In this document: piece after piece, positions 1 to 64,000 of the stretch
Numbering within the stretch: position 1 is the stretch's first letter
How the letters are laid out: each line of letters begins with the position of its first letter
Virus record (IMG/VR): IMGVR_UViG_3300047548_001236
Span: 1 to 64,000 of that record
Strand: one strand, 5' to 3'
Length of the DNA: 64,000 nucleotides
Position numbers and translations under genes: made by a program
Notes under the pieces: model-generated
Databases searched by the model: none
What the model saw: the letters and a program-made list of their open reading frames with translations, nothing else
Told to the model about the DNA's origin: nothing

Positions 1-1276
1 CTTCTAGATTGTACAGCTTCATCTTCGAACGGTCAATCCCAACAACAAACCGTCTGTAGTAGTTAATGTCACCCCATCGATTCTTCAATTGTTTAATCAT
101 CACCTGGCCAAGATTGTCCAGTTCCTCTGATGTGATAAGAGCGAAGATTGCGTCAGCGGTATGGGTGATACCCATTGATTCGGACGTGTTGGTTAGATCG
201 ACGTCTGAGTTGTCATAGCCAGAACGGTTAAACTGTGAGGATGTGACGATAGCCACATTGAACTCCATTGCAAGACCACGAATCTCTTCTGCGATTGACT
301 TAACAAGAGTATACGAGTTAGCGGTGCCTGCACCCTTCACTCTAGAAGAAGCGCATATATTCAAATAGTCAACTAAAATCACGTCTGGCGTGAAGTTTTT
401 CTTCAAACGCAGTTCGTTCAACAGGTGACGGAAGTGACCCGCATGAGCAGATCCCGTCGGATATTCCTTGATGATCAGCTTGCCTGGCGTCTTGTCCTTA
501 AATCTAGACATCTTCTTCTCCAACACATGCAAAGGAAGATCCTTCACCTGGTCGAGCGTAATGTCCATGATGTTTGCATCAATACGTCTTGCAACCTCTT
601 CTTCTGCAAGTTCCATTGTGATGTACAGCACATTACGACCATACAACAGCTGCTGAGCTGCAATGTGACATTTCACAAGAGATTTACCACCACCAGTCGT
701 TGCCAACAGAACTGTCATCGACTTTCTTGGCAGACCGCCTTTCGTGATCTTGTTAAGCATATCAACGTCAAAATCAAGACGTTCGTCTTTGCGATGGTAG
801 TAGTCATAACGAGCTTCGTACTCCTCAAGGAAGTCGTGACCAATACTCGTGTCAAAGCTGATTCCGAGTGAATCAGAAAGTAGCTTCGGAATTGACCCTT
901 TGTCATACTCTTTGTCTTGACCATCAAGGATCAGAATTGCTCGACGGATCGAGTTATACAGGTCCTTGTCTTGACAGAACTTCTCCGTCTCAGCTACGAG
1001 CCAATCCAGATTTGTATTGGGGTCAACCTTCAACTCGTCGACGGACTGCATGACTTGCTTGAAGCCTTCTTCATTCAAGTCTTTACGTTTATCGAGTGAG
1101 ATTTTCAGGGCTTCGATTGAGGGAGATTGCTTGTATGTGTTGACGTACGAAGCATATGTTGTAAAGATCTTTTTCAGATCGTCTCGATCGAAATATTCTT
1201 CCTTGATATAAGGGAAGACTTTGCGACAGTAATCGTCGTTGTATATCAGGTTTGATATAATGGTTTGTTCTAACAT
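1..1276 (-). CDS. 41: Replicative DNA helicase (T4 gp41/DnaB-like), 3' end runs off the window
   Basis: Manual translation starts MLEQTIISNLIYNDDYCRKVFPYIKEEYF; Walker A-like LATTGGGKS, VDYL and SQFNR motifs; follows uvsX as in T4. Confidence 0.92.
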   Translation of the reverse strand, partial: MLEQTIISNLIYNDDYCRKVFPYIKEEYFDRDDLKKIFTTYASYVNTYKQSPSIEALKISLDKRKDLNEEGFKQVMQSVDELKVDPNTNLDWLVAETEKFCQDKDLYNSIRRAILILDGQDKEYDKGSIPKLLSDSLGISFDTSIGHDFLEEYEARYDYYHRKDERLDFDVDMLNKITKGGLPRKSMTVLLATTGGGKSLVKCHIAAQQLLYGRNVLYITMELAEEEVARRIDANIMDITLDQVKDLPLHVLEKKMSRFKDKTPGKLIIKEYPTGSAHAGHFRHLLNELRLKKNFTPDVILVDYLNICASSRVKGAGTANSYTLVKSIAEEIRGLAMEFNVAIVTSSQFNRSGYDNSDVDLTNTSESMGITHTADAIFALITSEELDNLGQVMIKQLKNRWGDINYYRRFVVGIDRSKMKLYNLE

Positions 1277-1330
1277 TTTCTCTCCTTACTGATGGGTAAT
1301 CAGGTGGGACTATTCATCCCACCTAGTATA

Positions 1331-2398
1331 TCACTCATCGTCGTCAAGATCAATGTCTTCGTCGTCCTGTTCGGTGTCGGATCCATTAGCTGTCAGTTTG
1401 AACCGATTCTCGATGAACTCTTTGAACGTCGGATCCTTGATCAGCTTTGTGAACAACTCAGTATTGTTCTCCAATTCTTTGGATCTGTAGCTCTTTTCTT
1501 CGACTTCACCTGTAGTCATATCCACCAATTGATACCAGCCCTTCTTGGCACTGGTAATGTGACCAGACTCCATAGCAAGGTCGAACAGACCAGACCACTT
1601 CTGGATACCCTTGTTCATCAACACCGTGAACGGTAGCTTGGATTTCTCCTTAACGTAGCGCGACTTTTCAATGTTAATGGTGAACTTGAATCCAGCCAGA
1701 CCCTCGTTATCTTTCTCTTGCGAGCGCGTGATAATAAAGATTTGGTTAGCAGAGTAGTAGATACCCGTACCACCGCTAACGATCGACTTAGGATACATGC
1801 CGATTTCTTTGTAGACGTGGTTGATTGCCAAGCAGGGAATCGACTTGGTTGTCAGGTATGGAGTGACAATGCGGAACAGAGACTTCAAGCTCTTAGCACG
1901 AGACATGTCAGCAACGGACTTCTCATTTTCTGCATCTTCAACTTCTTTCTTTGAAGCCAGGTTACCGATCGAGTCGATCATGATGAACACCTTTTCATTG
2001 GTTTCGACCGCTTGCAGCTTTTGCAACAAGTCGAACTTCAACTGCTCAACGTCGGTAATCGGAATGTGAAGTACGCGATCTGTATCAATGCCAAAACCAG
2101 CAAGATACTCAGGCGTCACACCAAACTCCGAGTCGTAGAACAACGCGATTCCGGTCTCATGTTTATCCAGAAATGCCTTCATGCAATAAAGGGAGAGCAT
2201 CGTCTTGAAGCTCTTCGATTCACCTGCAACAACAGTTAGACCTGGCAGTAAACCACCATCGAGAGTGCCACTAAAAGCGATGTTCAGGATTGGAAGATCG
2301 GTGGGGGTGCTGTCCTTTGCCCCGAAAAATTTTGACTTTGACAACACAGAAGCCGACTTTGTGCTTCCCGTTTTAAGCATCTTTTCTATAAGACTCAT
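1331..2398 (-). CDS. uvsX: RecA-like recombinase UvsX
   Basis: GESKSFKT P-loop, YDSEFG, DSIGNLASKKE, GGTGIYYSA motifs. Confidence 0.95.
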   Translation of the reverse strand: MSLIEKMLKTGSTKSASVLSKSKFFGAKDSTPTDLPILNIAFSGTLDGGLLPGLTVVAGESKSFKTMLSLYCMKAFLDKHETGIALFYDSEFGVTPEYLAGFGIDTDRVLHIPITDVEQLKFDLLQKLQAVETNEKVFIMIDSIGNLASKKEVEDAENEKSVADMSRAKSLKSLFRIVTPYLTTKSIPCLAINHVYKEIGMYPKSIVSGGTGIYYSANQIFIITRSQEKDNEGLAGFKFTINIEKSRYVKEKSKLPFTVLMNKGIQKWSGLFDLAMESGHITSAKKGWYQLVDMTTGEVEEKSYRSKELENNTELFTKLIKDPTFKEFIENRFKLTANGSDTEQDDEDIDLDDDE

Positions 2399-2399
2399 C

Positions 2400-2687
2400 T
2401 CATTTCCCCTCTACGATCGCTTGAAGTTTCTTTTTGTATGCTTCGATTTTCGCAGCTCGGTCGGGCCAATGAATGCTTGGCTTATCAGCGTCGCGGCTGA
2501 GGTTATCCAACAGTGGAAGAATAGCTGCATGCAATTTATGCAGTCTATTTGTCAGATCTTCAATTTTCTGTTGGCTTGTTTGTTGCTCAGCTTCGAGTCT
2601 ATCTACCTCGACGCGTATCTGCGATGTGTCATCAGCAAAGCTGAATCCGAAATCGAAGTCTTCGATTCTATCAATATGTTTTACCAT
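2400..2687 (-). CDS. Hypothetical coiled-coil protein
   Basis: 95-aa ORF tightly packed between gp32 and uvsX. Confidence 0.7.
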   Translation of the reverse strand: MVKHIDRIEDFDFGFSFADDTSQIRVEVDRLEAEQQTSQQKIEDLTNRLHKLHAAILPLLDNLSRDADKPSIHWPDRAAKIEAYKKKLQAIVEGK

Positions 2688-2737
2688 GTTTGAATGTTTA
2701 TGGGTGGAGCACTATGTACCCCACCCATAATCCCTAC

Positions 2738-3706
2738 TTAGGTGCGAGCTGCCAGAGTCTTGAAGTATTCAAGGTCGTCATCGTCTTCACCGCTCGAAGT
2801 GATCGACGGACCTTCGTCCTCCTTGATCTTAGGAGCAGGAGCCGACTTCATTTGAGGCTTGCTCAGTTTGCTCATATCAATTTCGTCATCGACGTCGTCT
2901 TCAAAGGTCGTGGCAGGAGCCGACTGAGAAGCACCAGCATCGGACGATACACCGAGTACTCGATGCAGACGAGCCTGCAGTTCATCGTAAGGCTTGAAGT
3001 TGTGAGGAGCGATAACATCCTTCAACGGATGGCATTGCTTCCAAATAGCTTCCATACGGTCGTCGTCCTCGAACAGAGCGCCAGGCGAGTCGAATTCAGA
3101 CTTATCGTAGTTAGGATATCCGTCAACAACACGGATCTTGAGGCGGAAGTTTGCACCTTCCCACAGATCGAACGGATTGACCTTTTCCTCGTCTTCGAAC
3201 GAAGGGTTCATCAGCTCGTTCAACTTATCGTACACCTTCTTACCGTACTTGAACAAGAACACTTTACCCTCATTTTCAGGATTACCGGTGTCTTTGATCA
3301 CGTAGATGTTGGAAATGTAGTGCAGACGACGCTTCTGCTTGCGGACTTGCTTGCGCTGGGGCGATTCGTCGTCAGTTGTAGAGTTCCACAGCTTTGCGTT
3401 CAGCTCAGCAACGGGATCGGGCTCGTCCATGCTGATAGTTTTGCGAGAGTTCTCGATATACCATTGGCCAGTGGGACCTTGGAAAGCATGATCCCACAGA
3501 CGAACGAAGGGGAAATCTTCTCCATCAGGTTCAGGAAGGAATCGGATAATCGCGAAGGCGTTGCCAGCTTGATCTCGAGTGGGCTTCCAGTACTTGTCCG
3601 CTTCTGGATTGGTGTAGCCCTTATTGCCTATCTTTTGAAGCTGCTCGGTCAGCTTTTCAAAGGCTTTGTTGCGGTTCTTCTTAAGCGATGCGAAAGATGA
3701 TGTCAT
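2738..3706 (-). CDS. 32: Single-stranded DNA-binding protein gp32
   Basis: AIIRFLP, WYIENS, FKYGKK, NPFDLWEGANF motifs; acidic tail. Confidence 0.95.
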   Translation of the reverse strand: MTSSFASLKKNRNKAFEKLTEQLQKIGNKGYTNPEADKYWKPTRDQAGNAFAIIRFLPEPDGEDFPFVRLWDHAFQGPTGQWYIENSRKTISMDEPDPVAELNAKLWNSTTDDESPQRKQVRKQKRRLHYISNIYVIKDTGNPENEGKVFLFKYGKKVYDKLNELMNPSFEDEEKVNPFDLWEGANFRLKIRVVDGYPNYDKSEFDSPGALFEDDDRMEAIWKQCHPLKDVIAPHNFKPYDELQARLHRVLGVSSDAGASQSAPATTFEDDVDDEIDMSKLSKPQMKSAPAPKIKEDEGPSITSSGEDDDDLEYFKTLAART

Positions 3707-3768
3707 TATGTGTCTCCTTATGTATAGACGGTGTATGTTTCGATGTATGTTCGTTGTATTACCGACTT

Positions 3769-4395
3769 CTAATGTTCGGCTTCGTATTTATGCTGTCCCA
3801 CATAGGTTTTGAGCAATGTAGCAAACTTTTTTTTGTCCACCTTGATGAAGGGAAGATACTTCGTTGCTAGCTTGATTGCATCCTGTGCAACAACGTCATA
3901 CTCCAACTGTTGCTTCCAATATGGAAAAACATTGGTAATGTGAGTCAGGATCGTAAAGAACTCCAGTGATATCTGGTTTCTAAACAGCAACGTAATTACA
4001 TACGGATGTGATCCATTAGCCACGGTGAAGTTGTCTTCCAATGTGGGTTTGAGCTTGTTTAGCTCGCTCGTGAAATGGTGAGTCAAACCATCAATTTTTC
4101 TCTTCCATTCCACGTACACCTGTTCGGCTGACTCTTCGCAGAGATCGCGGACCCATATGTTCGGATCCTTGATCAGATTTGCGAGAATGAGGTCGTTCCA
4201 ATTCCTGTTCTTCGATAGCTTGAAAAAGAAGTATGCGTCGCTTCTTGTTTGGAACGAGTCGAACGATGCTTTCACCTTACCATGGTATTTGTGAAAATCA
4301 TACGATTCAGTGGTGAAGTGCCTTTTCAAAGCTAGATATTTCAGGTATACGTCAAACGACTCTTTAGTCGCAAAGTTGACGGGGAGCGTTGTCAT
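3769..4395 (-). CDS. 59: Helicase loader gp59
   Basis: YLKYLALKRHF...YDFHKYHGK N-terminus; 33-59-32 synteny. Confidence 0.9.
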   Translation of the reverse strand: MTTLPVNFATKESFDVYLKYLALKRHFTTESYDFHKYHGKVKASFDSFQTRSDAYFFFKLSKNRNWNDLILANLIKDPNIWVRDLCEESAEQVYVEWKRKIDGLTHHFTSELNKLKPTLEDNFTVANGSHPYVITLLFRNQISLEFFTILTHITNVFPYWKQQLEYDVVAQDAIKLATKYLPFIKVDKKKFATLLKTYVGQHKYEAEH

Positions 4396-4609
4396 CTGGT
4401 TTTACCAATCTCATCTTGATAGCTTCGGACTTGATCTTTTCTTTCATGATCTGCGACCGCTTGACTATCTCTGCAACGGTTTCGATCTCAAGGTTGTGCT
4501 TGCTTGCATATTCAACAAGCGCATCGATATACGAAACCCCACGTGATAGGTATTCTGCAATTTCGTGATGTATTTTCTCTGGTGTGCGGGGTTCTATCAT
4601 TGGCATCAT
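4364..4609 (-). CDS. 33: Late transcription coactivator gp33
   Basis: SYIDALVEYA...EIETVA...KEKIKSEA motif; synteny. Confidence 0.85.
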   Translation of the reverse strand: MMPMIEPRTPEKIHHEIAEYLSRGVSYIDALVEYASKHNLEIETVAEIVKRSQIMKEKIKSEAIKMRLVKPDDNAPRQLCD

Positions 4610-4881
4610 CCGTTCAACGTTTTGATGCCATCAATCCAATTCTCAACAGCGTCTTTGACGTAATGGATTGACCTAGCTGAAAAGTCTTCGGTCTTGAACT
4701 TCTCGCCGGTAGGTTTATAGTACTCAACGATATATCCAGATTGGTTCTGGTGTATCTCTGCTTTGTATTGACCCTCTGGGGTCTCTTTGAAATATGACGT
4801 TAGAAACACTCTATTCTCCTGTGTTGTTTTTGGCCATGAACCCAAGCCGAGGACGCTCGATAAACCCATCAGCGTCGTCAA
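4606..4881 (-). CDS. Hypothetical protein (true start probably further downstream)
   Basis: ORF in operon. Confidence 0.55.
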   Translation of the reverse strand: MTTLMGLSSVLGLGSWPKTTQENRVFLTSYFKETPEGQYKAEIHQNQSGYIVEYYKPTGEKFKTEDFSARSIHYVKDAVENWIDGIKTLNG

Positions 4882-5464
4882 AGCTCTCTATATAGATATA
4901 CCCTAACTCCTTGAAATGTTCAACAATTTCCTGCTCGTTCTGCCAAATTGGAATCAACTCGTCGTATTGAGGGTCGGGTGAATGTCTCAAATGAACCTCG
5001 ATCACTTTATCGCCTATAAACTCAACGTTGATACGGGTGATGTTGTGATCGGCTGGTTCTTCGAAAAACAAGCTGGTCAAAGGTGGAAGATCGTGAATCC
5101 TCGTCCATTTCTTGAACTTGTAGAGGTTGTCAGCATCAACAGACGCTTCCCAACCCGAAACAGGAACCCATTTACCTTCCCATTGATAGTCAACAGAAAT
5201 CTGACGTCCTTGAAACTCTTCACACCAAAAATATCCGGGTGGGACAACCGTTGCATCGTCAGCATGAATCCACTTGATACGAGCACCGGCTGACATCCCA
5301 ACAATGTTCATCACTGGTCGGATCACGTAGGCAGCTGATGTTTTTGGAGCTATTCCAGCAGGTCCACAATAGTAGCCGAGCTCCTCAGCTAGCCACAGTT
5401 TGTTGAACCAATGTCTCAAACCAGGATACTTTTGATACGCTTCGATGTCCGTTGTAGCCATCAC
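4811..5464 (-). CDS. Conserved phage protein, possibly ATP-grasp-like
   Basis: WFNKLWLAEELGYYCGPAG; INVEFIGDKVIEVHLR resembles an ATP-grasp C-terminal strand. Confidence 0.55.
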   Translation of the reverse strand: MMATTDIEAYQKYPGLRHWFNKLWLAEELGYYCGPAGIAPKTSAAYVIRPVMNIVGMSAGARIKWIHADDATVVPPGYFWCEEFQGRQISVDYQWEGKWVPVSGWEASVDADNLYKFKKWTRIHDLPPLTSLFFEEPADHNITRINVEFIGDKVIEVHLRHSPDPQYDELIPIWQNEQEIVEHFKELGYIYIESFDDADGFIERPRLGFMAKNNTGE

Positions 5465-6126
5465 TCAACCTCTGGGAATAAACATTTGCTTACGAAGTAA
5501 TCGACGTCTTGCTCGTCAAGACCCAACGCTTTCATTGTTCTAGGCGTGTGGGGATTCTGCTTCTGAAAATAAGCGTAGCGGTTGTGCGCATACGAAGAAG
5601 GCATGTCGTCCTCCACGTTCATAATGTTTACATACCAACGGGTGTTGGCCGTCACTAGCGAGACCACATCCTCAATTTCCTTTTCTGTTTGAATGTTGCC
5701 AGCGGCAATCATACTACCAGAAAAAATCGCACGAGCCCAATCAGGCAACTCGCGGTTTTTCGACCAGTTGTATTTTGACGCAACATCGGAAAAGTATTTT
5801 AACGCAGGGTCATTCAAATTGACAGGAGAGAAGTCGTGAAACGCTCCTGTTACTTTTGTCGGGCCAGATATCACATCAAACCCGTATATAGGAGCTCCTG
5901 ACTGCAGGTTTGGGAATATACACACGTGCATCATCCACAGCTTCTTACTTTCGCGAGCGTCGACAACGTCAATGTGAGCGCGTCGAAACTTGTCCGACTT
6001 CCATGTCAGATTGACCCACCCAGGACGATTGAACCTATCCATCTGATCCTCTTGATACCTTTCAAGGGATCGATCAAAAATAGTTTCAATCTCCCTTTGG
6101 AGCTTTATTAGAGGATCCCACATCAT
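5461..6126 (-). CDS. pcyX: Ferredoxin-dependent bilin reductase (PcyX/PcyA-like)
   Basis: FRRAHI, MMHVCIFP, PIYGFD, GAFHDFSP, LPDWARAIFS, QKQNPHT motifs; adjacent to heme oxygenase. Confidence 0.8.
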   Translation of the reverse strand: MMWDPLIKLQREIETIFDRSLERYQEDQMDRFNRPGWVNLTWKSDKFRRAHIDVVDARESKKLWMMHVCIFPNLQSGAPIYGFDVISGPTKVTGAFHDFSPVNLNDPALKYFSDVASKYNWSKNRELPDWARAIFSGSMIAAGNIQTEKEIEDVVSLVTANTRWYVNIMNVEDDMPSSYAHNRYAYFQKQNPHTPRTMKALGLDEQDVDYFVSKCLFPEVE

Positions 6127-6670
6127 TGAATTCTTGCTCCAATTCTTCAAAAAACTCGTATATCATGTCGAAACAGCGGTTAGCCTCATCTGCCATCCCG
6201 TCGTGCAGTTTATCGCGGATTTTCTGTTTGAGAACGTCCACGTCTTCGTCAAACTGGTAGTGGAGTCCTGAACCAGGCACTAACTTACGAAGGATTTGAC
6301 CTCCAGAAAGATCGCCCATATGTCTGACGTAGATATGAGCCATCAATCTGTCAGGTTCTGACGAAATTGACCCTACATAGTCAATGTATCTATCAATGGA
6401 CTTGAGATGTTTAGGGATAGAGAACCCATGTTCTCTTTCAAGCTCAGTTAGATCTTTGGATATCTGATTCGATCTCTTGATGACCTCAATCCCATTCAAC
6501 AAACCTTTGTTTGTGGCTGCTGATTCAAGAACGTAATAGCACAACAGTTGGTTAGATAGATAGACGTAGTACTGGTAAGGAGTTATCTCCTTTTTGATCA
6601 TACGTCTGACAAAATTTGATCGCTCGGCTCTCTTGTGATTTTCAAGCGTCAGTTCTTTCAAATTATTCAT
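6086..6670 (-). CDS. hemO: Heme oxygenase
   Basis: LKELTLENHKRAE proximal His; AHIYVRHMGDLSGGQIL. Confidence 0.9.
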   Translation of the reverse strand: MNNLKELTLENHKRAERSNFVRRMIKKEITPYQYYVYLSNQLLCYYVLESAATNKGLLNGIEVIKRSNQISKDLTELEREHGFSIPKHLKSIDRYIDYVGSISSEPDRLMAHIYVRHMGDLSGGQILRKLVPGSGLHYQFDEDVDVLKQKIRDKLHDGMADEANRCFDMIYEFFEELEQEFNDVGSSNKAPKGD

Positions 6671-6879
6671 GGTTTGCATATGTTTGTGCTCGGTAATACC
6701 AAAGACGTGAGCTCTTTCGTGAACACAACAGCGTTGTTGGTTATCACTTTGCAAAGCTCGGTTTGTTTATCGACAAATTCGTGAAGGCCTTTACGGATCA
6801 CATCGTTGGTGACTGTTGCATCCACGAATTGTTTTTTCGACTGCTGAATATAGTCGATTGTCCAGTTAACGTTTAACAT
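6667..6879 (-). CDS. Hypothetical helical protein
   Basis: ORF starting MLNVNWTID with GGAG SD. Confidence 0.55.
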   Translation of the reverse strand: MLNVNWTIDYIQQSKKQFVDATVTNDVIRKGLHEFVDKQTELCKVITNNAVVFTKELTSLVLPSTNICKP

Positions 6880-6933
6880 GGTGTTAACTCCTAGCAGGGC
6901 GAGTAACACTATGCTACTCGCCCTATATTTATG

Positions 6934-7218
6934 TTACCTTGAAGATTTATCGTTTCTCACATAACGCGTGGCGTTTGTGGCGGAACTGCTATCTGATACG
7001 AAGTTGTATAGAGCAGATGCCTTGGCTACAAGATCTTCTGGAGTATACATCTTAGGTGCGTTATCGACCGCACCATTAAGTGCTCCAATGTCGACTTGTT
7101 TAGCAGCTTCGATCTGATGGTAGTACTTCTGAGCGTTGAGCTCAAGCTCTTTGTCCATCATCTCTTGAGCCATCTTGAGAACGTCAAGCCGAATCTCGAA
7201 AGGGTTCTTATTGGTCAT
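6934..7218 (-). CDS. Conserved hypothetical phage protein
   Basis: KNPFEIRLDVLKMA...A.ALYNFVS. Confidence 0.65.
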   Translation of the reverse strand: MTNKNPFEIRLDVLKMAQEMMDKELELNAQKYYHQIEAAKQVDIGALNGAVDNAPKMYTPEDLVAKASALYNFVSDSSSATNATRYVRNDKSSR

Positions 7219-8047
7219 CTTTCGTTACCGCCGATTGACGCTCTAGGTCAGTGAAGCCCATGGAAGCATATGTTGCAGATGTTTCCATTCCCGATGCATA
7301 AGCCGACTTCATACGAGTCGTCATAGCCGAAGCTGCACGGATCGTGTTTGCTGTTCCGTGTGTATCATACTGCATTGTGTTGTTGACGTTGAACCCAAGC
7401 GCGGAGCCAGCGTGGAACGCATTGATGTTAGCTCCGAGGAATATGAAGCCCCAGTTCTTGGCTTCCGCCTTTTCGACCATCGTTTTGATGTCATCATTAC
7501 GGAAAGTGCGAGATGAATTCTCTTCTCCGTCCGTGAGAACGGTGACGATCACCGATTCACGATCCGCTTTCTTAACCTTTGAAAGTTGCTCGTTGATTTT
7601 CATCATCACACCGCCCATTGCATCAAGCAGATTGGTGCCACCGCGAGGATTGTAGCTGTTGTGATCGAGCGGATTCACGTCTTTGACATTGACATGGTCA
7701 ATCGTGCATTTGACGGATGAACCATCAAACTTATATAGCGAGACAAACGTTTCGATTCCACTCTTTTCAGCGTCGACTTTTTGACCATCGAGGAATTCGT
7801 TGAATCCGGAAATGGTGTTGTCTCGGCAGCTCTGCATTGAGCTCGAGTCATCAAGAACAAAGATGATGTGGGAGGTTTTCTTGCCAGCCTTCTTGGGCTT
7901 GAACGCTTCCCCGAGAGTCGGCTTCGCTTGAACCGTCTGAGGAGCTTGTTGCACAACTGTGTGCGGGAGAATCGTAGTAGTTATATGAGGAGTTTGTACA
8001 ATTGACGGGTTGATCAAATTGTGGTAGGGGTAGTTTATATATGTCAT
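7208..8047 (-). CDS. von Willebrand factor A (MIDAS) domain protein
   Basis: FVLDDSSSM, GGTNLLDA, LTDGEENSS. Confidence 0.88.
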   Translation of the reverse strand: MTYINYPYHNLINPSIVQTPHITTTILPHTVVQQAPQTVQAKPTLGEAFKPKKAGKKTSHIIFVLDDSSSMQSCRDNTISGFNEFLDGQKVDAEKSGIETFVSLYKFDGSSVKCTIDHVNVKDVNPLDHNSYNPRGGTNLLDAMGGVMMKINEQLSKVKKADRESVIVTVLTDGEENSSRTFRNDDIKTMVEKAEAKNWGFIFLGANINAFHAGSALGFNVNNTMQYDTHGTANTIRAASAMTTRMKSAYASGMETSATYASMGFTDLERQSAVTKDDQ

Positions 8048-8108
8048 TTAGACCATAACCTTTCTGTGTTGTGTTGTGTGTTGTATTTTTCACAGAATCA
8101 TAATAAAC

Positions 8109-8168
8109 GTCACCGTTTCTGTTTCGAGGTAGGTGACCCACCCAAGAGAATCAGGCTGCGAGAGCCAT
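8109..8168 (-). pseudogene. Displaced 3' remnant of a tmRNA coding piece (...MALAA* plus pseudoknot)
   Basis: ATG GCT CTC GCA GCC TGA followed by GGGTGGGTCACCTACCTC...GGTGAC, which can form a pseudoknot. Confidence 0.6.
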
Positions 8169-8244
8169 GATATTATAAATAAGTATGGTTCGCGGATTTC
8201 GTGGTAGTCATCCCAACCATTCTAGAAACAATAGGAGTCCCAGC

Positions 8245-9036
8245 ATGTCTATTTATACACCTTATACCTATCTTATAGGATGGTCTTCAATAAGTAAATA
8301 TTATTATGGCGTCCGTTTTGCGAAAAACTGCCACCCAAGTGATTTGTGGGTGAAGTACTTCACCTCTTCCAAAACCGTAGCTGAATACCGTAAACTTTAC
8401 GGTGAGCCTGACGTGATTGAGGTTCGAAAAACATTCACAGATAAACACTCGGCAATTTTGTGGGAGGAGAGAGTGCTCCGAAAACTAGATATCAAGCACA
8501 ACGAAAAGATGCTTAATGCGAACGTTGCAGGCGCAATCGTGAAGAATCTTGATCACGCAAAAGGAAGACCGAGTAAACTCAGAGGCAGATATTGGACGGA
8601 GGAACAGAAAGCGAAGCTCAGAAAACCAAAATCAGTCCCTAGTCCGTTAAAGGGAAAACAATTGACAGATGAACATAAAGAGAAGCTCCGTGCTGCTAAA
8701 CGCGACTATAAACCGTGGAACGCTGGCAAAACTGGCCTACAGAGTCATTCGAGCGAAACAAAAGAAAAAATGCGGATGGCTAAGATCAAGTCAAAAGTCA
8801 TTATATTTTCAGAATGCCCTTGCTGTAAGGAAATAAAAGTTAAGCCAAATCAAACTTTCTGTAGCAATTCGTGTAGAGCGAAACACAACGCACAAAAATT
8901 ATCAGCTCAGGGAAAATTTGGATTTCAGAACAAGTCTAACCAAGATGCTGCGCAGTTAGCTAGAAGGCCCGTTGGGTTATACGGTGGAGCCCATACCGCA
9001 GACTCAATCAAGCAGCTAGGCGAACCTGTGGCTTGA
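8245..9036 (+). CDS. Homing endonuclease, GIY-YIG-like with NUMOD3 repeats
   Basis: YTYLIGW...YYYGVR, HSSETKEKMR repeats; late promoter TATAAATA at 8174-8181; antisense to its neighbours. Confidence 0.8.
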   Translation: MSIYTPYTYLIGWSSISKYYYGVRFAKNCHPSDLWVKYFTSSKTVAEYRKLYGEPDVIEVRKTFTDKHSAILWEERVLRKLDIKHNEKMLNANVAGAIVKNLDHAKGRPSKLRGRYWTEEQKAKLRKPKSVPSPLKGKQLTDEHKEKLRAAKRDYKPWNAGKTGLQSHSSETKEKMRMAKIKSKVIIFSECPCCKEIKVKPNQTFCSNSCRAKHNAQKLSAQGKFGFQNKSNQDAAQLARRPVGLYGGAHTADSIKQLGEPVA

Positions 9037-9336
9037 AATTATCGTTTGCAATGTTTGTTGCAGTTATTATTGTCTTCGCGGTAACGGCGCTTAGATCCCG
9101 GTAGCTCCATCCTGCCTAGTCCGCCTGTCGATCCTATTTCGAGCCCATCAAAGATACACTTGCTGATATCCTGTTAGATTTCAACTTGACCCACTACAGA
9201 TCAAAGTATCTAACACCGCTTCCGTTATCAGTCCGGTAGGTAGTTAACCTGTTTCCTTTGGCAAGTGTATCTATGGTGGACCCGCTGGGTACCGCCCCCA
9301 GGTCCAGAACGTGTTCAGTGAATATCATCACTACAA
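8962..9336 (-). ncRNA. ssrA: Circularly permuted (two-piece) tmRNA
   Basis: Acceptor piece ends GGGGGCGGTACCCAGCGGGTCCACCA (9274); intervening segment 9147-9273; coding piece starts GGGCTCGAAATAGGATCGAC (9146); tag ANDNFKPQVRLAA* (9008-9049); G3.U70 pair. Confidence 0.93.
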
Positions 9337-9339
9337 TTG

Positions 9340-9370
9340 TATTTATACTAGATCATGCTGAACAAGTCAA
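9340..9370 (-). promoter_or_regulatory. Overlapping sigma70-type (TTGACT-17-TATAAA) and T4 late (TATAAATA) promoter for tmRNA
   Basis: TTGACTTGTTCAGCATGATCTAGTATAAATA. Confidence 0.75.
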
Positions 9371-9500
9371 CCGCGATCGTATCTTCTTTGCTTTTCTTCG
9401 TAGGTGTCGTATCTTTCGGTCTCGCTTCCCATCAACTCCTCCTATGAAAAGAGGGGCTAACCATTGGCCCCTCACGAGTCTATTACGCGACCAGACGTAT

Positions 9501-9695
9501 TTATGCGTTCACCTTGCTGTTATAGAAGGCGATCACTTGTTTATCGAGAGCGGTGAGGGGTTGAGCAAACGGTGCTCCAAAACTTTCAAGCTTTTGAGAC
9601 ACCCTTGAAAGCGCATTTGCTATCTCATGGTTTGGGTATGTAGAAGCCATTTCAGCCATACCAAAAGCAAGAGTTCTTGCTATGTTCTGATTCAT
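9501..9695 (-). CDS. Hypothetical protein
   Basis: 64-aa ORF with GGAG SD. Confidence 0.6.
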   Translation of the reverse strand: MNQNIARTLAFGMAEMASTYPNHEIANALSRVSQKLESFGAPFAQPLTALDKQVIAFYNSKVNA

Positions 9696-9711
9696 GATAT
9701 CTCCAGGTCAA

Positions 9712-9743
9712 AAAGAAAGGGGAGGCCCGAAAGAGCCTCCCCT
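9712..9743 (-). terminator. Rho-independent terminator after porin gene
   Basis: GGGGAGGC...GCCTCCCC hairpin followed by T-run. Confidence 0.75.
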
Positions 9744-9749
9744 TGTTGA

Positions 9750-10343
9750 TCAGAATGCCATGCCGAGCTTGATGGCGACGTTGGTCTCGTCGGCAGCGGT
9801 GTCGAACGAACGGGTCACGCTCGGACGAACATAGAGACCGTCTTGGATGTTGTAGGTAGCACCGACTTCAACCAGACCACCTTGCTGAGCCCAGTCGTTG
9901 GTAGCGTCCCACGAATACGACACTTCACCAAATGCGCTCAGCTTGTCGTTGAAGCGGTACGATGCGCCGACCAGCGGAGTAGCCAGCCACACGCCATCGG
10001 TCGAACCCGATGCGACGGTATACGCAGCTTCCAGCTGACCATATGCAGTCACGGCATTGAACTCCTTGGACACGCCATAGGTAGCGCTGACCGTTAGATC
10101 TTCGGTGACGACACCATATTCAGCACCCAGGGTCAAGTCGGCAGTGGCACCGAGCACTTCGTGGGGCAGAACAGCGACGTCGACGCCAAGCGATGTTGCT
10201 TCACCAGCAACAGTGCCCAGGCTAAATGCAACGTTGTCACGATACAGTTCCAGCGTCGCGGTGTTGTTGTCAAAATCATCGGCCATAGCAGCAGTACCGA
10301 GAACAGCAACAGCGGCAGTAGCCAAAAGAACAGACTTCATCAT
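9750..10343 (-). CDS. Outer-membrane beta-barrel (porin-like) protein
   Basis: Signal peptide (...AAMA/DD), amphipathic beta strands, C-terminal Phe. Confidence 0.8.
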   Translation of the reverse strand: MMKSVLLATAAVAVLGTAAMADDFDNNTATLELYRDNVAFSLGTVAGEATSLGVDVAVLPHEVLGATADLTLGAEYGVVTEDLTVSATYGVSKEFNAVTAYGQLEAAYTVASGSTDGVWLATPLVGASYRFNDKLSAFGEVSYSWDATNDWAQQGGLVEVGATYNIQDGLYVRPSVTRSFDTAADETNVAIKLGMAF

Positions 10344-10390
10344 TATTTTCTCCTTGAGGTTGATTGTGGGATGGTGTTATGCCATCCCTT

Positions 10391-10861
10391 TTAAATAGTG
10401 TTGTGAGCGTAGTGGTCGCCAGCGAAGCTCGCAGCAAATGCTTGTGGCTTCATCTTGGGTTCTACGCCTGTGACACCAAGCACGTATCCTGCTGCTTGCG
10501 TAGCAACACAGTTAGAACCGTGTTTTGGGTCGGTGTTGACATCGCAGTGGATCTCAACATCAAATTCGTCAATGAACGGAGCGAGCTGAATATACAGTTC
10601 ACAAGACTTCATAACCTCATTCATGAGGCGCGTTGAAGGACGATTCTTCTTAACGTCGAAGTCGGGTTCGACAGAGCGGTGCTTGAAGACTCTACATCCT
10701 CTATTACCGTTCATGTGGACAACGCATACTGTTGCATATTTTGCGAACCAGCGACCATCCTTACGAAAACGAACGGAGTCTGTACCGATATAGACTTTTG
10801 TATCCTTGTTGAGCGAGTACAGTAAGTCGACCAACTCTTCTACTTGTGCTTGTGTGAACAT
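10391..10861 (-). CDS. RNase H-like YkuK family protein
   Basis: VYIGTDS, RLMNEV, EIHCDVN, AASFAGD. Confidence 0.8.
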   Translation of the reverse strand: MFTQAQVEELVDLLYSLNKDTKVYIGTDSVRFRKDGRWFAKYATVCVVHMNGNRGCRVFKHRSVEPDFDVKKNRPSTRLMNEVMKSCELYIQLAPFIDEFDVEIHCDVNTDPKHGSNCVATQAAGYVLGVTGVEPKMKPQAFAASFAGDHYAHNTI

Positions 10862-10941
10862 TATAACACCTCATTATCTCCTTTCTGATGTAAACGTAAT
10901 TGTTTCACATCAGTAGGTACAATTACGAAAACCTGTAGTAT

Positions 10942-11628
10942 TTATGACGTCCAACGATCGTTTGTAAACTCATGAAAGTCAACAGGACCGTTTACACCTT
11001 TGTAATATTCTCCGATCACATATCTTCCGTGATACACAGCACCGCAGTCAAGATTGACGCGATTGGGTGATTTGATCGGACCGTGCTTTCTTGGTGTATG
11101 ACCATGAGTGAGAAACAGACGATTGTCTTTACTCGGGAAACTCATCCAGTCGTCCATTCGAGTCCACAACAGACTGCCGCTACTTTGTAGCCCAGGAGGA
11201 TACGTGTCATCGTAGAACGCATGTGCAAAAACGTTATTATCCTCGAAGTGGAACTTTTTCAGTCCCCTCATCCACTCGATCACTTCTTTAGGAAACGCAG
11301 CGTGAGCTCTGTCGTAGTTGACAGGTTGAATTGAAGGGGGGCAAAAGTGAACAAACACGTTGAAGTCATAAAGGCGATCTTTGCGGTCATACGCATCCAG
11401 AAACATGTCTTCGTGGTTGCCCATCAGGCAAATGAACTCCCAGTTCTTGGGAGTATACATTACGGTCTCAACGACTTTCTTGTTGTCTGGACCACGGTCG
11501 ATGTAGTCGCCAAGGAAGATGATCTTCCCACCGTTAGGGTTGTTCTTGTACACAAAATCCAGAGCTTGATCAAGTAGATCGTCACACCCATGAATATCGG
11601 GAAATACGTAATATCTTTGTTCATCCAT
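10942..11628 (-). CDS. Ser/Thr phosphatase-type metallophosphoesterase
   Basis: DIHG, GDYIDRG, GNHE, HGHTP. Confidence 0.92.
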   Translation of the reverse strand: MDEQRYYVFPDIHGCDDLLDQALDFVYKNNPNGGKIIFLGDYIDRGPDNKKVVETVMYTPKNWEFICLMGNHEDMFLDAYDRKDRLYDFNVFVHFCPPSIQPVNYDRAHAAFPKEVIEWMRGLKKFHFEDNNVFAHAFYDDTYPPGLQSSGSLLWTRMDDWMSFPSKDNRLFLTHGHTPRKHGPIKSPNRVNLDCGAVYHGRYVIGEYYKGVNGPVDFHEFTNDRWTS

Positions 11629-11962
11629 TTTTCAATTCTTTCTGCCATACAGAGAGTTCCTTGTATGTGCTACAACCACATGGTTTCCAGTTCAAACACT
11701 TTCTACCGAGCCAACCTAACGTGATGCAATGACATTTTTGTTTACTGCAAACTCCGTAATGTTCATTCAGGTAATGCGTTAAGTCTTTGTCTTGCATCTT
11801 GTATCTGCTTTTCCGCAAAATCGAGTAGGTAGTTACTCCTGTCACGACAATCATCTTCAAGGAACAGTTTTAAGTTAACAATAGCAGACTGTATATCGTC
11901 CTCTATCGTCCCCTTCATATTGAGACCAAACAACCCCATCAATATACTCCTAATCTCTAAAA

Positions 11963-12039
11963 TGGCGCCCCCGGCAGGAGTCGAACCCGCAACCCTCGGA
12001 GTCGAAATCCGATACTCTATCCAGTTGAGCTACAGAGGC
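11963..12039 (-). tRNA. tRNA-Arg(UCG)
   Basis: Cloverleaf, loop TTTCGAC, CCA. Confidence 0.92.
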
Positions 12040-12131
12040 TAAATGAGTGGCCTAACAGACGATCTTAATGGGCATTGGCATAAGCCTGGAGGTTCCTGGT
12101 TTGCCACTCGCTACTACGAACCTTTATTCGC

Positions 12132-13274
12132 TCAGATCTCAACCACCCTTAGTGGAGGAAACCCATTGAAAGCAACGCTGCTATATGTAGTAGTGTACGC
12201 TCCAGTGTTATTTATGATCACCTTATCGCCTGTTTTTATCGTTGCAGGCAACAGAATCTTGTGTTTTTCATAAAGCACGTCAGCACTGTCGCATGTTGGA
12301 CCAGCGAGTATGAAACCCTCCACAGGTTCATTTTCCTTACCAATCACGGCGATCTGATACTTAATAGCTTCCTGCTCTGTTTCTGCCAAACCAGAGAATC
12401 TACCAATGTTCAAATACACCCATTTTGTCGAATCGTTGTTTGACTTTTGCGACACTAGGAGAACGTCTGCAGCAATTGCACCGAGGTTTGCAACCATACC
12501 TCGACCAGGTTCAACAATCAGATAGTCGACTCCTTTGAATCTCTTTTTAATCATCGTATTGAGTAATTTATTATACTTCGAAGCTGGTGTAATGTCAACA
12601 CCGTAATAGCTTGGAAAACCACCTCCTATATTCAGCACATGAAAGTCGAATCCCTGCTCACGACATTCTTTCCATATCTCGGAAATGTAGTCCAACGTCG
12701 ATGTCCACATTTGTGGGTGTTTTGTTTGACTGCCGATATGGAAGCTCAATCCAACAGGATTCAGTCCTTTTGATTTAGCACGCTCGGCGAGCGGAATTAC
12801 CATGTCACGATGGCATCCAAACTTACGGCTGAGTGGCCAATCTGCTTCCGTATCGAGAATGATCACACGGATAAACACTCTCGAACCAGGAGCGTGTTCT
12901 GCTACTTTATCAATTTCATCAGACGAATCGACGGCAAAGAGATCAATACCTACACGATGTGCAAACCGTATATCGGAAACGCTCTTAATCGTGTTACCAA
13001 AGCTGATATCGGCAGGCTTTGCTCCTGCATCTAGACACTTTTGAATTTCACCAGCGCTTGCTGCATCAAACTTGCCTCCATACGAGCTGATTGCCTTTAA
13101 AATAGAAGGGTGAGGGTTTGCTTTAACCGCATAATGCACATTGCAGTTGGTAAAGTTTTCAGTGAAACTATCATAGTTCTGTTTAAGCGGTTCGAGATCA
13201 AGAACCAAGGTGGGATAGTCAAACGAGTTGTCTCGTATGAAACGATGTAGTTTACTTTCCATGAAACCCTCCAA
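12132..13274 (-). CDS. Fold-type III PLP-dependent ornithine/lysine decarboxylase
   Basis: HYAVKAN, FDAASAGE, SFHIGSQ, NIGGGF, EPGR, GPTCDSAD, GAYT. Confidence 0.92.
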   Translation of the reverse strand: MEGFMESKLHRFIRDNSFDYPTLVLDLEPLKQNYDSFTENFTNCNVHYAVKANPHPSILKAISSYGGKFDAASAGEIQKCLDAGAKPADISFGNTIKSVSDIRFAHRVGIDLFAVDSSDEIDKVAEHAPGSRVFIRVIILDTEADWPLSRKFGCHRDMVIPLAERAKSKGLNPVGLSFHIGSQTKHPQMWTSTLDYISEIWKECREQGFDFHVLNIGGGFPSYYGVDITPASKYNKLLNTMIKKRFKGVDYLIVEPGRGMVANLGAIAADVLLVSQKSNNDSTKWVYLNIGRFSGLAETEQEAIKYQIAVIGKENEPVEGFILAGPTCDSADVLYEKHKILLPATIKTGDKVIINNTGAYTTTYSSVAFNGFPPLRVVEI

Positions 13275-13331
13275 AAAGAAAAAGGTGAACGGACAACTCC
13301 GTTCACCTATTTATTACATTTTTTTCTACTA

Positions 13332-13646
13332 TCAGGCCTTCGACAGCTTCTGGTAGTAGGTAGCGGCAGTGTTCTTGCCAACACCACGGGCCACAGCTTC
13401 GGCGATCAGCTCGCTGCGCTTGACCTTGCCGAACTTCTCAGCAAACAGGGTGCGGAAGATCGACACGGGCGATTCGATGTTGGAAGCAGTCGTGCGGCGC
13501 TTCACAACAGCTTTGACGATGGCTTCGCTGACAACGACCTTGCCATCAGCACGTTTGGTGAACACCGGATTCGCGATCTTTGCGCGAACAGCACCGCGCT
13601 TGGCGCTCGACATCGAGGAGTAGATCTTTTCAACGGTTGCGGTCAT
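13332..13646 (-). CDS. Small basic hypothetical protein
   Basis: MTATVEK... with AAGGAA SD. Confidence 0.65.
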   Translation of the reverse strand: MTATVEKIYSSMSSAKRGAVRAKIANPVFTKRADGKVVVSEAIVKAVVKRRTTASNIESPVSIFRTLFAEKFGKVKRSELIAEAVARGVGKNTAATYYQKLSKA

Positions 13647-13902
13647 CTGTTTGTTCCTTCTGTGTGAGTGTGGTTTGTTTCTTTCGATGACCCTCATATA
13701 ACCCATGACACTGGGTCGCTCAACAGGAAAAACACACCGCAACACATTTTTTTCAAAAAAACTTAGACCAGCCTTACTTTTTCTTCTGCTGCTCTCGATA
13801 CTCGGCCAATTTCTTGAAGTACTCGGCACCTTCGAGATTGTGCCATTCATCACACTTACCGGTTGGCGACTTACCGCAGTTACACTCTTGTTGTTCCATG
13901 GC

Positions 13903-14121
13903 TTACTCCTTTCGTCTGTCGGTATTTATTGGTTCATCGTCGATCAGAGCTTCGTAAAACGCCCATACGAAAAGCAGAGCTGGAGCTACGATCAATGTGA
14001 ACAAAGCTAACCACCAACAACGTCCAAAAGCCTTGACTACTCCAATAAACAGGCACTTGCTGACCCAGAATAGCAGGACAGCAAGTGCAATAAGGAATAG
14101 TAACGCTAGAGGTTGTTCCAT
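13903..14121 (-). CDS. Small membrane protein
   Basis: Two hydrophobic segments. Confidence 0.55.
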   Translation of the reverse strand: MEQPLALLFLIALAVLLFWVSKCLFIGVVKAFGRCWWLALFTLIVAPALLFVWAFYEALIDDEPINTDRRKE

Positions 14122-14265
14122 TACAGACGCGTTTTGTTGGTAACCTTATCTTGCAGATCACGGGCCCACTTCGGCTGAGGGAGATTCCACCCAACGACCA
14201 GACCAACGATACCACCGATAATGAATGCAAACATCTTTCTCATCCTTTCATGTTATAGAGATTTC

Positions 14266-14357
14266 TCAGGAACGCGTTTGCCACCATGGCGATCAGTCGA
14301 AGTTACTCGATTGACAGGAGTCGAACCTGCTATTTCGTGTTTGCTGAAACGTTCCTT
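14266..14357 (-). ncRNA. CAGCAA-stem cassette 1: permuted tRNA-elbow mimic (T arm, loop-closed acceptor, D arm)
   Basis: AGGAACG/CGTTCCT closing stem, TTCAGCAAA, GCAGGTTCGACTCCTGT. Confidence 0.7.
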
Positions 14358-14363
14358 TGTATG

Positions 14364-14435
14364 TGGCCCTTCCTGCGTGAATTGAACACGCCTTCCCTGG
14401 TTTAGGAAACCTGGCCCCGACCCAGCGGAGGAAGG
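14364..14435 (-). tRNA. tRNA-Arg(CCU), atypical D arm
   Basis: Loop TTCCTAA, 7-bp acceptor, CCA. Confidence 0.7.
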
Positions 14436-14436
14436 A

Positions 14437-15726
14437 TTATTTTGGATAGTATGTCATTTCTGAGCCGTAGTCAACATCGTAGTCTGGCTCGTCGTGTTTG
14501 AAGCCGTGCTTCTCATACCACTTGATTAGTCTTTTGGTCGATTTAATATGCTCAGGACGGTTTGAGTACGCCTTTGCGAACAAGTTGATCTTAACACCGT
14601 GTTTATCTGCAAGCCCAGTCAGATGTTTCAAAGCCTTTGTGCCTGCCCCGCTCTTTGGCGCAAGAGATACGATATCGTGCATATGAACGTCGTTGCCATC
14701 TCTCGACAGATCGACGGTTGCGCCGTGTAGAATTCTGGCTGAGCGGTGAAACGGATGCTCAGTAGAGTCATTCCCGTATTCTGCCATAAATTGCTTAGCA
14801 CGCTCACCCGTTGCACCTTTACCTAGCTTGATACGAACAGGCTCTTCGGATTCGTTTATAGAGGTCTTGTACGCAGATGCTGGTATGCGATAAAAAGCAT
14901 AGCCAGACCCTGCTTCCGTATGTCCGCCCAATTTGTTTGTGTATCTGCGATATAACTTTCCCCGAGATGGTTCGGTGCTATCTGATGTGAAAAGTACAGT
15001 ATGTATTTGCGGGTTTCTTTTTAGATGGTGAGCGATGATGTTATGCATAGTACTCATCACTTTACCCGAACTTGCACCAGCATTGCCGGTAACGCCAACG
15101 TTACCATGTTTAGTCATGAAATACACATGCGCTGTGTTTGAATTGGCTTTGTCGTGGTTGACAAAGGCAATGTACGGCGTGCCATTATGCTCAAATTCGT
15201 AATTAGCACCACCACGCTGATTAATTGCCGTAGTAGTGAATAATAGGGGACTATCTCCAGCCTCGTTTATGGAAGATTTGTAGGCACTTGCAGGGACCAC
15301 GTGGATTGTATCATAGCCCGTTGGATCGGATATTCCACCGTGCTTTTCGGCATACCGCGCGTAGAGCTTTTCACGAGAAGGTTCATCAGGAGATGACGTG
15401 AACCGTACTTCTTCGATTTCAGGGTGCTTACCTAGGTGGTGCTTGACAATATTGTGTACCGTTGATAAGACTTTGACAGCCCCATGTCTTGCTCTACCTG
15501 TTACGTTCATGTCTCCCAATTCTGGTCTTTGGGAGTAGTCAGCAAAATTGACAAAGGCTGTTGGGAACGGCGCATCGTGGTGCGCGATGTTTACACGAAA
15601 CGGCTTTCCGTTATGTTGGAATGAATAGCGGTGATACCGTTGATCATACTCGTCGTGCTCGCCATCAAACTTGAATGGCAGCGCACCATCGCCTGCTTCT
15701 TTGAGGAATTGTGAAAATGACAACAT
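14437..15726 (-). CDS. Putative internal head polyprotein: capsid-targeting-like N-terminus, two repeated domains, C-terminal GNAT
   Basis: MLSFSQFLKE start; internal SINE/AGD and SINE/SEE linkers; GAGTKAL...LIKWYEKHGF; TATAAATA upstream. Confidence 0.7.
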   Translation of the reverse strand: MLSFSQFLKEAGDGALPFKFDGEHDEYDQRYHRYSFQHNGKPFRVNIAHHDAPFPTAFVNFADYSQRPELGDMNVTGRARHGAVKVLSTVHNIVKHHLGKHPEIEEVRFTSSPDEPSREKLYARYAEKHGGISDPTGYDTIHVVPASAYKSSINEAGDSPLLFTTTAINQRGGANYEFEHNGTPYIAFVNHDKANSNTAHVYFMTKHGNVGVTGNAGASSGKVMSTMHNIIAHHLKRNPQIHTVLFTSDSTEPSRGKLYRRYTNKLGGHTEAGSGYAFYRIPASAYKTSINESEEPVRIKLGKGATGERAKQFMAEYGNDSTEHPFHRSARILHGATVDLSRDGNDVHMHDIVSLAPKSGAGTKALKHLTGLADKHGVKINLFAKAYSNRPEHIKSTKRLIKWYEKHGFKHDEPDYDVDYGSEMTYYPK

Positions 15727-15757
15727 AATGGGATCTCCTTTATGCTGTATTTATACA

Positions 15758-15847
15758 TGGCGGATGGAGAGGGAGTCGAACCCCCACGAGTCGTTATCTC
15801 CTAACGCATTTCGAATGCGCGGCCACCACCTATTGGCTTGTCCATCC
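15758..15847 (-). tRNA. tRNA-Ser(CGA)
   Basis: Long variable arm, loop TTCGAAA, CCA. Confidence 0.88.
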
Positions 15848-15854
15848 GTTATTA

Positions 15855-15928
15855 TGGTGCCCTCGAAAGGATTCGAGCCTTTTCCTCTACGATGTGAACG
15901 TAGTGTCCTCCCATTAGACGACAAGGGC
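15855..15928 (-). tRNA. tRNA-Val(CAC)
   Basis: Loop TTCACAT, CCA. Confidence 0.82.
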
Positions 15929-15933
15929 AATTT

Positions 15934-16007
15934 TGGTCCTGACTGATGGGCTCGAACCATCCCTACCGGTTCCACAGACCGGTGTGCTACCGCTATCACT
16001 AAGTCAG
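15934..16007 (-). tRNA. tRNA-His(GUG), no G-1, A73
   Basis: Loop CTGTGGA; 3' end GGACCA. Confidence 0.88.
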
Positions 16008-16016
16008 GTTGATTTT

Positions 16017-16093
16017 TGGCACCGCGCCGGGATTCAAACCCTGTCCGCCTCAGTCACAGTGAGGAATGCAAATTCAATTACACCTGTCGCGGC
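16017..16093 (-). tRNA. Atypical tRNA-His(GUG)
   Basis: Loop CTGTGAC; degenerate D and T arms; G73. Confidence 0.6.
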
Positions 16094-16130
16094 ATTGTTA
16101 TTCTATTTATACTATATCTGGTCGGACGTG

Positions 16131-16505
16131 TCAACCGATTCTTTTGGTCAATTCGGCGAGCTCTGCCTCGAGCCTTTGTTTTTGCCTAATAGCATATTCA
16201 AGATCGTACGCTTTCCGTCTGATTTCTTGAAGCTCTTTTGATCGAATCGTTTTATCAGACTCTTTCCACTCGAGAGCAGGAATTGCTTCGACTTCACTCA
16301 TCACAACTTCAAACGTCACCACTTCACAGTCGTGGTAGTAATCAGCCTTTGTTTTTCTTGAGTAGCTGGATCCAACTTGCTTCATGTGAGATGTTACATG
16401 ATTGCGCGCTTTCCACTGCTTGCCCTTTCCATTGAACGTTGGAGACGTTCCACCTGTGCTGAAAAGGCCATCGCTTTTACGTCGAATCATATAGATGGTA
16501 GTCAT
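16131..16505 (-). CDS. Hypothetical protein
   Basis: ORF in operon. Confidence 0.65.
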   Translation of the reverse strand: MTTIYMIRRKSDGLFSTGGTSPTFNGKGKQWKARNHVTSHMKQVGSSYSRKTKADYYHDCEVVTFEVVMSEVEAIPALEWKESDKTIRSKELQEIRRKAYDLEYAIRQKQRLEAELAELTKRIG

Positions 16506-16792
16506 GTATCACCCTTAGCTGGATATTTGTTATCGCGGTTCTTACCTACATGATATCCATCGCAATGTAGGCACTTGTAGTTGGAAAACCACACACCGTG
16601 CTTTTTCGTCATCGATTCCGCGGCTCTCGTGGCAGATGCTTTAGTATTATACATCACTTTTGGCTTTCCGCTACCCTGCGAAATGTGGGAATTGATGTGA
16701 AACAACCCCCACGCATTTCGAGTAATAAAGAAGTTGCGAATAAATCGTTTCAACGGCATCTGATCCTTAACAACAAGGATGATGTTTCGCAT
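16502..16792 (-). CDS. Hypothetical protein with CxxC..H zinc-finger-like end
   Basis: YKCLHCDGYHVG. Confidence 0.6.
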   Translation of the reverse strand: MRNIILVVKDQMPLKRFIRNFFITRNAWGLFHINSHISQGSGKPKVMYNTKASATRAAESMTKKHGVWFSNYKCLHCDGYHVGKNRDNKYPAKGDT

Positions 16793-16793
16793 C

Positions 16794-17483
16794 TTATACA
16801 CGATTCTTCTCCAGGAATTCGTCAACCCAAAACGGAACAGTCTGTGTTGCAAGACCAATGTAATGTTCATCAAAGTCTTTGTAGTTTTCTGATTCTTTCA
16901 GATTGAACTCAATCGTCTGAGCTTTCTTCTTAGCCACATAAACAAAACCTGCAGCAGGATAGACGTTACCCGACGTGCCTATTGCCATGAAGATGTCACA
17001 ACGACGCAGCTCGTGATCGATGTCCAGCATATAGAATGGCTCTTCACCAAACCACACGATGTCGGGACGGACGGTCAACTCTCCACACTCGTAGCAAGGA
17101 TCGTTGACTGACATATGATCTGTTGCTAGTTGCTTATGGCCACAACATTCGCAGACAGCTTGAGCGAGGGATCCGTGCATATGGAGAACTTTTGACCCAG
17201 CTTTCTCGTGCAGGTCATCGACGTTCTGAGTTACGATTGTGACCTTATGTCCACTTTGCTGCAATTTAGTCAAAGCAAAATGTGCCGCATTCGGCTGAGC
17301 AGGTGCCGCGTCTTTACGACGCTGATTGTAGAAGTCCAATACCATCTGAGGATTGCGACGATACCCTTGAAGGGTGGCAACTTCTTCAATAGAGTAGCCA
17401 CTCCACAGACCGTCAGAATCTCTAAATGTCGGTATACCGCTTTCTGCGGAGATTCCGGCTCCAGTCAAAATCACTATATGCAT
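16794..17483 (-). CDS. cobB: Sir2/CobB NAD-dependent deacylase
   Basis: TGAGISAESGIPTFR, TQNVDDLHE, HMHG, RPDIVWFGE, GTSGNVYPAA. Confidence 0.93.
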   Translation of the reverse strand: MHIVILTGAGISAESGIPTFRDSDGLWSGYSIEEVATLQGYRRNPQMVLDFYNQRRKDAAPAQPNAAHFALTKLQQSGHKVTIVTQNVDDLHEKAGSKVLHMHGSLAQAVCECCGHKQLATDHMSVNDPCYECGELTVRPDIVWFGEEPFYMLDIDHELRRCDIFMAIGTSGNVYPAAGFVYVAKKKAQTIEFNLKESENYKDFDEHYIGLATQTVPFWVDEFLEKNRV

Positions 17484-17498
17484 AATGTACGTTTCCTA

Positions 17499-17951
17499 TC
17501 ATCTGTAAGCGTCTGCTTGTATCACGTGCCGATGTTCATGGCCAAGGTCAATTGTACGGCCGCCCATTTGTTTTGTGTACCTTGTATACACCGAAGCTCT
17601 TGAGGGCTCCGTTTTATCCGAGGTAAAGTCTATTGTTTGAACGTGGGGTCGATTTCCAACATGATGTTTGATTATGTGATGGACGGTGGACATTATACGG
17701 GCAGCTTTTGTTCCCTTATCACCAGTCATTTTATATACGTGGCTTTTTCTATCATCGTGGAAAGGTTCGAATGATACTTCCGCCTCACCTTGTGTATAAT
17801 GTCTCACGTCTACAAGTAGTTTGTGGCCATCTGCATCAAACGCATACGAAGCTGAATCACCGTGCCCCAATTCTGGGGACTTTTCAACTTCCTTAAAGGA
17901 GTAAGGGTTATCACGGGATTCCATTACAACAAATTGATGAAATGTCAGCAA
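17499..17951 (-). CDS. Putative internal head protein (paralog of 14437 domains)
   Basis: MLTFHQFVVME start; STVHHII...FTSD.TEPSR..Y motif. Confidence 0.7.
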   Translation of the reverse strand: MLTFHQFVVMESRDNPYSFKEVEKSPELGHGDSASYAFDADGHKLLVDVRHYTQGEAEVSFEPFHDDRKSHVYKMTGDKGTKAARIMSTVHHIIKHHVGNRPHVQTIDFTSDKTEPSRASVYTRYTKQMGGRTIDLGHEHRHVIQADAYR

Positions 17952-17980
17952 TTGTTTATCTTTCTTCGTTGTTGCTTTTA

Positions 17981-18064
17981 TGGTGCGGTCGGAGAGATTC
18001 GAACTCTCACGCTTTGCAGCACAGCGACCTCAACGCTGCGTGTCTACCATTCCACCACGACCGC
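17981..18064 (-). tRNA. tRNA-Leu(GAG)
   Basis: Class II cloverleaf, CCA. Confidence 0.92.
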
Positions 18065-18065
18065 T

Positions 18066-18524
18066 TTATTTTCTGTATGCGTCTGCAGGTACTGTATGGA
18101 CGTTAGTATCATATACCATGTTCGACCGATGGGTTGTTCCTCCCATCCTCATTGTGTAACGGTGATACAGGGAAGCTCTTGACGGTTCCGTAGTATCGGA
18201 CGTAAACCCTATCGTCCTCAATTCTGGATGTTTGGCAACATGTCTTTTAACGATATGATGAACAGTTGAAAGAATTCTTCCAGCCTTCATCCCTTGTTCG
18301 CCTGTCATGTGAAACGTAGGCATCTCCTCGCCATATTCATCTTCGCCATGATGTGTATGAAAAGTAACGTCTGCGTCTTTACCAAAATGCGTTATCGTTG
18401 CTGTATAAGGTGTTCCGTCAGCATTGAAATGATAACGTGTTTCAACTTCATCTTCGTCGCGGAGGTGGAAGTCGTAAGGTTTATCGCCAGCTTCTGCAAG
18501 CATAAAGGTTTTGAAGGAAAGCAA
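18066..18524 (-). CDS. Putative internal head protein (paralog)
   Basis: MLSFKTFMLAE start; same FTSD..EPSR motif. Confidence 0.7.
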   Translation of the reverse strand: MLSFKTFMLAEAGDKPYDFHLRDEDEVETRYHFNADGTPYTATITHFGKDADVTFHTHHGEDEYGEEMPTFHMTGEQGMKAGRILSTVHHIVKRHVAKHPELRTIGFTSDTTEPSRASLYHRYTMRMGGTTHRSNMVYDTNVHTVPADAYRK

Positions 18525-18569
18525 TTGTATTCTCCATAAACATTCAGTCGTTCTGTATATTTATGAAAT

Positions 18570-18674
18570 TGGTATCCCAGACAGGATTCGAACCTGCACC
18601 TACGTCGACTGATAACCAGCGGTAGGCCCTAGCTTTTTATGGCCCCGGTGTTTACCCACTTCCACCACTAGGAT
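18570..18674 (-). tRNA. Degenerate Leu-like tRNA with enlarged variable arm
   Basis: Acceptor, D and T arms and CCA intact; anticodon stem poorly paired. Confidence 0.5.
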
Positions 18675-18680
18675 ATTTTT

Positions 18681-18757
18681 TGGAGGTCGACCATGGACTT
18701 GAACCACGACCCCAGCTCTTGCAAGAGCTGTACATTAACCAATTTTGCTAATCGACC
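18681..18757 (-). tRNA. tRNA-Cys-like with 8-nt anticodon loop
   Basis: CAGCT-CTTGCAAG-AGCTG; U73; CCA. Confidence 0.7.
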
Positions 18758-19117
18758 TTATTGTTTAGGATCGCGGTACATCGCTTCTCGAGTACTGTAA
18801 TCCTTGTTACGTCCTTTGTTCTCGACAAACCCATGACGCTTGTAGAACTTGATCAACCGAGACTTTGAACCACCAAAGTCTGATGAGGGAGTCAACGTCA
18901 CACGCTTTTGTTTATCATCAGCGTATGCCGTGATACGCTTCATGGCTTCTGTTCCAAGACCTTCATTCCGACGATCCTTCGGCACGATGATCTTGCCAAC
19001 GTGCAAATAGCCAGGACGACTGTGATGGACGGAGTGGTCAACACCAAGCTCATCCAGAGCCTGGCGAAGCTGATCGATATCGTTACTTTCAAGAATGTAT
19101 TGTTTGAACGAAAACAT
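18758..19117 (-). CDS. GNAT acetyltransferase with capsid-targeting-like N-terminus
   Basis: MFSFKQYILE; RRNEGLGTEAM; LIKFYKRHGF. Confidence 0.8.
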   Translation of the reverse strand: MFSFKQYILESNDIDQLRQALDELGVDHSVHHSRPGYLHVGKIIVPKDRRNEGLGTEAMKRITAYADDKQKRVTLTPSSDFGGSKSRLIKFYKRHGFVENKGRNKDYSTREAMYRDPKQ

Positions 19118-19414
19118 GGTCCACCCTTTTGGGTGTATTTATCAATAGTATTCGTACATCTGATTGAGGCAGCGCTTACACTCGCCCTTGTAGTATTCGT
19201 TCATCGTTATCCTTAGCAGCCATATTATGGCCTGCGATTTTGCTGGTATCATTTTTGTCTCTCTGTGTGTCTATGAGGCAGGTGCGGTATCCCCAGCATC
19301 TTTAAAGCCAAAAACAGGCTCGCTAGTCCCATGCTCCTTTTGAGATTAGGGCCCTAATCCCTCCAGCTGTATTTATGATCACTAGATACAGTTGGACTTT
19401 CCTTACCTCGGTTC

Positions 19415-19490
19415 TGGTGCTGGAGGTGGGATTTGAACCCACGACCTTCGCTTTACGAGAGCGCTGCTCTGGCCTCTGAGCTACACCAGC
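19415..19490 (-). tRNA. tRNA-Thr(CGU)
   Basis: Loop CTCGTAA, CCA. Confidence 0.9.
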
Positions 19491-19815
19491 ATATGATTAG
19501 TTAAGAGCACATCGAGATCAATTACACCACAATGGTTCTAAGCCAAAGCCAGGTCGCCAACTGGTTCTTCTGGTGATCAAACCAGATGTGTTTTAGATGT
19601 GGGAGCATCGTAGGCGAAGATCTTTGTTCTGTTGTAGAACTCTCCCAAGCTCTGTCTAGTCAGACGTGCTCGTAACTAACCATATAGAAACAGATACCCA
19701 CTATACGCTGACGAGGCGTTATGTGTCTGGTGATAGCGAACGAGAATGCCTTCTAATCCGTTGTTCTATCTAAGTTCCGCCCAGAACGGCTAAACGTCAA
19801 GTATCTGTTTGTATA

Positions 19816-19891
19816 TGGTGCCGCCACGAGGACTTGAACCCCGGACATCCTGATTACAAATCAGGCGCTCTACCAGCTGAGCTATGACGGC
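19816..19891 (-). tRNA. tRNA-Thr(UGU)
   Basis: Canonical cloverleaf. Confidence 0.95.
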
Positions 19892-19892
19892 G

Positions 19893-19965
19893 CAGGGGTG
19901 CCCGGATTCGAACCAGGTTTGCATCGTTTTGGAGACGAGCCGCGCACTGCCACACGCACACCCCT
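19893..19965 (-). tRNA. tRNA-Trp(CCA), no encoded CCA, abutting tRNA-Thr
   Basis: Loop CTCCAAA; acceptor AGGGGTG/CACCCCT. Confidence 0.75.
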
Positions 19966-19972
19966 ATATGTG

Positions 19973-20296
19973 TTATTTATATTTATCAACAATCGCGGCA
20001 GCTTTCTTCCGCCACTTTTTCAGCTCAATCACGCGCTCTTTGATGCTCGGATTGTTTTCGATGAATTTCAGAAGAGCCTCTTTTTTCGAGGTCCCGCGAC
20101 CATAGTTACCACCGTAAATGTAGTGAGCAATGCACCAATCGTTAGCGTTACCATTCAGACAGTAGGCGTGATATGCACCATAACGATCTCCGTTGATGCA
20201 GACGTTGCCGTGCTCGTCAAATCCCGCAACAGGGTAAAGTGCAGCGCGTTCAACAATTGCTTGAGCTTGACGCAGCGACGTGATCTTCGGAAGCAT
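19973..20296 (-). CDS. Hypothetical protein
   Basis: GAGG SD, 107 aa. Confidence 0.6.
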   Translation of the reverse strand: MLPKITSLRQAQAIVERAALYPVAGFDEHGNVCINGDRYGAYHAYCLNGNANDWCIAHYIYGGNYGRGTSKKEALLKFIENNPSIKERVIELKKWRKKAAAIVDKYK

Positions 20297-20405
20297 TCCA
20301 ATACCTCTTTCTGTATGAGGATAGGTATAGCTGATTTGGTGTTAGGCGACAACGGGCAGTTTCGCTTCATGCCCAGGAAGTTTTAGTAGGAGAATTAATC
20401 GCTGC

Positions 20406-20780
20406 TTATTGTTGATCGACCCATGCTTGAATATGCTTGAGGTCGATGTTCGGGTTGTCGTACTTTTTGACGAGTGCAAGAACTCTAGGGAGAATTTTGT
20501 TATAGAAGGTTGCTTCTTTACTCTCTTCTCTCTTAGCCTCTACGCTCTTATACGGCTTACCTGCAATGTAAGCTCTGGCGAGGAACGTCGATCGATTTTC
20601 GTTGCGCACATCCCATCTACGGTGTTCGTTCAACGAAAACCACTGGTTTGCCATACCGGCCCAGTCTTGTTCGTTCGTCTTTGCCCATTCGATCTGTCGC
20701 TTGAGCTTGTGCTCTTCGTGACGAATGATCTTTGCTTCCACGCTCAGGTGTTTGGACTTCACTTTAAGTTCGATGCTCAT
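20406..20780 (-). CDS. Conserved hypothetical phage protein
   Basis: ELKVKSKHL..EAKIIR.EE; LARAY..GKPY. Confidence 0.7.
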   Translation of the reverse strand: MSIELKVKSKHLSVEAKIIRHEEHKLKRQIEWAKTNEQDWAGMANQWFSLNEHRRWDVRNENRSTFLARAYIAGKPYKSVEAKREESKEATFYNKILPRVLALVKKYDNPNIDLKHIQAWVDQQ

Positions 20781-20838
20781 CTTAGCTTCCTTTTCTGATT
20801 TGAATTTGATTGGTAGTCTGGTTCAATTCAGAAGGTCG

Positions 20839-21108
20839 CTAAGGAGGTACCCAGTCTTCGATGATGGCATGGTTATCCTCATCGATCGTCAACCGACACT
20901 TTTTAACCTTGATCGCGCCTTTCGTGTGCGGGTTATCTGGCGTCTGCTTGGTTGTCCAAGGCTTGTTACATTCTACGCTATTGCAATAGAACGACTGTCC
21001 CTTGGCTTTGAGCACCCACATCGGAATGCTAGAGTCTTCGAGGTGTTTTTTGTTGAAGTGGAATACAATATCATCACACCTCATATCAACCTAGAAAGTC
21101 ATAGTTTT
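20839..21108 (-). CDS. Hypothetical protein
   Basis: ORF with AAGG SD. Confidence 0.55.
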
Positions 21109-21237
21109 ACCCTTTCGTTTGTTACGTTTGTCGGATATGTGAACGCTCTCCGTTCGCGTTTCAGTAACCTTCTCCACTTAGCCTTGGGCTCATCCAGCAG
21201 AGTCGGTTTAGGCTGTCACATTCAGCACTGAAATCTA

Positions 21238-21313
21238 TGGCGGCCCTGGTGGGACTCGAACCCACGACCATGAGTTTTAGAGGCTCTAGCTCTACCATCT
21301 GAGCTACAAGGCC
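21238..21313 (-). tRNA. Amber suppressor tRNA (anticodon CUA)
   Basis: Loop CT-CTA-AA, canonical D/T arms, G73, CCA; two mismatches in anticodon stem. Confidence 0.8.
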
Positions 21314-21694
21314 GTATGCTGGTTTTGAGGAGGATCCAGCAACCTCACTAATAGCAGAATCGCACGCATTGATTCCGAGTCGCCAGACATTGCGATGTGG
21401 CCATTGTAGTTATTACCTACAAATCATGGGCGATGAACACCCGCCATATATTCTGGTCGAACAAGACCTAAAAGCGAGCCTCTAGGCTGGTTGGGCTTTG
21501 ACATAATTTCACCACGTTTGAAAGCAGGGTGGCTTGTGGCTACTTTAGTGTCATACCAACCAAACGCTGATTTTATCATTCTTGGTTGCAGTATCCACCC
21601 AAATTCTTCGACCTTTCACCGGTTAAGGTCGACTGTTGCTTTCACGGGCTCCCCTGAGCGGACAGGGTAAAGCAAGCAATCAGATTCTTAAAAA

Positions 21695-21806
21695 CAGATT
21701 GAGATTTCTACTTCTTTGATAGACCAGGAAATCGAAGACTGGGGTGACCGGTGAGCCGGAGCTCTGGTGGTCGTGCTATGTTTCTTAGTTGCGGAACACT
21801 CAATCT
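21695..21806 (-). ncRNA. CCGCAA-stem cassette 2 (non-tRNA cargo)
   Basis: AGATTGAG/CTCAATCT stem plus TGTTCCGCAA. Confidence 0.55.
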
Positions 21807-21842
21807 TGAATACGTTATACTATACTCTTTAGTGAGAAACAA

Positions 21843-22020
21843 CAGGATCATTTTACGTGCTCTACTAACTGAGCTACTCTCCCATCAAAGATACACCGTT
21901 TTTACAGATTTCCCTCTTTCGAGTAACGCACCTCTGTCGATGTATCTGTGGTGGGAGAGGGTGGATTTGCACCACCGACCACGGCTTTATCGGAGCAAAA
22001 AGATTGCTGAATTGATCCTT
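21843..22020 (-). tRNA. Circularly permuted tRNA-Ile(GAU) in CAGCAA cassette 3
   Basis: 3' half 21949-21996 transcribed before 5' half 21856-21883; rejoins to 76 nt with CGGCT/AGCCG stem and loop CCGATAA. Confidence 0.85.
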
Positions 22021-22031
22021 TTGAAATTATT

Positions 22032-22157
22032 TCAGGTTCGCCTTTTACGTTGACCTAACTACTTAGTCGATCACCCCGTAGTGAAGTTGGCGGGGTGAGC
22101 AGGACTTGCACCTGCATCTACGGCTTGACATGCATAATTGTATGCTGAACCGAACCT
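22032..22157 (-). tRNA. Circularly permuted tRNA-Asp(GUC) in cassette 4
   Basis: 3' half 22088-22133, 5' half 22048-22077; stem ACGGC/GCCGT, loop ATGTCAA, G73. Confidence 0.85.
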
Positions 22158-22164
22158 TTTAATC

Positions 22165-22238
22165 TGGTGCTCCAGCGCGGTAACGATCCGCGGTCTCACC
22201 CGTACCAAGGGCGTGTAATACCTTTATACTACAGGAGC
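22165..22238 (-). tRNA. tRNA-Thr(GGU)
   Basis: Loop TTGGTAC; variant T loop. Confidence 0.85.
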
Positions 22239-22391
22239 AAAAACACTCACTTCAAACGAAGCAACCACTTAACAAACTTGGTCATCGCCATCTCGTTGTT
22301 CGGCTGAGGCGGAAGATGCCCTGCCTTCGGAGTGTCGATGTAACGCTGGATTGGGTTGGTCATATTCACTTCTCCATCATGTTGTTGAAAG

Positions 22392-22479
22392 TGGTACCCC
22401 CTGCCGGACTCGAACCGGCACGCCCTTCCGGACAGTAGATTTTAAGTCTACGGCGTCTGACCTGTTTCGCCAAGGGGGC
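22392..22479 (-). tRNA. tRNA-Leu(UAA)
   Basis: Class II cloverleaf. Confidence 0.92.
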
Positions 22480-22484
22480 ATATC

Positions 22485-22561
22485 TGGTAGTCCCTGTAGG
22501 ACTCGAACCTACAACCGACCCGTTATGAGCGGGGGGCTCTAACCAATTGAGCTAAGGGACC
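22485..22561 (-). tRNA. tRNA(CAU), Ile2 or Met
   Basis: Loop CTCATAA. Confidence 0.9.
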
Positions 22562-22568
22562 ATTATCT

Positions 22569-23030
22569 CTATTTATTGCAAAGCTCACGAGGCAGCAGGT
22601 CGAATTCAGGAAGATAATCGTTGAAATAACGACGGTAGCTTCCGACGACTGACTTGATCTTACCCTTGACCTTGCGACGCTCTTCAACGTTGCGAATACT
22701 GTTCATCAGGTTGCCGAGCAGATGACGAACCGAAGCAATGTGAGCCTGTTTGTACAGCCTCTCTGCTTCAACCTTGGAGTAACCACGTTCGACAACATAA
22801 TTGACGAAGCAACGATTACCACGTTCTTCATTGCACTTCCGGCACATCACGAACATGTTGTCCGTAGTATCTGGACCACCGTACGACTTTGCTACCATGT
22901 GGTCAACAGTCGCCATGTTGCGTTGCACTTTATCAGGATTTGCTTTCCAGACCAACTGAACGTTGCAGCAAGGGCAACGACGAAGTCCGCTTTCGAAAGC
23001 ATTCTGCAGGGCTGTTTTCTTGAAGCACAT
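22569..23030 (-). CDS. HNH endonuclease
   Basis: CPCC...ATVDHMVAKSYGG...NMFVMCRKCNEERG. Confidence 0.85.
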   Translation of the reverse strand: MCFKKTALQNAFESGLRRCPCCNVQLVWKANPDKVQRNMATVDHMVAKSYGGPDTTDNMFVMCRKCNEERGNRCFVNYVVERGYSKVEAERLYKQAHIASVRHLLGNLMNSIRNVEERRKVKGKIKSVVGSYRRYFNDYLPEFDLLPRELCNK

Positions 23031-23087
23031 TTGAGTTTTTCCTCTCTTGTGCCGTCTATATAGGGGAAGTTGGTTGTACAGGCAACA

Positions 23088-23399
23088 TCAATAATTGTGA
23101 AAAAGATCGTATGTCTTCTCAAAAATATCTGGCTTGCAAGGATAATGCTCACCATTGACACCTCGAATAATATAATCGCCAGGAAGCGCGTTCATCGTAC
23201 CTTCCAGAGTAATTATTTTGAAGATTTTACCGTCGTTCTTCACGTGATCCTGATACTGTTCGAAGGAGTTGAACCACTTGAACCAATCAGGATGCTTACC
23301 CGTGAAGTCGAGTACTTCTCTAAGGTTGTCTCCTGTGTATTGTATCGCTTCGATCACAACAGGTCTTTTAATGTATTTGTTGATCATCACGTTCTCCAT
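23088..23399 (-). CDS. Conserved phage protein (PGDYI-type)
   Basis: KRPVVIEAIQY...TLEG.M...GDYIIRG..GE.YPCKPDIF..TY. Confidence 0.8.
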   Translation of the reverse strand: MENVMINKYIKRPVVIEAIQYTGDNLREVLDFTGKHPDWFKWFNSFEQYQDHVKNDGKIFKIITLEGTMNALPGDYIIRGVNGEHYPCKPDIFEKTYDLFHNY

Positions 23400-24355
23400 T
23401 CTACTTGCAACGGGGAGTACGAGGGGATTTGCACCAGGCCCCTGAACCTTCTCCTCTTTTCAGCTCCTCAGGGAAGGAGCCTACTTCTGCACCTTGCTTA
23501 CTCCGCTCTGGAAGTAGAATATTGTTGCGGGTGAGATTACCCCGTATTGTGAGCGCCTTTCCGATGTACCACATCCCTTGCGAGGAGTGTTGTCGGGTTA
23601 TCCACAAGAGTCTTTCGATCATCTTGTATCGCTCAGTGCTGCCGTTTTTGAGGTCTGGCTGTTGACCTGTCGCATGTTACTACTCGTCCGTCTTTCCTAC
23701 GCCTGCCTTGCGAGCAGCTCAGAGGCGCTAACCTCCTACGTGATCATTCTGAACAACTACTCTAGCCTTGCGAGCCTTCGTAGGCCTGATTATCTTTCGA
23801 CTCAGGCATTAAGCACCTTTCGTAACACACCGGAGCAGACTTTCGCTTTTTGAATCTATGTTGCTTTGAACCAAAATCAAACGCTAATTTAATAGCTGCG
23901 AACCTACTGAGAAGTGCTGCTCCAGTTGCTCCACACCTTGTTAGATGCAGAATACCACACTCCTCCTGTCTTTCTCCTTGCGGGATACTCAACGTCACTT
24001 CACGAATCCGGTGTGACCCTTCCTCGTTGATGATCCTACACCGCCCTTCTACGCGAATAGTCGGACTATGTAGACACCTGTTGGACTTTTCCATTCGTTA
24101 GTTTGGCTGAAAACTGTTTGGGCGCCAACCCTCTTACACCTCACCGATCGGCTCTGGTGCTATCCTTTCGGACAGTCTTCCTAACTTACTGGATACCTCC
24201 TAGCTTCTAAGGCTAGAAGGGACTTGCTTTCGGTTTAATCCGAGTCAAGTCTATCCCAGGCTTGTATGAATGGACCATTTTACTGGCGCAGGTATGTAGG
24301 AATCCCTGCTTTGGGTGTGTTACCACACTTACCCTGACGACGTCATACCGCCATT
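23400..24355 (-). ncRNA. Candidate large structured ncRNA (about 950 nt)
   Basis: No credible ORF, many hairpins, downstream of a promoter and boxA within the tRNA island. Confidence 0.45.
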
Positions 24356-24567
24356 ACACTGTTTATATCTAACACAATGAGCAACTTACTCGTGCACATT
24401 TCAGTCACAACTGCAGGAATCGAACCTGTACTCCTATCTTTTTAATGATAGGTGCGCACCTAGCGCTGTTCAGCCTACTAATGCTCGGTCATCAACCGTC
24501 GGTACGTTAATGTACAGCATCTAGCATCGTGTTAGATAAAAACAGTGTATGTCACTGTTTTCTAAAT

Positions 24568-24578
24568 TGTCAAAGAGC
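24568..24578 (-). promoter_or_regulatory. rrn-type boxA antitermination element
   Basis: GCTCTTTGACA just downstream of a TTGACT-17-TATACA promoter. Confidence 0.65.
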
Positions 24579-24644
24579 GTGAAGACTTTCATCTTCGGTA
24601 GAGATCTGTATAAACTATTCTTTCCAGACAGTCAACAGATTTTA

Positions 24645-24768
24645 ACGGGAACATCTGATTTTTGCCGGCTGCTCTACCACTGAGCTACAAGATCCTTGTG
24701 GGGACCTTGGAGGGATTCGAACCCACGACCCGCTGGTTGGTATATCAATATTTGCTGTATTGTTCCCT
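24645..24768 (-). ncRNA. CAGCAA cassette 5: permuted tRNA-like RNA with G-1:C73-type acceptor
   Basis: T arm, CAAGGTCCCCA-CAA-GGATCTTG, then D arm; GGGAACA/TGTTCCC closing stem. Confidence 0.75.
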
Positions 24769-24938
24769 AATTGGGATTCAAGATGGGAGTCTTTTCCTCC
24801 CTGCCAGCCTGGCATTCGCTTCAATGGGGCTCTCGGTGAGTCACTCCCCTCCACGGGATGGAACAAATTCCATCGCAGCCACCGTCTACAAGCATCTAAC
24901 TACAGGCGTGTCAGTGTAGACGTTCCAACACCCTTAAT

Positions 24939-25016
24939 TGGCTCCCTCTGCTGGACTCGAACCAGCCTCATTCTTGATTAACAGTCAAGCGCCATCACCT
25001 GGACGACTCAGAGGGA
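24939..25016 (-). tRNA. tRNA-Asn(GUU), atypical D arm
   Basis: Loop CTGTTAA, CCA. Confidence 0.8.
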
Positions 25017-25404
25017 ATGAAAGGTTACAGTCGCAAACCCGTTGCCATAGCCATCCAAAGAGGCATCAGCTGAGGAACGAATGTGGTCAGCACACATGCA
25101 ACAAACGTAGAAAGAACCATCGAGCTGACCAGTTCGGTTTTGTCGTTGATTCTGACCAGAGTGGGCAGACCAAGGGAGATTCCAATGTTTTTCATCTGTT
25201 TCACCTTCACTTGAGATTTGCGTTGTAGGCTTTCGAGCCTGCTGCCTTCGCTTTGGTAGTGGCTTCGAACTTGGTCATTCCTTCGCTGATACTCTTTTTG
25301 TATTCAGCGTCGAATGCTTCCTTAGCCGCCAGCATCGCTTTCTCTTCAATGTCTAGTGTCAAAGTTGCCATGACTCAGTTCCTTTCGTTCGTCATGTGAG
25401 TAAC

Positions 25405-25674
25405 TTAGCTGATATGCTTGGACGAGTCAACAACTTTTTTCAGATATTCATAAACTTCATCATAATCGTCAAACATCCTCGTTCCATGCTTGCTCATCAC
25501 TCGGACTTTTGACCCGAAACACTGAACCAGACCAAAACCTGGATATCTTCCGTTACCGAGACGTCTAGCATTCCAGCGTGTTCTTCTCGGCACTGGTTCT
25601 ACAAAAGCATAATCGACGTTGAGGATTTCTCCGCAGGTTTCGTAGAACTTCTTCTTTTCTTCGTTTGTTTTCAT
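25405..25674 (-). CDS. Hypothetical protein
   Basis: ORF overlapping upstream stop (ATGA). Confidence 0.6.
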   Translation of the reverse strand: MKTNEEKKKFYETCGEILNVDYAFVEPVPRRTRWNARRLGNGRYPGFGLVQCFGSKVRVMSKHGTRMFDDYDEVYEYLKKVVDSSKHIS

Positions 25675-26072
25675 GGATTGTAAGGGATTGCCAGCCTTTC
25701 GTCTAACATCAGTTGGTTGATATTCACACCATCGACGTACAGCACAGCAAGATAACGTCCATACTTGTCGGGCTCATCCTTGATCGATTCAATCACGATC
25801 GTACGACCCTGAGAGATTTTAGCGCGAAGCCAATCTCGAACAGCAAGACCTCTTTCCCTTGTGGCTCCTCTAACTTCTGGAGCGTCAAGACCATACAACC
25901 TAAGACTCTTGTCTTTGATCCAGATGGAAAATCCGAGGTCGATGTCTACTGTTAGCGTGTCGCCGTCGTATACGGAAACAACCTCTACCTCGTAGATATA
26001 GTTTCGAGTGGCTTGTTGTGCATGAGCAGATGTTGCAAACAACAACGCACATATGGAAAGTATTTTGATCAT
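25671..26072 (-). CDS. Thermonuclease (SNase-like) with signal peptide
   Basis: VYDGDT, LRLYGLDAPE, DKYGRYLA. Confidence 0.9.
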   Translation of the reverse strand: MIKILSICALLFATSAHAQQATRNYIYEVEVVSVYDGDTLTVDIDLGFSIWIKDKSLRLYGLDAPEVRGATRERGLAVRDWLRAKISQGRTIVIESIKDEPDKYGRYLAVLYVDGVNINQLMLDERLAIPYNP

Positions 26073-26740
26073 GTGAAGTCTACACCAAACGCGATACTGA
26101 TTCTTGTAAAGTTAGTTTTCTTGGTTGGACTAACCATGTGAGGCATCCAGCAAGGAAACAATACGAGGGTGCCTTCCTTTGGCGTGATACAGATTGGGTT
26201 ACCAAAAAATGGATACCGCTGAACGTTATCTTTCATGATAACTGGAGTTTTTGCGAAGTGGATAGGATCAAGAAACACAAGATCGCCAGGATCTGGACGG
26301 CTTGCAGACTTGATCAACACCTCTTCATCTAAGGGAACGTCCACATCTAGGTTGTCTTTATCAATGCCGCTGGTTGGAAAATACACGCCAGCAAGCATGT
26401 CTTTAGCATTATGAGAGTGGGGCATGTGATATGCGTATCCGTCATTGTTAATGTTACCCCAGTACGTTCTAGAGTTGGGAGTTCCGCTAATTCCAAAGAA
26501 CGATTGTGAGCTGAGAACAATATTGTCAATGATCTGCTTCAAAGACTTAAAGCTGTCATACCGATCTTGAAGTCCCGCGACTGTTTGATCGATATCGACA
26601 CCTGAACGCATTTGTAAAGGGTCGATGTTCGCAACGTGCAGTAGATCGTGGATCAGTTGTTTGTTCAGTTCTTTAGATTTCTCTCCAAGCGACATGTATG
26701 CGATTGGATTGGGAAAAGCTGACATTGTCTGTAGTTTCAT
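26069..26740 (-). CDS. Putative 2OG-Fe(II) oxygenase
   Basis: WGNIN...HMPHSH, GVYF, LVLFPCWMPHMV, RISIAF. Confidence 0.85.
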   Translation of the reverse strand: MKLQTMSAFPNPIAYMSLGEKSKELNKQLIHDLLHVANIDPLQMRSGVDIDQTVAGLQDRYDSFKSLKQIIDNIVLSSQSFFGISGTPNSRTYWGNINNDGYAYHMPHSHNAKDMLAGVYFPTSGIDKDNLDVDVPLDEEVLIKSASRPDPGDLVFLDPIHFAKTPVIMKDNVQRYPFFGNPICITPKEGTLVLFPCWMPHMVSPTKKTNFTRISIAFGVDFT

Positions 26741-26756
26741 ATTGTTCTCCGATTAT

Positions 26757-26830
26757 TGGAGCGGGTGAAGGGAATCGAACCCTCATCTTCTGAGTGGAAG
26801 TCAGTGGCTCTGCCATTGAGCTACACCCGC
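26757..26830 (-). tRNA. tRNA-Gly(UCC)
   Basis: Canonical. Confidence 0.92.
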
Positions 26831-26843
26831 ATCAATGGCCGCA

Positions 26844-27947
26844 TCAAGCGGCCATATCTACTTCATAAAGGAATCTTGTGTTCGGCATCAGCTTGCGATT
26901 GTAGGAAGTCGATTGAACGAACACGTCATACGGAAGACCATTAGGACTAACGTTGCCACGCATACCATAAGGAATTCCGATCATTTCTCGGGCGCGAGCA
27001 CCAGTGTACATATCACCAGTCAGCTTGTCTCGCAGCACGACTTCTTTGTTTGGTTGGATTTCTTCACGCTTGGTGAATTCGTAGAACCCACGACCAGTTT
27101 GGAAGATCAGGTTATGATCCTGCACAAACTCTTTAATGACGCGAGGAGCTGAACCGACATCCATCACCTGGAATCTGCCTGGATCGACCGGCTTGAGATC
27201 AGCCGACATATTCTGGTCGATCTTAACATAACGTCCCTTTGCATCGCGAGGACGGTTGGTGAGAACACCAAACGACTTGTCCAAAGTACGGTTCATGCGA
27301 CCGCTATTAGCTACAACTTCTTCATACTCACGAACGCGCTCTTCGGATACCTGACGATATACGATAGCGTTCACGAGGCTCAAGATGTCAGTGAACTGAT
27401 CCAAATACAGATGGTATCCATTACCGATACGAGCCAACTCTGAGTAGTAAGGAGGAGCTTCTGGCCTGGACAAGCATTGAATGGTATAAATCTGGATTCC
27501 CATGTCAGCCAACTTGCGAGCTTCTTGTCTCCAGTCGATACGATCTCTGTTGTCGCGATAGTTTGGCGTGTGAGCAATCTCATCGCCAATCATTACAAGA
27601 ATTTTACGAGCGTTCAATGACCAGTTGAAAGCAGTCTGTGCTTGACGAAGCACTAGTTCATAGGCTTCACCGCCGTTACCGCCACCACCAGTTGGATTGA
27701 CATTTCGCACGAATTGTGTAAGAGTGTAGAGATCCGTAGTCAGATCGACTTGCTTGGTAATGTACCCATAGCGATGGAGATCGCAGTAGTCGCCGTTTGC
27801 ACCAAGGCCGATTCTGAGATTGGGGATTTCTTTAAAAAGAGAACCTACAGTGTTCTCCAGGTTTCGCCTGACTTGGTCTAGGCAGGGGTACATCGACCCG
27901 GTAGTGTCAAAATTGAAAACGATTTCGAGCTTATCTTGCGTATTCAT
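26844..27947 (-). CDS. vWA domain protein
   Basis: FNFDTTGSM, GDYCD, GGG..EAYE, LVMIGD. Confidence 0.88.
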   Translation of the reverse strand: MNTQDKLEIVFNFDTTGSMYPCLDQVRRNLENTVGSLFKEIPNLRIGLGANGDYCDLHRYGYITKQVDLTTDLYTLTQFVRNVNPTGGGGNGGEAYELVLRQAQTAFNWSLNARKILVMIGDEIAHTPNYRDNRDRIDWRQEARKLADMGIQIYTIQCLSRPEAPPYYSELARIGNGYHLYLDQFTDILSLVNAIVYRQVSEERVREYEEVVANSGRMNRTLDKSFGVLTNRPRDAKGRYVKIDQNMSADLKPVDPGRFQVMDVGSAPRVIKEFVQDHNLIFQTGRGFYEFTKREEIQPNKEVVLRDKLTGDMYTGARAREMIGIPYGMRGNVSPNGLPYDVFVQSTSYNRKLMPNTRFLYEVDMAA

Positions 27948-28078
27948 GTGTATTCTCCGTATGTTTTGTATATGTGCGTATATTTTTGTATGAACAATGT
28001 GTAGGCACGATGTAGTAATGCGTTCACAACACTATTTATACACGGTTACGCATACGATACAGCACCTACGAAGAAAAA

Positions 28079-28177
28079 TATCCTGGTTGGACTCGAACCA
28101 ACGGCCTGCGCTTTATTCCCAGCGTTTGGGTCCTTCACCATGAGGGAGCACTGCTCTACCGACTGAGCTACAGGATG
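28079..28177 (-). ncRNA. tRNA-like RNA with 34-nt anticodon loop, no CCA
   Basis: Canonical D and T arms; two hairpins in the anticodon loop. Confidence 0.6.
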
Positions 28178-28190
28178 TTTCGGAATTCGT

Positions 28191-28248
28191 TGGTACCCCC
28201 GGCCGGACTCGAACCGGCAAGCCCGAAGGCGCTTCATTTTGAGTGAAA
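28191..28248 (-). pseudogene. 3' remnant of tRNA-Leu(CAA)
   Basis: TTTCA-CTCAAAA-TGAAG, variable arm, T arm, CCA; 5' half absent. Confidence 0.8.
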
Positions 28249-28284
28249 TCTCTACTAATATAAATACCCCAAAAGGATGTAGAA

Positions 28285-29100
28285 ATGCACTTGTTATTTG
28301 ACTGCGTCGAGGGAAAGAACCCCGAAGATATCATACCCCGTAAGTATCGTGCCTTGATCAAACTGCTTGGGAAGCATACTCCCACATATCATGATCTTCA
28401 ACAATTTCGTGATAAGGTTCATGATATGATTCATGTCACTGGTTACAGTCCTAGTCAGATACAGAACCTCTTGGGGGTCGAATATTCTGATTTTGGTATG
28501 TTTATTAAGCGCTGTCTCGGCATCAAGCTTAAACATATACGCGACGCTAACATCGCATCTGCTGTTAGGATGGGTAGAAACACATCAGACGAAAAGCAAC
28601 GTTACATGAAATCGTGTGAGTTTTCTTTCGATCCATATTCTTATCCGGATGTTCCGGGGTATCAACTATTACTCGACCGTGGTATATATCACCCCAAGAG
28701 TAACCCAACCGGGGTGTGTAGAGACCATATGGTATCGAAAGAGTATGGTTGGAGGAACCACATACCACCTAATGTGATTTCAAGTGTGTACAATTGTGAA
28801 TTTCTGTTGCATCACGACAATGTCAAAAAGAGTACAGCATGCTCGATTACACCAAATATGCTGTACGAAAGAATAGCAAGTGCTAGTTTTGATCCCCTGG
28901 TAAAAACTACACATATGCTATCTAAAACCGTCGAACACAAGACAAAAATTTCTAAAACCCTTTCCACATACATGTGTGTTACAGATGGCACTTGTAATAT
29001 CAGGATATTGAAGACAGACCCAATACCAGAGGGGTTTAGGAGAGGTATGACTAGAAAGCGTAAAATGGTAGGCGTGGTCGGACTCGAACCGACAGAATGA
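28285..29100 (+). CDS. Putative HNH-like homing endonuclease
   Basis: RDHMVS...NCEFL...N..K; C-terminal TDG...IPEGFRRG motif; TATAAATA at 28259. Confidence 0.7.
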   Translation: MHLLFDCVEGKNPEDIIPRKYRALIKLLGKHTPTYHDLQQFRDKVHDMIHVTGYSPSQIQNLLGVEYSDFGMFIKRCLGIKLKHIRDANIASAVRMGRNTSDEKQRYMKSCEFSFDPYSYPDVPGYQLLLDRGIYHPKSNPTGVCRDHMVSKEYGWRNHIPPNVISSVYNCEFLLHHDNVKKSTACSITPNMLYERIASASFDPLVKTTHMLSKTVEHKTKISKTLSTYMCVTDGTCNIRILKTDPIPEGFRRGMTRKRKMVGVVGLEPTE

Positions 29101-29146
29101 CGCTCTTTTTGAGAGAGCCGACTTTACCAAATTTGCCCACACGCCC
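29066..29146 (-). tRNA. tRNA-Leu(CAA), short variable region
   Basis: GCTCT-CTCAAAA-AGAGC; CCA. Confidence 0.88.
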
Positions 29147-29154
29147 ATTTTTAT

Positions 29155-29227
29155 TCAGGATGGCCTTCTGTAAGCTACTACAAATTGGAGGTTTGTTGCT
29201 TTCTGAGATATTGGCTGAAACCATCTT
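29155..29227 (-). ncRNA. CAGC-stem cassette 6
   Basis: GATGG/CCATC stem plus TTTCAGCCAA. Confidence 0.5.
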
Positions 29228-29236
29228 ATAATTTAT

Positions 29237-29321
29237 TCAGGATCAATGTTTGTGGAATCGAACCACTTCGACAAGTTTTTCAAGACTCGTTTTATCCGAA
29301 GATGTTGCGGAACTGATCCTT
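29237..29321 (-). ncRNA. CCGCAA cassette 7 carrying anticodon-like arm and T arm
   Basis: AGGATCA/TGATCCT; CGAGTCTTGAAAAACTTG; GTGGTTCGATTCCAC. Confidence 0.7.
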
Positions 29322-29713
29322 TATTTGTCTTTACATACTATCAAACAGTTCCTCATGGAAGTCAATAATTAATTTGCCCAGCCGCTTCCTGGGCGATGTA
29401 CCTACTTTGACCTTACGTCCTAGACCGGTACCCGGTGCTCGCGCGGACCCAAGCCACTAGTGCTCTCCATATTTATAGACCCATGGGCTGATGATGGGTC
29501 TTTCTTACATAGGTTGAGTCTGATATGCATTTTAAGATCCCCGCTTATACTCTGCTCGGATCACGTTTGAAGTTAGACTTCAACTCGTCTTAGACGGACC
29601 ATCCCGTTGCTTTCAGAGGTTAAACCACCTATGTGAGTCATGTCCCGGGTCCCCGTACGGTGAACCTATTACCCCCTCGAGGCAAGCCTCACTACAGGAC
29701 GGGCATTTCATAC

Positions 29714-29830
29714 TTACGAGCTGGCTTTCTTATCGTTGTAAGCCTTGAGCTTCGCAAGAAACTCTTCTTCTGTTAGCGAGTGCCAACCAACACATTTGCC
29801 AGTCGGCGATCGTCCACATCCACAGTCCAT
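29714..29830 (-). CDS. 38-aa CDGSH-like Fe-S/Zn mini-protein
   Basis: MDCGCGRSPTGKCVGWHSLTEEEF...; AAGGA SD; below the ORF-track size cutoff. Confidence 0.7.
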   Translation of the reverse strand: MDCGCGRSPTGKCVGWHSLTEEEFLAKLKAYNDKKASS

Positions 29831-29852
29831 TTTCATTATCCTTTGTTTTGTT

Positions 29853-29981
29853 TCTGGATCATCTTTGATGCGTCGTTGCGTTTACCATTCCGCCACACGA
29901 ACATTGGCTCGTGGTAGGACTCGAACCTACAATTGCTTGTGCAATACGATTTTACAATGCAGAGTTGCTGTACTGATCCAT
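29853..29981 (-). ncRNA. CAGCAA cassette 8: permuted class-II tRNA-like RNA (Tyr-GUA or Leu-like)
   Basis: TTGTAAA loop, variable arm, T arm, CCA in loop, then D arm GGCGGAATGGTAAACGC. Confidence 0.72.
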
Positions 29982-29989
29982 TAATTGAA

Positions 29990-30433
29990 TTATACCTCTT
30001 CAAAAGCCTTTAGTTTCCACTGGAGAGTTTCGTGGATATCAATTTGACCTTCAAGGAAGTTAAGCACACCACGTTCATTCAATTCTTCCGCCATTTTTGC
30101 AGCCGTACGCAGCTCATCAAGAACTACTTCGTTATCAGATGCAAGACGAATAAACATGAACTTAGCGCTTGGGATAGCAATCTCGTCGGAGATTGCGCTT
30201 AGCTCCGAGAATCTTTTCAACGATCCTGGGGTGAATGCTCCCATTGCACGGATATGCTCAGCGTAGAGATCTACAGAGTTCCACGTGTCTGTATATACTG
30301 TTCCGAAGAACGTGTGATACTGGTCAAAGTTTGGACCTGTAACGTTCCAGTGATAGTTATGTGCTTTCAGGTAGAAAGCAAATACAGATGCGAGAACTTT
30401 CTTCATCTGTTCTATGAGTTGTTGTTTGTCCAT
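29990..30433 (-). CDS. dps: Dps/ferritin-like DNA protection protein
   Basis: KAHNYHWNVTGPNF..YH..F; D..AEHIR. Confidence 0.92.
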   Translation of the reverse strand: MDKQQLIEQMKKVLASVFAFYLKAHNYHWNVTGPNFDQYHTFFGTVYTDTWNSVDLYAEHIRAMGAFTPGSLKRFSELSAISDEIAIPSAKFMFIRLASDNEVVLDELRTAAKMAEELNERGVLNFLEGQIDIHETLQWKLKAFEEV

Positions 30434-30450
30434 GTTAGGGCCCTCTCGAA

Positions 30451-30819
30451 TTACGGATATCTGTTGATTGAAGGATAGTTGCCAGTCTTAGCAAGATGGA
30501 ATCCGCGGTCGACAGCACCTTGTAGCGTGTCATGTGGCTCTTTTCCAAGAGCACCATATGCACCAGTACGTAGGTAATACTTTCCATCACCCTCCTGTCT
30601 GATTACAACAACTTCATCCCCATCCTTTTCAACCTCATGAACAACGTGAGGATCTTCTCTGTGAATCTTAGAAACGTAAACAGAGTATCCTTTGGAACGA
30701 AGATCACGTACTTCTGGATGTTGGTTCAGTGGAGGAATATCATCATTGTATCCGACATCCGCCTCCGACAAGTTAGCACGAATAGCCTGCTCGACAAGCA
30801 GCTTGATATTGGTCATTGT
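30451..30819 (-). CDS. Late hypothetical protein, possible internal protein
   Basis: TATAAATA upstream; LVE/LSE motifs near N-terminus. Confidence 0.55.
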   Translation of the reverse strand, partial: TMTNIKLLVEQAIRANLSEADVGYNDDIPPLNQHPEVRDLRSKGYSVYVSKIHREDPHVVHEVEKDGDEVVVIRQEGDGKYYLRTGAYGALGKEPHDTLQGAVDRGFHLAKTGNYPSINRYP

Positions 30820-30859
30820 GTTCCCCTTGTAGTATACTGACACAACAGTATTTATACTA

Positions 30860-31075
30860 CTAGGCTAGTTCACCTTTTTCAGCGACGCAAGCACCATCAA
30901 TAGACGTGACCGTGTACATTGATGACAGAATGACAAACAAATCCTGGCTCATTTGATTCACTCGAATGTTACAGTTTTCGATGGTGTTGTAAGGTCCCCA
31001 TTCATCTTCAACCACAGCACATCGTTCGGATGTAGGGGTCACCATCAAGCATACAAGAACCATTGCCTTAAACAT
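30860..31075 (-). CDS. Small Cys-containing hypothetical protein
   Basis: MFKAMVLVC...D.WGPY...C. Confidence 0.6.
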   Translation of the reverse strand: MFKAMVLVCLMVTPTSERCAVVEDEWGPYNTIENCNIRVNQMSQDLFVILSSMYTVTSIDGACVAEKGELA

Positions 31076-31331
31076 AGACACATCTCCTTTTGAATACAAC
31101 TCTAAGCAAGAGCACGTTTGTACTCAGGGCGTGCAGATGCTATGCCTTGATATTTATTTCAGAACAGCCGCAGTCCTCGATGATCATCATACTGCCACAA
31201 CCACATGTTGCACGTTCCCTGGCTCGTCCACGATCCACCGCCAGGTCTCTAAGCTGCTCTAGGATAATCACCTGCCGGCTTCTACCCTAGCCTCACGGTT
31301 TGTTCTAGAATTTATCCACTTTGGCTTATTT

Positions 31332-31425
31332 TGGTGCCCATGACAGGATTCGAACCTGCATGCCCCTTTTACAAGGCGGCGCCATCTCAGGGCGCTGTGG
31401 CTACCAGAAGTTACACCACATGGGC
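31332..31425 (-). tRNA. tRNA-Leu(GAG), second copy
   Basis: Loop CTGAGAT, long variable arm. Confidence 0.82.
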
Positions 31426-31520
31426 AGAATATTGGTCGGTCTCTCCCTGATGTCACACCTTTGCAGAGCGGTCTCTACAACCGTAAAGGATGCTTCGATG
31501 TTTACAGAGCCTTTGGATAA

Positions 31521-31626
31521 TGGTGGTCTCAGCAGGATTCGAACCTGCACCGCGCCGGAAGCACATTCCGGTGTTCACCCGAGGTTTCACTCTGCAGCGC
31601 TACTACCCTCAACGAACTCCGAGACC
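31521..31626 (-). ncRNA. tRNA-like RNA with acceptor, T arm and CCA but aberrant body
   Basis: GGTCTCG/TGAGACC-A-CCA; GCAGGTTCGAATCCTGC. Confidence 0.6.
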
Positions 31627-31631
31627 ATAAT

Positions 31632-31712
31632 TGGTGCTGATGGAGGGACTCGAACCCTCAAAAACTCACTTTCTGAAAATGAGATGTCTACCTGAAATTG
31701 CATCACATCAGC
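31632..31712 (-). tRNA. tRNA-Leu(CAG), short variable region
   Basis: Loop TTCAGAA. Confidence 0.8.
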
Positions 31713-31717
31713 GTTAT

Positions 31718-31793
31718 TGGATGCCCCGCTTGGACTCGAACCAAGGTTTTCGCGCTCAGAACGCGACGTCCTACCGGCATAGACGACGGGGCA
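31718..31793 (-). tRNA. tRNA-Gln(CUG)
   Basis: Loop TTCTGAG; U1-A72. Confidence 0.88.
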
Positions 31794-31797
31794 AAGA

Positions 31798-32523
31798 TTA
31801 TATGGTGCGGCCGAAGTTCCACCCGTCAGGGAGAGTGTCTCCTTTAGCCATTTTCCTATTGTTGTGACCGTCTGTTATCCAAACAGAGTTCTCTGTTTTT
31901 CCACGCACCCAACCTTCTGGTATATCGGAATCGTTAGTTAGACGTTTATTCGTTTTACCGTCGGTTATCCACATAAACGGTTGTCTCTTTCCTTTATTCC
32001 GCTCTTTAGAGCGGTAATTTGAATCTTTCCATTTCTGAGAAATACTTTCTGATATTTTCTGTTTATGTTCTTCGGTTTTTGCCACACCTTTGTGGAGTTT
32101 GCTATTGTGTTCAGCTATACGCTTTTTGTGATCAACCGTCAACTTGCGCCCAACACCGTGCTTATTCCCTTTCATGGCGCGTGAAATAAGTTTTTTTGTT
32201 GATTCGTTATGTGTTCTACCCTCGAACGTCAACCCATTGATCTGTTTACCGCCCAGACCACCCCCAACGCAAATGTTATATGTATCAGAACGCGCGACAA
32301 AATCTTCGTTAACTATTTCTCGTTCTTTTTGAATTGCAGCGTCAAGAGTATCGAAGCGGTACATTACTTCCTTAGAAAAGGTGTCTCTACCATACTTTAC
32401 AATAGCCCTTTTTAATAGTTTTCCGGAACCCATATATCCGTCATCAACATCGTCGGTTTTATGAAGTCCAATGTATATTTTACCATTAGCCAAATTAGTA
32501 ACTTTGTAAATGGTGTAATCCAT
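31798..32523 (-). CDS. Seg-like GIY-YIG homing endonuclease with NUMOD3
   Basis: TIYKVTNLANGKIYIG, YMGSG, HNESTKKLIS. Confidence 0.9.
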   Translation of the reverse strand: MDYTIYKVTNLANGKIYIGLHKTDDVDDGYMGSGKLLKRAIVKYGRDTFSKEVMYRFDTLDAAIQKEREIVNEDFVARSDTYNICVGGGLGGKQINGLTFEGRTHNESTKKLISRAMKGNKHGVGRKLTVDHKKRIAEHNSKLHKGVAKTEEHKQKISESISQKWKDSNYRSKERNKGKRQPFMWITDGKTNKRLTNDSDIPEGWVRGKTENSVWITDGHNNRKMAKGDTLPDGWNFGRTI

Positions 32524-32556
32524 GTGCTAATACCTCCAGCACATATTTATGATTTT

Positions 32557-32584
32557 GGAGATTTTACCATTAAACTACCTCCCA
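32557..32584 (-). pseudogene. 5' remnant of a tRNA (Gln-like)
   Basis: TGGGAGGTAGTTTAATGGTAAAATCTCC, truncated by the HEG promoter. Confidence 0.6.
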
Positions 32585-32779
32585 TCGCTCTTCTTTGAAC
32601 TGCACCGGCTGCATTCGGATCCTTGGCCGAGGCGTTCTGGCATGCAGCAGCGTACCCGTCGATGCAGTCCAAAGAAGAGTCGGTTATTACTGGTTTCCTC
32701 ACCGAAAGGTCTTTAATACACCAGTCCTATTGTCAGTCATTAAAAAGATCGTACGTCAGACTGACAATTGAGTACGATC

Positions 32780-33154
32780 TCATCCCACCGTGTCGATATG
32801 AGTCAACCGAGACGGTTCAATTTTTCCGTGATGAATATATCCATGTCCGTCTGTTCCAGGTGCAAACTTGCTCGACCAATCACTCATATCATCTGTTTCA
32901 TGATCTTTATGAAGTGGTAGGTTACTCGAATCAACTTTCCATATATCCATGGACTTGCCATCATCTGCATGGAGATTAGCAAACCACTTGGCATTATTTA
33001 AGTCTTTCCACACATACACCTTTCCAGATCTAGTGTCAAGACCTTTTTGCTTGATGGTATTATGTCTGTCAGCCAGCGACACGTGGTAGCTTGTATCGAT
33101 ACTGTGAGTCGTTTGCTCGTGTAGCTTGGTAATAAATTGGATGAAACTATCCAT
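32780..33154 (-). CDS. Putative internal protein, ADP-ribosyltransferase-like fold
   Basis: MDSFIQFI..LHE start; YHVS...IKQKGL...VYV. Confidence 0.55.
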   Translation of the reverse strand: MDSFIQFITKLHEQTTHSIDTSYHVSLADRHNTIKQKGLDTRSGKVYVWKDLNNAKWFANLHADDGKSMDIWKVDSSNLPLHKDHETDDMSDWSSKFAPGTDGHGYIHHGKIEPSRLTHIDTVG

Positions 33155-33184
33155 CACTTTCTCCGATTGTTTGATATCGGATAT

Positions 33185-33472
33185 TTATTGTTGTGATTGT
33201 TTCAGAAGAGCTTCTCTACGTCTCGCGACCTTGAGGTTACGGATCAACGTTTTTACTTCTGTTGGAGCTTTGAGATTGCATTCCATGCAAGCAGAGAGCG
33301 CTTTTACTCTAACCTCACGATCGGAAATGGTAGACACAACATCCACATAATGAAAGTAGTCGCTAACGTGTCTCATAACCTTGGATTGTAGTGCCGGATC
33401 ATTGCTTACGATCCTTTGCAGCAACAAAGCAGCTTCCGACTTTCCAAACAGATAATCCATTTCACACTCCAT
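33185..33472 (-). CDS. Hypothetical protein
   Basis: ORF. Confidence 0.5.
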   Translation of the reverse strand: MECEMDYLFGKSEAALLLQRIVSNDPALQSKVMRHVSDYFHYVDVVSTISDREVRVKALSACMECNLKAPTEVKTLIRNLKVARRREALLKQSQQ

Positions 33473-34010
33473 GCTAATTCGAATGACTGGCCCCACCTAT
33501 CTCGCCGTCAAACCGATCCTACCATTTTACCCTGGATTTACCCAGTCAAAAATAGGACCCTCCGTGATTCCGTTGGGAGGAGCAACCCTCCCGGAGTAAC
33601 AATCGAAGTGATGAGCTTCTACAAATTCGGTGTGTTACCAACCTAGCCATTTCCCAGTATAGCCTACTGCCCAACGCCTTCACGATCGGTTGGCAATCGA
33701 ATCCTGATAACCCGCAGATTCCTAGGGTATTGCAAGGGATGTTCATCACACATCCACAGGCCATATTCTTTATGCCGCTTCGAGTTTCCATTGAATTTGC
33801 AGTAACACTTCTTGCAGCCTATGATACTCGACCCGAGCATCAAGCCGTTCTGCAGCAGTGTAATCGGGATTTCTCGTTTCTTCGTGCTTGATAGACATTT
33901 GACGAGAGATCTCAACCCACTGCTTGATTAAACTATCGCGGTCCACGTCGAACTCCTAATCTTGTAAGCAGGACATACGTCCTTTTCGATTCGCAGTCAA
34001 CGTGTTTTTG

Positions 34011-34070
34011 CGGGATCATCTTGCTTTTCAACCAAAATGAAAGTTTGTATTTGTTGCGGAACTGATCCCT
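34011..34070 (-). ncRNA. CCGCAA cassette 9 displaying only an anticodon stem-loop
   Basis: GGGATCA/TGATCCC; TTTCA-TTTTGGT-TGAAA. Confidence 0.7.
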
Positions 34071-34074
34071 TTAT

Positions 34075-34149
34075 TGGTGCAGCTTAGAGGATTCGAACCT
34101 CTGACATCTGTCGAGTCAGGACAGCACTCTACCACTGAGTTAAAGCTGC
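34075..34149 (-). tRNA. tRNA-Val(GAC)
   Basis: Loop CTGACTC. Confidence 0.88.
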
Positions 34150-34156
34150 GTTATTC

Positions 34157-34232
<76 letters not shown>

Positions 34233-34369
34233 AAATATGCTCCTGGTGGGAATTGAACCCACTTCGGTCTAGAAGTTAACTTCTCTCACTGGCTCACCAG
34301 CTCGTTCGACCTACCGAGTATGTTTCAACTCTGCATTTCCCTGTGTAGCGAACTGCACAGGCAGGAGTA

Positions 34370-34430
34370 TGTGTTTGGCTCTACCACCTAATTGGCGACT
34401 TAGCTTCGTAAAGGTTAACACGAAGTACCA
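34370..34430 (-). repeat. Three-way-junction leader motif, copy 1 of 4
   Basis: GGTA-stem-CTAAGTC-stem-AGAGCCAAACACA. Confidence 0.7.
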
Positions 34431-34435
34431 GTATT

Positions 34436-34747
34436 TCATTTTTGTCTTGCTTTTGCAAAACGTGCTTGTTGTCGCTTCCATGAACGATCAGCTTTTGCCT
34501 GTTCAGCAAACACATAAGCCTTGTGTTCTGCTACCCGTCGATCATACTCCTCTTCTGTTTCCAGTCGAAGCTCGAGAATGCCGATGCCGTTACTCCCCTC
34601 CAACACGATTTCATTATCGGGGTTAGCATCTTTCGTGAACTCTTCGATCTTATCGAGTAGATCTGAAACGGTTACATATCCAGTGTTGATCGTGGTTCCT
34701 CGTACTTCAATGATCCTACGATGTAATGCTTGTTCGAGAATACTCAC
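34436..34747 (-). CDS. Hypothetical protein
   Basis: AAGGAA SD; R.ETEEEY..R motif. Confidence 0.6.
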   Translation of the reverse strand: MSILEQALHRRIIEVRGTTINTGYVTVSDLLDKIEEFTKDANPDNEIVLEGSNGIGILELRLETEEEYDRRVAEHKAYVFAEQAKADRSWKRQQARFAKARQK

Positions 34748-34773
34748 GACAGATTCCTTTCATGAACATATTT

Positions 34774-34848
34774 TGGTCAGTCTGGCGGGGATCGAACCCG
34801 CGACCTCTAGGCTCCCGACCCAGCACTCTCCCGCTGAGCTACAGACTG
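34774..34848 (-). tRNA. tRNA-Pro(GGG) with C33/A37
   Basis: Loop TCGGGAG; C1-G72, A73. Confidence 0.82.
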
Positions 34849-34854
34849 ATGAAT

Positions 34855-34931
34855 TGGTCAGGGTAGTCGGATTCGAACCGACGGTCTCCGGAGTCCAGGT
34901 CCGGCACTTTACCAAACTAAGCTACACCCTG
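34855..34931 (-). tRNA. tRNA-Pro(UGG) with C33/A37
   Basis: Loop CCTGGAC; C1-G72, A73. Confidence 0.82.
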
Positions 34932-35092
34932 TTTATTTTACTCTACGAACTTTGAAGCTCTCAGTTGTCCAATCGCCTCTTTTCTTCCACTTCATTCTGA
35001 CATCGAACACCGATGTTGCCTCAATCGTTGAATAATATTCAAATCTGAACCCATTATTCACGAGAATCTCGAACATCGTGTGATCTTTCCTA

Positions 35093-35317
35093 TCAGAAGT
35101 ACACATGAAGGTTTTTGCTTACTTTGCCTTCACCTTGAAACAGCTCCGAACCAGTCAGGAGGATCGTTTCACCCTGTTCCGTCTTGACGGTAACAGAAAG
35201 GTCAGTACCAGCCTTGGTACGAACACTCTCAATGTGACCGTAGAACGGCTGGTCGTTGTAAACACCCGTGACAACCGAACCATTTGCATTCCACAGAGCG
35301 TTCATGAAGCTGTTCAT
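35093..35317 (-). CDS. Early hypothetical protein
   Basis: AAGGAG SD, sigma70-type promoter upstream. Confidence 0.65.
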   Translation of the reverse strand: MNSFMNALWNANGSVVTGVYNDQPFYGHIESVRTKAGTDLSVTVKTEQGETILLTGSELFQGEGKVSKNLHVYF

Positions 35318-35539
35318 CTGTCGATCTCCTTTGTTGCGTTCCTTTTAGCTGATTTGAACAGCCACGTCAACGCACAAAACAGATATTTTTGAAAAATTGC
35401 AGTAGCAGCGCTCGCTTAGCACGACGGGGTCGAAAGCTGTCATTAGACATCCTGCAAGTCGGTCTTATCCGCAAACCGTCACCCAACAAGGACAGCCCAA
35501 TATCGGAATGACGGCGGTCCTAGATGCTCTTGTGAAACT

Positions 35540-35623
35540 TGGTGCTGACGGTGAGACTCGAACTCACGGTGGGTTTCCCGACGGATTACAAAACCGTTCC
35601 AATCGCCGCTATGGGACGTCAGC
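35540..35623 (-). tRNA. tRNA-Thr(UGU) with long variable arm
   Basis: Loop TTTGTAA; GGGAAACCC variable hairpin. Confidence 0.75.
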
Positions 35624-35632
35624 ATATATTTT

Positions 35633-35770
35633 TCTGGATCAACTTTTTGCTGTATACTGTGCTGCTATTACACTAATCCGCCATAGTTAGATTTGGTGGC
35701 GGACCTAGGATTTGCACCTAGACTAGTCGTTTATGATACGAAAAGCTAATTTGTTGCTGGAATGATCCAT
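35633..35770 (-). tRNA. Circularly permuted tRNA-Met(CAU) in cassette 10
   Basis: 3' half 35694-35740, 5' half 35656-35682; stem GT|CGT/ACGAC, loop ATCATAA. Confidence 0.85.
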
Positions 35771-35777
35771 TATTGAT

Positions 35778-35856
35778 TGGAGCGGGCAGGGAGAGTTGAA
35801 CTCCGCGTTCTACGGCTTGGAAGGCCGCTGGTCGCCCCTTGACCTTGTCTACCCGC
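35778..35856 (-). tRNA. tRNA-Gly(UCC), atypical
   Basis: Loop CTTCCAA; U73; odd D arm. Confidence 0.75.
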
Positions 35857-35867
35857 ATTTTTTGTTT

Positions 35868-35943
35868 TGGTCGGGGTGGCCAGACTCGAACTGACGACTT
35901 TTAGTACCCAAAACTAACGCTCTACCACCTGAGCTACACCCCG
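35868..35943 (-). tRNA. tRNA-Pro(UGG)
   Basis: Loop TTTGGGT. Confidence 0.9.
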
Positions 35944-36323
35944 TAATGTACTTTTCTATGACAGTTGGAACACAAGACTATACACTTCTGTGCTTCCTCG
36001 TAAAAGAGGCGCCGTCCTCTTGCATCGCTCGGATGCAAGTCTTTAACGGTAGGATCGAGATGGTGCAGATCAAGTACCGCAGGGTGATTCTCACCACAGT
36101 GAGCACATCCTCTCGATACCTTATACTCTCTCACCTCATCGGCAAATTTATCTCGTGCCTTTTTACGTATTACGTCATACTTCTGTTTCTTTTTAGCCTC
36201 AGATAAAGCACTAAATGCGTTTGAGCACTTCTTACAATACCGTTGATAGCCATCAGGCGACTTCGCTTGTTTGTAGAAGTTACCCAACGGTTTAGTTTGT
36301 TGGCACTGTAGACACGTTTTCAT
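35934..36323 (-). CDS. HNH endonuclease whose stop codon lies inside tRNA-Pro
   Basis: CAHCGE..LDLHHLDP...KCIVLCSNCHRKVH; TATAAATA upstream. Confidence 0.88.
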   Translation of the reverse strand: MKTCLQCQQTKPLGNFYKQAKSPDGYQRYCKKCSNAFSALSEAKKKQKYDVIRKKARDKFADEVREYKVSRGCAHCGENHPAVLDLHHLDPTVKDLHPSDARGRRLFYEEAQKCIVLCSNCHRKVHYGV

Positions 36324-36468
36324 ACGAACCCCCGTTTTGGGGTATTTATATAAACCCGAATCTCACCATATTCTAACTGTAGGGGTCTGAATCCTACAGC
36401 AGAGAAGGAAAGGGATAATCGTCAAAGGCTCTACAGACTATAGCCTCGGATCAGTGCGCTATTCCTTC

Positions 36469-36750
36469 TTATTCTTCGTACTTGGCCACTCCGCGAATGT
36501 ATTGCCAGCCATACCAATGGCGACCAACACGCGAATCAGTAATACGGATGTTGTGATCTTCCGGATTGTGACCATGCTTCTTCATGACGTCGATCAGCTT
36601 CTGCAGCTCACCTTGTACGTCTGCTTCGGTCAACATCGCACCGACGTTCCGAGCGCCTTCCTTTGCACACGGGTTGGTGTAGCACTGCCACACTCCAATA
36701 CCGGCTTCGCGAAGCATCGAACGGAACTGCTTGGTGGTCATCGTCAGCAT
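36469..36750 (-). CDS. Early hypothetical protein
   Basis: AGGAG SD before MLTMTTK. Confidence 0.6.
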   Translation of the reverse strand: MLTMTTKQFRSMLREAGIGVWQCYTNPCAKEGARNVGAMLTEADVQGELQKLIDVMKKHGHNPEDHNIRITDSRVGRHWYGWQYIRGVAKYEE

Positions 36751-36828
36751 TTGAGATTCTCCTGTGCTTGTGTTAAAGCATATATACGAGATTGCTGAAC
36801 GCTTGTCAACCAGTTTCTTGAAAATAAT

Positions 36829-36913
36829 TGGTGCCCGTGGAGGGACTCGAACCCCCATGCTTTACAGCGCTTGGACCTAAACCAAGTGTGTCTGCCAATT
36901 CCACCACACGGGC
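36829..36913 (-). tRNA. tRNA-Leu(UAG)
   Basis: Class II cloverleaf. Confidence 0.93.
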
Positions 36914-36920
36914 TAAGCTA

Positions 36921-37187
36921 TCAATCTCTCATAGGATAGATGCCTTCGGTCACGATAAACTTCTTCACTTCTCCTTGACGCCAATCACGCTTGACACCAT
37001 GTTCGTCTAGCGGTCTCAGATCTGGTAAAGCAAAATCGTGTACAGCATCGCCACCGTATGTGATTCCCAATAGCGAGAAAAGTGCTTCGTTGTTTTTGAT
37101 TGGCAGCTTTCTACCATCACATGGTAGTGTGTACATAGGTGTCCATGTAACTGCCATTTCTAATATCGTACTGATGTACAATTCCAT
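36921..37187 (-). CDS. Stand-alone phage tail-collar domain protein
   Basis: CDGRKLPI..NEALFSLLG.TYGGD...FALPDLR. Confidence 0.85.
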   Translation of the reverse strand: MELYISTILEMAVTWTPMYTLPCDGRKLPIKNNEALFSLLGITYGGDAVHDFALPDLRPLDEHGVKRDWRQGEVKKFIVTEGIYPMRD

Positions 37188-37409
37188 TTTTCAATACCTC
37201 CATAACGCACCGTGCGTTGAGGTATTTATTAAGTGTTATACAGAGCCCGTCGCCACAACATCGACAGCATTATCTACATATTTTCGGCCGTGTAGTTATA
37301 GACTTGCGTCCTTAGGGTACATCATTACAGTTACTCGAAGAACCGCGTGTTCCTTTTACTACAGCCGCTAAACCGTAGCACCTTTCACTTACTGACACTC
37401 TGTATTGTT

Positions 37410-37485
37410 TGGCTGGGGATCCAGGATTCGAACCTGGAACCTGCGGTACCAAAAACCGTTGCTCTGCCAATTGAGCTAATCCCCA
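37410..37485 (-). tRNA. tRNA-Gln(UUG)
   Basis: Loop TTTTGGT; U1-A72. Confidence 0.9.
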
Positions 37486-37486
37486 A

Positions 37487-37924
37487 TCATCTCTTTGGAA
37501 ACTGATCTAGGTTCAGATAGCTGACTTCGACCGTTTCATCTCCTCTTAGCTTTGCGGCCATCACAGCATGATGGCCATCGTCGATGTAGTGCTTTCCTTT
37601 ATGTGTCACAACTCTGATATGAGTCGGTTTTGTCTCACCGATCTTCATTCTCAGCGTTTCGACATTCTCCGTTCTGACGAACGGCTGTGTCGGAAGCAAC
37701 TCTTCAACACGCATGTTTGCCTTTGTAAACATACCTCTATAGACCGAACGCGTCAGTTTTGCTTCTACACGCATTTCACGAACAGCAACGGACTCAACCT
37801 TACGAGAGTCAAATGCTGTCAGCGGAATGTGCATGCCTTTGACAACCTTTTCCCATTTACCAAAACGAGAACGTTTGCCATAACGGCGTGCTACACGAAT
37901 AGCTAGCTGAACGGGGTCTACCAT
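37487..37924 (-). CDS. ParB/Srx-like domain protein
   Basis: LLPTQ...YIDDGHHAVMAA. Confidence 0.7.
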   Translation of the reverse strand: MVDPVQLAIRVARRYGKRSRFGKWEKVVKGMHIPLTAFDSRKVESVAVREMRVEAKLTRSVYRGMFTKANMRVEELLPTQPFVRTENVETLRMKIGETKPTHIRVVTHKGKHYIDDGHHAVMAAKLRGDETVEVSYLNLDQFPKR

Positions 37925-37991
37925 AGCATTCTCCTTTGTTGTCCATATAGACGTGGCACAGTGAAAATGCAACGGTGTAAGAGGCCAATAT

Positions 37992-38068
37992 TGGTTGCGG
38001 GGGTAGGATTTGAACCTACGACCTCCTGGTTATGAGCCAGGCGAGCTACCAGACTGCTCTACCCCGCA
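37992..38068 (-). tRNA. Initiator-type tRNA-fMet(CAU)
   Basis: GCGGGGTAGAGCAGTCTGGTAGCTCG; ...CCCCGCAACCA. Confidence 0.9.
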
Positions 38069-38117
38069 AAAAATTCAGGTTACAGTTTGCTTTTATTAGC
38101 CCCGTAACACGGCTATT

Positions 38118-38205
38118 TGGCGGAGCGTCTGGGAGTTGAACCCAGTGGACCCTTACAGGTCCTACAGATTAGCAATCTGCTGCATTACCGTCCTGCCCAC
38201 GCTCC
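38118..38205 (-). tRNA. tRNA-Ser(GCU)
   Basis: Class II, loop TTGCTAA. Confidence 0.9.
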
Positions 38206-38215
38206 ATTATATAAT

Positions 38216-38291
38216 TGGTAGCCGAGGAGGGATTCGAACCCCCGACATTTTCGGTGTAAACGAAACGCTACTACCACTGAGCTACTCGGCT
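38216..38291 (-). tRNA. tRNA-Val(UAC)
   Basis: Loop TTTACAC. Confidence 0.9.
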
Positions 38292-38298
38292 ATATTCT

Positions 38299-38429
38299 CT
38301 GGATCAACTTTTTGCTACGCGTTCTATCTACTAAACTAACCCCTGTCAGTAATATGGTCAGGGGTGTAGGATTTGCACCTACGTCTCGATCTCCCAAAGA
38401 TATGCTAATTAGTTGCTGTAATGATCCAT
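38299..38429 (-). tRNA. Circularly permuted tRNA-Pro(UGG) in cassette 11
   Basis: 3' half 38355-38401, 5' half 38318-38345; stem CG|ATC/GATCG, loop TTTGGGA, C1-G72, A73. Confidence 0.87.
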
Positions 38430-38436
38430 CAGAATG

Positions 38437-38703
38437 TTATTTCTTCTTAGACTTCATCTTCTCTTCGTACCTAAACTTACCACTTCTGATGAACCAAGTC
38501 AAGTCTTTTGGCGTCACTTGTAAAGACATAGGGACATCAAAGTCACAATCTCCTGCATGGAAACCACACGAACAGTAGCTACCAGCTCGAATAGAACCGA
38601 CTTCATCGTTCTTCCAAGCTCCAACGTGCCGAATCTTAGTGTGTGTCTTTCCGATGGAATACTCATAGGTCTTTCCATCAACTTCAATCTTACGGTACGA
38701 CAT
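38437..38703 (-). CDS. Hypothetical protein
   Basis: AAGGAG SD, MSYRKIEVDG. Confidence 0.65.
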   Translation of the reverse strand: MSYRKIEVDGKTYEYSIGKTHTKIRHVGAWKNDEVGSIRAGSYCSCGFHAGDCDFDVPMSLQVTPKDLTWFIRSGKFRYEEKMKSKKK

Positions 38704-38749
38704 GTATATCTCCTTTACAGGGTGGCTTGGCAACATTGCCAATTGAATT

Positions 38750-38824
38750 TGGAGCGGGAGATGGGATTCGAACCCACGACATTTTCCTTGGCAAGGAAAC
38801 ACTCTACCCCTGAGTTACACCCGC
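38750..38824 (-). tRNA. tRNA-Gly(GCC)
   Basis: Canonical. Confidence 0.92.
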
Positions 38825-38924
38825 ATTTATATGCACATCCCCTACCTGCGATTGCACATCGACCAGTCTCAAACAAAAGGTCCTACCGACGTATCCTATC
38901 GCGCGAACTCGATACGTTTCTCAA

Positions 38925-39018
38925 TGGAGCCCTGAATAGGATTCGAACCTACATTTGCCTTTTACAGCTCATTCCAGTTACCTTTCTCGACGTTCGTAGC
39001 GTCGGGGGATACCAGGGC
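38925..39018 (-). ncRNA. D-armless tRNA-like RNA with ACG anticodon arm and long variable region
   Basis: GCCCTGG-TATCCCC-CGACG(CTACGAA)CGTCG...T arm-CCA. Confidence 0.65.
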
Positions 39019-39068
39019 ATGTTATTTCAGCCGGAAATTCTTTAGTCGGACGCCGGATCGCCTCTGTT

Positions 39069-39422
39069 TGGTGGACTGTATCGGATTTGAACCGACATTG
39101 TAAGGTTATCTGACACCAGATGGTCGTTACCGACATGGATTTACACAGGCCCCACGGTTACCGTTGTTTACTAGTCAACAGCCCATTGGTGCCTAAGTCG
39201 TACATGCTAAAGTCAGCAAGACGAACATAGGACTTTATCTTGGTGGATCTGACGGGACTCGAACCCGCGTAACTCTGCCTTGTGTACCCCTAACGAATTA
39301 AGGTGGCAGTGTGATTCCTCACGTACACTAACAGACCCATAATTTGGTGGAACAGGGAAGTCGTGTAGTCGCTCCCAGGCGGCCCATATTGGCCCCGCAG
39401 TTATACACTCTGCGCATGCCCC
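39069..39422 (-). ncRNA. Three tRNA-like RNAs with G3.U70 Ala-type acceptors and aberrant bodies
   Basis: 39069-39184, 39241-39338, 39345-39422; each GGG.../...TCC-A-CCA. Confidence 0.65.
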
Positions 39423-39433
39423 ATAGTTAACTT

Positions 39434-39509
39434 TGGTGGAGCCTATCGGGATCGAACCGATGACCTTCTGAGTGCAAGTCAGACGCTCTCCCAACTGAGC
39501 TAAGGCCCC
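39434..39509 (-). tRNA. tRNA-Ala(UGC)
   Basis: Canonical. Confidence 0.95.
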
Positions 39510-39618
39510 AAATAGTATAAACAGGTTCGACCGCGGCACTCCATCGAAGCTCCCCTACTGCCTAAATCCGCGGTACTTCAAACGGCATGTTCAGGGCTCA
39601 GTTTCGCCTGTTTATTAT

Positions 39619-39699
39619 TGGTGGAGCCACCGAGGGTACGATCCCGGCTGATTTCCGCATTGCAAGTGCGGTGACCACCCCATAGCAGTCCCTGGCCCC
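39619..39699 (-). tRNA. tRNA-Ala(UGC), atypical
   Basis: Loop CTTGCAA; variant D/T arms. Confidence 0.7.
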
Positions 39700-39938
39700 G
39701 AATTCATTGGGTATTTCTGTTTTTAACGTGGCGCACACCCTACGTCCACATCATACTGGTTCTCACGTATCGAACCGAATGTCGTCTAGCATTACGACCC
39801 CTGCTTTGCTTGTTGCAGCGCCTAGGTAGCTAAATCAAACGAGTATAGACAGGGCTGTTTGCAGCTTTGACCATGAAGGAGACTATGCTCAGCGACATGG
39901 GACACCCTCACAAGGGGTGATTACATCACTATCTATTC

Positions 39939-40012
39939 TGGCGACCCATAGGGGAATCGAACCCCTAACCTCGGATAGACAATCCGGTATGATACCACTT
40001 CATCAATGGGCC
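39939..40012 (-). tRNA. tRNA-Asp(GUC)
   Basis: Loop TTGTCTA; G73. Confidence 0.88.
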
Positions 40013-40019
40013 ATTTATT

Positions 40020-40095
40020 TGGCTCCCAGTGCAGGGCTCGAACCTGCGACCCGATGATTAACAGTCATCTGCTCTACCAACTGAGCTAACTGGGA
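40020..40095 (-). tRNA. tRNA-Asn(GUU)
   Basis: Canonical. Confidence 0.93.
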
Positions 40096-40392
40096 ACATT
40101 CTGCCCGTGCTGTCCACGCGAATCGGACTTAACCTTATGCGCTTTCTACTCTGCCGGCGGGCTTCGGCTAGCTGTATTCTAGTTGTAGCTGGTTTGACAG
40201 GGTTCAGGAGGCTTTACGGTGGCACCATCTCCGGACTTTATTTAACCACGTCCGCCGTTAGTCAAACTAGTTAGAACAAGAACGAGCCTTTTCAAGACAT
40301 GCTCAGGTCAATACTCGTTACTGTACTATTCTATTTATAGGGCAATCAAGTCTTATGGTTTCATCAACCCGCTTGATCTTTGTTTGATTCTT

Positions 40393-40623
40393 TTACGCTA
40401 CTTGCGTTTCCGTGTCAACCACTTTTTTACGCTTTTGCTTCTTTTGTTTTTCCAGAAGCCGTTTGGCTTGCAGCCGATCTTGTGCTTCCTGATCTTCTTT
40501 TTGTGAGTGTGCCGTTCTCGCGAACTTTGCTACTTGGCGTCGAAGTCGTGCTGCGATGGATCGCTTCCAACGTTCAGCTCGCGAAGGTTTTTCGATGTGG
40601 ATATCTACTTCTTCATCAGTCAT
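40393..40623 (-). CDS. Basic hypothetical protein
   Basis: GGAG SD before MTDEEVD. Confidence 0.5.
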   Translation of the reverse strand: MTDEEVDIHIEKPSRAERWKRSIAARLRRQVAKFARTAHSQKEDQEAQDRLQAKRLLEKQKKQKRKKVVDTETQVA

Positions 40624-40651
40624 GGCATTCACTCCATTATCGTTGTTGTTA

Positions 40652-40742
40652 TGGCGGAGCCGCAGGGATTCGAACCCTGGGGACGAAAAAGACGCCCACT
40701 GCCTTTCCAAGGCAGCGCGATAGACCACTCTGCCACAGCTCC
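40652..40742 (-). tRNA. tRNA-Ser(GGA)
   Basis: Class II. Confidence 0.92.
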
Positions 40743-40752
40743 ATAGTAATAA

Positions 40753-40842
40753 TGGCGGAAGCGGTGGGATTCGAACCCACGGAACGATTTCTCGTTCGCT
40801 AGTTTTCAAGACTAGAATCTTAAACCACTCGATCACGCTTCC
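40753..40842 (-). tRNA. tRNA-Ser(UGA)
   Basis: Class II. Confidence 0.92.
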
Positions 40843-40845
40843 ATA

Positions 40846-40994
40846 TGTGTTCGGCTCTACTAGCGGACGCAACTAGCGATTTAACTACAGTTTTGTAAAG
40901 CGTCTCTCTGTAGTACCATAATAGTCATTGGCTCTGGCCCGGAATGCGTGGGCGACTTAGCAGAGAGAATCTATACCTTCCCCTCTCTGTACCA
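40846..40994 (-). repeat. Three-way-junction leader motif, tandem copies 2 and 3
   Basis: 40846-40918 and 40928-40994. Confidence 0.7.
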
Positions 40995-41003
40995 GAAAAT
41001 TAT

Positions 41004-41621
41004 CTAAGGTGTGTAATTACGACACTCTGATAATGACTGTATGAATACAATATTTTTGTAGGTATTCATCAGAATATGAACTTTCTCTGTCTGCGCTTTG
41101 AAAGCAGCGGGATTTTTAGGGTCGAGATACACGTCATATTTTGGCAGATAAAAATCAGGAAAATAATTGTGAGTCACTCCTGCTGTATCTATCCAAGGTA
41201 TAGGGTCTGGCCTAACCCATTCGATATTCAGTTCATCGAGCCTTTGAGCAAGTGCTAGTTCCCACGATGAGTCTAACATAACACCCTTATATTCGACAAC
41301 CCCTTTTCGCAGTCTTCTGTGCTTTGATGCGAGAGCTTTTACTCTGGTTTTTTGTTTCGATTCATCTGTATGTTTTCTACCGAGAAATGTTCTATGATCG
41401 ACGTGATCATACACACCGTTTTTATGGTGTTCAGACACTTTTTCAGCAGCTCTTTTTCTACCCTCTATGGTTTTAGCATTTCTTGCTTTTTCCATATTAT
41501 TAACGTAGGCGTTTCTTTTAGGATTTGAGTCACACCATCTACTGTGATTAGCCATCCAACCTTTTGGTTTATCGTCTAGATCATATGTTGTGTTGCAGTG
41601 TTTGCAAGACCCTTGCTTCAT
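41004..41621 (-). CDS. Putative PD-(D/E)XK homing endonuclease with NUMOD3
   Basis: GRKHTDESKQK; DSSWE...YFPDFYLP...YLDPK; late promoter upstream. Confidence 0.75.
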   Translation of the reverse strand: MKQGSCKHCNTTYDLDDKPKGWMANHSRWCDSNPKRNAYVNNMEKARNAKTIEGRKRAAEKVSEHHKNGVYDHVDHRTFLGRKHTDESKQKTRVKALASKHRRLRKGVVEYKGVMLDSSWELALAQRLDELNIEWVRPDPIPWIDTAGVTHNYFPDFYLPKYDVYLDPKNPAAFKAQTEKVHILMNTYKNIVFIQSLSECRNYTP

Positions 41622-41674
41622 TATAGCCTCCTTTTGAGACTATTTATAAAACGAAGGCTCTCGTTCTATCCAAA

Positions 41675-41800
41675 TGGCGACCCCGGTAGGACTCGAACCT
41701 ACAACCTACTGATTAGATCGTGCCTTAGAAGATTCGCACTTCACTGGGCTTCCATACCCTCAGGCCAAGTCAGTTGCTCTATCCATTGAGCTACGGAGTC
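41675..41800 (-). tRNA. tRNA-Arg(UCU) interrupted by a 50-nt insert in the anticodon
   Basis: Removing 41717-41766 restores a 76-nt cloverleaf with loop CTTCTAA. Confidence 0.85.
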
Positions 41801-41804
41801 GCTA

Positions 41805-41868
41805 TGTGTTTGGCTCTACCTCTAGGAACAAAGGCGACTTAGCTGCTTTAACCGCCAAGCAGTACCGA
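41805..41868 (-). repeat. Three-way-junction leader motif, copy 4
   Basis: GGTA-CTGCTT..AAGCAG-CTAAGTC-GCCT..AGGT-AGAGCCAAACACA. Confidence 0.7.
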
Positions 41869-41874
41869 TATATA

Positions 41875-41951
41875 TGGTAGGGGATACCGGACTTGAACCG
41901 ATAACCTGCGGATTATGAGTCCGACGCTCTAACCAATTGAGCTAATCCCCC
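41875..41951 (-). tRNA. tRNA(CAU), Ile2 or Met
   Basis: Loop CTCATAA. Confidence 0.9.
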
Positions 41952-42112
41952 ACTCTGTTTAGAATGATACACAATGCCATGATGTTCTCTGCTGTGTTTC
42001 AAGCAACACTTTCATGTCTACTCCAGATGGCGCACGCTATGTGTATCAATCAAAACAGAATTGATACTTACACTATTTAAGTGATATCGTCAACTATTAT
42101 TCTACTTTCAAC

Positions 42113-42211
42113 TGTGCGTGGGAGGAATCGAACCTCTGCCTGGCATCTTGCTGCCTACCCCGTATCCCTACGTCTCGGTCTTCCTGTGCTCCCACTACAC
42201 CATCACGCACA
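42113..42211 (-). ncRNA. tRNA-like RNA with D and T arms, expanded anticodon region, no CCA
   Basis: GTGCGTG/CACGCAC stem extended by a long flanking helix. Confidence 0.55.
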
Positions 42212-42463
42212 TGTAAAAGTAGAATTCTGTTTTCAGCTGCACTTTACAACGGAGCGACCGTTTTAACCTAGCCGTATCGAACGGCGACTCCCTTGCGCAA
42301 AGGTGAGCTCATTCCCCGATCGGAGATAAAGTACATGTGAAAACAGAATTTTCAGTGTTCCAAAGGAACACCTCCAACAAAGGAACTCACGGACACATTC
42401 GTCAGTTTGTTCTTCTGTCTCAGTTTCATGATCGGATTTCTCCTAGAAACATTCGTGCCAAAT

Positions 42464-42474
42464 TGTCAAAGAGC
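42464..42474 (-). promoter_or_regulatory. boxA antitermination element heading the tRNA operon
   Basis: GCTCTTTGACA downstream of a TTGACG...TAATCT promoter. Confidence 0.65.
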
Positions 42475-42531
42475 GTTTCGTTTGTGTCGTTAGATTAGCT
42501 TAGCTTCTTCGTAACGTCAACCCGAAAATTA

Positions 42532-42680
42532 AGAAACCCAGGATTTTTGATCCTGGGTCACTTTGAAGTAGAGATGTCGGTTTATCTTTACGTCGAAGTG
42601 ACCCTAAACATAGGGAGTGCACGGGCTACGCCGCGTCCCTGATTTCTATCTAGTGAGGATATGGAAGGTGAAGAAGTCAT
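42532..42680 (-). promoter_or_regulatory. Candidate leader-peptide attenuator (30-aa ORF, antiterminator, terminator)
   Basis: ORF 42588-42680; GGGTCACTT/AAGTGACCC overlaps terminator ACCCAGGAT-CAAAA-ATCCTGGGT-TTCTT. Confidence 0.55.
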
Positions 42681-42756
42681 TGGTCTCTCTTGGTTTGTGT
42701 TAGAGGTATTTATACCTTTTTGCAGCTATGATCAACGGGATTTGCAACTTTTTTTG

Positions 42757-43164
42757 TTATTTTTCTTCGATTGATATGATTCGATGTGGTGGCACATTTT
42801 CAGTGTGTAGGGATATATCCGCGCCCGTCAAATCGCCTGGATGTTTGTTGAGCAAGTCTTCGTGTGGATTGTCGGGATCGTATGCCATATCTGGTGTGAT
42901 GTGATGGGGGTGATTATCGTGTGGAGGTATTCTAAACTTGACGATGGTCTTTTTAACACTCGTGACAAAATTTGATGGCTGTCCTATAGTAGCAAAGATT
43001 CCATAGTCTCCGTTTATACCATGTTTCCGAAACGAATCAGCTACATGTCCGGGCGATTCATGGTAGGCGATTATACCGTTGGGCCAATGCTTACGTATAC
43101 GATCGTGAAACTCTCGTTCGTAATGATCATTGTCTTCCGTGATAAATTGCTTGAACGTTTTCAT
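42757..43164 (-). CDS. Putative internal head protein, ART-like
   Basis: MKTFKQFITE resembles T4 CTS MKTYQEFIAE; AYHES...KHGI...GIFAT. Confidence 0.65.
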   Translation of the reverse strand: MKTFKQFITEDNDHYEREFHDRIRKHWPNGIIAYHESPGHVADSFRKHGINGDYGIFATIGQPSNFVTSVKKTIVKFRIPPHDNHPHHITPDMAYDPDNPHEDLLNKHPGDLTGADISLHTENVPPHRIISIEEK

Positions 43165-43645
43165 ATCAGTGGATCCCCTTTCGTTGTGTTATTTATTGGA
43201 AAGGGGATCTGAGCGTTTATTCTGGTTGAGTGAGCACGTCGATCATGCTTAACATCTTCTTCGTTGAATGCGTTACGTTCTGGCTAAAAGTCCCAGATCT
43301 GTCTTTTAGGACCTGGCATGTTTTACCATCTTCCATAAGGAAGAGAACAAATGCGGCATATTGCATCTTTTGAAGGTGCGATTCGCGACGCTCGAGAGCA
43401 AGAGCTTCTAACATATGATCATGTGTGCTGTAAATATAGAGGTTTGAAGGGTTTGCGATCACATACATTATGCGTCCTCGGTAATCTTCGTAAGATGTTC
43501 GCTCAGTTGTTCTGCCGTGAGAAGCTGACCGACAGCATTTCCAGGCCGGTCCTTACGGACAAGAAACTTATCGCCTTCCCAGTGACCTGCAAAGTGAGCG
43601 TGAAATAAACGCCAACCATGCGCTTCACGGAACTCACGGTCGCTC

Positions 43646-43885
43646 TTAGCAATCAGAATGTTCATCATATTCTCCTCTACAGATTCTAACAATGTGCTTT
43701 GGTGAGACGATCTTGCAGATCGCTTCGATCTCCTGAATTCGTCGTTTGGGGATGTCGTAATGTGGATACGGTGTGGAATGAAACCAACACCTATCAATCC
43801 CTAGCTGGTTAGCCATCAGATGGAGATTCTCCAGACTGTAAGGCAGGCACACCAGATGTCTCTTTCTGTCGCATACGAATACCAT
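43646..43885 (-). CDS. DUF4031-like protein
   Basis: HL...LENLH.MA..LGI.R.WF....HYDIP. Confidence 0.7.
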   Translation of the reverse strand: MVFVCDRKRHLVCLPYSLENLHLMANQLGIDRCWFHSTPYPHYDIPKRRIQEIEAICKIVSPKHIVRICRGEYDEHSDC

Positions 43886-44249
43886 CTTTGTACTCCTTCT
43901 TCAACAGCCATCTAGTATTTTTATCAACCATGAACCACTCCTTGTGTTTCGCCTGCTTCCAAGGAACAGTCGATGCGATCCACGAAGGCCCATCAAAGTA
44001 CATCGTCGGAAAACGATCTACGATCTCATTTACTACTTCTTTGATCATTGACCATTCAATGCACCTCACATACCACCGAAGCTGGATGTATCGCTGGCAA
44101 GCAACGTGCATGTGTTCGTAATAGAACTGCCGAGCTTGCTCGTTATCACTAGTGATATATTCATCACCAATATCGATTGGTTCGGACTTGAAGTTATAAC
44201 GCTCAACCCGCATCTGTGTGGGGCCTGCAATGATCTTATACTTCATCAC
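43809..44249 (-). CDS. Hypothetical protein
   Basis: ORF in operon. Confidence 0.55.
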   Translation of the reverse strand: MMKYKIIAGPTQMRVERYNFKSEPIDIGDEYITSDNEQARQFYYEHMHVACQRYIQLRWYVRCIEWSMIKEVVNEIVDRFPTMYFDGPSWIASTVPWKQAKHKEWFMVDKNTRWLLKKEYKDGIRMRQKETSGVPALQSGESPSDG

Positions 44250-44617
44250 AATTCCTTCGCAAACTTCTCAACGAGATGAACGCTCTTAGAAAACGCTTCC
44301 ACTTCCCACCACCGTTGCATATACGGAATGTCGTGGCAGTTATCCATCCAGTGGCCGAGGTTTTCTTTCATATACTGCTTGACATGAATCATCTCGTGAG
44401 CAATCGTCGTGAAGATCTCACCGATGTTACGTTTACCGGTTTTGACAAGAATCACAAATTCGGATTCTGTGACATCCATGCAGAGACCATAGACACCATC
44501 GAGATCGTCTTCTCCGTGAATTGAAATGCTATCAGGCTGAATCTGCAGTTCCTTGCAGAGCCACAAAACAAACTTCTGAACGAGCGTTGCGTTGGTGATT
44601 TCAGTTTTGAGAAGCAT
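44246..44617 (-). CDS. HExxH metallopeptidase-like protein
   Basis: TIAHEMIHVKQY...WWEVEA. Confidence 0.7.
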   Translation of the reverse strand: MLLKTEITNATLVQKFVLWLCKELQIQPDSISIHGEDDLDGVYGLCMDVTESEFVILVKTGKRNIGEIFTTIAHEMIHVKQYMKENLGHWMDNCHDIPYMQRWWEVEAFSKSVHLVEKFAKEL

Positions 44618-44754
44618 CTGATTTCCTCCTTGATGCTTCTCATATATTTGAAATAAATGCAGACGTCAACAGGCTTTTGAAACAAACTGGATTTCAAAAC
44701 AACCTTTAATATTTCATAGAGCGTATCTCTAGTATACGTCGGTTGACCAAAAAA

Positions 44755-46635
44755 TCAACCTTTGTCTCTGTAGTATCGGTGAGTTACATGGCGTGGCTCA
44801 CCTCGCTTCTTTGCTAGAGCAGTTAGAGCTGCGTCCTGCACGCGATATGAGTCGTCGTTTTTGTAAGCATTCTCGAGCTGTTCTATAGTTGCCTTGCGAT
44901 GCTTGACTGCGTGTTCGCGTGTAAGCCAGTTGGGGCTCTGCAGTGCTTGAGCAACATGAGATTCATCTGCTTTTCTGTGCTTCAATGCGGCCTGGTGGAT
45001 GTGTGTCTCGTCTATCCACGATTGGTCAGTGTGGTTGAGAGCTTTTGTTAGTAGCTCTTTATCAGCATTCTTGTGTGAAACGACTGTCTTCTTAACGTAA
45101 GCAGAAGGATCTTCAAATCCTGCGTGCAGATCCGATGCTGTGTTTTCAGGATGTGCGTATGCAGCCTCACGTACAGTCCACGCAGGATCGGACTTCGCCA
45201 TCTTTATGTGCTCGGCTGTTGCCTTTGGATGTGTGACGACCGCAACACGAGCTATTGCACGATCGTTGGATTTCTTGTTCAAGACCCGAGTTAGAGTCTC
45301 TGGCGATGTCGATGGATGTTTCAAAACGTAAGCGACAGCGTTTCCAGATGTGGATGTGTCAACAATTTTATCAATGTGGTGCGATCGTGTGTTGGGATGG
45401 TCAGCAACTGCTGCTGTAATACTAACGTTATCAGCTGCCTCTGGACGCGATAGAATATCGTCAATATCTTTTGAAGTAGCATTTTGGTTTTTACGTAGTG
45501 CCGCTGCTGCTGTCATTAGATTAGAATGAGACATTCCAGCTCGAATTACTCTTGGTGTTGCATTTGGATGGTTAATAGCCATGTATGCAGATTGAGGATC
45601 TGTTTGGTTGTTCACAGCGTCCATCAGGTGGCGCTCTGTTGCTTGAGGGCTCTTCATGGCAGCTTGTCTAACCAAATTATGTTTGTCGCGAAGCGCCATA
45701 GTAATATGTTGAGGGATTATCTTATTTACATCTGTGAGAGCGGCAATGCGACTCTCATCATTACCCGTTTTAAGAATGTGTGTAATATGCGCCGATGTGA
45801 AATCTGGATGTCTTGCTACAAATCTTTTGACATCAGGATGTTGAGAGTCAAAGTTCTTCACCATCTGAACAATGTGTTGTTTAGTGATGGCGGGATGAAC
45901 GGTACGTGTCACATGATTATCATTGTAAACATCAGGGTGTTTTGTGAAAATGCCCGACGAGTATGGCCCACTTAGTTCTTTCGCTATACGATGAGAATCT
46001 TCCGTAAATTTTGGGTGACTAACTCCATATTCAGCATCGACGCTGTACATCGTGTGCCCTTGTTCGTTATGGTGCGGATGAAGAGTAGCACGGTATATTT
46101 CTTGGCCGTTTTGATCGTGGACAAAGTGAACGACCGTACCGTGCTTGATCTCATGCTTGAGGTAACGACGATTGATCCCATTGACAACATTCTTGCAGCT
46201 AATGTCTTTCCATGAATGTCCTCTCGGATGCTCGGCGTTAGGTGTGGGGTTTGTTTGTCCAGCAACTTCGGTTCCACGAACAGTCGTCGTCTTGTGATTA
46301 GTGTAGCCTGTTTGACGAACAGGGTCCTTGTCAAATTGCAGACGTAGGCTGTTGTCTTTGACAGCTCTACCTATCCGAACGTCACGACCATATTTGTCTT
46401 TAATGGAGCCACGAATGTAGTCATCATGAGATATGTCATGTCCGAGATGTCGTTCGATTTGACGATGGATTTCAGACTTATCGTCGTTCTTGATCTCACC
46501 ATGGACCTTATCGATGTCCTTGCCAAAGAAGTGATCGGTTGCTTCACGAGCTTTCGGTGTCATCTTTGTCTTAGCGTATTGATCACGCTGTTCGTCAGTC
46601 AAATACTCAAGAAGAAATGTCTTGAATCCAAACAC
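44755..46635 (-). CDS. Large HEAT/LRV-repeat protein with capsid-targeting-like N-terminus
   Basis: MFGFKTFLLE; about 24-aa repeats (VR.AA..HP.AT..HI..AL). Confidence 0.75.
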   Translation of the reverse strand: MFGFKTFLLEYLTDEQRDQYAKTKMTPKAREATDHFFGKDIDKVHGEIKNDDKSEIHRQIERHLGHDISHDDYIRGSIKDKYGRDVRIGRAVKDNSLRLQFDKDPVRQTGYTNHKTTTVRGTEVAGQTNPTPNAEHPRGHSWKDISCKNVVNGINRRYLKHEIKHGTVVHFVHDQNGQEIYRATLHPHHNEQGHTMYSVDAEYGVSHPKFTEDSHRIAKELSGPYSSGIFTKHPDVYNDNHVTRTVHPAITKQHIVQMVKNFDSQHPDVKRFVARHPDFTSAHITHILKTGNDESRIAALTDVNKIIPQHITMALRDKHNLVRQAAMKSPQATERHLMDAVNNQTDPQSAYMAINHPNATPRVIRAGMSHSNLMTAAAALRKNQNATSKDIDDILSRPEAADNVSITAAVADHPNTRSHHIDKIVDTSTSGNAVAYVLKHPSTSPETLTRVLNKKSNDRAIARVAVVTHPKATAEHIKMAKSDPAWTVREAAYAHPENTASDLHAGFEDPSAYVKKTVVSHKNADKELLTKALNHTDQSWIDETHIHQAALKHRKADESHVAQALQSPNWLTREHAVKHRKATIEQLENAYKNDDSYRVQDAALTALAKKRGEPRHVTHRYYRDKG

Positions 46636-46664
46636 TATCGTGTCCCCTCTTCATAAATAGGTTT

Positions 46665-46934
46665 ATGTTTATTTATGTTATAGGGACAGTTGAAAAGCAG
46701 AAGATCGGGTTCAGCAAGGATGTTGGACGCCGACTACGTGCGTTGCAAACAGGCAATAGCGAAAAACTAGTAATTCACCATTCTGTGCAAGTTCCAGACG
46801 AACAAGCGCGATACGTCGAAAAGACAATCCATCACGAATACAACTACTTGAGAATCAAGGGTGAGTGGTTCAAAATGACTCCTGATCAAGCTAAGATGTG
46901 CATCGAGCATGCAGCGATTAGATGGGCGAGTTGA
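46665..46934 (+). CDS. GIY-YIG (T5orf172/Mug113-like) protein
   Basis: IYVIG...KIGFS..V.RRL..LQTGN...GEWF. Confidence 0.85.
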   Translation: MFIYVIGTVEKQKIGFSKDVGRRLRALQTGNSEKLVIHHSVQVPDEQARYVEKTIHHEYNYLRIKGEWFKMTPDQAKMCIEHAAIRWAS

Positions 46935-46980
46935 ATTCAGATAAATACATCTGATTCAATCCCTCTATTAGGAGAACACA

Positions 46981-47343
46981 ATGTCCAAGTCTGATATTCG
47001 TACAATTGTCAACGAAGCATTCAAGGCTGCTCTAACTGAACAAGTCGATGAAGCTTTTGGAATTTTCAACAGACGTCGCGAAGAACCTCAAGGAATGTCT
47101 GCAAATGATGTCTCAATGAGAGAGCGCCATCATAGAAACATGACCGTCAAGCATACTGAGCTCGCCGATGATTTCGACAATGCAGGAAACCGCGAAGCTG
47201 GTGACTTCCATACAGCAGCCGCTGAGGCTCATAGCCGTGCTGCTAAAGCCCTTCAATTCCATCACCAAGATCCAGAAGGATACAAGAAAGCATCGGACGC
47301 TGCTGACAGGGCCTCGATGAGAGCAGACGTATTCATCAAATAA
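46981..47343 (+). CDS. Late hypothetical protein, possible internal protein
   Basis: ATAAATA and AGGAG upstream; VNE/LTE/VDE motifs. Confidence 0.6.
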   Translation: MSKSDIRTIVNEAFKAALTEQVDEAFGIFNRRREEPQGMSANDVSMRERHHRNMTVKHTELADDFDNAGNREAGDFHTAAAEAHSRAAKALQFHHQDPEGYKKASDAADRASMRADVFIK

Positions 47344-47357
47344 GATAAGGGCGCTGG

Positions 47358-47660
47358 TTAGGCGCCCTTTTTGTAAATCCGATGCTTAGCGATATGCCAC
47401 TTCTCGGTGACGAAGCCAAACTCAGTTTCGTCCGTCACAACATGAGCGACAATGCCCTTGACAAGAGCGCGACGCGTCTGAGTCGCGCCGGGCGGACCAA
47501 CATACACCAGATGAGGAAAGTGAACCAGTTTGCCGCCGTGCGCAGGAACGTGAAGAACAAACTCGGGATTGTCCGTATATTCGAACGTCTTACCATACTG
47601 ACGCTCAATGAACGAACCAGTAATGTCAGAAATCTGAACGTCGACCGGTGCATAAGCCAT
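47358..47660 (-). CDS. Hypothetical protein
   Basis: GGAG SD. Confidence 0.6.
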   Translation of the reverse strand: MAYAPVDVQISDITGSFIERQYGKTFEYTDNPEFVLHVPAHGGKLVHFPHLVYVGPPGATQTRRALVKGIVAHVVTDETEFGFVTEKWHIAKHRIYKKGA

Positions 47661-47733
47661 GTTACATCTCCTCTGTGGCAGGAATCACATACCACAAACA
47701 GAAATTGTGTACAACAAGAAAAAGGGCGCTAAA

Positions 47734-48630
47734 CTAGCGCCCTTCATATTTCTCTAATACTGCTTTCAGCTCTGCAATCATTCGGTCGACTGGAACCTCG
47801 CGTTTGACAGCATTGTCCAGAGAACCGTAATGATGCTCTAGGCAATTCATGAGAAGCTCTTTGACTGCTTCCTCGTCAGGGGCGTGCTGCAAGGTCGACT
47901 TGACGTACAGCTCTTCAAGATGCCTTTCAGCTTCGTTGAACCAATTGCGTAGCTTCTCCTCAGTCCATTCCCCACGACGGATCGATTTCAGGATCTCACG
48001 ATTCGCTTCGATATCAAGATCATGCTCGACAAGGATCTGCTGAGCTTCAAGAGCAAGTCGAACAACGTGATACGCAAACTTCACATCATAGCCAAACTCG
48101 TCGATTGAAGCCTGACGCTTTGGGTTCGAGGCATTAGCTTTCGTGCCGATCTTGTGAAGCTGAGCGTACGCGTATCCACGGAACTTGTGGTAGCTACCCT
48201 TATGGAGGAACAACTTGCGATTGTCTCGAACCATTTGCCCAATCTTCGATGCATACAGAACGCACCGTTGTGGGACAAACAAACTGTCGCACATGTTCGG
48301 GTTGTTTTCCATACACAGGTGGAAGTACTTCACGATCGAATAGATACTGAAATCGTATTCCTGACGAGCCTCAGCATCCATGATGTGGTGTTCCTGATAT
48401 TGTTCGAATCGCTGGATCTGTCGACCGAACCCAAGGATTTCTCCTCTTAGATGAGGGAAGACATCTTCCTTAGGCGGAATACAGAAACCATACACGTCCA
48501 TATCAGACGTATCGCTAGACACGCCATAGGCAACAGAACCCATGATCACCTCATAGTGAACATTCTGAGGCAGCCACTTAGGAGGAGCGATGAGCCCCTT
48601 TTGCTTCATTAGTTGAACACGAGATGCCAT
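47734..48630 (-). CDS. Pol-beta superfamily nucleotidyltransferase
   Basis: GSVAYG...SDMDVYG; NPN; YDVKFAYH..RL. Confidence 0.88.
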   Translation of the reverse strand: MASRVQLMKQKGLIAPPKWLPQNVHYEVIMGSVAYGVSSDTSDMDVYGFCIPPKEDVFPHLRGEILGFGRQIQRFEQYQEHHIMDAEARQEYDFSIYSIVKYFHLCMENNPNMCDSLFVPQRCVLYASKIGQMVRDNRKLFLHKGSYHKFRGYAYAQLHKIGTKANASNPKRQASIDEFGYDVKFAYHVVRLALEAQQILVEHDLDIEANREILKSIRRGEWTEEKLRNWFNEAERHLEELYVKSTLQHAPDEEAVKELLMNCLEHHYGSLDNAVKREVPVDRMIAELKAVLEKYEGR

Positions 48631-48633
48631 GTG

Positions 48634-49068
48634 TCATTCCTTTTGATCGAGAGCTTTACCCGATTCAATCCAACGAAAAAGATCGTCAGTTGAAGGGTTG
48701 TTAAACATTTGACGGAGAATCAAATACTCCATGCCTTTTGATGCAAGATGCTCGAGGGTCTTGCTGTCTCCATCGAGAGTGATCGTTACACTGTCCTCGT
48801 CCTCAATAATCTCGAAGTCGTCGCCGTCAGTGGTATCAAAATCCAGGCCTACGTCAAACTCTTGCAGATCGTCTTGCAGTTCATCAAGTAGCTCAGCGTG
48901 TTGTGCTGCAGTCGAGTAATACTCGTGGACAATCAACAAGCTGTTGATGAGTGCTTTGCCTTCGTAGTCGACTTCATGGGTACTTGCAACAACGCAAAGC
49001 GAATCAGCAAGACTTTGCCGGACGAGCTCAGAGACAGAGTCACTATCGACCGTTACGGTATATTCCAT
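48634..49068 (-). CDS. Acidic hypothetical protein
   Basis: ORF with SD. Confidence 0.6.
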   Translation of the reverse strand: MEYTVTVDSDSVSELVRQSLADSLCVVASTHEVDYEGKALINSLLIVHEYYSTAAQHAELLDELQDDLQEFDVGLDFDTTDGDDFEIIEDEDSVTITLDGDSKTLEHLASKGMEYLILRQMFNNPSTDDLFRWIESGKALDQKE

Positions 49069-49486
49069 TGTATTTCTCCTTGTATGTAGCCATCATATAT
49101 TGCTCGAGTTCGAAGGCTTGCCTTTCCCAAGGCAACTCAAAATAGTCAACCTCATGAACATTACCATTCCATGTGGACTTACGCGATCCTTCACCTAATG
49201 TCAACATACCACTTATGATCTGATTAACGTGAACCATTTCGTGAAATAACGTTGCGATGATGTCCTCTTTCGATGCGCGACGATTGACACGTATAGTTGC
49301 TTGTGTGTCATCATCCTGTTCAACGTCAGCATCCCCGTACTGTGGAAATACGATATCATATGTAAACAGTATCTCAATAGAAATGTCCTCGGGAATCCCG
49401 AGGACATCGCACGCATGGTTGATCACTGTATCGAGCTGCTCATATGATAACTTTCGAGTTGGTAAGTTATCAGCGAAATATATCAT
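49043..49486 (-). CDS. HExxH metallopeptidase-like protein
   Basis: TLFHEMVHVNQ...PWERQA. Confidence 0.7.
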   Translation of the reverse strand: MIYFADNLPTRKLSYEQLDTVINHACDVLGIPEDISIEILFTYDIVFPQYGDADVEQDDDTQATIRVNRRASKEDIIATLFHEMVHVNQIISGMLTLGEGSRKSTWNGNVHEVDYFELPWERQAFELEQYMMATYKEKYNGIYRNGR

Positions 49487-50835
49487 CAGCTAATCTCTTC
49501 GAGGTCGTCGATGAACTGCTCTTTCGGAGTAGTCGTCTTCCAGTATTTGATCTGCTTCTCAACGTCTTTGATCTGCTTTGCCAGCTCCTTGACCATCTCG
49601 TCAGTCAGGCTGAGCAGGTTGATGGTCAGCAGCCGATCGACGTCACTCGCCAGAGCGCTTGTCGTAGAAAGGATTTGTTTTTCAACGTCAGCCTTCTTCT
49701 TGTTCTTGAACTGGATTTTTTCATCCAACACAGCCTGGATGAACTGCATCTTGACATCGAGCCAACGTGCTTCCTCGGTGTTCAATTGCAGTTGATTGTC
49801 GATACGCTTCTGCAGAATCGTTGAACGGTAGTCGCAAAAGTCGACGATCAAATCCCGCTCATCAACATATTCTTTCAGACGTCCGTTGTGATCGATGACA
49901 GTCAGGTTCTCAGAAAGCGGCTTAGACAGCTTGAACTCTTTGATGATCTTATCATCGTCCCAAAGAGCAGAGATCTGCTGCTTTAGTTTAACCTCAAAGC
50001 GGAATCCATCTTTATCGCACATATCATCGTAGCTGACGATGTCTCCCTTCTCTTCGAGCTTGTCGAGCACTTCGACATAACCCTCACGGTCGAAACCGTA
50101 TGGGATCTCAGTGATCAGAAGAACCGTCTTGCTCTTGCGTTCAAACTTGCCGTTGCAGTAGTACTTCTGCTCTTGCTCATTATAGATCACCTCACCGTTG
50201 AAATGAGGATATTTGACTTTCGTCCGCTTCTTGATCTTGCCTGTCGTGACGTATTCCTTACACGCTTTGATAAGATCGACAGGGTCACGAGGAAGGATGT
50301 TGGTTGCGAAACCTGTTGCAATCCCTTTGATCCCATTTGCGAGAACCAAAGGAATCACTGGAACGTAGAATGCAGGCGGCTCATGTTCCGGATCAGGGTG
50401 AACAGGTGACAGCTTAACGTCCTTGATATACTTGTCAAAGTTGCTATGCAGCTTCGAGTATGTGTAACGCGGAGCAGCAGCGGACTGAACTAGCCTCGTG
50501 CCAAAGCTACCACGTCCTTCAACGAGGCAGATGTTGTTCGACCATTCAGCCGCCATCAATTGACCAGCACCTGCAGCGGCAGACTCGCCGTGGTTGTATC
50601 CATAGTCAGAAACAACGCCAGCGATTGCACTGACCTTCTTGAACTCGCGCTTCGAATTGACAATCGAGCTGTATAGGTAGAATCGTTGAACAGGCTTCAA
50701 TCCGTCAATCATATTCGGGATTGCACGAGATTCGACGGTATACATAGCAAACGAACGCCACTCGTTGTTGGCAATCGAAGATACAGGATAGAGACGAACA
50801 TCGTCGTCTTGGAAGAATTGTGTAAGATTGCTCAT
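49486..50835 (-). CDS. 52: DNA topoisomerase II medium subunit gp52
   Basis: RAIPNMIDGLKPVQR, YNHGE, AAPRY. Confidence 0.95.
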   Translation of the reverse strand: MSNLTQFFQDDDVRLYPVSSIANNEWRSFAMYTVESRAIPNMIDGLKPVQRFYLYSSIVNSKREFKKVSAIAGVVSDYGYNHGESAAAGAGQLMAAEWSNNICLVEGRGSFGTRLVQSAAAPRYTYSKLHSNFDKYIKDVKLSPVHPDPEHEPPAFYVPVIPLVLANGIKGIATGFATNILPRDPVDLIKACKEYVTTGKIKKRTKVKYPHFNGEVIYNEQEQKYYCNGKFERKSKTVLLITEIPYGFDREGYVEVLDKLEEKGDIVSYDDMCDKDGFRFEVKLKQQISALWDDDKIIKEFKLSKPLSENLTVIDHNGRLKEYVDERDLIVDFCDYRSTILQKRIDNQLQLNTEEARWLDVKMQFIQAVLDEKIQFKNKKKADVEKQILSTTSALASDVDRLLTINLLSLTDEMVKELAKQIKDVEKQIKYWKTTTPKEQFIDDLEEIS

Positions 50836-52664
50836 TTTGTCATAAACTCCTTGCGTAGGTTCGAGTCGTTACCAAACATCATCTGGAAGTATTCAGACTT
50901 GTCGACAACAACAGTATCGAACACAGGCTCGTTGAGAATCCGACTATACTCCTGTTCGGTCAAAGATCCAAGCCCTTTGATGTAGCGGTGCGTGTATCCC
51001 TTGCTGTTCTGCTTGAACGTGTTTGCTTCTTCATATGTGTAGAACCACTTGGTGTCCTTGCCGTTGGAAGAGATCATGATCGGGGAGCGAGTGATTTTAA
51101 CACGCTTCTCTTCGAGAAGTCTCGGCCAGAACTTGTACAAGAATGCGACAATCAGCGGCGAGATGTGACCGCTACCATCATGGTCGGAGTCAGTCAATGT
51201 CGCAATGCTTTGATACGTCATGCTATCGACACTGTCTGGATCACTGATATCCAAGCCAAGCACAGCAACAAGCTCGCTCAGCTCCTTGTTCTTCAACACC
51301 TCGGCGGGCTTCATATCCCACGTGTTGAGGATCACACCACGAAGAGGATATGCACCGATCTTAGAAGGATCGCGAACCTTGAGCAAGAAGCCCATAGCTG
51401 AATCCCCCTCGACCAAGCACAGAGTAGCTTTGTCGTTGTTTGCTGCAATGTGTTTTGCAACCTTGACCTTTTTCAGCTTTTTCTGCTCTTTCTTAGCATC
51501 GCGATATTCATCTGCTTCCTTCTTGGCAATCTGAGCGGCAATGACAGGCTCGACAATATCATCAGCAGCCATTAGCTTCTTGGCGATGTACTTGAAGTCG
51601 TGAGCCGTAGATCCTTCAAAGTGCTCTTTGACATTCCCTGCCGAGTTGGTCAAGCGCTCTTTAGTTTGGCTGTCAAACTTGGGATTGACGAAGTTGCGAG
51701 CAAACATAACAAACGTGAGGCCATTCTTCACTACTGATTTTGCGACTTCAATCTTATGCTTCTTCTTAATCATTGCGAGAAGCTCGTCCACGACGCCGTT
51801 AACAATAAAGTCGACATATGCGCCACCCTGACGAGTGTTGACCCCATTGACGAAGCTGGTCGTCCGGAATCCATCGTCCGATGCAGTGAAGAAGAACGAC
51901 AGGTTGTCTGTCTTTTCGATGATCACGGAAGCCTGCTCATCAGCGTAGAGAGCAGCGTACTTCTTGAGATCGTTGACCTCGATCTTGTTCTTATTGAACG
52001 AAAAGGTGATCTCAGGAAAGGCCATTTGAAGGCTAGTCAGACGATCGTGGATCAATTCCACGGTGTCGAAATCAGCCAGAGACTTGCACTCAAACAGAGA
52101 GAAGTCTGGAATGAATGTCACAGACGTGCCGCTTCCTGCGTGACGTGACTTACGCTTTACATCGATGTTTAACCCACCGTCGGTGCAATTGACCTCGACG
52201 ATCTTCCCTTCTCTCCAGGTGTGACCTTTGAAGGACGTAGAAAGGAAGTTGGTAGCAGACGATCCGACCCCGTTGGTTCCGATCGTCACTCGCTCGCTGT
52301 CGAAAGACGTTCCAGCATTGACACGAGTCCAAGCTGCAACCGGACGAAGGATCTTTTCGCCAGACGCAGCATCGAGAATCTCATCCTGAGGAATCCCACG
52401 TCCGTTGTCTGTGATAGTGACAGCATCCTCATCGACCGAGACGTCGATACGGTTTGCATGCTTGAAATTTGTTCTGATTGCTTCGTCGATGGAGTTGTCG
52501 AGAATCTCATCGATCATTTTGGAAAGTGCGGGAACGTATGTCGCTTTCTTCCACTTTCCGAGTACGAATCTCTCTACTTCTTCTTTCGAGGAAGATCCCA
52601 TGTACATCCCCACACGCAGCCTCACGTGATCTCTTGGAGATAGAATCTGAAATTTTTCCGTCAT
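50832..52664 (-). CDS. 39: DNA topoisomerase II large subunit (fused gp39+60)
   Basis: EILDNSIDE, DNGRGIP, EGDSA, PLRG, DSDHDG, YIKGLG. Confidence 0.95.
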   Translation of the reverse strand: MTEKFQILSPRDHVRLRVGMYMGSSSKEEVERFVLGKWKKATYVPALSKMIDEILDNSIDEAIRTNFKHANRIDVSVDEDAVTITDNGRGIPQDEILDAASGEKILRPVAAWTRVNAGTSFDSERVTIGTNGVGSSATNFLSTSFKGHTWREGKIVEVNCTDGGLNIDVKRKSRHAGSGTSVTFIPDFSLFECKSLADFDTVELIHDRLTSLQMAFPEITFSFNKNKIEVNDLKKYAALYADEQASVIIEKTDNLSFFFTASDDGFRTTSFVNGVNTRQGGAYVDFIVNGVVDELLAMIKKKHKIEVAKSVVKNGLTFVMFARNFVNPKFDSQTKERLTNSAGNVKEHFEGSTAHDFKYIAKKLMAADDIVEPVIAAQIAKKEADEYRDAKKEQKKLKKVKVAKHIAANNDKATLCLVEGDSAMGFLLKVRDPSKIGAYPLRGVILNTWDMKPAEVLKNKELSELVAVLGLDISDPDSVDSMTYQSIATLTDSDHDGSGHISPLIVAFLYKFWPRLLEEKRVKITRSPIMISSNGKDTKWFYTYEEANTFKQNSKGYTHRYIKGLGSLTEQEYSRILNEPVFDTVVVDKSEYFQMMFGNDSNLRKEFMTK

Positions 52665-52891
52665 ATATTTACACCTTATCGTTATATGTATTCGTATGTT
52701 GTTTTGTCCATATGTGTTTTGCGAGTATCTCGACGTTATCGTGCATCAGAAAATATTTACGCTCGATGAGATACTTAGCCTTTTCAATGAAAAGGTCTTT
52801 ATCAGCTTGCGAAATTTTTTCCCATTTCAACTCTTCTACCATGTCGCGCACCTACTTATATAACTACAACAAAGCCTACCAGAAGAAAACA

Positions 52892-53299
52892 CTACCGGTA
52901 GCGCTGGACGTTCACACCAAGTTTTTGCAATAATGTTATCCCTGCAGCGTCACGGTACATTTCATCGTAGTACACCTCTTTAATTCCAGCTGTGTACATC
53001 TGCTTGGCACACTCAACACATGGGGAATGCGTAACGAAAAACACCGCCCCTTCCGAACTTTCAGTGCACTTTGCTAGCTTAGCAATGCAGTTGGCCTCGG
53101 CATGCAATACTTCGATTTTTGTCTTACCGTTTTCGTCCTCACATGTATTGTCAAACCCTGGAGGGGTTCCATTGTACCCTATCGAAAGGATTCTTCCATC
53201 TTTAACAGCTATCGCGCCTACTTTAAGCCTCTGTGCCTTTGACAGAGAGGCAAAAACATGAGCCACTTGCATATAAGCATCTTTCATTTCTTGCTTCAT
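52892..53299 (-). CDS. cd: dCMP deaminase
   Basis: GYNG, HAEAN, SPCVECAK. Confidence 0.92.
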   Translation of the reverse strand: MKQEMKDAYMQVAHVFASLSKAQRLKVGAIAVKDGRILSIGYNGTPPGFDNTCEDENGKTKIEVLHAEANCIAKLAKCTESSEGAVFFVTHSPCVECAKQMYTAGIKEVYYDEMYRDAAGITLLQKLGVNVQRYR

Positions 53300-54165
53300 C
53301 GCTTGATCCTTCCTTTAACAAACCCGTCGGGAATGATTTCACCCTCTTTGAACTGGGTCTCAGTGTCTCCGTTATTGTACCACGATCTCTTGAGTCTCAC
53401 AATTTTACCAGATCTAACATCATCCCAGTAAGACGTTGCTATTCGAGATAGGTGACCTGATTCAGCATTTCGCTTGCCTTGTACTTTACCACCAAGCGAC
53501 GATGACTTTCGACGTAGCTCATCGTCAAGAAAGCACCCCGTTCTCTTTTCGTGCAATGCCTTTTTAACGTTTTTTATTCGCTTTTCTTCATCAACCATTG
53601 CACGAATGCGGTCCATGTGGCCGTTCTCTGCATTTCGTCTACCCTGGACAGAACCCCCCATTGACGCATACATCTTCTGTTGTTCTTCCGTTAGGGAAAG
53701 CCACCCTGTTTTATTTTCGTACATTGATTTCTTCAACGCTTCGACGCGCTTCTCGTGATCTATCATTGAGCGGATTCTTTCCATGTGACCGCTCTCAACA
53801 TTTCGGGCCCCTTGCATTTTTCCTCCAATGGAGTTGTATGTGATAAGGGTACCGTCTGTTTCATACCCCAAGGTGAGGTTATTGTTATGCATGTTCAAAA
53901 ATGATGGATTGTTGGCCGCATTCACCCTTTTCAAAAACCTTGTCTCGTACTGGTATGCTTGTTCGGGTGTATCAAACACTCTTATCTTCACTATTTCAAA
54001 TGAAGTGATACCTTCATCGGCTATTATCTGATTTACGACCTTAGATGAAGTCGTGTAGCCATTCTCTTTTAGGAGATTATCGGGATTTGAATGTTTTGAT
54101 CTCTTGCTTCCAGCGTAGTACACGCCTGAGCTCTTGTGCCGGATTATGTAAAAATATGGTTTCAT
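53296..54165 (-). CDS. GIY-YIG-like homing endonuclease with three internal repeats
   Basis: YFYIIR...YYAGS; GG..QG.RN.E.GH repeated three times; late promoter upstream. Confidence 0.75.
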   Translation of the reverse strand: MKPYFYIIRHKSSGVYYAGSKRSKHSNPDNLLKENGYTTSSKVVNQIIADEGITSFEIVKIRVFDTPEQAYQYETRFLKRVNAANNPSFLNMHNNNLTLGYETDGTLITYNSIGGKMQGARNVESGHMERIRSMIDHEKRVEALKKSMYENKTGWLSLTEEQQKMYASMGGSVQGRRNAENGHMDRIRAMVDEEKRIKNVKKALHEKRTGCFLDDELRRKSSSLGGKVQGKRNAESGHLSRIATSYWDDVRSGKIVRLKRSWYNNGDTETQFKEGEIIPDGFVKGRIKR

Positions 54166-54482
54166 AGTAGACCTCCTATTGAACTCTACCACTATTTATA
54201 TTTTTGTTCATCTCGGCATGTATAACAAGACTACCTTGATCAAGCCACCAAAGTGATGGCCTTATTAAGGTAGTCTTTCTTCAACTGAACCTTGTCCTGA
54301 CGGCGAATCGCCTTCTTGGACTTCTGGTGAACGCCGCCACCGTTACGGTTGATCAGATGCTGAACGAACGGGTTGCGTTCCTTCGGCGCTTGTTTCTTCT
54401 TGGTCTTCATCTTGTGCCTCCACATAGAAATGCTTGCTGTTGTACACCACATACAGCAAGCATATGTATCTTTCAACAGGGC

Positions 54483-54827
54483 CTAGAGTAGTTTCAGATT
54501 GCCGGTGATTGGTTGAAGGTTTTCGTGCGTGTCTGGCCCAACAGCAATGCACGTATTGGTCGGAACGCCGTTGAATACGGTTAGTCCCGAGTCGGTGATC
54601 AATTCAGCTATCAGACCAGCTTCGCGCGCTTTGTTATAGACCTCCAGCAATTCTTCTTCACTATTGACTCCTACAGCAATTTTTGTGAAAAGTCCACTGA
54701 GCCATTCTTTCACACGAGGATCATCCATATGAAGTAGAGTTGCTTTCATTGATGCATGTGCACCTTGTGCGATCTCTTTGCCTCTAGGCATCTTAAGATC
54801 TTTACGCATCACAATAATCTGTTTCAT
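54483..54827 (-). CDS. pth2: Peptidyl-tRNA hydrolase, Pth2 type
   Basis: KQIIVMRKDLKM..GK..AQGAHA; DSGLT; TCIAVGP. Confidence 0.92.
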   Translation of the reverse strand: MKQIIVMRKDLKMPRGKEIAQGAHASMKATLLHMDDPRVKEWLSGLFTKIAVGVNSEEELLEVYNKAREAGLIAELITDSGLTVFNGVPTNTCIAVGPDTHENLQPITGNLKLL

Positions 54828-55321
54828 TTTGCCTCTCTTACACCGTATCGCAAACGGTATTGGGTTTTGTATGGATACCACATGCCATGCATCGGTTTGA
54901 ACGTCGTTGGGTCGGTATAGAACCGTTCGACGGTCCGTTCAGCTTCCAGATTATCCACATATTCCTTGAGAACCATGTACAGAGGACCTGTGTTCGACAT
55001 TGCAAACAAATGGTCTTCTGTAGGCATGGCTACCGTTCTAGCCATGTACAAATTATCGTGGAAAATTGCAGTGGGTCCTGTCATGAAAGCCTTTTGAGCT
55101 TTCGCAAAGCGCTCACACACATCATCGAATTCCGGAGGCTTTCGAGTTACAGACCAAGCGTTTGGGGTGGAAGGGGTTTCAACAGCGAGGTGTCGATCCA
55201 TCACAGACTTCCACTCGTCATACGACGTTGTGATGGTGCACTCAAAGCCGTTCAGTGGTGTATCTTCGAACAGGCTGTCCTTACGAGAGGGGATTACCTG
55301 CACACTTTCAATTTGCATCAT
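54824..55321 (-). CDS. Hypothetical protein
   Basis: ORF in operon. Confidence 0.55.
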   Translation of the reverse strand: MMQIESVQVIPSRKDSLFEDTPLNGFECTITTSYDEWKSVMDRHLAVETPSTPNAWSVTRKPPEFDDVCERFAKAQKAFMTGPTAIFHDNLYMARTVAMPTEDHLFAMSNTGPLYMVLKEYVDNLEAERTVERFYTDPTTFKPMHGMWYPYKTQYRLRYGVREAK

Positions 55322-55829
55322 TGTTCTTCTCTCCATCTTGCTCTGCAGTCGGGGCAATGAAAATCAATCCAGTAGCTGTCTGCAGTCGGATCGTAGTTTC
55401 CTGTGTTGCTCCCGTGTTTCTTTGTAAGTCCAGGGTGTTGACAGGTTGCCTGTAGTTTGGCCAATTCTCCATCGAGCTTTTCACTGCGACGGTCAATACC
55501 TGCTAGCTTCTTACGGATCTCTTCTTGGGTCATTTCGTTGCTTTCTTGGGAAAACAGGTGCACTTTGTTCCGCACGGTTTTCCTACAATACAAAAATTGT
55601 TGGGGCAGATCTTTTTGATTGCTCTAACCTTTCCAAGTAATGTCAATTCACCACCCACCATACTTCATCTTTTGAATGTCTTGGAGAGCTTGAATCAGCA
55701 TACCGATGTTCTTAATGGAGACGGAAGAAGTTTCCTCCCGTCCCCAATAATTATCGGTGTGCGTGATGGTGACTTCTTCGCCGCCATCGTAAGCGATGGT
55801 GGTATGTTCATCAACGCGGCAACGATATG

Positions 55830-56468
55830 TCACTTTTGCTTCTCCTCAAGCACTTTACGAGCCATGTCATGGTTTGCTCTTTCAAAAACACGACCCAGAC
55901 CGTAGTAAACCTGTTCCCAAACCCAAATAAACGGTTTGTGAGACAGCTCCCACACAATGCTTGCAGGCCACAGAAGAACCCAGGACGATACACGATCTTT
56001 GTTCTTACGAACAGAGTAGGGATAGCTGTCTGAATTCAGGAAGGTATCGAAGGATACATCAGCTGTCGATTTTTCATCTTTTTCACTCGGCGACATCACG
56101 ACATCACGAGCTTTGCGCTTCCAGTCAAGTTCTTCACGAGTTTTCCGGTCTGCCCAGGCGGCATACGAAATCTGGATGTTCTCTTTATTTTTGTTGATGT
56201 AGTTCGGTAGCTTCCACATTCTGGTGTAGACTGCACCGACAGCCACATACAGAACCAAATAGACAATCAACATCAACGGATTTGCTGCAATTGAAGCAAG
56301 AATCGGAATGTTGAACACCCACTCACCAACCGCCCATGCAAGCGCAATCACACCAAGGCCGATGAAGAAGCTGTCAGTTTCACTGGCCCAAACGAGGCCT
56401 CCCAGCACAATTAACAGATACAAACCAAGCCAAAAACCAGCCACGCTTGCGAAGATCATTTCAACCAT
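55830..56468 (-). CDS. Membrane protein
   Basis: Several hydrophobic helices. Confidence 0.7.
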   Translation of the reverse strand: MVEMIFASVAGFWLGLYLLIVLGGLVWASETDSFFIGLGVIALAWAVGEWVFNIPILASIAANPLMLIVYLVLYVAVGAVYTRMWKLPNYINKNKENIQISYAAWADRKTREELDWKRKARDVVMSPSEKDEKSTADVSFDTFLNSDSYPYSVRKNKDRVSSWVLLWPASIVWELSHKPFIWVWEQVYYGLGRVFERANHDMARKVLEEKQK

Positions 56469-56471
56469 TAT

Positions 56472-57065
56472 TCACTCCTTATTTTTACGGTTATCAAACC
56501 ATTGCTTCCATACTTTACGAGAGACTGTATCATACAGATCTTCATACCCTGTTTCAACCGCCTCGTCAGAACCGCCCAGCTTCACGTGAAACATAGCTGG
56601 AGCTCCATGATTTTGTTTGCAGAATGTTTCGGCTTGCTCGAGATTGTCTGCTATCTTCATCAACTCGTGCGAACCTTCGAAGAACTCGCCCTGCCAGTTT
56701 AGCTTGAGGCCATAGCAGATCACGTCGATCTCCCAGTAGTCGACCAACATAGCAAGATCCCACACCTGTTCCTTCGTCAGGAACTGGGCTTCGTCGATTA
56801 GTATGAAGTCGGGCTTGGGTTGGTTGGATTGAAACAACCGGAAGACACGAACGCTAGGAAGAATGTCTTTAGATACGATCACGCATTCTTCTTCAATCCC
56901 AAGACGACTTGAAATCGTGGTCGTCCGGTCGTCAATCTCGGGTTTCATCAGAAGAGTCTTAAAACCCTTTTGCTTAAGCATGTAGTTTTTGGTCAGTAGA
57001 CTCAAGCTCTTACCCGAATTCATGCTCGAAAATATGAACGTTAGCTTACACATTTCTTCTCCCAC
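56472..57065 (-). CDS. tk: Thymidine kinase
   Basis: SSMNSGKS, ISSRLG, LIDEAQFL, CYGL, FEGS. Confidence 0.92.
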   Translation of the reverse strand: MGEEMCKLTFIFSSMNSGKSLSLLTKNYMLKQKGFKTLLMKPEIDDRTTTISSRLGIEEECVIVSKDILPSVRVFRLFQSNQPKPDFILIDEAQFLTKEQVWDLAMLVDYWEIDVICYGLKLNWQGEFFEGSHELMKIADNLEQAETFCKQNHGAPAMFHVKLGGSDEAVETGYEDLYDTVSRKVWKQWFDNRKNKE

Positions 57066-57568
57066 TGCCCCATGATAGACATGGCATGCTTCATTTGTTT
57101 CATAAGGATACCGTTTTCGGAGTCACACCGAATCCAACGTTTGATTCCAAGAGTGGTGTTGAAATCGTAGTTGCTGTCGTCAAACAGCAAGAAGTCGTTA
57201 TAGGGTCCAAACTCTTTCAGATAGTCTGCAACCTCGACGGCACGACCATTCAGACGGTTGTATTTATCAAGCTCGTTCAACGGGTTGGTTTTCCAGTTGG
57301 GCCATGGGAATTTTCCCCGAAATCCCGCGTTCCTGAACGAAGAGTTGATCCAGTGGTAGTATACCGGATCGTCGTGTTTAATGTGGTTTTTCCACGTAGA
57401 AATCAGAACAAAGTCGACGTTGTAAAGATCGTCGATCTTGTTCATGAAATCGATGGCGATAGGATCAAAGCGATCCCACATCATGTGGTTAGTGCACGTG
57501 TGACCTAATTGCACACGTGCACTACAGAATACACCATCGATGTCGAGGAAGATTGCGTATTTAGACAT
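57041..57568 (-). CDS. HAD phosphatase (Swiss-army-knife RNA repair type)
   Basis: IFLDIDGV, LISTW, R..EV..YL, LFDD. Confidence 0.8.
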   Translation of the reverse strand: MSKYAIFLDIDGVFCSARVQLGHTCTNHMMWDRFDPIAIDFMNKIDDLYNVDFVLISTWKNHIKHDDPVYYHWINSSFRNAGFRGKFPWPNWKTNPLNELDKYNRLNGRAVEVADYLKEFGPYNDFLLFDDSNYDFNTTLGIKRWIRCDSENGILMKQMKHAMSIMGQWEKKCVS

Positions 57569-57784
57569 CTCACTCCCCAAAGAAACCAGCTTCGTAACCG
57601 TACACCATATATGCATCCTCAGCGCGTTTACTCCACAGAGCAATCGCAGCTTCGTTACCCGAAGCGACAGCAGCGTGCATCATCGCCAGGCAGAAGTCAT
57701 AAACGTTGCGCAGATTCATCAGCATTGGTCGATCTCCTTTGTTGAAATCAATATAGGCGACTCCTGTATGAGTGGCAACAGCAA

Positions 57785-58078
57785 TCACTCTTCCCAACGA
57801 TGGGTTTCATAATCCCAGTGTCGATGGTCATACACCTTGATATTGAACATAACCCCAAGCGTTTCTACTCGGAAGTCGGGACCCTGATGATCCGACCCCC
57901 ACCAATGCAGATCGATGAGAAAGTCAAATACAGTTTGGAACGACTTGAAGTTTGTGATCTGGATTTCTGCACTCTTATTTTTGGTTAGTGTCCAGTGCTT
58001 ATAGAAGTAGTCCACTTGTGATTTTTCTTTGATAGGCGGACTATAAAACAGGTTATCTATTTTCAGAGAAAGTCTCAT
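57785..58078 (-). CDS. Hypothetical protein
   Basis: DH.GP...YDHRHWD. Confidence 0.55.
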   Translation of the reverse strand: MRLSLKIDNLFYSPPIKEKSQVDYFYKHWTLTKNKSAEIQITNFKSFQTVFDFLIDLHWWGSDHQGPDFRVETLGVMFNIKVYDHRHWDYETHRWEE

Positions 58079-58614
58079 CACTCTCTCCCGTGATGATCGA
58101 TCGGCTTCCACGTCTTCTTTTTCATGATTCGACGAACATCGTCCATATTCAGCGGCATGTAGTTGTGACAGTCGACGCCGACGTCGAAGCTCAGAGCGTT
58201 AGGATCGTCAGGTAGAGATCCATGGCTATGGCCATATAGCATCCAGGCACCATGGTGAGACTTATTCCACACGCGCATTGAGTAGTGGCACAGAACGATG
58301 AACTGGCCATCGATAGTCATTTCGTGGTAGTCCTTAATCCACTGCCACCCTTTCAGGCGACGTCCTACCTTGTCGTGATTGCCAAGCACAAGGTGCTTAC
58401 GACCATTGAGACGATCGAGAATCGACTGGCCCTTTTCTTGATCCATGAAACAGAAGTCGCCGACGTGAAACACATCATCGTCGACACCAATCCTGCTGTT
58501 CCAGTTCTCGATCATTTTTGAATCCATTTCTTCCTTGGATTTGAAAGGTCGATTACTGTATTTGATAATGTTGGCGTGCCCAAAATGGGTATCGGACGTA
58601 AACCATGTAGTCAT
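58078..58614 (-). CDS. Calcineurin-like phosphoesterase
   Basis: FTSDTHFGH, VGDF, GNHD, HY, YGHSH, DVGVD. Confidence 0.9.
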   Translation of the reverse strand: MTTWFTSDTHFGHANIIKYSNRPFKSKEEMDSKMIENWNSRIGVDDDVFHVGDFCFMDQEKGQSILDRLNGRKHLVLGNHDKVGRRLKGWQWIKDYHEMTIDGQFIVLCHYSMRVWNKSHHGAWMLYGHSHGSLPDDPNALSFDVGVDCHNYMPLNMDDVRRIMKKKTWKPIDHHGRE

Positions 58615-58806
58615 TTTGCTATTCTCCACAATCCATTCTCCACGGGCACATCGAAAGCATCAGAGTGGAGCAATCATCTTCACCAAAACACGGAGGTGGA
58701 GGTTGCTGTCTGAGCTTCCTGATCTGCTCGAAGAGTTCTTGTTGTTTTTGTTTGTTTCCTAGACGTTCCTGAACAACAGATTCGTCTAGCAATTGTTGAA
58801 TCCTGC

Positions 58807-59106
58807 TCACACCCCAGCTTTCTCTTTCCACTTGGCAAGTTTCCGGCTGTTGAGAGCTTTTAGGTAATGTTCGTCGGCCAGCACACCGTAATGAATGTAG
58901 ATGATGTCGATCATACAGTTGATCACATCCAGAGCTTCGCCAACTACACCGTCGACACCTTGCTGCTTATATGACTTGCCCTCAGCAATCTGAACCTCTT
59001 GGGCCAATTCGCCGAGCTCCGTCATCGCATGGGTCAACACGTCTTGGATGGTACGTCCGTTGTCGACCTGACGTGACGTTTCGAGGATTTCAGAAACAAG
59101 TGTCAT
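58807..59106 (-). CDS. MazG-like NTP pyrophosphohydrolase
   Basis: TELGELAQE...GEALDV. Confidence 0.75.
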   Translation of the reverse strand: MTLVSEILETSRQVDNGRTIQDVLTHAMTELGELAQEVQIAEGKSYKQQGVDGVVGEALDVINCMIDIIYIHYGVLADEHYLKALNSRKLAKWKEKAGV

Positions 59107-59284
59107 TCAGCTACTCCAATGATGTCTTCGTCAGTTTCTTTGTCGTCCCAGCGATACCATCCTTTATCGTTTCGGCATGTTTGCTTTCCAGTCGTGTCAG
59201 CAAATACTGTGACGCCGCTTGACTTACGGACAAAGGTGTATTGTCTACCCTTGCGATCGACGTAGTTTTGATTTTCTTCGAACT

Positions 59285-59686
59285 TCATTCGATGCCGTCC
59301 AACTCTTTTTGCAGCTTTTCGAGTTGCTTCCGCTTGCGTTCCAGCTCTGTAGCCTTACGCTTTTCTTCGCGTGCAATTCGAGCCTTCTCTTCCTTTTCTT
59401 GCTGCTTACGCAGTTTCTCCTGCCGCGCTTCGTAAAGCTCTTTAGCCTTTTCCAAATGCTGCTCGACAGTCGATGGAGTAATCTCCTCAACCAATCGTAG
59501 AAGGTAATTTGCTTTTAGTTCGTACCGATATTGGTTAGCAAAACTGATCAACTTTTCTAGCTCAGCCACTCGTTTATCGTCCACCTCGTGCCAATCAATA
59601 CCGTCTGTGATAGTCCGAACAGTTTCGGTGCTTTCGTAGTCGTATTGCTCGTCACTATAGACTTTGACAATCTTAATTCGTCTCAT
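59285..59686 (-). CDS. Hypothetical coiled-coil protein
   Basis: ORF in operon. Confidence 0.6.
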   Translation of the reverse strand: MRRIKIVKVYSDEQYDYESTETVRTITDGIDWHEVDDKRVAELEKLISFANQYRYELKANYLLRLVEEITPSTVEQHLEKAKELYEARQEKLRKQQEKEEKARIAREEKRKATELERKRKQLEKLQKELDGIE

Positions 59687-60792
59687 ACTGTATCCTCATT
59701 GTGCTTGATACCATTCACGTCATGGTTGTTGCTTCCATAGAACCAGTGCTTTTGCGTCGCTACGTGGTTCGCTCGAACGAATTTTGCAACTGATGTCTTG
59801 AAGTCTTTGTATTCAAAACTATCAGCCAGCCTTACTACGTAACCTTCGTGGATGTCACGGTCGGTCTTTTCATTGTAGAGCTTCTTGATTGCCGCTTCGT
59901 CCCAGATCCCGTCAAACAAGACTGGCACCATCGGCATATCAAGCAAAGAGAACCATTCAATGGTATCGTCCCAGCTTAGACATTGATTATACTCGTTCCA
60001 AATCGAAAAGCCAAGTAGATATCCAGGCAGATCTTCATATTTGATCGAATGGACTGCATAAAGGTTCTCAGCGCAAACACGCCATCCTTCTGGCAGCTCA
60101 TATGAGCGCCGCATCCAGAAATTCTTTGCCCAATCTCGAGTGTAGTGACTACGACCATCAACGGACCGTGCGTGGCAGTAGTCCCGATACCCCGAGAAGT
60201 TTTCACCATCCATCTTGCGAGTAACAATCACTCGCTTCCCCTCGAACACCGAGAGATCGCTCATCGTCCGATCGTCTTCGGTTTTGCCTGGAGACCACGG
60301 AAGGTGATAGGTGCGAGGATATTTGACGTATTCGACAAAACGAATCGGCTCCAGATCACCAACGAGCTCTTCACCCATCGACAGATATTCAAACCGATTG
60401 TAGTCGGCCAGAACCTTACGAACGGATTCGTCGTTGTAAAGAGGTCCTTTTGTACGTCGACCATCTGTTAGGATCACATTACCCCACTTATCGTAGACGT
60501 GATCAGGATACATGTCTTCCGGCAGCGCAATCTTCTCGATCTTTGCCGCCCGACGAACATCCTCGACGCTCAGCCAAGTCGTTTCGGCTTTATAGTGACA
60601 CCCATCTTTACCGTCGTCGCAGAGCGTTGCTCCATTGTCTAGGTAATATCCGCCATCTGTCCAGAGACGACGTTCGATGACGTGATGAGCATCAATCTTG
60701 TGCCCGTTGTGAAGCCCATTTCCACAGACAACACAACGGTGCCGGTCTCGTTCGAATACCAAATTTCTGAAATCGTCTCTTGATAGTAGCAT
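59683..60792 (-). CDS. HNH-domain / ATP-dependent RNA ligase fusion
   Basis: CVVC...DAHH...NGATLC..CH N-terminus; KYPRTYHLPWSPG, KMDGEN, EGYVVR, KFVR. Confidence 0.85.
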   Translation of the reverse strand: MLLSRDDFRNLVFERDRHRCVVCGNGLHNGHKIDAHHVIERRLWTDGGYYLDNGATLCDDGKDGCHYKAETTWLSVEDVRRAAKIEKIALPEDMYPDHVYDKWGNVILTDGRRTKGPLYNDESVRKVLADYNRFEYLSMGEELVGDLEPIRFVEYVKYPRTYHLPWSPGKTEDDRTMSDLSVFEGKRVIVTRKMDGENFSGYRDYCHARSVDGRSHYTRDWAKNFWMRRSYELPEGWRVCAENLYAVHSIKYEDLPGYLLGFSIWNEYNQCLSWDDTIEWFSLLDMPMVPVLFDGIWDEAAIKKLYNEKTDRDIHEGYVVRLADSFEYKDFKTSVAKFVRANHVATQKHWFYGSNNHDVNGIKHNEDTV

Positions 60793-61398
60793 AACATTAC
60801 TCTTAATTCTTGCGAATGGAAGGGACGAGTCGGCCAGTATACTGCTTACCGAATACATCAACGGTTGCAATTTGATTGTTGGCGTAACCCACAAGGAGAC
60901 CCTGGACGTAGGTGTTATTGTAGACGATGGTTCTGATCATGCGATGACCTCGTACACACGGTGATATTCACCGTCTTGATTCGCCCATTGTTTTGTTTTA
61001 CGAAGCACCCGCTGAGCATCTACCTTGACGCCAATGAACGTCACCATATTGTCGATCTCGTCGATTGCATCCTTGAGCTTATCGTTACGAGTCGATAGTT
61101 GGGATCCACCTTGGCAGGTCACCTCCACGACAAACTCATCATTGAAGTGTTTTGGCATCAGAACTTTATCCATATTACTGACCTTTCTGGCTGAGTTTGC
61201 GGATGACGATGTCACGGTTGGTGATGGCAGCGGCAATCTTCTTGATTGCATCTTCCTTGGATTCGTTATCCAGGATCATCTTGACGAATGCTTCATTCAT
61301 TTTGGTGGTCGTTTCCATGATCTTGCTCCTCATTTGATAAACAACATATAGAAGGTTCGACGGACGCAGTCAACAAAAAAAGGGCCGAAGCCCTCTTT

Positions 61399-61896
61399 TC
61401 ACCAATAATCCCAAACATACTGCTTACCGAGATAGGTATCGGGGTAAGGTTTTTGCTCCCAGCTATCATCGTCCTTAATGATTTTACGAGCAAGCTCGCG
61501 GTTCAGACGGCGCAGATCGCTGGCACAGTGCTTCTTGTAGGAACGATTCAGATCGCCGTCATAGAAACGACCGTCACGTTTGAACTTTTTATATTCTTCG
61601 GTCGCATACTTCACTTCTTCGTCGTGATCGTATTCCACGTAGGTGATACGAACATTTTTGAACTCGTATTCAGTTGGTTGGCTTGGAGGAAACCAGCTGG
61701 TGCAAGGACGACCATACAGCCAATGGCCGTAAGCGGTTTCCCACTCTTCCATGGCCTTTTCGTAGGCCTTGCGACCACCTTCGGTCATGTAGTATTCCCA
61801 ACGGCGACGCTTTTTGACCACGTTAATGTGGTCATTAATGTATTTGACAAGGCTCTCCTGTTCGGTGATGGAGCTCTTGCGATAGGTTCTAGACAT
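61399..61896 (-). CDS. Hypothetical protein
   Basis: MSRTYRK...; AAGGAG SD. Confidence 0.65.
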   Translation of the reverse strand: MSRTYRKSSITEQESLVKYINDHINVVKKRRRWEYYMTEGGRKAYEKAMEEWETAYGHWLYGRPCTSWFPPSQPTEYEFKNVRITYVEYDHDEEVKYATEEYKKFKRDGRFYDGDLNRSYKKHCASDLRRLNRELARKIIKDDDSWEQKPYPDTYLGKQYVWDYW

Positions 61897-61957
61897 TTAC
61901 TTCTCCTTCTAGCTATGATAGCTCAGAAGTCGTCGTAAAACTTTCTATAATGGATCA

Positions 61958-62482
61958 TCAGATCTTTCCTTCAATGGTTTCGAGTACGCGTGATACTACA
62001 AATTGCTCTTGGCTGTCAACAGGTACATCCCACACAGGCCAAGGAGATTGGCGAATGAAATTGGTGATTGCATCTCCAGCTTCTTGTGCATACTGTTGAT
62101 CCGGTGTTCTGCCTCGAGGGTCATAGTTGTCACGACCTGGTAGAACGAAAAAGATGGATTCGAACTTAGTGTCTGCAATGTGCTTGAATAGATCGACGCC
62201 GTGATTGTCAAACTGGTTTTGTCCATAAAACAGAGAGCAGTATAGAGGACTATCAGTTACAACAACATCGACATTCTCAAATTGCTTGATCCGCCGATAT
62301 TTCTCTGAGAATACAAGAAGCTCATCAGACAGTGTCCAGTAATCCTGGCGACGATGGAGCTCTTTTGTATACTCGATAACCAATTCAACATCCATCGACA
62401 GCGCTTTGAGCTCTCTGAACACTCCTGCTGCGAGTGTTGATTTACCTGCACTAGGCGGTCCTGTAAAGTTAACGAGAAGCAT
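61958..62482 (-). CDS. P-loop kinase (NadR/AAA_28-like)
   Basis: GPPSAGKST, EYTKE, VVTDSPL. Confidence 0.8.
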   Translation of the reverse strand: MLLVNFTGPPSAGKSTLAAGVFRELKALSMDVELVIEYTKELHRRQDYWTLSDELLVFSEKYRRIKQFENVDVVVTDSPLYCSLFYGQNQFDNHGVDLFKHIADTKFESIFFVLPGRDNYDPRGRTPDQQYAQEAGDAITNFIRQSPWPVWDVPVDSQEQFVVSRVLETIEGKI

Positions 62483-62494
62483 GATATATACTCT

Positions 62495-63004
62495 TTATGG
62501 AGTTGTCTTGTTGGAAAATTGCTCAACGATAGTGTAATCGTTGCGTGTGATCGTTATTTGATTGGAAATGAGCACGCTTTTGTGTTCGATGATCTTCTTG
62601 AGTCCGTTACTATCAAACCCAAGCATTGCAAGCTGTGGCAGCCCCATAAACCGTACAAACTCGTCGATGTCGATGATCTGGTCGCGGATTGGAACGGTCT
62701 TAGTTATGAGTATTTTGTATTGCCCTTCTTGTAACTTCTGACCTCGTGAAGTCATACGAGCGATGTTCAGATCTTTTGTCCACGTTGTATAGTCACTGAG
62801 TTGTGCACGGGAACGGTAAGCATTATCAATGAATGTATCATCTACGACGATAGCAAGGTGCAACAGCTTTGTATAATTGCGCAATTGGTTTGGAATTTGC
62901 GTTTTGTTTGACTCGAGCTGTCCTGCAGCTCGAGAGGTTTGACTGCTGAGCCAAGTGTTCAGCGATTGTTTGAAGTTTTCAGAGCCGACGTAGCTTATTG
63001 GCAC
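62495..63004 (-). CDS. Hypothetical protein
   Basis: 169-aa ORF. Confidence 0.55.
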   Translation of the reverse strand: MPISYVGSENFKQSLNTWLSSQTSRAAGQLESNKTQIPNQLRNYTKLLHLAIVVDDTFIDNAYRSRAQLSDYTTWTKDLNIARMTSRGQKLQEGQYKILITKTVPIRDQIIDIDEFVRFMGLPQLAMLGFDSNGLKKIIEHKSVLISNQITITRNDYTIVEQFSNKTTP

Positions 63005-63155
63005 CTAATGCGTTCCTCTCTAGTAAGTGAATTCAAGGTCCGTGTTGCCCAGCCTTTGGTTTTAAACCTTTGTGGATAGGCTACAGTGCAGTCAGGCCAA
63101 CGGATACTCCACGATCCATCGACACATTCGATATGACACTGATACCACATATTTA

Positions 63156-63629
63156 TCACTCCAAGATGTATACATACGGTTTGACGTTCTTCAACTCTGA
63201 TTCGATGATAGCAGCAATCACGTTCCAATCACCGCCTCCAAGACCTGCGCCAATTTGGGGCATTGCAACTGCTGAAATACCGTAGATTTCAAAGAAGCTG
63301 TTGATTTTACTCATCGACTCAGCAACTGCATCATAGCTAACATAGCGCTGTCCATCACGACCATAAAGGTTTTGCGTGATTGCGTTAACAATAACTTTGT
63401 AGTTGTCGGGGTCGTTCACACGATCGCCACAAGGAACCGTAATGACGTCTCCCAGCTTTAAGTGATGGTGCTGTTCGTAAGCAGAACGATAGCGGTCATA
63501 CGCCTTCGGATACTTCTCGCGAATAATCTTCGCAACGCCAGATCCCATAACACCTTGAGCATTGCACCCATGTACAATCACTTTGATTGGGGTCTGGAAC
63601 AGATCGCCTTTGACATATTCAATTTGCAT
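63156..63629 (-). CDS. Macro domain (ADP-ribose processing) protein
   Basis: GDLF, HGCNAQGVMGSGVA, MPQIGAGLGGGDW. Confidence 0.92.
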   Translation of the reverse strand: MQIEYVKGDLFQTPIKVIVHGCNAQGVMGSGVAKIIREKYPKAYDRYRSAYEQHHHLKLGDVITVPCGDRVNDPDNYKVIVNAITQNLYGRDGQRYVSYDAVAESMSKINSFFEIYGISAVAMPQIGAGLGGGDWNVIAAIIESELKNVKPYVYILE

Positions 63630-63852
63630 TTTCGAGGTCCTCCGGCATATCAATTTGGATTACTGTGTTGGCGTCCACGCAGAGGCGGTATCTTCCATCA
63701 TCTGTAACAGCTATCCCTCCAGCTTGTTCGCACAATGCTACTTTTCGATTGTGTTCGGGCACAGCAACAAAAAAAGCATAACTCACCATTGTACCAATGA
63801 TGCTGACCATAACTCCTGCAAAGATCGCCCATAGAGTTGTTTCTGTATCCAT
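63619..63852 (-). CDS. Small membrane protein
   Basis: N-terminal transmembrane helix; AGGAG SD. Confidence 0.55.
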   Translation of the reverse strand: MDTETTLWAIFAGVMVSIIGTMVSYAFFVAVPEHNRKVALCEQAGGIAVTDDGRYRLCVDANTVIQIDMPEDLENAN

Positions 63853-64000
63853 TTACTTCGCTCCTTCTAACATCTCCAAATGCTTGCGAACGTAACGCAT
63901 AAACAGAGGAGCGTAATCTTCGGCCTTGAACGTAGCGTTCCCAATATCAGAGATCGGAACAGGAAATGCAAAGTGATCTTGCGTTTCATACCAGAGGTTG

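What the first reader, a model, noticed from the sequence alone, without database searches (positions are those of the whole stretch)
28191..29146. HEG between a truncated tRNA-Leu(CAA) and an intact, divergent tRNA-Leu(CAA)
Seen: the remnant starts at the anticodon stem next to the HEG's TATAAATA. The intact isoacceptor has a different acceptor stem and a short variable region, and overlaps the HEG stop in antisense. Inference: a selfish nuclease travelling with a cleavage-resistant replacement tRNA, the same logic as at the tmRNA locus. T4 SegB is a known tRNA-region HEG.
Basis: partly seen in the sequence, partly recalled or inferred. Interest (0 to 1): 0.75.

Follow-up and report, generated by a model that had tools for sequence, protein, structure and literature searches.

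The report
Homing nuclease cassette carrying replacement tRNA-Leu
In this jumbo phage a roughly 900-base selfish insert, made of a nuclease gene and its own complete tRNA-Leu(CAA), has replaced the first third of the phage's original tRNA-Leu(CAA) gene; related phages still carry the uninterrupted original gene at the same spot.

Summary

**Anatomy.** Window 28191-28246 (-) is the 3' two-thirds of a long-variable-arm tRNA-Leu(CAA). 28285-29100 (+) is an intact 271-aa ORF behind a T4-type late promoter, TATAAATA. 29066-29146 (-) is a complete but divergent tRNA-Leu(CAA) ("tRNA*") whose 3' end overlaps the ORF stop by 35 nt.

**Empty alleles.** Two relatives (L090, L088) carry one full-length tRNA-Leu(CAA) and no ORF between the same flanks. 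The window remnant matches the L090 gene at 54 of 56 positions. The insert (~28247-29151: promoter, ORF, tRNA*) therefore replaced about nt 1-28 of the native gene.

**Mobility.**
- Filled and empty alleles interleave on the backbone tree.
- The L005 remnant is a chimera of the two native alleles.
- A wastewater contig carries the block 28229-29708 at 99.5% identity on a backbone only 87% identical.

**The protein.** It has no Pfam match. It has an invariant RDH…N…N core, weak but consistent HNH fold and profile matches, and a Seg-like C-terminal DNA-binding module.

**Wider pattern.** All 13 contexts of full-length homologs abut a tRNA-Leu gene. The core domain marks a wider set of ORFs living in phage tRNA arrays.

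**Not tested.** Cleavage of the native gene and resistance of tRNA* remain untested.

The parts
28191..28246 (-). Remnant of the resident (native) tRNA-Leu(CAA): from the middle of the anticodon-stem 5' strand through the anticodon loop CUCAAAA, the 13-nt variable arm, T arm, acceptor 3' strand, A73 and CCA. The 5' third (about nt 1-28) is missing.
   Evidence: Sequence. 54/56 identical to the full-length tRNA-Leu(CAA) of the empty allele L090:577-661. Rfam gives only 15.6 bits. No tRNA fold.
28247..28258 (-). Insert-borne D-loop-like fossil (tRNA sense ..AUUAGUAGAGAUU). This is where homology to the empty allele ends. Similar pieces (AAUGGUAGA followed by a T-rich run) sit upstream of the promoter in distant homologous cassettes.
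   Evidence: Break point in alignment A2. Comparison of upstream regions of L005, L007, L012, L017, L004, L010 and L020. Reading it as a fossil is inference.
28259..28266 (+). T4-type late promoter motif TATAAATA for the nuclease ORF, 18 nt before the ATG. A Shine-Dalgarno AAGGA lies at 28273-28277.
   Evidence: 15 copies in the window against 1.36 expected. Only two are on the + strand, and each lies immediately before a +-strand HEG-like ORF. The motif is conserved upstream of homologs.
28285..29100 (+). 271-aa free-standing homing-endonuclease-like ORF. It has an N-terminal helical region, a divergent HNH-like core (R146 D147 H148 ... N170 C171 ... N179 K182), and a C-terminal NUMOD3-like 'HKxKIS' plus 'ITDG..N.R....IPEGFRRG' DNA-binding module. 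The last 11 codons are the antisense of tRNA*.
   Evidence: ORF. No Pfam or PDB sequence hit. phrog_23051 E 7e-20. Invariant residues. Model pLDDT 82, best fold hits all HNH nucleases but weak. hhalign to a Pfam-HNH protein E 5e-4. C-terminus similar to ORF 31798-32520, E 3e-8.
29066..29146 (-). tRNA*: a complete tRNA-Leu(CAA) carried by the insert. 81 nt, acceptor GGGCGUG/CACGCCU (G1:U72), 8-nt variable region, A73, encoded CCA. It is the only complete tRNA-Leu(CAA) in the 282,855-bp genome.
   Evidence: ARAGORN. Rfam 48.3 bits. Absent from empty alleles. 95-99% conserved in L005 and L007, with a compensatory acceptor-pair change in L007.
28247..29151 (.). The whole insert relative to empty alleles (fossil, promoter, ORF, tRNA*, and about 3-5 nt 'AAT/AAAAT'). 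It replaces about nt 1-28 of the native tRNA gene. The right-hand junction is fuzzy, at 29147-29153.
   Evidence: Alignments A2 and A3 of window, L005 and L007 (filled) against L090 and L088 (empty). L007 keeps 'GC', the first 2 nt of the native tRNA, at the junction.
28229..29708 (.). Recently exchanged block: 99.5% identical in a wastewater-metagenome contig whose adjacent VWA gene is only 87% identical. The left edge lies in the remnant's variable arm.
   Evidence: read laying, run X2 record 1: 7 differences in 1480 nt against 39 in 293 nt, with 1212 nt instead of 335 between the two parts.

Best explanation
This is a free-standing homing-endonuclease cassette that targets the phage's tRNA-Leu(CAA) gene and brings its own substitute tRNA.

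**Shown.**
- Relatives with an empty site have one complete, long-variable-arm tRNA-Leu(CAA) between the same flanks.
- In the window, about nt 1-28 of that gene have been replaced by an insert of about 905 nt. The insert holds a late promoter, the 271-aa ORF, and a complete, sequence-divergent tRNA-Leu(CAA) (tRNA*). The 3' two-thirds of the old gene remain as a dead remnant.
- The cassette is mobile. Filled and empty alleles are interleaved on the backbone phylogeny. The ORF of L007 is far more divergent than its backbone. The L005 remnant is a chimera of two native alleles, with the crossover in the variable arm. A nearly identical block sits on a clearly different backbone in another metagenome.

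**Inferred.**
- Late in a mixed infection the HNH-like nuclease is made from TATAAATA. It cuts the uninterrupted native tRNA-Leu(CAA) gene of a cassette-free co-infecting relative. The site most likely involves the D-stem/anticodon-stem region, because that part is lost or rewritten in every filled allele while the retained remnant must be immune.
- The break is then repaired by recombination from the filled allele. One homology arm is the tRNA 3' part plus downstream DNA; the other is the flank 5' of the tRNA.
- The recipient thus receives ORF plus tRNA* and loses its own gene's 5' third.
- tRNA* differs from the native gene in all four stems and in the variable arm. It keeps UUG decoding available, so the insertion costs the phage little, and it is presumed not to be cut.
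- The tRNA-derived repeats flanking the ORF may also serve as portable homology. That would explain why the same layout is found in very different phages.
For: **Anatomy:**

**Empty alleles.**
- L090 (VWA neighbour 97% aa identical) and L088 (88%) have a single 85/84-nt tRNA-Leu(CAA) and no ORF between the insertion-bearing neighbour tRNA and the flank ATTAATCAGGATGGCCTTCTGTAAGC.
- The remnant is 54/56 identical to L090, and the break point is inside the anticodon-stem 5' strand.
- tRNA* abuts the native 5' flank.
- The L090 gene folds as a perfect type II cloverleaf.

**Mobility.**
- Pairwise nt identities are given in the order window-L005 / window-L007 / L005-L007. The VWA gene is about 79/82/78% and the ORF about 83/57/57%.
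- In the VWA tree, filled L007 groups with empty L090 and L088 at 99/99 support.
- The L005 remnant is L090-type through 'UGAGGCGCC' and L088-type from 'GCAAGGCGUGUCGG…CUCAGGCACCA'.
- Run X2 holds 28229-29708 at 99.5% identity while its VWA part is 87%.

**Nuclease.**
- R146, D147, H148 and S151 are invariant, and N170, N179 and K182 are present in 60 of 61 family members.
- The top Foldseek and VIA hits for aa ~100-213 are all HNH nucleases (5h0m, 4h9d, Cas9 HNH), with Z up to 3.5.
- AFDB hits are named HNH and NUMOD.
- hhalign aligns DHMVSKEYGW…N…DN to the HNH motif of a Pfam-confirmed HNH protein, E 5e-4.
- The C-terminal module is shared with a GIY-YIG/NUMOD3 ORF.

**Generality.**
- Full-length homologs in 12 distinct contexts abut a tRNA-Leu(CAA), and a 13th abuts tRNA-Leu(TAG). 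Six have long 3' remnants and three have short ones.
- The tRNA-Gly(TCC)-linked subgroup shows the same layout: intact tRNA, ORF, 3' remnant.
- GAP32_472 lies between two tRNA(CAT) genes.

**Other points.**
- tRNA* is the only complete tRNA-Leu(CAA) in the genome.
- Precedent: T4 SegB cuts a tRNA gene in segB-less relatives (PMC2330249).
Against: - No enzymology. Nuclease activity, the target and the cut position are inferred.
- The catalytic assignment rests on weak structural scores (Foldseek E at least 0.4; VIA Z at most 3.5), a 31%-probability profile match and a motif. There is no Pfam or PDB sequence hit.
- tRNA* and its 5' flank are as conserved between window and L007 as the backbone is (88-95%) while the ORF is 57%. 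ORF and tRNA* therefore need not always move as one unit.
- In L012/L013 the ORF sits upstream of an intact type II tRNA-Leu(CAA), with no tRNA at its 3' end.
- L014, L016 and L022 show no clear remnant.
- tRNA* function (aminoacylation with Leu despite the 8-nt variable region) is untested. Its minimum-free-energy fold is not a clean cloverleaf.
- The relatives compared are different species-level phages (VWA 77-88% nt identity), not isogenic strains.
Confidence: 0.75

Rival explanations
1. tRNA* is a resident gene: one of two tandem tRNA-Leu(CAA) copies. The nuclease ORF alone inserted into the downstream copy, so nothing 'travels with' the nuclease.
For: tRNA* and its 5' flank are concordant with the backbone between window and L007, while the ORF is not. 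In L012/L013 the ORF occurs without a tRNA at its 3' end.
Against: Both empty alleles have only one tRNA-Leu(CAA) at the site. It is of the remnant's type, and tRNA* is absent there. tRNA* directly abuts the native 5' flank, which leaves no room for a former tandem copy. The near-identical X2 block includes tRNA*. ORF stop and tRNA 3' end abut or overlap in 11 of 12 Leu(CAA)-linked contexts.
Confidence: 0.07
2. The cassette is above all a beneficial tRNA module. tRNA*, with its shortened variable arm and altered stems, escapes a host tRNA-cleaving defence or a rival phage's nuclease. The nuclease gene spreads or amplifies it, so selection on the phage, not only selfish drive, maintains the unit.
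For: The variable region is shortened in several cassette tRNAs: 8 nt in window, L005 and L007, and 5 nt in L004 and L010. All other tRNA-Leu genes of this genome are 84-94 nt. Published work reports that phage tRNAs evade anticodon nucleases (PMC10264068, listed). It also reports that SegB amplifies tRNA loci against Septu, which cuts a tRNA variable loop (PMC13096335, abstract).
Against: Other cassette tRNAs keep a full long variable arm (L017, L018, L020, L022). No host or defence system is known for this uncultured phage. This reading adds to the homing explanation rather than excluding it.
Confidence: 0.15
3. The ORF is not a nuclease but a DNA- or RNA-binding factor functionally tied to tRNA-Leu(CAA), for example a regulator or processing factor. 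The indel arose by ordinary illegitimate recombination.
For: No Pfam or PDB sequence match. The structural matches to HNH are weak.
Against: The D-H…N…N constellation is invariant across 61 proteins. Every top fold hit is an HNH nuclease. The C-terminal module is shared with a GIY-YIG/NUMOD3 HEG. The ORF is antisense to the tRNA array and has its own late promoter. Presence/absence, chimeric junctions and a recently transferred block are hallmarks of homing.
Confidence: 0.04
4. Integrase-type insertion into a tRNA gene, or a group I intron with an intron-encoded nuclease in the tRNA-Leu anticodon loop.
For: A tRNA 3' part is duplicated next to an insert, as at att sites. tRNA-Leu genes are classic group I intron hosts (my own knowledge).
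Against: The 905-nt insert holds only this ORF and tRNA*, with no integrase. tRNA* is complete on its own, and its acceptor 5' strand does not pair with the remnant's 3' strand, so it is not a reconstituted chimera. Rfam finds no intron in 27950-29800. The ORF is antisense to the tRNA.
Confidence: 0.01

Closest known systems
T4 SegB (GIY-YIG free-standing homing endonuclease in the T4 tRNA gene cluster; PMC2330249)
   Same: A free-standing HEG inside a phage tRNA cluster. Its target lies within a tRNA gene of relatives that lack the HEG. It causes preferential inheritance of the HEG-bearing tRNA region, with co-conversion of flanks.
   Different: SegB is GIY-YIG; this ORF has a divergent HNH-like core and no GIY-YIG motif. 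SegB recognises the generic T-loop motif and cuts many tRNA genes, whereas this clade is tied to a single tRNA species. The T4 allele is not described as carrying a same-anticodon substitute tRNA beside a truncated remnant of the target.
Intronless homing with localized marker exclusion (T4 SegF/gene 56, SegG/gene 32, SegE; cited in PMC2330249; details from my own knowledge)
   Same: The nuclease gene is linked to a variant of the neighbouring gene that replaces the recipient's allele after cleavage. It has its own promoter and is present or absent among relatives.
   Different: There the neighbouring gene is an ordinary allele at its own locus. Here the cargo is a second, complete tRNA that substitutes for a target gene left visibly truncated. 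The tRNA-derived repeats flank the ORF.
HNH homing endonucleases with NUMOD modules (e.g. I-HmuI, T4 MobE; T5 tRNA-region F-Tfl enzymes; my own knowledge, not tested here)
   Same: A ββα-Me-type D-H…N…N motif followed by NUMOD3-like and C-terminal DNA-binding modules. Residence in phage genomes, some in tRNA regions.
   Different: No Pfam HNH, HNH_3 or NUMOD3 model reaches threshold on this ORF. There is an ~8-residue insertion between DH and the first N. No sequence match to any solved structure.
Integrative elements that target tRNA genes and carry a replacement 3' end
   Same: The insertion disrupts a tRNA gene, function is preserved by sequence that the element brings, and a partial tRNA copy is left at the other end.
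   Different: No integrase or att logic. The element brings a whole, unrelated-sequence tRNA rather than a matching 3' end. Spread is inferred to occur by double-strand-break repair.

Membership tests
Free-standing homing endonuclease genes (intronless homing) | ORF present or absent at the same locus in otherwise syntenic relatives | tested here: met
   Filled: window, L005, L007. Empty: L090, L088. Flanks are the same. The states are interleaved on the VWA tree.
Free-standing homing endonuclease genes (intronless homing) | Co-conversion or mosaicism of flanking sequence around the insert | tested here: met
   The L005 remnant is chimeric between the L090-type and L088-type alleles. ORF identity is discordant with the backbone. 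A 99.5% block sits on an 87% backbone, with its edge in the remnant.
Free-standing homing endonuclease genes (intronless homing) | Site-specific cleavage of the ORF-less allele and immunity of the ORF-bearing allele | not testable with these tools
   Needs a cleavage assay.
Free-standing homing endonuclease genes (intronless homing) | Nuclease domain joined to modular DNA-binding motifs (NUMOD-type) | tested here: inconclusive
   Pfam NUMOD3 does not hit this ORF. Its aa 212-256 match the C-terminus of NUMOD3-positive ORF 31798-32520 at E 3e-8. An AFDB hit is named 'nuclease associated modular domain'.
HNH (ββα-Me) nuclease superfamily | Conserved D/H-H general-base motif, structural Asn, and metal-ligand Asn/His in order | tested here: met
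   D147 and H148 are invariant. N170 and N179 are present in 60/61. They align to DH…N…CN of a Pfam-HNH protein.
HNH (ββα-Me) nuclease superfamily | Significant match to a curated HNH sequence model (Pfam PF01844, PF13392, PF14279) | tested here: not met
   No family at E up to 0.1-1 for the ORF or any of 19 aligned homologs. No PDB sequence hit with the profile.
HNH (ββα-Me) nuclease superfamily | ββα-metal fold | tested here: inconclusive
   Model pLDDT is 82 overall and above 90 in the core. The best PDB and AFDB matches for aa ~100-213 are all HNH nucleases, but weak: Foldseek E 0.4-5, VIA Z up to 3.5, TM below 0.4.
T4 SegB / GIY-YIG Seg family | GIY-YIG catalytic domain | tested here: not met
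   No GIY-YIG Pfam hit or motif in the ORF. So it works like SegB but is not a member.
Bacterial-type tRNA-Leu (for tRNA*) | Cloverleaf, CAA anticodon, A73 discriminator, Leu-type D arm, long (type II) variable arm | tested here: inconclusive
   Cloverleaf, CAA, A73 and CCA are present (ARAGORN; Rfam 48.3 bits). A compensatory acceptor change in L007 argues for function. The variable region is only 8 nt, so it is not type II. Charging with Leu was not tested.
Group I intron in tRNA-Leu / integrase-mediated tRNA insertion | Intron RNA core with flanking exons forming one tRNA; or an integrase with identical att repeats | tested here: not met
   No intron family in 27950-29800 at E up to 10. tRNA* is complete on its own. 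There is no integrase ORF. The remnant and tRNA* differ in their acceptor strands.

The most novel reading that the evidence does not exclude
The RDH…N…N core defines a large, so far unannotated superfamily of phage nucleases. Each lineage would be dedicated to one tRNA (or tmRNA-like) gene. These nucleases would remodel phage tRNA arrays by cutting a resident tRNA gene and installing a different, same-anticodon tRNA, leaving duplicates and 3' remnants behind. On this reading, homing nucleases rather than codon usage alone would drive much of the turnover, duplication and pseudo-tRNA content of jumbo-phage tRNA islands. The tRNA-derived repeats flanking each ORF would act as portable homology arms that let a cassette jump between unrelated phages. 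The enzymes would also be a ready set of natural nucleases specific for individual tRNA genes.
Probability: 0.4. Interest if true: 0.85.

Novelty: new variant of a known kind. Interest (0 to 1): 0.7.

Why it matters
Free-standing homing endonucleases and marker exclusion are established, and SegB shows that a phage tRNA gene can be a target. Three things are new here.

1. **A documented replace-and-compensate cassette.** The nuclease's insertion destroys the target tRNA gene, and the same insert supplies a complete, sequence-divergent tRNA with the same anticodon. Filled alleles, empty alleles and recombinant junctions are all in hand.
2. **An unannotated nuclease family.** The core has no Pfam model and is labelled 'hypothetical protein' in GAP32, Serratia BF, Erwinia and Lak phages. 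It is found almost exclusively inside phage tRNA arrays, with lineages tied to particular tRNAs.
3. **A concrete mechanism for tRNA-array change.** It could explain why phage tRNA arrays hold duplicated, truncated and oddly shaped tRNAs, and how arrays change quickly between close relatives.

The case is directly testable: one synthesised gene and three short DNA substrates would show whether the native gene is cut and the substitute is spared.

Tried and rejected
- **Phage GenBank, DNA.** blastn of 27900-29800 found no match.
- **Phage GenBank, protein.** tblastn of the ORF found only core-domain hits in jumbo phages, all unannotated.
- **Neighbour-protein search.** The first search with the VWA neighbour in viral contigs found nothing.
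- **Exact-pattern scans for tRNA*.** Viral contigs gave 0. Metagenome contigs gave only the contig already held as L006.
- **Sequence-family searches on the ORF.** Pfam on the ORF and on 19 homologs, and a profile search of PDB sequences, gave no usable hit.
- **Group I intron or split-tRNA reading.** Rejected. There is no intron model hit, tRNA* is complete, and no matching 5' half exists anywhere in the 282-kb genome.
- **Integrase-type insertion.** Rejected, because the insert has no integrase and tRNA* is not a chimera.
- **Compensatory T-stem difference between the window and L005 remnants.** I first read this as selection on the remnant. The empty alleles show instead that the two remnants descend from two different native alleles.
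- **G1:U72 as a hallmark of cassette tRNAs.** Dropped, because the native L090 tRNA has it too.
- **Whole-record search of L088.** A search for a second copy was not possible because the record is not held.
- **Read laying.** Most short pieces at 28191-28225 are generic tRNA-Leu 3' ends of other organisms and were ignored.
Full report
**Setting.** The window is the first 64 kb of a 282,855-bp IMG/VR phage record judged complete.
- It holds a tRNA island entirely on the minus strand. ARAGORN finds 38 tRNA genes in the window and 51 in the genome.
- Rfam adds a two-piece alpha-type tmRNA and a GOLLD RNA.
- The nearest named relative of the neighbouring VWA protein is Rhizobium phage RHph_I1_18, at 57% identity.
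- Runs that hold the sequence are freshwater and wastewater metagenomes.

**Check of the observation.**
- *Remnant.* On the minus strand, 28246→28191 reads UCA-CUCAAAA-UGAAG, CGCCUUCGGGCUU, GCCGG-UUCGAGU-CCGGC, CGGGGGU-A-CCA. This is a tRNA-Leu(CAA) from the middle of the anticodon-stem 5' strand to the CCA end, with a canonical long variable arm. Nothing resembling the acceptor 5' strand or D stem precedes it, so Rfam scores it at 15.6 bits.
- *Promoter and ORF.* Twelve bases further on lies TATAAATA (28259-28266), then AAGGA (28273-28277), then the ATG of a 271-codon ORF on the plus strand (28285-29100).
- *Intact tRNA.* ARAGORN and Rfam (48.3 bits) find a complete 81-nt tRNA-Leu(CAA) at 29066-29146 on the minus strand. 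Its acceptor stem is GGGCGUG/CACGCCU, its variable region is 8 nt, and it has A73 and an encoded CCA.
- *Overlap.* Its 3' end overlaps the ORF by 35 nt, so the ORF's last 11 residues (MVGVVGLEPTE) are simply the antisense of the tRNA's acceptor and T arm. Homologs that do not overlap a tRNA end about 11 residues earlier, so the tail is probably dispensable.
- *Promoter motif.* TATAAATA, the T4-type late promoter, occurs 15 times in the window against 1.4 expected. Only two copies are on the plus strand, and each sits immediately before a plus-strand HEG-like ORF.

**The decisive comparison: empty alleles.**
- *How they were found.* Homologs of the neighbouring VWA protein led to syntenic contigs.
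- *What they hold.* L090 (VWA 97% aa identical) and L088 (88%) have the same flanks as the window. One flank is the neighbour tRNA with a 33-nt anticodon-loop insertion. The other is the sequence ATTAATCAGGATGGCCTTCTGTAAGC…. Between these flanks lies a single full-length tRNA-Leu(CAA) of 85 or 84 nt, with no ORF. The L090 gene folds into a perfect type II cloverleaf.
- *Left junction.* The window remnant is identical to the L090 gene at 54 of 56 positions. Homology stops inside the anticodon stem: window …CATTTTGAGTGA|AATCTCTACTAATATAAATA, L090 …CATTTTGAGTGA|GGTGTGGTTACCAATTTCACCACAGGGGC.
- *Right junction.* tRNA* plus 3-5 nt abuts the flank that precedes the native tRNA's 5' end in the empty alleles. 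L007 even keeps the first two bases (GC) of the native gene there.
- *Conclusion.* An insert of about 905 nt (~28247-29151) has replaced about nt 1-28 of the resident tRNA gene. It consists of a short D-loop-like fossil, the late promoter, the ORF and tRNA*. tRNA* is cargo. It is absent from the empty alleles and is the only complete tRNA-Leu(CAA) in the whole genome.

**Evidence that the insert moves.**
- *Discordant divergence.* Pairwise nt identities are given in the order window-L005 / window-L007 / L005-L007. Across the VWA gene the three filled relatives are about equidistant (79/82/78%). Across the ORF the figures are 83/57/57%. The discordant block runs from the remnant to the ORF's 3' end.
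- *Tree.* In a maximum-likelihood tree of the VWA gene, filled L007 groups with empty L090 and L088 (99/99 support). Window and L005 branch outside this group. Presence or absence therefore needs at least two events.
- *Two native alleles.* L090-type and L088-type tRNAs differ in all stems. The window remnant is L090-type. The L005 remnant is L090-type through the anticodon arm (…UGAGGCGCC) and L088-type from the variable arm onward (GCAAGGCGUGUCGG…CUCAGGCACCA). This is a crossover of the kind left by co-conversion when a cassette with a piece of its previous host's remnant enters a different allele.
- *Decay.* In L007 the remnant's 3' part has been deleted exactly up to the native spacer, which is ordinary decay.
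- *A recent transfer.* In wastewater run X2, a 6.9-kb contig matches 28229-29708 with 7 differences in 1480 nt (99.5%). It matches the VWA part 27601-27893 with 39 differences in 293 nt (87%) and has 1212 nt instead of 335 between the two parts. A nearly identical block of part of the remnant, the ORF, tRNA* and about 560 nt of flank thus sits on a different backbone. Its left edge again falls in the remnant's variable arm.
- *Age of the truncation.* The window remnant shows only 2 changes against a gene in a backbone that is 83% identical in the VWA gene. This suggests the truncation in this lineage is recent. That is an inference, since tRNA genes evolve slowly while functional.

**What the ORF encodes.**
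- *Sequence searches.* No Pfam model and no PDB sequence matches it or 19 aligned homologs. PHROGs places aa 102-198 in phrog_23051, of unknown function.
- *Conserved residues.* The alignment shows invariant R146, D147, H148, S151, N170, C171, N179 and K182. In 61 unique proteins of the wider family, R146, D147, H148 and S151 are invariant, and N170, N179 and K182 are present in 60 of 61.
- *Structure.* An AlphaFold model from the alignment has mean pLDDT 82, above 90 in the core. Every top structural match for aa ~100-213 is an HNH nuclease: phage GVE2 HNH, Gme HNH, Cas9 HNH domains and McrA-type enzymes. The scores are weak (Foldseek E at least 0.4; VIA Z at most 3.5). AlphaFold-DB cluster hits carry the names HNH and 'nuclease associated modular domain'.
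- *Profile comparison.* A profile-sequence comparison aligns DHMVSKEYGW…N…DN with DHMVAKSYGG…N…CN of window ORF 22569-23027, which does pass Pfam HNH (E 5e-4, probability 31%).
- *C-terminal module.* Residues 212-256 (HKxKIS…ITDG..N.R….IPEGFRRG) match the C-terminus of window ORF 31798-32520 at E 3e-8. That ORF has a GIY-YIG-like start and a NUMOD3 hit.
- *My reading.* This is a divergent HNH-type (H-N-N) nuclease core fused to the DNA-binding modules usual in phage homing endonucleases. That is an assignment from convergent but individually weak evidence, not a demonstrated activity.

**Generality.**
- *Full-length homologs.* There are 28 in the protein collection, at 38-99% identity. They were examined in 13 distinct genomic contexts.
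- *Abutting tRNA.* In 12 contexts the ORF abuts a tRNA-Leu(CAA) on the opposite strand: window, L004/L019, L005, L007, L010, L012, L014, L016, L017, L018, L020 and L022. The contexts range from AT-rich to GC-rich and include 0.2-0.5-Mb genomes, some with a T4-like Gp23 capsid gene nearby. The 13th context, L021, abuts tRNA-Leu(TAG).
- *Usual layout.* It is the same as in the window: an intact tRNA whose 3' end touches or overlaps the stop, the ORF antisense to it, TATAAATA, and then a 5'-truncated tRNA-Leu.
- *Remnants.* Long remnants (T arm, acceptor, CCA) occur in window, L005, L004, L010, L017 and L018. Short ones (D-loop to anticodon loop only) occur in L007, L012 and L020. None is evident in L014, L016 or L022.
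- *Exception.* In L012/L013 the ORF with its short fossil lies just upstream of an intact type II tRNA-Leu(CAA), and no tRNA is at its 3' end.
- *Wider core family.* The core domain alone is found in more than 60 IMG/VR contigs. In 66 of the 76 loci scanned, a tRNA lies within 70-100 nt of an ORF end, and sub-groups go with particular tRNAs. The tRNA-Gly(TCC) sub-group repeats the anatomy, with a …CCCGCUCCA 3' remnant directly upstream of the ORF. One group lies between two tRNA-Ala(UGC) genes.
- *Cultured phages.* The core occurs in jumbo phages such as Cronobacter GAP32, Serratia BF, Erwinia pEa_SNUABM and Lak phages, always as 'hypothetical protein' or unannotated. GAP32_472 lies between two tRNA(CAT) genes, with its stop overlapping one of them.

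**How it most likely works.** What is shown is the structure of filled and empty alleles, the cargo status of tRNA*, and recombinational mobility. The rest is inferred.
- The nuclease is made late from its own promoter.
- It cuts the uninterrupted native tRNA-Leu(CAA) gene of a cassette-free relative in a mixed infection. The break is repaired from the filled allele.
- Because the retained remnant (about nt 29-76) must itself be immune, the recognition or cleavage site should include or span the lost 5' third. The D-stem/anticodon-stem region is the obvious candidate, and it is also where the cassette-borne fossils are rewritten to a T-rich run.
- tRNA* differs from the native gene in every stem and in the variable arm, so it is plausibly not recognised. 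It restores a UUG decoder.
- The partial tRNA on one side and the complete tRNA on the other give the cassette tRNA-derived homology on both sides. This would help it enter tRNA-Leu(CAA) genes of phages that share no other sequence. That last point is a hypothesis.

**Caveats.**
- ORF and tRNA* need not always travel together. tRNA* is 95% identical between window and L007 while the ORFs are 57% identical, and L012 lacks the 3' tRNA.
- Leucylation of a tRNA with an 8-nt variable region is plausible from what is known of bacterial LeuRS identity rules (A73 and D-loop/T-loop architecture rather than the arm; my own knowledge). It is untested.
- A compensatory acceptor-pair change in L007 argues that tRNA* is under selection for structure.
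- A non-exclusive alternative is that the altered tRNA also serves to escape tRNA-cleaving defences (PMC10264068, PMC13096335).

**Comparison with what is known.**
- It works like T4 SegB and the SegF/SegG marker-exclusion systems (PMC2330249). It is not a member of the GIY-YIG Seg family.
- Membership in the HNH superfamily is supported by motif and fold trend but fails curated sequence models.
- Full-text searches found no description of a truncated tRNA plus homing endonuclease plus substitute tRNA arrangement in phages. That is absence within the searched library only.

**Verdict.** It is a new variant of a known kind.

Noticed in passing
window 8174-9374: A plus-strand 283-aa ORF (8185-9036) has a Pfam NUMOD3 hit. 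It is preceded by TATAAATA (8174-8181), and its 3' end overlaps the 3' end of the permuted alpha-type tmRNA (8962-9374, -). The layout is the same as at the tRNA-Leu locus, but the protein is not a sequence relative of the 271-aa ORF.
   Followed up: partly
window 28078-28177, 41678-41800, 18573-18674 (all -): These tRNA genes pass Rfam's tRNA threshold but carry 25-50 extra nucleotides in the anticodon loop, and ARAGORN misses them. The one at 28078-28177 has a C1:A72 mismatch. It is conserved in L005, L007, L090 and L088, in two allelic forms of the inserted part. Whether these are small introns or unusual tRNA-like RNAs is open.
   Followed up: partly
window 29237-29322 (-): A tRNA-like cloverleaf in the spacer 5' of tRNA*, not called by ARAGORN or Rfam. 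It has an acceptor stem, a T arm GUGG-UUCGAUU-CCAC and an 8-nt 'anticodon' loop. It is 93% identical to L007 and is also present in the empty alleles, so it is more conserved than its surroundings.
   Followed up: partly
window 29370-29720: A long non-coding stretch between tRNA* and the Dps/ferritin gene. Segments are conserved in L088 and L090 (e.g. CCCGGGTCCCCATACGGTGAACCTATTACC). No Rfam match. It may be a structured RNA.
   Followed up: no
window 23528-23965 (-), 21238-21313 (-), 18681-18757 (-): A GOLLD RNA (195 bits), a tRNA with a CUA (amber-reading) anticodon, and a tRNA with a 4-base anticodon call (UGCA) all lie within the tRNA island.
   Followed up: no
window 22569-23030 (-), 31798-32523 (-); L088:3908-4882: There are further mobile nuclease genes in the island. 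One is a Pfam HNH ORF. Another is a GIY-YIG-like/NUMOD3 ORF next to tRNA-Gln. In the 'empty' relative L088, a 324-aa GIY-YIG-like/DUF7487 ORF sits between the VWA gene and the neighbour tRNA, where the window has none. The island is a hotspot for several unrelated HEGs.
   Followed up: partly
window 26844-27947 (-): The 367-aa VWA-domain protein next to the locus has full-length homologs at 45-49% identity annotated in cnidarian, lancelet and annelid genome assemblies (Porites, Acropora, Nematostella, Branchiostoma, Owenia). Whether this is horizontal transfer or contamination is unknown.
   Followed up: no
G000:C1:230588-230827 (-) (L002): A second, short (143-aa open frame) copy of the RDH-core domain (35% identity over aa 123-199) lies far outside the tRNA island, with no tRNA within 5 kb.
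   Followed up: partly
L014:4788-4871 vs L016:4789-4869: Two closely related ~0.49-Mb phages carry cassette tRNA-Leu(CAA) genes with identical 5' acceptor strands and 3' halves. Their D and anticodon arms are rearranged: L016 reads GGUAGACUCAAAAGUCUCAAACAC and ends ..GUACUA instead of ..GUACCA. This looks like a repair scar in the region proposed as the nuclease target.
   Followed up: no

Follow-up and report, generated by a model that had tools for sequence, protein, structure and literature searches.

Y RNAs are encoded beside Ro60, on the same strand, and they combine a conserved motif with a terminal stem and a tRNA-like module (PMC4201824). Phages have such systems as well. The Ro60 of Thermus phage phiLo binds the adjacent Y-like RNAs Yrl1 and Yrl2 (PMC12135203), while gp130 of E. 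coli phage Bas63, a Ro60-like protein, counters a defence system, and its authors surmised that the 'tRNA' genes next to it encode Y RNAs (PMC11482910). As for other small RNAs of similar build, the Class I RNAs of Dictyostelium (RF01414; Kjellin et al. 2021, PMC7919456) have a single partner for which direct binding was shown, the RRM protein Rnp1A. Here we describe two cassettes in a window of 64,000 nucleotides, the whole stretch of DNA analysed, which are most likely genes for small phage non-coding RNAs with a conserved handle.

Two cassettes in a tRNA array

Both cassettes, like the whole tRNA array, are on the minus strand. Their parts, and the tRNAs they recall, are as follows.

34012-34069, minus strand: minimal handle RNA, a hairpin RNA of 58 nt
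34063-34069 with 34012-34018, minus strand: its terminal stem, GGGATCA with TGATCCC, 7 bp, pairing the ends
34054-34062, minus strand: its motif GTTCCGCAA
34026-34042, minus strand: its anticodon-arm look-alike TTTCA-TTTTGGT-TGAAA, loop at 34031-34037
37410-37485, minus strand: tRNA-Gln(UUG), with the anticodon loop TTTTGGT that is copied in the minimal cassette
29239-29320, minus strand: mid-size handle RNA, 82 nt counting the outer A-U pair
29305-29313, minus strand: its motif GTTCCGCAA
29292-29301, minus strand: its D-loop remnant CTTCGGATAA
29271-29290, minus strand: its anticodon-like arm ACGAGT-CTTGAAAA-ACTTGT, loop of 8 nt
29252-29266, minus strand: its T arm GTGG-TTCGATT-CCAC
40753-40842, minus strand: tRNA-Ser(UGA), whose arm CTAGT-CTTGAAA-ACTAG is the closest model for the mid-size arm

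The minimal cassette starts 5 nt past the CCA of tRNA-Val(GAC). The original prediction was that it holds, at 34011-34070, only an arm with the loop of tRNA-Gln(UUG), and this is confirmed at 34012-34069: TTTCA-TTTTGGT-TGAAA is the sole inner hairpin, and its 7-nt loop is letter for letter that of the tRNA. The 3' strand is A-rich and is followed by the tail C-GC.

With regard to the mid-size cassette, a Ser(UGA)-like arm (CTTGAAA) and a T arm without acceptor had been described at 29237-29321. All of these elements are present, except that the loop is not of 7 nt: CTTGAAAA contains CTTGAAA and an extra A, so that the best-paired loop in this genome has 8 nt, whereas the orthologue L297:5879-5959 has the 7-nt CTTGAAA. 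The arm shares the letters of its loop with tRNA-Ser(UGA), and those of its stem at 8 of 10 places. Acceptor stem and CCA are absent; since the module consists of D-loop remnant, anticodon arm and T arm, the handle (stem GGATCA/TGATCC) sits at the place of the acceptor stem. Across the orthologues, with L110:3557-3641, L372:7564-7644 and others besides L297, compensatory changes occur at 10 of the 16 consensus pairs. ARAGORN and the Rfam tRNA model made no call on either cassette. The claim that neither can be charged also stands: both lack an acceptor, and the reading as uncharged RNAs holds across the family.

The first 16 letters, GGATCAGTTCCGCAAC, are identical in the two cassettes, and so is the TGATCC at their end. 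With up to three mismatches, this 16-mer occurs six times in the window, always on the minus strand; chance alone would give 0.61. The handle is a 7-bp stem that joins the ends, then a single-stranded N-U-N-C-N-G-C-A-A on the 5' side; opposite lies an A-rich 3' strand, and a short YG tail follows the stem. It is present in both cassettes and was left uninterpreted in the earlier work. The window holds at least ten members, the others being these.

38301-38427, minus strand: long handle RNA, the handle closing a permuted tRNA-like domain
35636-35768, minus strand: long handle RNA, permuted tRNA-like domain, encoded ACCA
29856-29979, minus strand: long handle RNA, permuted tRNA-like domain
24648-24766, minus strand: long handle RNA, compensated stem GGAACA/TGTTCC, orthologue L031:2234
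22035-22156, minus strand: long handle RNA, stem GGTTCG/CGAACC, motif ending GCAT
21845-22018, minus strand: long handle RNA in tandem with the preceding one, large insert between the acceptor strands, encoded ACCA
21527-21600, minus strand: probable member of 74 nt, stem GGGTGG/CCACCC, motif ATACTGCAA, tail TG; weaker than the others and picked up by the relaxed scan only
14269-14355, minus strand: mid-size member of 87 nt, stem GGAACG/CGTTCC, motif TTTCAGCAA, containing a T arm and two small hairpins

In 38301-38427 the order is hairpin, T arm (loop TGCAAAT), acceptor 3' strand with ACCA, loop, acceptor 5' strand and D arm.

The family in other phages

A strict scan gave 177 members at 109 viral loci, and a relaxed one 321 distinct members at 121 loci; the same unpaired motif occurs in phages of Proteobacteria, Firmicutes and Actinobacteria. 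The minimal cassette scores 45.1 bits (E 8e-13) with a sequence-only model built on 59 relatives, that cassette included. More than 40 different closing 6-mers are found, each with its complement. Because detection relied on stem complementarity and A-richness, the outermost pair, which was not used in it, is the only unbiased test of covariation; it is A-U in 49 cases, G-C in 8, U-A in 2 and unpaired in none.

A hairpin of 5 bp and 7 nt is found in 43 of 86 minimal relatives from other phages, compared with 5.7 ± 2.2 in shuffles, and the canonical loop YU-NNN-R-N in 17 of the 86, compared with 0.3. The loops include CUUUUAA (Lys), CUUGUAA (Thr), UUUUGGU (Gln), CUUCUAA (Arg), CUGUAAA (Tyr) and CUGUUAA (Asn). 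Counted by anticodon, the commonest are Lys UUU (13), Thr UGU (9), Gln UUG (5), Arg UCU (4), Tyr GUA (3) and Asn GUU (3). A cargo loop equals that of a tRNA at the same locus in 5 of 41 cases against 2.2 ± 1.3, a weak enrichment. Conservation of the loops in related phages had been named as one point on which the original prediction would turn, and the arm TTTCA-TTTTGGT-TGAAA recurs in Sinorhizobium phage phiM7 (L490:1706-1762) and in several IMG/VR contigs; its loop is found in relatives L325, L398, L286, L031 and L110. The presentation of anticodon-arm look-alikes by acceptor-less RNAs is supported family-wide.

Class I RNAs, YrlA and tRNAs

In its letters and plan, the handle closely resembles the Dictyostelium Class I RNAs. 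These measure 42-65 nt, and the minimal forms of the family 43-69 nt; in both, a 6-7-bp stem whose first G is invariant joins the ends, the middle varies, the 3' side is rich in A and the 3' end reads C-UGU (the phage 3' flank reads U in 114, G in 149 and U in 107 of 166). Right after the 5' strand comes CCUUACAGCAA in Class I and N-U-W-C-A-G-C-A-A in the family. Apart from tRNA, no Rfam family matches phage members better than RF01414, whose hits always span the full model and score 19.7-33.1 bits against a gathering score of 41.5; the search matched neither window cassette. Class I RNAs differ in being reported as unique to dictyostelids and in having their own promoter element, and tRNA-like cargo or a link to Ro60 is not reported for them in the literature.

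The family is also akin to YrlA (RF02553; Chen et al. 2014, PMC4201824), in which the end-pairing stem likewise lies beside a conserved, mostly unpaired motif. The inner topology of long members is exactly that of YrlA, with a T arm, a closed acceptor hairpin and a D arm. In Mycobacterium phage Moostard, the long RNA matches YrlA over its full length at a sub-threshold 37.9 bits, so that the phage 'YrlA-like' RNAs of 2014 probably are, or overlap with, the long members. None reaches the Rfam gathering score of 69, the best standing at 45.9. In this genome the best match is 24648-24766 (35.8 bits, model positions 24-84), limited to the tRNA-like domain, and 29856-29979 matches weakly and partially, at 29878-29932. 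The motif differs (GNCGAA(N)G or GGUCCGA in YrlA and Y RNAs, U-N-C-A-G-C-A-A in the family), and half of the family has no YrlA-type domain: these members have an anticodon arm alone, or a cloverleaf in which the handle takes the place of the acceptor. Unlike YrlA, the family reaches at least 10 copies per genome, scattered through the tRNA array. The anticodon-arm-only forms, the cloverleaf forms and the handle motif appear to be undescribed in the literature, and the family largely so.

The cargo shares with tRNAs the T loop, the GG of the D loop and an anticodon loop with canonical letters, and some long members encode ACCA after a 7-bp acceptor helix. In contrast to tRNAs, both cassettes have no acceptor end and the long forms have a permuted domain order.

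A Ro60-like protein and the role of the RNAs

Y RNA genes adjoin a gene of the Ro60 family (Ro60/Rsr) on the same strand, often several per locus, and so does this family. Its top cluster of neighbour genes encodes a DUF2828/DUF7788 protein of ~474-480 aa. At 33 loci the nearest handle RNA is always on the same strand as this gene, at a median distance of 28 nt and within 100 nt in 21. At the level of whole records, 14 of the 16 with members (at least 40% complete) encode the protein, and none of 18 controls does (Fisher p = 8.6e-8), the controls being GC-rich phages without tRNA arrays and so an imperfect match. In the genome of the window, both cassettes are 37-43 kb from the gene and do not adjoin it.

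71132-72592 of the same 283-kb genome, outside the window: gene of the DUF2828/DUF7788 protein

This protein is missed by the Pfam TROVE model, unlike the Ro60/Rsr of YrlA, and is predicted to have a Ro60-like fold. For its AlphaFold model (pLDDT 81, pTM 0.76), the best 13 PDB matches are all Ro60/Rsr, the Ro60 of phiLo among them (E 2e-9 to 5e-7); TM by query is 0.50-0.59 in 12 of them and 0.35 for D. radiodurans Rsr (2nvo). Swiss-Prot Ro60 models of mouse, human, Deinococcus, worm and frog match too. Cultured phages show the same neighbourhood: in E. coli phage dune the Ro-like gene is followed directly by four unannotated handle RNAs, in Moostard three come directly after the gene of a 'Ro-like RNA binding protein', in Listeria phage A511 three stand directly before gp57, and phiM7 has the same arrangement. 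Like phiLo and Bas63, these phages combine a Ro60-fold protein with adjoining small RNA genes. The phiLo RNAs differ in their CGAA motif and the protein in being a recognisable TROVE; the RNAs of Bas63 were not identified in its study, and the related dune has its four handle RNAs there.

Because the handle is tightly linked to the Ro60-like gene, a ribonucleoprotein of the Ro/Y-RNA type is a better frame than a free decoy. We think it likely that the cassettes specify Y-RNA-type RNAs, displaying tRNA parts, with the handle bound by the phage's Ro60 homologue, and it is probably this protein that grips the handle. Each RNA, presumably transcribed and processed out of the tRNA array, joins a constant handle, the putative binding site of the homologue, to a variable module of tRNA parts that would serve as the displayed 'effector' end. 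This module is an anticodon arm and nothing else, with the loop of the phage tRNA-Gln(UUG), in 34012-34069; it is a D-loop remnant, Ser(UGA)-like anticodon arm and T arm in 29239-29320, and in long members T arm, acceptor hairpin and D arm in permuted order, like bacterial YrlA. Proteins that recognise the tRNA elbow or anticodon arms may be recruited by the module to the Ro-like ring, or diverted by it from real tRNAs; obvious candidates are host anticodon nucleases, tRNA-modifying enzymes and repair enzymes, and a role of the arm as bait or decoy would fit within the same frame. Against Ro60 binding, CAGCAA is not one of the known Ro60-contact motifs, GGUCCGA or GNCGAA. Those 'RNA' runs in which the sequence occurs all behave as DNA would, with open reading frames covered equally.

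Could the RNAs instead be free-standing decoys or inhibitors, of host anticodon nucleases (PrrC, RloC, VapC, PARIS or retron effectors) or of enzymes that modify anticodon loops, with the handle a mere clamp? The tRNAs for Lys, Thr, Gln, Arg, Tyr and Asn, whose loops are the commonest cargo, are targets of known anticodon nucleases, and both this and the enrichment of canonical loops would suit free decoys. One complete member genome, too, keeps the RNAs and only a 57-aa remnant of the Ro-like gene, which suggests that they may also work without the protein. However, a clamp needs no invariant single-stranded U..C.GCAA motif, A-rich partner strand or conserved tail; many members have T arm, acceptor and D arm only, with no anticodon arm; and same-strand linkage and co-occurrence would go unexplained. 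We therefore regard free decoys as unlikely.

A somewhat more doubtful proposal is that the RNAs are regulators or sponges of the Class I type, their handle binding another protein (e.g., an RRM protein) or their module engaging the ribosome or translation factors, with the Ro-like gene adjacent for other reasons. The handle plan fits RF01414 (5' G terminal stem, UUACAGCAA-like motif, A-rich 3' side, C-UG(U) tail, 42-65 nt; PMC7919456), and the sole directly binding Class I partner is of the RRM type; but all phage matches stay at or below 33.1 bits, conserved neighbour genes include no RRM-type protein, and only the Ro-like gene shows a consistent linkage.

It is very improbable that the cassettes are non-functional, whether decayed tRNA genes, spacers for processing of the polycistronic tRNA precursor or a small mobile DNA element that has terminal inverted repeats and inserts itself in tRNA arrays: the tRNA origin of the cargo is clear, many copies start a few nt past the CCA of a tRNA and the arrays also hold homing-endonuclease genes, but the stem letters vary between copies of one genome and always pair, which argues for a constrained RNA helix and not for repeats recognised by a transposase, orthologous cassettes retain their loop letters while the arm stems vary compensatorily, and the unpaired motif is common to phages of three bacterial phyla.

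Handle RNAs and the tRNA parts they carry

The two cassettes are short genes that share a terminal design:

34012-34069, minus strand: cassette of 58 nt
29239-29320, minus strand: cassette of 82 nt

Both start with the same 16 letters, and their last letters are the complement of the first six. At no more than three mismatches, this 16-mer occurs six times in the window, always on the minus strand, versus 0.61 occurrences expected, and scans allowing variable stem letters find at least ten members there. The consensus of 166 members defines the handle: an optional outer pair, followed by 5' G-G-A-U-C-A paired with 3' U-G-A-U-C-C; the motif N-U-N-C-N-G-C-A-A directly 3' of the 5' stem strand; an A-rich run before the 3' stem strand; and a U-G-U-U tail. 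In the motif, U8, C10, C13 and A14 are invariant, G12 is present in 165 of the 166 members and A15 in 162.

Are these ends simply the inverted repeats of a transposon-type element? The family uses more than 40 different closing 6-mers, each with its own complement, and in this genome alone the stems read GGATCA, GGAACA, GGTTCG, GGAACG and GGGTGG, all compensated. The statistics of the inner stem are biased by the detection criteria; the outermost pair lay outside the detection rule, and in 59 sequences it is A-U 49 times, G-C eight times, U-A twice and never a mismatch, a result that no shuffle or slid register approached. Stem letters that vary and yet are always complementary argue for an RNA helix, not for transposon-type inverted repeats.

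In pattern scans of IMG/VR, the members separated cleanly by size into a class of 40-69 nt and one of 100-139 nt, and three designs were seen for the cargo between the handle strands. The first is an anticodon-arm look-alike alone, and 34012-34069 belongs here: as the original prediction described, it holds a single inner hairpin, TTTCA-TTTTGGT-TGAAA, whose loop is identical to the anticodon loop of the phage tRNA-Gln(UUG). The second is a cloverleaf with the handle in place of the acceptor stem, ranging from a full set of D, anticodon and T arms to the reduced form of 29239-29320, in which a conserved Y-U-N-G-G-A-U-A-A stretch replaces the D loop. For this cassette, the predicted T arm is present and the acceptor is absent, while the Ser-like arm stands in part: its loop letters and 8 of its 10 stem letters are those of tRNA-Ser(UGA), but an extra A makes the loop 8 nt, closed by 6 bp; the 7-nt form occurs in another phage's orthologue. 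Neither cassette was called by any tRNA finder or Rfam family (ARAGORN, Rfam tRNA; E up to 10), and both lack the acceptor stem, the 3' CCA site and the model-recognised cloverleaf of a tRNA.

The idea that these arms act as decoys supposed that the loops would be conserved in related phages, and the loop letters are indeed kept in orthologues of both cassettes in other phages, where the stems change compensatorily. In Sinorhizobium phage phiM7, one member displays the very same arm, TTTCA-TTTTGGT-TGAAA. When the short elements were compared with GenBank phages by BLAST, which is too insensitive here, the sole match was 28 nt in Sinorhizobium phages, and it subsequently proved real. In two wastewater runs (X3 and X4), a relative about 93-97% identical to this freshwater phage was seen, the stretch 33994-34080 included. 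In it, 34012-34069 is present with 2-6 letters changed, so that the element is conserved in a circulating relative. The four wastewater runs are labelled 'RNA-Seq' and flagged as probably DNA: contigs of a ~93-95% relative span ORFs and RNA genes alike, so these runs are uninformative on transcripts or transcript ends.

Among the members of the first design, a hairpin of 5 bp and 7 nt is found in 43 of 86 (5.7 in shuffles), and 17 of the 86 have a canonical YU-NNN-R-N loop (0.3 in shuffles). The commonest loops of the relaxed set are CTTTTAA, CTTGTAA, TTTTGGT, CTTCTAA, CTGTAAA, CTGTTAA and CTTGAAA; some displayed arms have the loop letters of the Lys(UUU), Thr(UGU), Gln(UUG), Arg(UCU), Tyr(GUA) and Asn(GUU) tRNAs. 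The case for each loop being a copy from one of the phage's own tRNAs is not convincing: among partial loci, the two agree in 5 of 41 cases, against 2.2 +/- 1.3 in mismatched loci. What, then, are the arms for? Those with the letters just named are compatible with bait for anticodon nucleases, and equally compatible with mere copies of the phage-borne tRNA set, which is rich in U34. As both readings fit equally, the decoy idea survives as one version of a putative effector function.

The third design is permuted: the T arm comes first, then the acceptor hairpin, then the D arm. Some acceptors have an encoded ACCA after them, and some carry a GNRA cap. The explanation that such genes are circularly permuted or split tRNAs, rejoined into working ones, can be rejected: however the tRNA body varies, the conserved handle at the junction stays the same, rejoining would restore no anticodon loop, and some acceptor helices are GNRA-capped. 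In four long members of this genome, the T loop is UGCAAAU or UGCAAGU instead of UUCGAAU, which places a G at the universal pseudouridine-55 position:

38301-38427, minus strand: long member with unusual T loop
35636-35768, minus strand: long member with unusual T loop
21845-22018, minus strand: long member with unusual T loop
22035-22156, minus strand: long member with unusual T loop

A linked protein of Ro60-like fold

The top cluster among the ORFs of member loci is a protein of ~474 aa with the Pfam domains DUF2828 and DUF7788, found at 37 loci. From a full-length copy of its gene, the median distance to the closest handle RNA is 28 nt; this RNA is within 100 nt in 21 of 33 loci, and in 33/33 it is on the strand of the protein gene, mostly upstream. 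In searches of whole records, 19 of 42 member records and 5/5 further ones have the protein, and those without it are, with few exceptions, small fragments. When only records with a completeness of 40% or more are counted, it is present in 14 of 16 member records versus 0 of 18 controls (Fisher p = 8.6e-8), the controls being chance-hit records of 58-435 kb, a small set that differs in composition from the member records. One of the two exceptions among the 16 is a complete record of 194,645 bp (G034, the record of locus L340), with only a 57-aa C-terminal remnant; the gene has either decayed or been interrupted by something that the search did not bridge. In the present genome (G000), the gene is 37-43 kb distant from the two cassettes, and tRNA-shaped genes stand close to it:

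G034 186857-186970, plus strand: Ro-like remnant, open frame of 57 aa that aligns with the final 37 positions of the Ro-like protein
G000 71132-72592, minus strand: Ro-like gene, 486 aa, single copy, outside the window
G000 73160-72917, minus strand: two tandem tRNA-shaped genes (L484/L486), upstream of the preceding gene by ~325 nt

The two tandem genes have the normal order of acceptor, D arm, T arm and encoded ACCA, and the handle replaces the anticodon arm, with a 6-nt closing loop. Such RNAs could be processed like tRNAs, even with a CCA end.

An AlphaFold model of the Ro-like protein, built from a 32-sequence alignment, has a pLDDT of 81 and a pTM of 0.76. Its top 13 PDB matches by Foldseek are all Ro60/Rsr proteins (frog, human, Deinococcus and Thermus phage phiLo), with full-length alignments, E of 2e-9 to 5e-7, and TM by query of 0.50-0.59 in 12 of these matches; the other, 2nvo (D. 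radiodurans Rsr), gives 0.35. Swiss-Prot models of Ro60 match likewise. As modelled, the protein has the Ro60/TROVE architecture, namely a HEAT-repeat ring with a C-terminal vWA domain. Neither Pfam TROVE (PF05731) nor a canonical Rsr gene matched anywhere in the genome; the TROVE model misses the DUF2828/DUF7788 branch. A vWA-like ORF in the array (26844-27947) was considered as a second Ro-like protein and found unrelated (hhalign probability 0.2%). By tblastn, the phage records of GenBank that encode the protein number at least 711, and in some it is already annotated as 'Ro-like RNA binding protein'.

Four cultured phages show the arrangement of handle RNAs, all unannotated, with the Ro-like gene. 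In the Felixounavirus dune, a phage of E. coli (L487, MN850636.1), four of the RNAs come directly after the Ro-like 'vWFA protein' gene, dune_109, in gaps of the annotated tRNA array, at its head:

7716-7780, plus strand: handle RNA of dune
7883-7935, plus strand: handle RNA of dune
8271-8337, plus strand: handle RNA of dune
8359-8482, plus strand: handle RNA of dune

Their stems (GACCAA, GACCGT, GGCCGT) are all compensated, and the long RNA also has a Thr(GGU)-like anticodon arm. In Mycobacterium phage Moostard, one long and two minimal RNAs directly follow gp54, and one of the minimal pair displays a canonical CUGCUAA arm. Listeria phage A511 has three RNAs directly before gp57, and Sinorhizobium phage phiM7 several in the tRNA region upstream of gp171.

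Relation to Y RNAs, YrlA and Class I RNAs

Like Y RNAs, the handle RNAs bring their 5' and 3' ends together in a 7-bp stem with covariation, beside a conserved and largely unpaired motif, and their genes adjoin a Ro60-family gene on the same strand. Unlike Y RNAs, they lack the sequence that is known to contact Ro60 (in animals GGUCCGA, in bacteria GNCGAAN0-1G) and have N-U-N-C-A/C-G-C-A-A instead; GNCGAA is contained in neither cassette. The long members share with bacterial YrlA the inner topology of T arm, acceptor hairpin and D arm, whereas the minimal cassettes are without any YrlA domain. At the gathering threshold of 69 bits, no member matched YrlA (Rfam RF02553); the best match in this genome, 35.8 bits, covers the tRNA-like domain only, and relatives reach 45.9 and 37.9.

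YrlA-like RNAs beside Ro60 genes were reported in 254 bacteria and 22 phages by Chen et al. 2014, who defined the motif GNCGAAN0-1G along with the tRNA-like domain (PMC4201824). The long members are probably what that study saw in mycobacteriophages, since the long Moostard RNA matches YrlA over the full length, though below the threshold. Not covered by Chen et al. 2014 or Rfam are the distinct handle motif, the members with an anticodon arm only or an acceptor-less cloverleaf, the presence of at least 10 copies per genome through tRNA arrays, and the spread over phages of three bacterial phyla. In Thermus phage phiLo, a phage Ro60 was shown to bind adjacent Y-like RNAs (PMC12135203). The Ro60-like gp130 of coliphage Bas63 counters the 'ppl' defence system, and its authors suggested, without identification, that the tRNA genes nearby include some Y RNAs (PMC11482910).

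The best non-tRNA Rfam family on phage members is RF01414, the Dictyostelium Class I RNAs: the whole 56-position model is always matched, at 19.7-33.1 bits, under the gathering score of 41.5. The two cassettes and the other members of this genome were not reported by RF01414. Class I RNAs have been orphans since 2004, and their function has been open for twenty years; they are reported as unique to social amoebae. They are 42-65 nt long, with a short terminal stem, an invariant first G, the 11-nt motif CCUUACAGCAA directly after the 5' stem strand, a body that varies, and C-UGU at the 3' end (PMC7919456). The phage consensus agrees with this description in length, stem, first G, adjacent motif, body and tail. 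The tails of the two cassettes, C-GC in 34012-34069 and U-GA in 29239-29320, keep only the G of C-UGU. Class I RNAs are also defined by an upstream DUSE promoter element and their occurrence in dictyostelids, while the handle RNAs are phage genes inside tRNA arrays. The likeness is a strong lead, not membership. DUF2828/DUF7788 proteins do occur in eukaryotes; their Atlas clusters are viral and plant only.

The design of these RNAs and its conservation, the covarying helix, the anticodon-like loops, and the linkage and co-occurrence with a Ro60-fold protein we regard as established. By analogy with Ro60/Y-RNA particles, the handle would bind the Ro-like ring, and the tRNA-part module would recruit or sequester proteins that recognise tRNA. 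The RNAs may be released from a polycistronic precursor by tRNA-processing enzymes, as suggested by the many members that begin a few nucleotides 3' of a tRNA CCA; 34012-34069 starts 5 nt past tRNA-Val(GAC). A much broader proposal, which we consider unlikely, is that handle RNAs and Class I RNAs form one ancient RNP module, a third Ro/Y-RNA branch around DUF2828-type Ro60 paralogues with Class I as its eukaryotic members, in which phages display tRNA parts as bait or neutraliser. If true, the phage module would be a programmable display stand for tRNA parts against host attackers or modifiers of anticodon arms.

Proteins of the DUF2828 type are present in work-horse phages, such as FelixO1-like coliphages, Listeria A511 and many mycobacteriophages. 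The RNA partners of the defence-countering Ro-like protein (PMC11482910) had not previously been pinned down, and candidates can now be located by a simple signature: terminal stem, U-N-C-A-G-C-A-A, A-rich strand and YG tail. These candidate partners come in exchangeable versions, i.e., an anticodon arm, an acceptor-less cloverleaf or the permuted top half of a tRNA. Several questions can now be taken to laboratory phage-host pairs. What is the role of Ro/Y-RNA particles during phage infection? Why do Y RNAs mimic tRNAs? And are phage tRNA arrays, in part, a counter-defence device? The likeness to Class I RNAs offers, in turn, a concrete lead on the function of that class.

The surrounding array

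The source record (282,855 bp, complete by CheckV) contributes its first 64 kb to the window, which is dominated by a minus-strand array of 38 tRNAs (ARAGORN), together with a GOLLD RNA, a permuted tmRNA, small ORFs and homing-endonuclease genes. The alpha-type tmRNA and the Sinorhizobium-phage relatives of one cassette hint at an alphaproteobacterial host. Three of the four Rfam tRNA matches that ARAGORN did not call are 100-123 nt long, which points to tRNA genes with sizeable insertions. Directly upstream of one of them, a stretch resembles the orphaned 3' half of a tRNA, and nothing close by is obviously the matching 5' half; the stretch is the source of a spurious YrlA match at 28153-28220. 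The GIY-YIG family was found again in 24 member loci. The features of the array are as follows:

23528-23965, minus strand: full-length GOLLD RNA (Rfam RF02032, 194.9 bits), between handle RNAs and tRNAs
8962-9374, minus strand: permuted tmRNA of the two-piece type (Rfam tmRNA_permuted 90.4 bits; alpha_tmRNA 74 bits)
21238-21313, minus strand: amber-reading tRNA with anticodon CUA, labelled Pyl by ARAGORN
18681-18757, minus strand: tRNA-like gene whose anticodon call has four letters (tgca)
41678-41800, minus strand: Rfam tRNA match without ARAGORN call
28078-28177, minus strand: Rfam tRNA match without ARAGORN call, insertion-bearing
18573-18674, minus strand: Rfam tRNA match without ARAGORN call
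31635-31712, minus strand: Rfam tRNA match without ARAGORN call
~28185-28225, minus strand: T arm followed by CGGGGGT-ACCA, directly upstream of 28078-28177
31798-32523, minus strand: homing-endonuclease-type gene, GIY-YIG/NUMOD3 family, interspersed in the tRNA/handle-RNA array
22569-23030, minus strand: homing-endonuclease-type gene, HNH family, likewise interspersed
29990-30433: ferritin-like gene within the array
26069-26740: 2OG-Fe(II) oxygenase within the array
25671-26072: SNase-like nuclease within the array

What the first reader, a model, noticed from the sequence alone, without database searches (positions are those of the whole stretch)
31718..32584. GIY-YIG HEG between a 5' tRNA remnant and an intact tRNA-Gln(CUG)
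Seen: TGGGAGGTAGTTTAATGGTAAAATCTCC (U1-starting, Gln-like 5' half) stops at the HEG promoter, and a complete tRNA-Gln begins 4 nt after the HEG stop. This is a third case of the remnant-HEG-replacement pattern, with yet another nuclease type.
Basis: partly seen in the sequence, partly recalled or inferred. Interest (0 to 1): 0.65.

Follow-up and report, generated by a model that had tools for sequence, protein, structure and literature searches.

The report
Homing endonuclease inside a tRNA-Gln gene
A selfish SegB-type nuclease gene sits inside one of a giant T4-like phage's glutamine-tRNA genes, leaving only its first 24-28 bases. The intact tRNA-Gln beside it is the old neighbour, not a spare brought along, although some relatives of this nuclease do bring such a spare.

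Summary
On the minus strand lie a 28-nt tRNA 5' piece (32584-32557), a 241-aa SegB-like GIY-YIG/NUMOD3 ORF (32523-31798) and an intact tRNA-Gln(CUG) 4 nt after its stop.

Related phages settle the origin. Relatives without the nuclease gene (L139/L174, L145, a contig in run X9) carry an intact tRNA-Gln(UUG) exactly where the piece lies, 5 nt upstream of the same tRNA-Gln(CUG). A relative with the nuclease gene (L178, protein 61% identical) has the same 5' piece and also the matching 3' end of that tRNA after the stop codon. So the gene sits inside tRNA-Gln(UUG). The window has additionally lost the 3' end.

tRNA-Gln(CUG) is therefore the resident neighbour, not a replacement. A second tRNA-Gln(UUG) at 37410-37485, also present in relatives without the nuclease gene, covers the loss.

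In L179 the resident Gln(UUG) is split and the insert carries a divergent intact Gln(UUG). The syntenic relative L186, which lacks the insert, has a single gene there. Several Gly(UCC) loci look the same.

SegB and its link to tRNA genes are published. Insertion within a tRNA gene is a new variant of that kind. Interest is moderate.

The parts
32557..32584 (-). Orphaned 5' end of a tRNA-Gln(UUG) gene: acceptor 5' strand plus D-arm. The first 24 nt are tRNA-derived. The last 4 nt (CTCC) belong to a 12-nt stretch absent from the relative L178.
   Evidence: Unique in the window. Aligns with positions 1-25 of the intact tRNA-Gln(UUG) at L139:3568-3643, at the same place after a flank 55/60 identical. 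The first 22 nt are identical to the remnant at L178:1450-1471.
32585..32644 (-). Conserved upstream flank, the left homology arm shared by alleles with and without the nuclease gene.
   Evidence: 55/60 identical to L139 and 49/60 to L178. Alignments A3 and A7.
32544..32551 (-). Late-promoter-like box CATAAATA (7/8 of T4 TATAAATA). Inferred start region of the nuclease gene's own transcript.
   Evidence: Sequence. L178 has an exact TATAAATA at the same place. TATAAATA is found 46 times in the genome against about 17 expected. The phage has T4-type UvsX, topoisomerase II and RNA ligase genes.
32521..32543 (-). Translation start region: a local hairpin (7-bp stem as I read it from the sequence) with GGAGG (32537-32533) in the loop and the ATG (32523-32521) at the 3' end of the stem.
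   Evidence: Fold of -9.2 kcal/mol, z -1.9, whose drawn stem lies one base to the 3' side and pairs two of the GGAGG bases. L178 has the same kind of hairpin; I read a compensating change in its stem (GTGCT/AGCAC against GTGCA/TGCAT) off the printed sequences, and no tool counted it.
31798..32523 (-). Free-standing homing endonuclease gene, 241 aa, SegB-like. GIY-YIG domain at the N-terminus, NUMOD3, and two WITDG...GW..GR repeats at the C-terminus.
   Evidence: ORF. NUMOD3 21 bits against a cut-off of 20.4; GIY-YIG and SegE_GIY-YIG hits below cut-off. PHROG 314 'homing endonuclease', E 1e-38. 37% identity, E 1e-27 to the annotated segB of phage RB32. Absent from syntenic relatives.
31794..31797 (-). 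4-nt spacer TCTT, the right junction. It corresponds to the last bases of the 5-nt spacer between the two Gln tRNAs in the allele without the nuclease gene.
   Evidence: Alignment A3. Joint 31799/32560 in run X9.
31718..31793 (-). Intact tRNA-Gln(CUG): the resident neighbour of the broken gene, not cargo of the nuclease gene.
   Evidence: ARAGORN and Rfam 50.9 bits. Present at the same place in relatives without the nuclease gene: L139:3649-3724 and the X9 contig with 2 differences.
37410..37485 (-). Second, intact tRNA-Gln(UUG) gene that makes the broken copy dispensable.
   Evidence: ARAGORN. An equivalent second copy exists in the relative L174, which lacks the nuclease gene here (5270-5345). 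Its sequence differs from the disrupted type in the D-arm, anticodon stem and T-arm.

Best explanation
A free-standing SegB-family GIY-YIG homing endonuclease gene, with its own late-type promoter and ribosome-binding site, is inserted inside the first gene of a tandem pair tRNA-Gln(UUG)-tRNA-Gln(CUG). The host is a 283-kb T4-like phage from fresh water.

The 28-nt piece is what remains of the 5' end of tRNA-Gln(UUG). Its anticodon arm, variable loop and T-arm were replaced by the roughly 760-nt cassette. In this phage the short 3' end was lost as well.

tRNA-Gln(CUG) is the untouched resident neighbour. A second tRNA-Gln(UUG) gene 5 kb away, which predates the insertion, keeps the phage supplied.

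Shown: the anatomy, the alleles with and without the nuclease gene, and the family of the protein.

Inferred: the nuclease cuts the intact tRNA-Gln(UUG) gene of phages that lack it during co-infection, as T4 SegB cuts tRNA genes. Repair then copies the cassette from the genome that has it, using the upstream flank plus remnant on one side and tRNA-Gln(CUG) on the other. The allele with the cassette is immune because the insertion removed the T-arm region that SegB-type enzymes recognise. The start region is folded into a hairpin, which would keep translation low on read-through transcripts of the tRNA operon.
For: - Relatives without the nuclease gene: L139/L174 and L145/L146 carry an intact tRNA-Gln(UUG) starting at the very base where the remnant starts, after a flank 55/60 identical. 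In L139 tRNA-Gln(CUG) follows 5 nt later.
- Independent sample: a contig in run X9 joins 32560 to 31799 with 50 other letters. That gives 25+50+1 = 76 nt, the length of a whole tRNA.
- Relative with the nuclease gene, L178: same flank and the same 22-nt remnant, then an exact TATAAATA, a nuclease 61% identical, a 17-nt 3' remnant whose acceptor strand CCTCCCA pairs with TGGGAGG, and then tRNA-Gln(CUG).
- Protein family. The window's protein lies in a well-supported clade of 13 (SH-aLRT 99).
- Link to tRNA arrays: 71 of the 80 best relatives lie in tRNA arrays on the same strand as the tRNAs.
- SegB precedent: it recognises GGTTCRANTCC in the T-arm and cuts after CCAR at the tRNA 3' end (PMC2330249). 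The L139 target reads GGTTCGAGCCC ... CCAA, followed by the spacer in which the right junction lies.
- Redundancy: a second Gln(UUG) copy is present in both the window and L174.
- Hairpin over the start region.
Against: - No cleavage, homing or expression data exist.
- The only run that holds the locus whole may be the source sample, and it shows no allele without the nuclease gene.
- The two nucleases at this site are only 61% identical while the flanks are 82-92% identical. The insertion is therefore old, or the gene has been replaced. It may no longer be active.
- T4 SegB cuts at the 3' end of tRNA genes, whereas the left junction here is at position 24-25. The cut site cannot be read from the junctions.
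- The Pfam GIY-YIG hits are below their curated cut-offs, and no solved structure matched by sequence.
Confidence: 0.8

Rival explanations
1. The nuclease gene arrived as a cassette carrying its own tRNA-Gln, which replaces the tRNA it destroyed.
For: Relatives in the same clade are built this way.
- L179/L180: 5' remnant of Gln(UUG), nuclease gene, a divergent intact Gln(UUG), 17 nt, then the 3' remnant. The syntenic relative L186 lacks the insert and has a single Gln(UUG).
- L047: the remnant's 34 nt are identical to the start of intact tRNA-Gly(UCC) genes in 25 other contigs. The syntenic relative L177 has one Gly gene there.
- Also L003, L086 and L095.
Against: - In the window the downstream tRNA has another anticodon (CUG against UUG).
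- It is present almost unchanged in relatives without the nuclease gene, beside an intact Gln(UUG).
- In L178 the 3' remnant lies upstream of it, so it is outside the insertion.
Confidence: 0.04
2. The window's gene descends from a nuclease-plus-tRNA cassette of the L179 type that later lost its cargo tRNA-Gln(UUG) by deletion. Today's structure would then be a decayed cassette rather than a simple insertion.
For: - The nearest short-form relatives (55-58% identical) all carry a Gln(UUG) cargo and sit in Gln(UUG) genes.
- Deletions are frequent in this region. The window lacks the 3' remnant that L178 keeps. In L174 only about the first 110 nt of an HNH gene remain, abutting a tRNA. L006 is an internally deleted copy of the L004 gene.
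Against: - In L178 the 3' remnant directly follows the stop codon, and its acceptor strand matches the 5' remnant 7/7. This fits the resident gene's own end.
- The left junctions differ: position 24-25 here against position 33-34 in L179 and L181.
- The 241-aa form has an extra C-terminal region that the short forms lack.
Confidence: 0.12
3. The nuclease gene first inserted in the SegB manner in the spacer downstream of an intact tRNA-Gln(UUG). An unrelated later deletion then truncated the tRNA.
For: In the larger clade of 57, which includes T4-like SegB, 48 have an intact tRNA within 95 nt upstream of the start; the nearest one mostly lies 42-76 nt away. The window's leader is short, at 33 nt.
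Against: - L178 has tRNA-derived sequence on both sides of the nuclease gene. A downstream insertion followed by a deletion cannot produce that.
- In the window's clade only 4 of 13 have an intact upstream tRNA. Several show 5' remnants cut in the anticodon arm.
Confidence: 0.03
4. The 28-mer is not tRNA-derived. It would be a regulatory hairpin arm or a mini-ORF start that resembles a D-arm by chance. Alternatively it is the 5' exon of a tRNA gene split by an intron that encodes the nuclease.
For: - The piece contains GGAGGT followed by ATG and a 7-codon frame.
- In a read-through RNA it pairs with the nuclease gene's ribosome-binding site and AUG (-21.9 kcal/mol, z -2.7).
- Its truncated-tRNA score is weak.
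Against: - It is orthologous to an intact tRNA, and 28 of 30 database matches are tRNA 5' ends.
- The pairing is not kept in L178.
- There is no room for a ribozyme: 33 nt before the ORF and 4 nt after it.
- No matching 3' half (CCTCCCA) lies downstream in the window.
- Rfam finds no intron or other family there.
Confidence: 0.01

Closest known systems
T4 SegB, a free-standing GIY-YIG homing endonuclease in the T4 tRNA gene cluster (Brok-Volchanskaya et al. 2008, PMC2330249; survey of SegB-tRNA co-location, PMC13096335, 2026)
   Same: - Same protein family: 37% identity, with GIY-YIG and NUMOD3.
- Located in a phage tRNA array and absent from close relatives.
- A tRNA starts right after the stop codon.
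- The start region is folded into a hairpin.
- SegB recognises tRNA T-arm DNA.
   Different: - T4 segB and the 57-member clade around it lie between intact tRNA genes, just downstream of one.
- The window's gene and its clade of 13 lie inside a tRNA gene and leave a 5' stump.
- Its cut site is unknown.
Translational occlusion of T4 homing endonuclease genes (I-TevI, I-TevII, I-TevIII; proposed for segB), as summarised in PMC2330249
   Same: A late-type promoter box lies just upstream of a hairpin that buries the ribosome-binding site and AUG.
   Different: Not tested here. The extra pairing of the tRNA stump with the start region is seen in the window (z -2.7) and in L003 (z -6.0), but not in L178, L086 or L095.
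Integrative elements that insert into tRNA genes and carry a copy of the displaced part, so the gene stays whole (recalled from general knowledge, not tested here)
   Same: The relatives L179, L047 and L003 insert into a tRNA gene and supply a working copy, leaving a stump as a scar.
   Different: - Those elements use integrases and restore the 3' end by a short repeat.
- Here a nuclease-driven cassette carries a whole, divergent tRNA.
- The window's own copy restores nothing.
Phage Aeh1 mobE splitting nrdA, a homing endonuclease gene inserted within a host gene (cited in PMC2330249 and PMC2988022; recalled)
   Same: A free-standing homing endonuclease gene sits inside a functional gene rather than between genes.
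   Different: There the two gene pieces still make a working enzyme. Here the tRNA gene is destroyed and a paralogue covers for it.

Membership tests
SegB-like free-standing GIY-YIG homing endonuclease | N-terminal GIY-YIG catalytic module | tested here: met
   The Pfam GIY-YIG and SegE_GIY-YIG hits are only sub-threshold (E 0.022 and 0.013). However, PHROG 314 scores E 1e-38, and tblastn gives E 1e-27 to annotated segB. Y6, Y17-I18-G19, E67 and N83 are invariant in alignments with SegB homologues. The module is met at sequence level; catalysis was not tested.
SegB-like free-standing GIY-YIG homing endonuclease | NUMOD3 DNA-binding motif behind the catalytic domain | tested here: met
   PF07460 scores 21.0 bits against a cut-off of 20.4, residues 102-137.
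SegB-like free-standing GIY-YIG homing endonuclease | Present or absent between otherwise homologous genomes | tested here: met
   Absent at this site in L139/L174, L145/L146 and the X9 contig. Present in the window and in L178.
SegB-like free-standing GIY-YIG homing endonuclease | Free-standing: own expression signals, no intron ribozyme | tested here: met
   There are 33 nt between the stump and the ATG, holding a promoter-like box and GGAGG, and 4 nt after the stop. No Rfam intron hit.
SegB-like free-standing GIY-YIG homing endonuclease | Cuts the allele that lacks it at a specific site and is copied into it | not testable with these tools
   Needs purified protein and DNA of the L139-type allele, or co-infection.
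SegB proper (T4-type insertion logic) | Gene lies in the spacer just downstream of an intact tRNA gene | tested here: not met
   The upstream tRNA is truncated at position 24-25. The window's protein falls in a separate clade (SH-aLRT 99) in which 4 of 13 have an intact upstream tRNA, against 48 of 57 in the SegB clade. The rows are related, so the Fisher p of 3e-4 is descriptive only.
   The remnant is orthologous to Gln(UUG) and the downstream gene is Gln(CUG).
   tRNA-Gln(CUG) is present in L139 and in the X9 contig. The feature is met in the relatives L179 against L186 and L047 against L177.
tRNA pseudogene (5' fragment) | Aligns with part of an intact tRNA at the orthologous place and lacks the rest of the cloverleaf | tested here: met
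   21 of the first 24 nt are identical, with one 1-nt gap, to L139:3568-3592. Anticodon arm and T-arm are missing.
Intron-encoded endonuclease in a tRNA gene (group I intron) | Ribozyme core and a 3' exon that completes the tRNA | tested here: not met
   There is no space for a ribozyme, no Rfam hit and no 3' half in the window. The last 72 nt of the ORF are no more like the tRNA's 3' part than other stretches of the ORF (p 0.08).

The most novel reading that the evidence does not exclude
The window's nuclease belongs to a distinct branch of the SegB family that homes into tRNA genes rather than beside them. The breakpoints lie in the D-arm and anticodon-arm region.

This branch stays harmless to its phage in one of two ways. 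Either it carries a complete, sequence-divergent and presumably cleavage-resistant copy of the same tRNA (L179, L181, L047, L003). Or, as here, it strikes a gene that has a paralogue.

The orphaned 5' stump would then serve as the left homology arm for homing. In some loci it would also act as an antisense arm that silences the nuclease gene on operon read-through transcripts.
Probability: 0.35. Interest if true: 0.6.

Novelty: new variant of a known kind. Interest (0 to 1): 0.45.

Why it matters
SegB is the textbook example of a homing endonuclease that lives among phage tRNA genes, and its link to tRNA arrays was surveyed in 2026. This locus and its relatives show a second way of life for the same family: insertion inside a tRNA gene.

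Alleles with and without the nuclease gene are at hand at three tRNA loci (Gln here, Gln(UUG) in L179/L186, Gly in L047/L177; only the window's own site has more than one syntenic relative). In some relatives the insert also carries a whole replacement tRNA.

That gives three things:
- a natural set of target, immune and replacement tRNA sequences from which the recognition rules of these nucleases could be read;
- an explanation for stray tRNA stumps in jumbo-phage tRNA arrays;
- a route by which tRNA genes are swapped between phages.

For this window alone the result is mainly a correction. The tRNA-Gln(CUG) is not cargo.

Tried and rejected
- **Paralogue within the genome.** None of the 51 tRNAs resembles the stump.
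- **Exact matches elsewhere.** The 25-mer has none in viral or metagenome contigs. Close DNA relatives are absent from GenBank phages.
- **Sequence-only HMM of 5' halves.** It does not even list the stump. A loose D-arm pattern is at chance level: 42 non-tRNA hits against about 55 in shuffles.
- **Naming the stump from its own sequence.** This is ambiguous. Matches are Gln 8, Trp 6, Met 5, UCA-type 4 and others 5. The one exact 24-mer match is a tRNA-Trp (L129). I considered a Trp origin with a 6-nt deletion, because CTCCAAAA follows the D-arm. I dropped it once the orthologous Gln(UUG) and L178 were found.
- **A hidden 3' remnant inside the end of the ORF.** Not significant.
- **The stump as a conserved translational silencer.** The pairing holds in the window and L003 only, not in L178, L086 or L095.
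- **The neighbour gene 32780-33157 as a probe in viral contigs.** No hit. The large protein collection then worked.
- **An allele lacking the insert for L003 and L179 by exact pattern.** None found. L186 was found through a neighbouring protein instead.
- **Solved structures by sequence.** No meaningful match.
- **Other remnants beside the HNH genes.** None seen at 22569-23030 or 35934-36323.

Full report
**What is there.** The window is the first 64 kb of a 282,855-bp virus record from a freshwater metagenome. The phage has T4-type UvsX, topoisomerase II subunits and RNA ligase. It carries 51 tRNA genes, all on the minus strand, 38 of them in the window.

Read on the minus strand, the finding consists of:
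- a 28-nt piece at 32584-32557, unique in the window;
- a 33-nt leader with CATAAATA (32551-32544) and GGAGG (32537-32533);
- an ORF of 241 aa at 32523-31798;
- 4 nt (TCTT);
- tRNA-Gln(CUG) at 31793-31718 (ARAGORN; Rfam 50.9 bits).

**Is the piece a tRNA fragment?** Alone it scores only 10.8 bits as a 3'-truncated tRNA, and it has no paralogue among the genome's tRNAs. Three other lines show it is tRNA-derived.
- A strict D-arm pattern is expected 0.34 times per genome.
- Of 30 metagenome matches to a degenerate 24-mer of the piece, 28 are the exact 5' ends of called tRNAs. The other two are one coding-sequence hit seen in two contigs.
- Those tRNAs are of several kinds (Gln 8, Trp 6, Met 5 and others), and the only exact 24-mer match is a tRNA-Trp. 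So U1 and the D-arm do not name the tRNA.

**The protein.** Pfam gives NUMOD3 just above its cut-off and GIY-YIG hits below theirs. PHROG 314 'homing endonuclease' scores E 1e-38. tblastn finds annotated segB genes of T4-like phages at 37% identity, E 1e-27. In RB32, segB lies between tRNA-Ile and tRNA-Arg.

T4 SegB recognises the T-arm motif GGTTCRANTCC and cuts at the 3' end of tRNA genes after CCAR. Its stop codon abuts tRNA-Arg, and a hairpin over its start region was proposed to restrain translation (PMC2330249). A 2026 paper already reports that SegB homologues co-locate with tRNA genes across phages (PMC13096335).

**Relatives of the protein.** Of the 80 best relatives in viral contigs, 71 lie in tRNA arrays on the tRNAs' strand. 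A quick maximum-likelihood tree of 70 proteins separates two groups.
- A clade of 57, which includes T4-like SegB. In 48 of them an intact tRNA ends within 95 nt upstream of the start (mostly 42-76 nt).
- A clade of 13 (SH-aLRT 99), which holds the window's protein. Only 4 have such a tRNA, while in 12 a tRNA begins at or within the stop codon. The rows are related, so these counts are descriptive.

In the clade of 13, 5' stumps of tRNAs precede the promoter box: L003:2926-2959, L047:1437-1470 and L086:1434-1467 (all Gly-like), and L095:1443-1473 (Met-like).

**The decisive comparison.** Laying public contigs on 31300-33200 showed a contig in run X9, a wastewater sample, from a related phage. 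It is about 89% identical over 32560-33190. It joins 32560 to 31799 with 50 other letters in place of 760, and it carries tRNA-Gln(CUG) with 2 differences.

Through the neighbouring 124-aa protein I fetched syntenic relatives. In L139/L174 (a 297-kb scaffold) an intact tRNA-Gln(UUG), L139:3568-3643, starts at the base where the stump starts, after a flank 55/60 identical. tRNA-Gln(CUG), L139:3649-3724, follows 5 nt later. L145/L146 also have a tRNA-Gln(UUG) there. The stump shares 21 of its first 24 nt with the L139 gene. It is therefore a Gln(UUG) stump, and tRNA-Gln(CUG) is the resident neighbour.

**A second allele with the nuclease gene.** The closest homologue of the protein (P0014, 61% identical, 244 aa) lies on L178, which shares the flank (49/60). 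Its order is:
- stump (1450-1471, identical to the window's first 22 nt);
- an exact TATAAATA;
- the nuclease gene;
- directly after the stop, 17 nt (2236-2252) that are the T-stem 3' strand, acceptor 3' strand and CCA of a tRNA whose acceptor pairs 7/7 with the stump;
- 7 nt, then tRNA-Gln(CUG).

So the gene lies inside tRNA-Gln(UUG), replacing roughly positions 24-59. The window has lost the 3' end as well. I found no trace of it in the end of the ORF and no CCTCCCA nearby.

A second tRNA-Gln(UUG) at 37410-37485 has a counterpart in L174, which lacks the nuclease gene at this site (5270-5345). The redundancy therefore predates the insertion. The surviving copy differs from the disrupted type in the D-arm, anticodon stem and T-arm. 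That would fit resistance to the nuclease but does not show it.

Short-form relatives (P0015-P0020, 55-58% identical) sit in Gln(UUG) genes with cargo. L179/L180 read:
- tRNA-Leu(UAG), then 7 nt;
- 5' stump, positions 1-33 (1440-1472), ending in the anticodon loop;
- TATAAATA and the nuclease gene;
- an intact but divergent tRNA-Gln(UUG) that overlaps the stop;
- 17 nt, then the 3' stump TCTCCCAGCCA.

The syntenic relative L186, which lacks the insert, has one tRNA-Gln(UUG) between Leu(UAG) and Pro(UGG). L181 has the same left junction with a different stump.

For Gly, the 34-nt stump of L047 is identical to the start of intact tRNA-Gly(UCC) genes in 25 other contigs. The syntenic L177 has a single Gly gene between Asn and Lys, where L047 has a stump, the nuclease gene and a divergent Gly(UCC). 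Disrupt-and-replace cassettes therefore exist in this clade. The window's copy is not one, or is no longer one.

**How it most likely works.** Shown:
- an insertion inside a tRNA gene;
- presence and absence among close relatives;
- SegB-family membership;
- a late-promoter-like box, in a genome where TATAAATA occurs 46 times against about 17 expected;
- a local hairpin at the start, with GGAGG in the loop as I read it (the drawn fold pairs two of its bases) and the AUG at the 3' end of the stem. The hairpin recurs in L178; I read a compensating stem change off the printed sequences, which no tool counted.

Inferred: the nuclease cuts the intact Gln(UUG) gene of phages that lack it. The L139 target has a near-consensus SegB site, GGTTCGAGCCC ... 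CCAA, that ends at the spacer where the right junction lies. Repair copies the cassette. The allele carrying it is immune because the T-arm is gone.

The stump also pairs with the ribosome-binding site and AUG in a read-through RNA (z -2.7 here; z -6.0 in L003). This pairing is absent in L178, L086 and L095, so I treat it as a local possibility only.

**Novelty.** SegB, its cleavage of tRNA genes and its co-location with tRNAs are known. I found no paper on tRNA stumps beside homing endonuclease genes or on cargo tRNAs, but the library is not exhaustive. I rate the locus a new variant of a known kind, of moderate interest. The family-level cassette design is the part worth following.

Noticed in passing
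window 23528-23965 (-): GOLLD RNA, 194.9 bits against a gathering score of 150, inside the tRNA array.
   Followed up: no
window 41678-41800, 28078-28177, 18573-18674, 31635-31712 (all -): tRNAs found by Rfam but missed by ARAGORN. Three are 100-123 nt long with insertions (58.5, 47.2 and 32.6 bits). The fourth has anticodon CAG but a short variable arm (39.8 bits). Their canonical 5' halves could be mistaken for remnants.
   Followed up: partly
window 31431-31629 (-): A 199-nt stretch absent from relatives (joint 31430/31630 in runs X9 and X2; also absent in L139). It holds a tRNA-like sequence at 31521-31625 with an 8-bp acceptor stem, a long extra arm and a CCA end. No tool calls it a tRNA, and its fold is no better than shuffles (z -0.4).
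   Followed up: partly
window 35934-36323 (-) with tRNA-Pro(UGG) 35868-35943; L174:6111-6299: An HNH endonuclease gene (PHROG 2255, E 3.5e-33) with an exact TATAAATA upstream. Its stop codon lies 10 nt inside a second tRNA-Pro(UGG). In L174 only about the first 110 nt of this gene remain, abutting tRNA-Gly(UCC), and the tRNA-Pro is missing. This may be an HNH-plus-tRNA cassette and its decay.
   Followed up: partly
L029-L033 (for example L029:1400-2170): A SegB-like gene lies between what looks like a tmRNA 5' end (GGGGATGACCAGGTTTCGAC...) and a T-arm with acceptor 3' end. This suggests insertion into a phage tmRNA-like gene.
   Followed up: no
L179:1440-2107, L181:1441-2071, L186:2325-2400: Nuclease gene plus tRNA-Gln(UUG) cassettes inserted in the anticodon loop of a resident tRNA-Gln(UUG). 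In L179 both stumps are kept, and the relative L186, which lacks the insert, has a single intact gene.
   Followed up: yes
L174:8047-8766; L175:381-1007 and 11687-12325: Close relatives of this phage carry other SegB-like genes (36-41% identical) at other tRNA spacers, for example between tRNA-Pro(UGG) and tRNA-Pro(GGG). In the window those two tRNAs are adjacent.
   Followed up: partly
window 37487-37972 (-): A 161-aa ORF with a weak ParB-like nuclease hit ends 1 nt before the intact tRNA-Gln(UUG). Across the array many ORFs stop within a few nt of a tRNA.
   Followed up: no
window 21238-21313, 18681-18757, 24668-24733, 39241-39338 (all -): An amber-suppressor-type tRNA (anticodon CTA), a tRNA with an 8-nt anticodon loop, a Y-RNA-like (YrlA) hit of 35.8 bits, and a tmRNA-like piece of 31.5 bits. 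The last two are below their gathering scores. No other genetic code was assumed.
   Followed up: no
L006:3001-3230 against L004:3001-3609: An internally deleted copy of a SegB-like gene between tRNA-Pro(UGG) and tRNA-Pro(CGG). This is an example of decay of such a gene in place.
   Followed up: no
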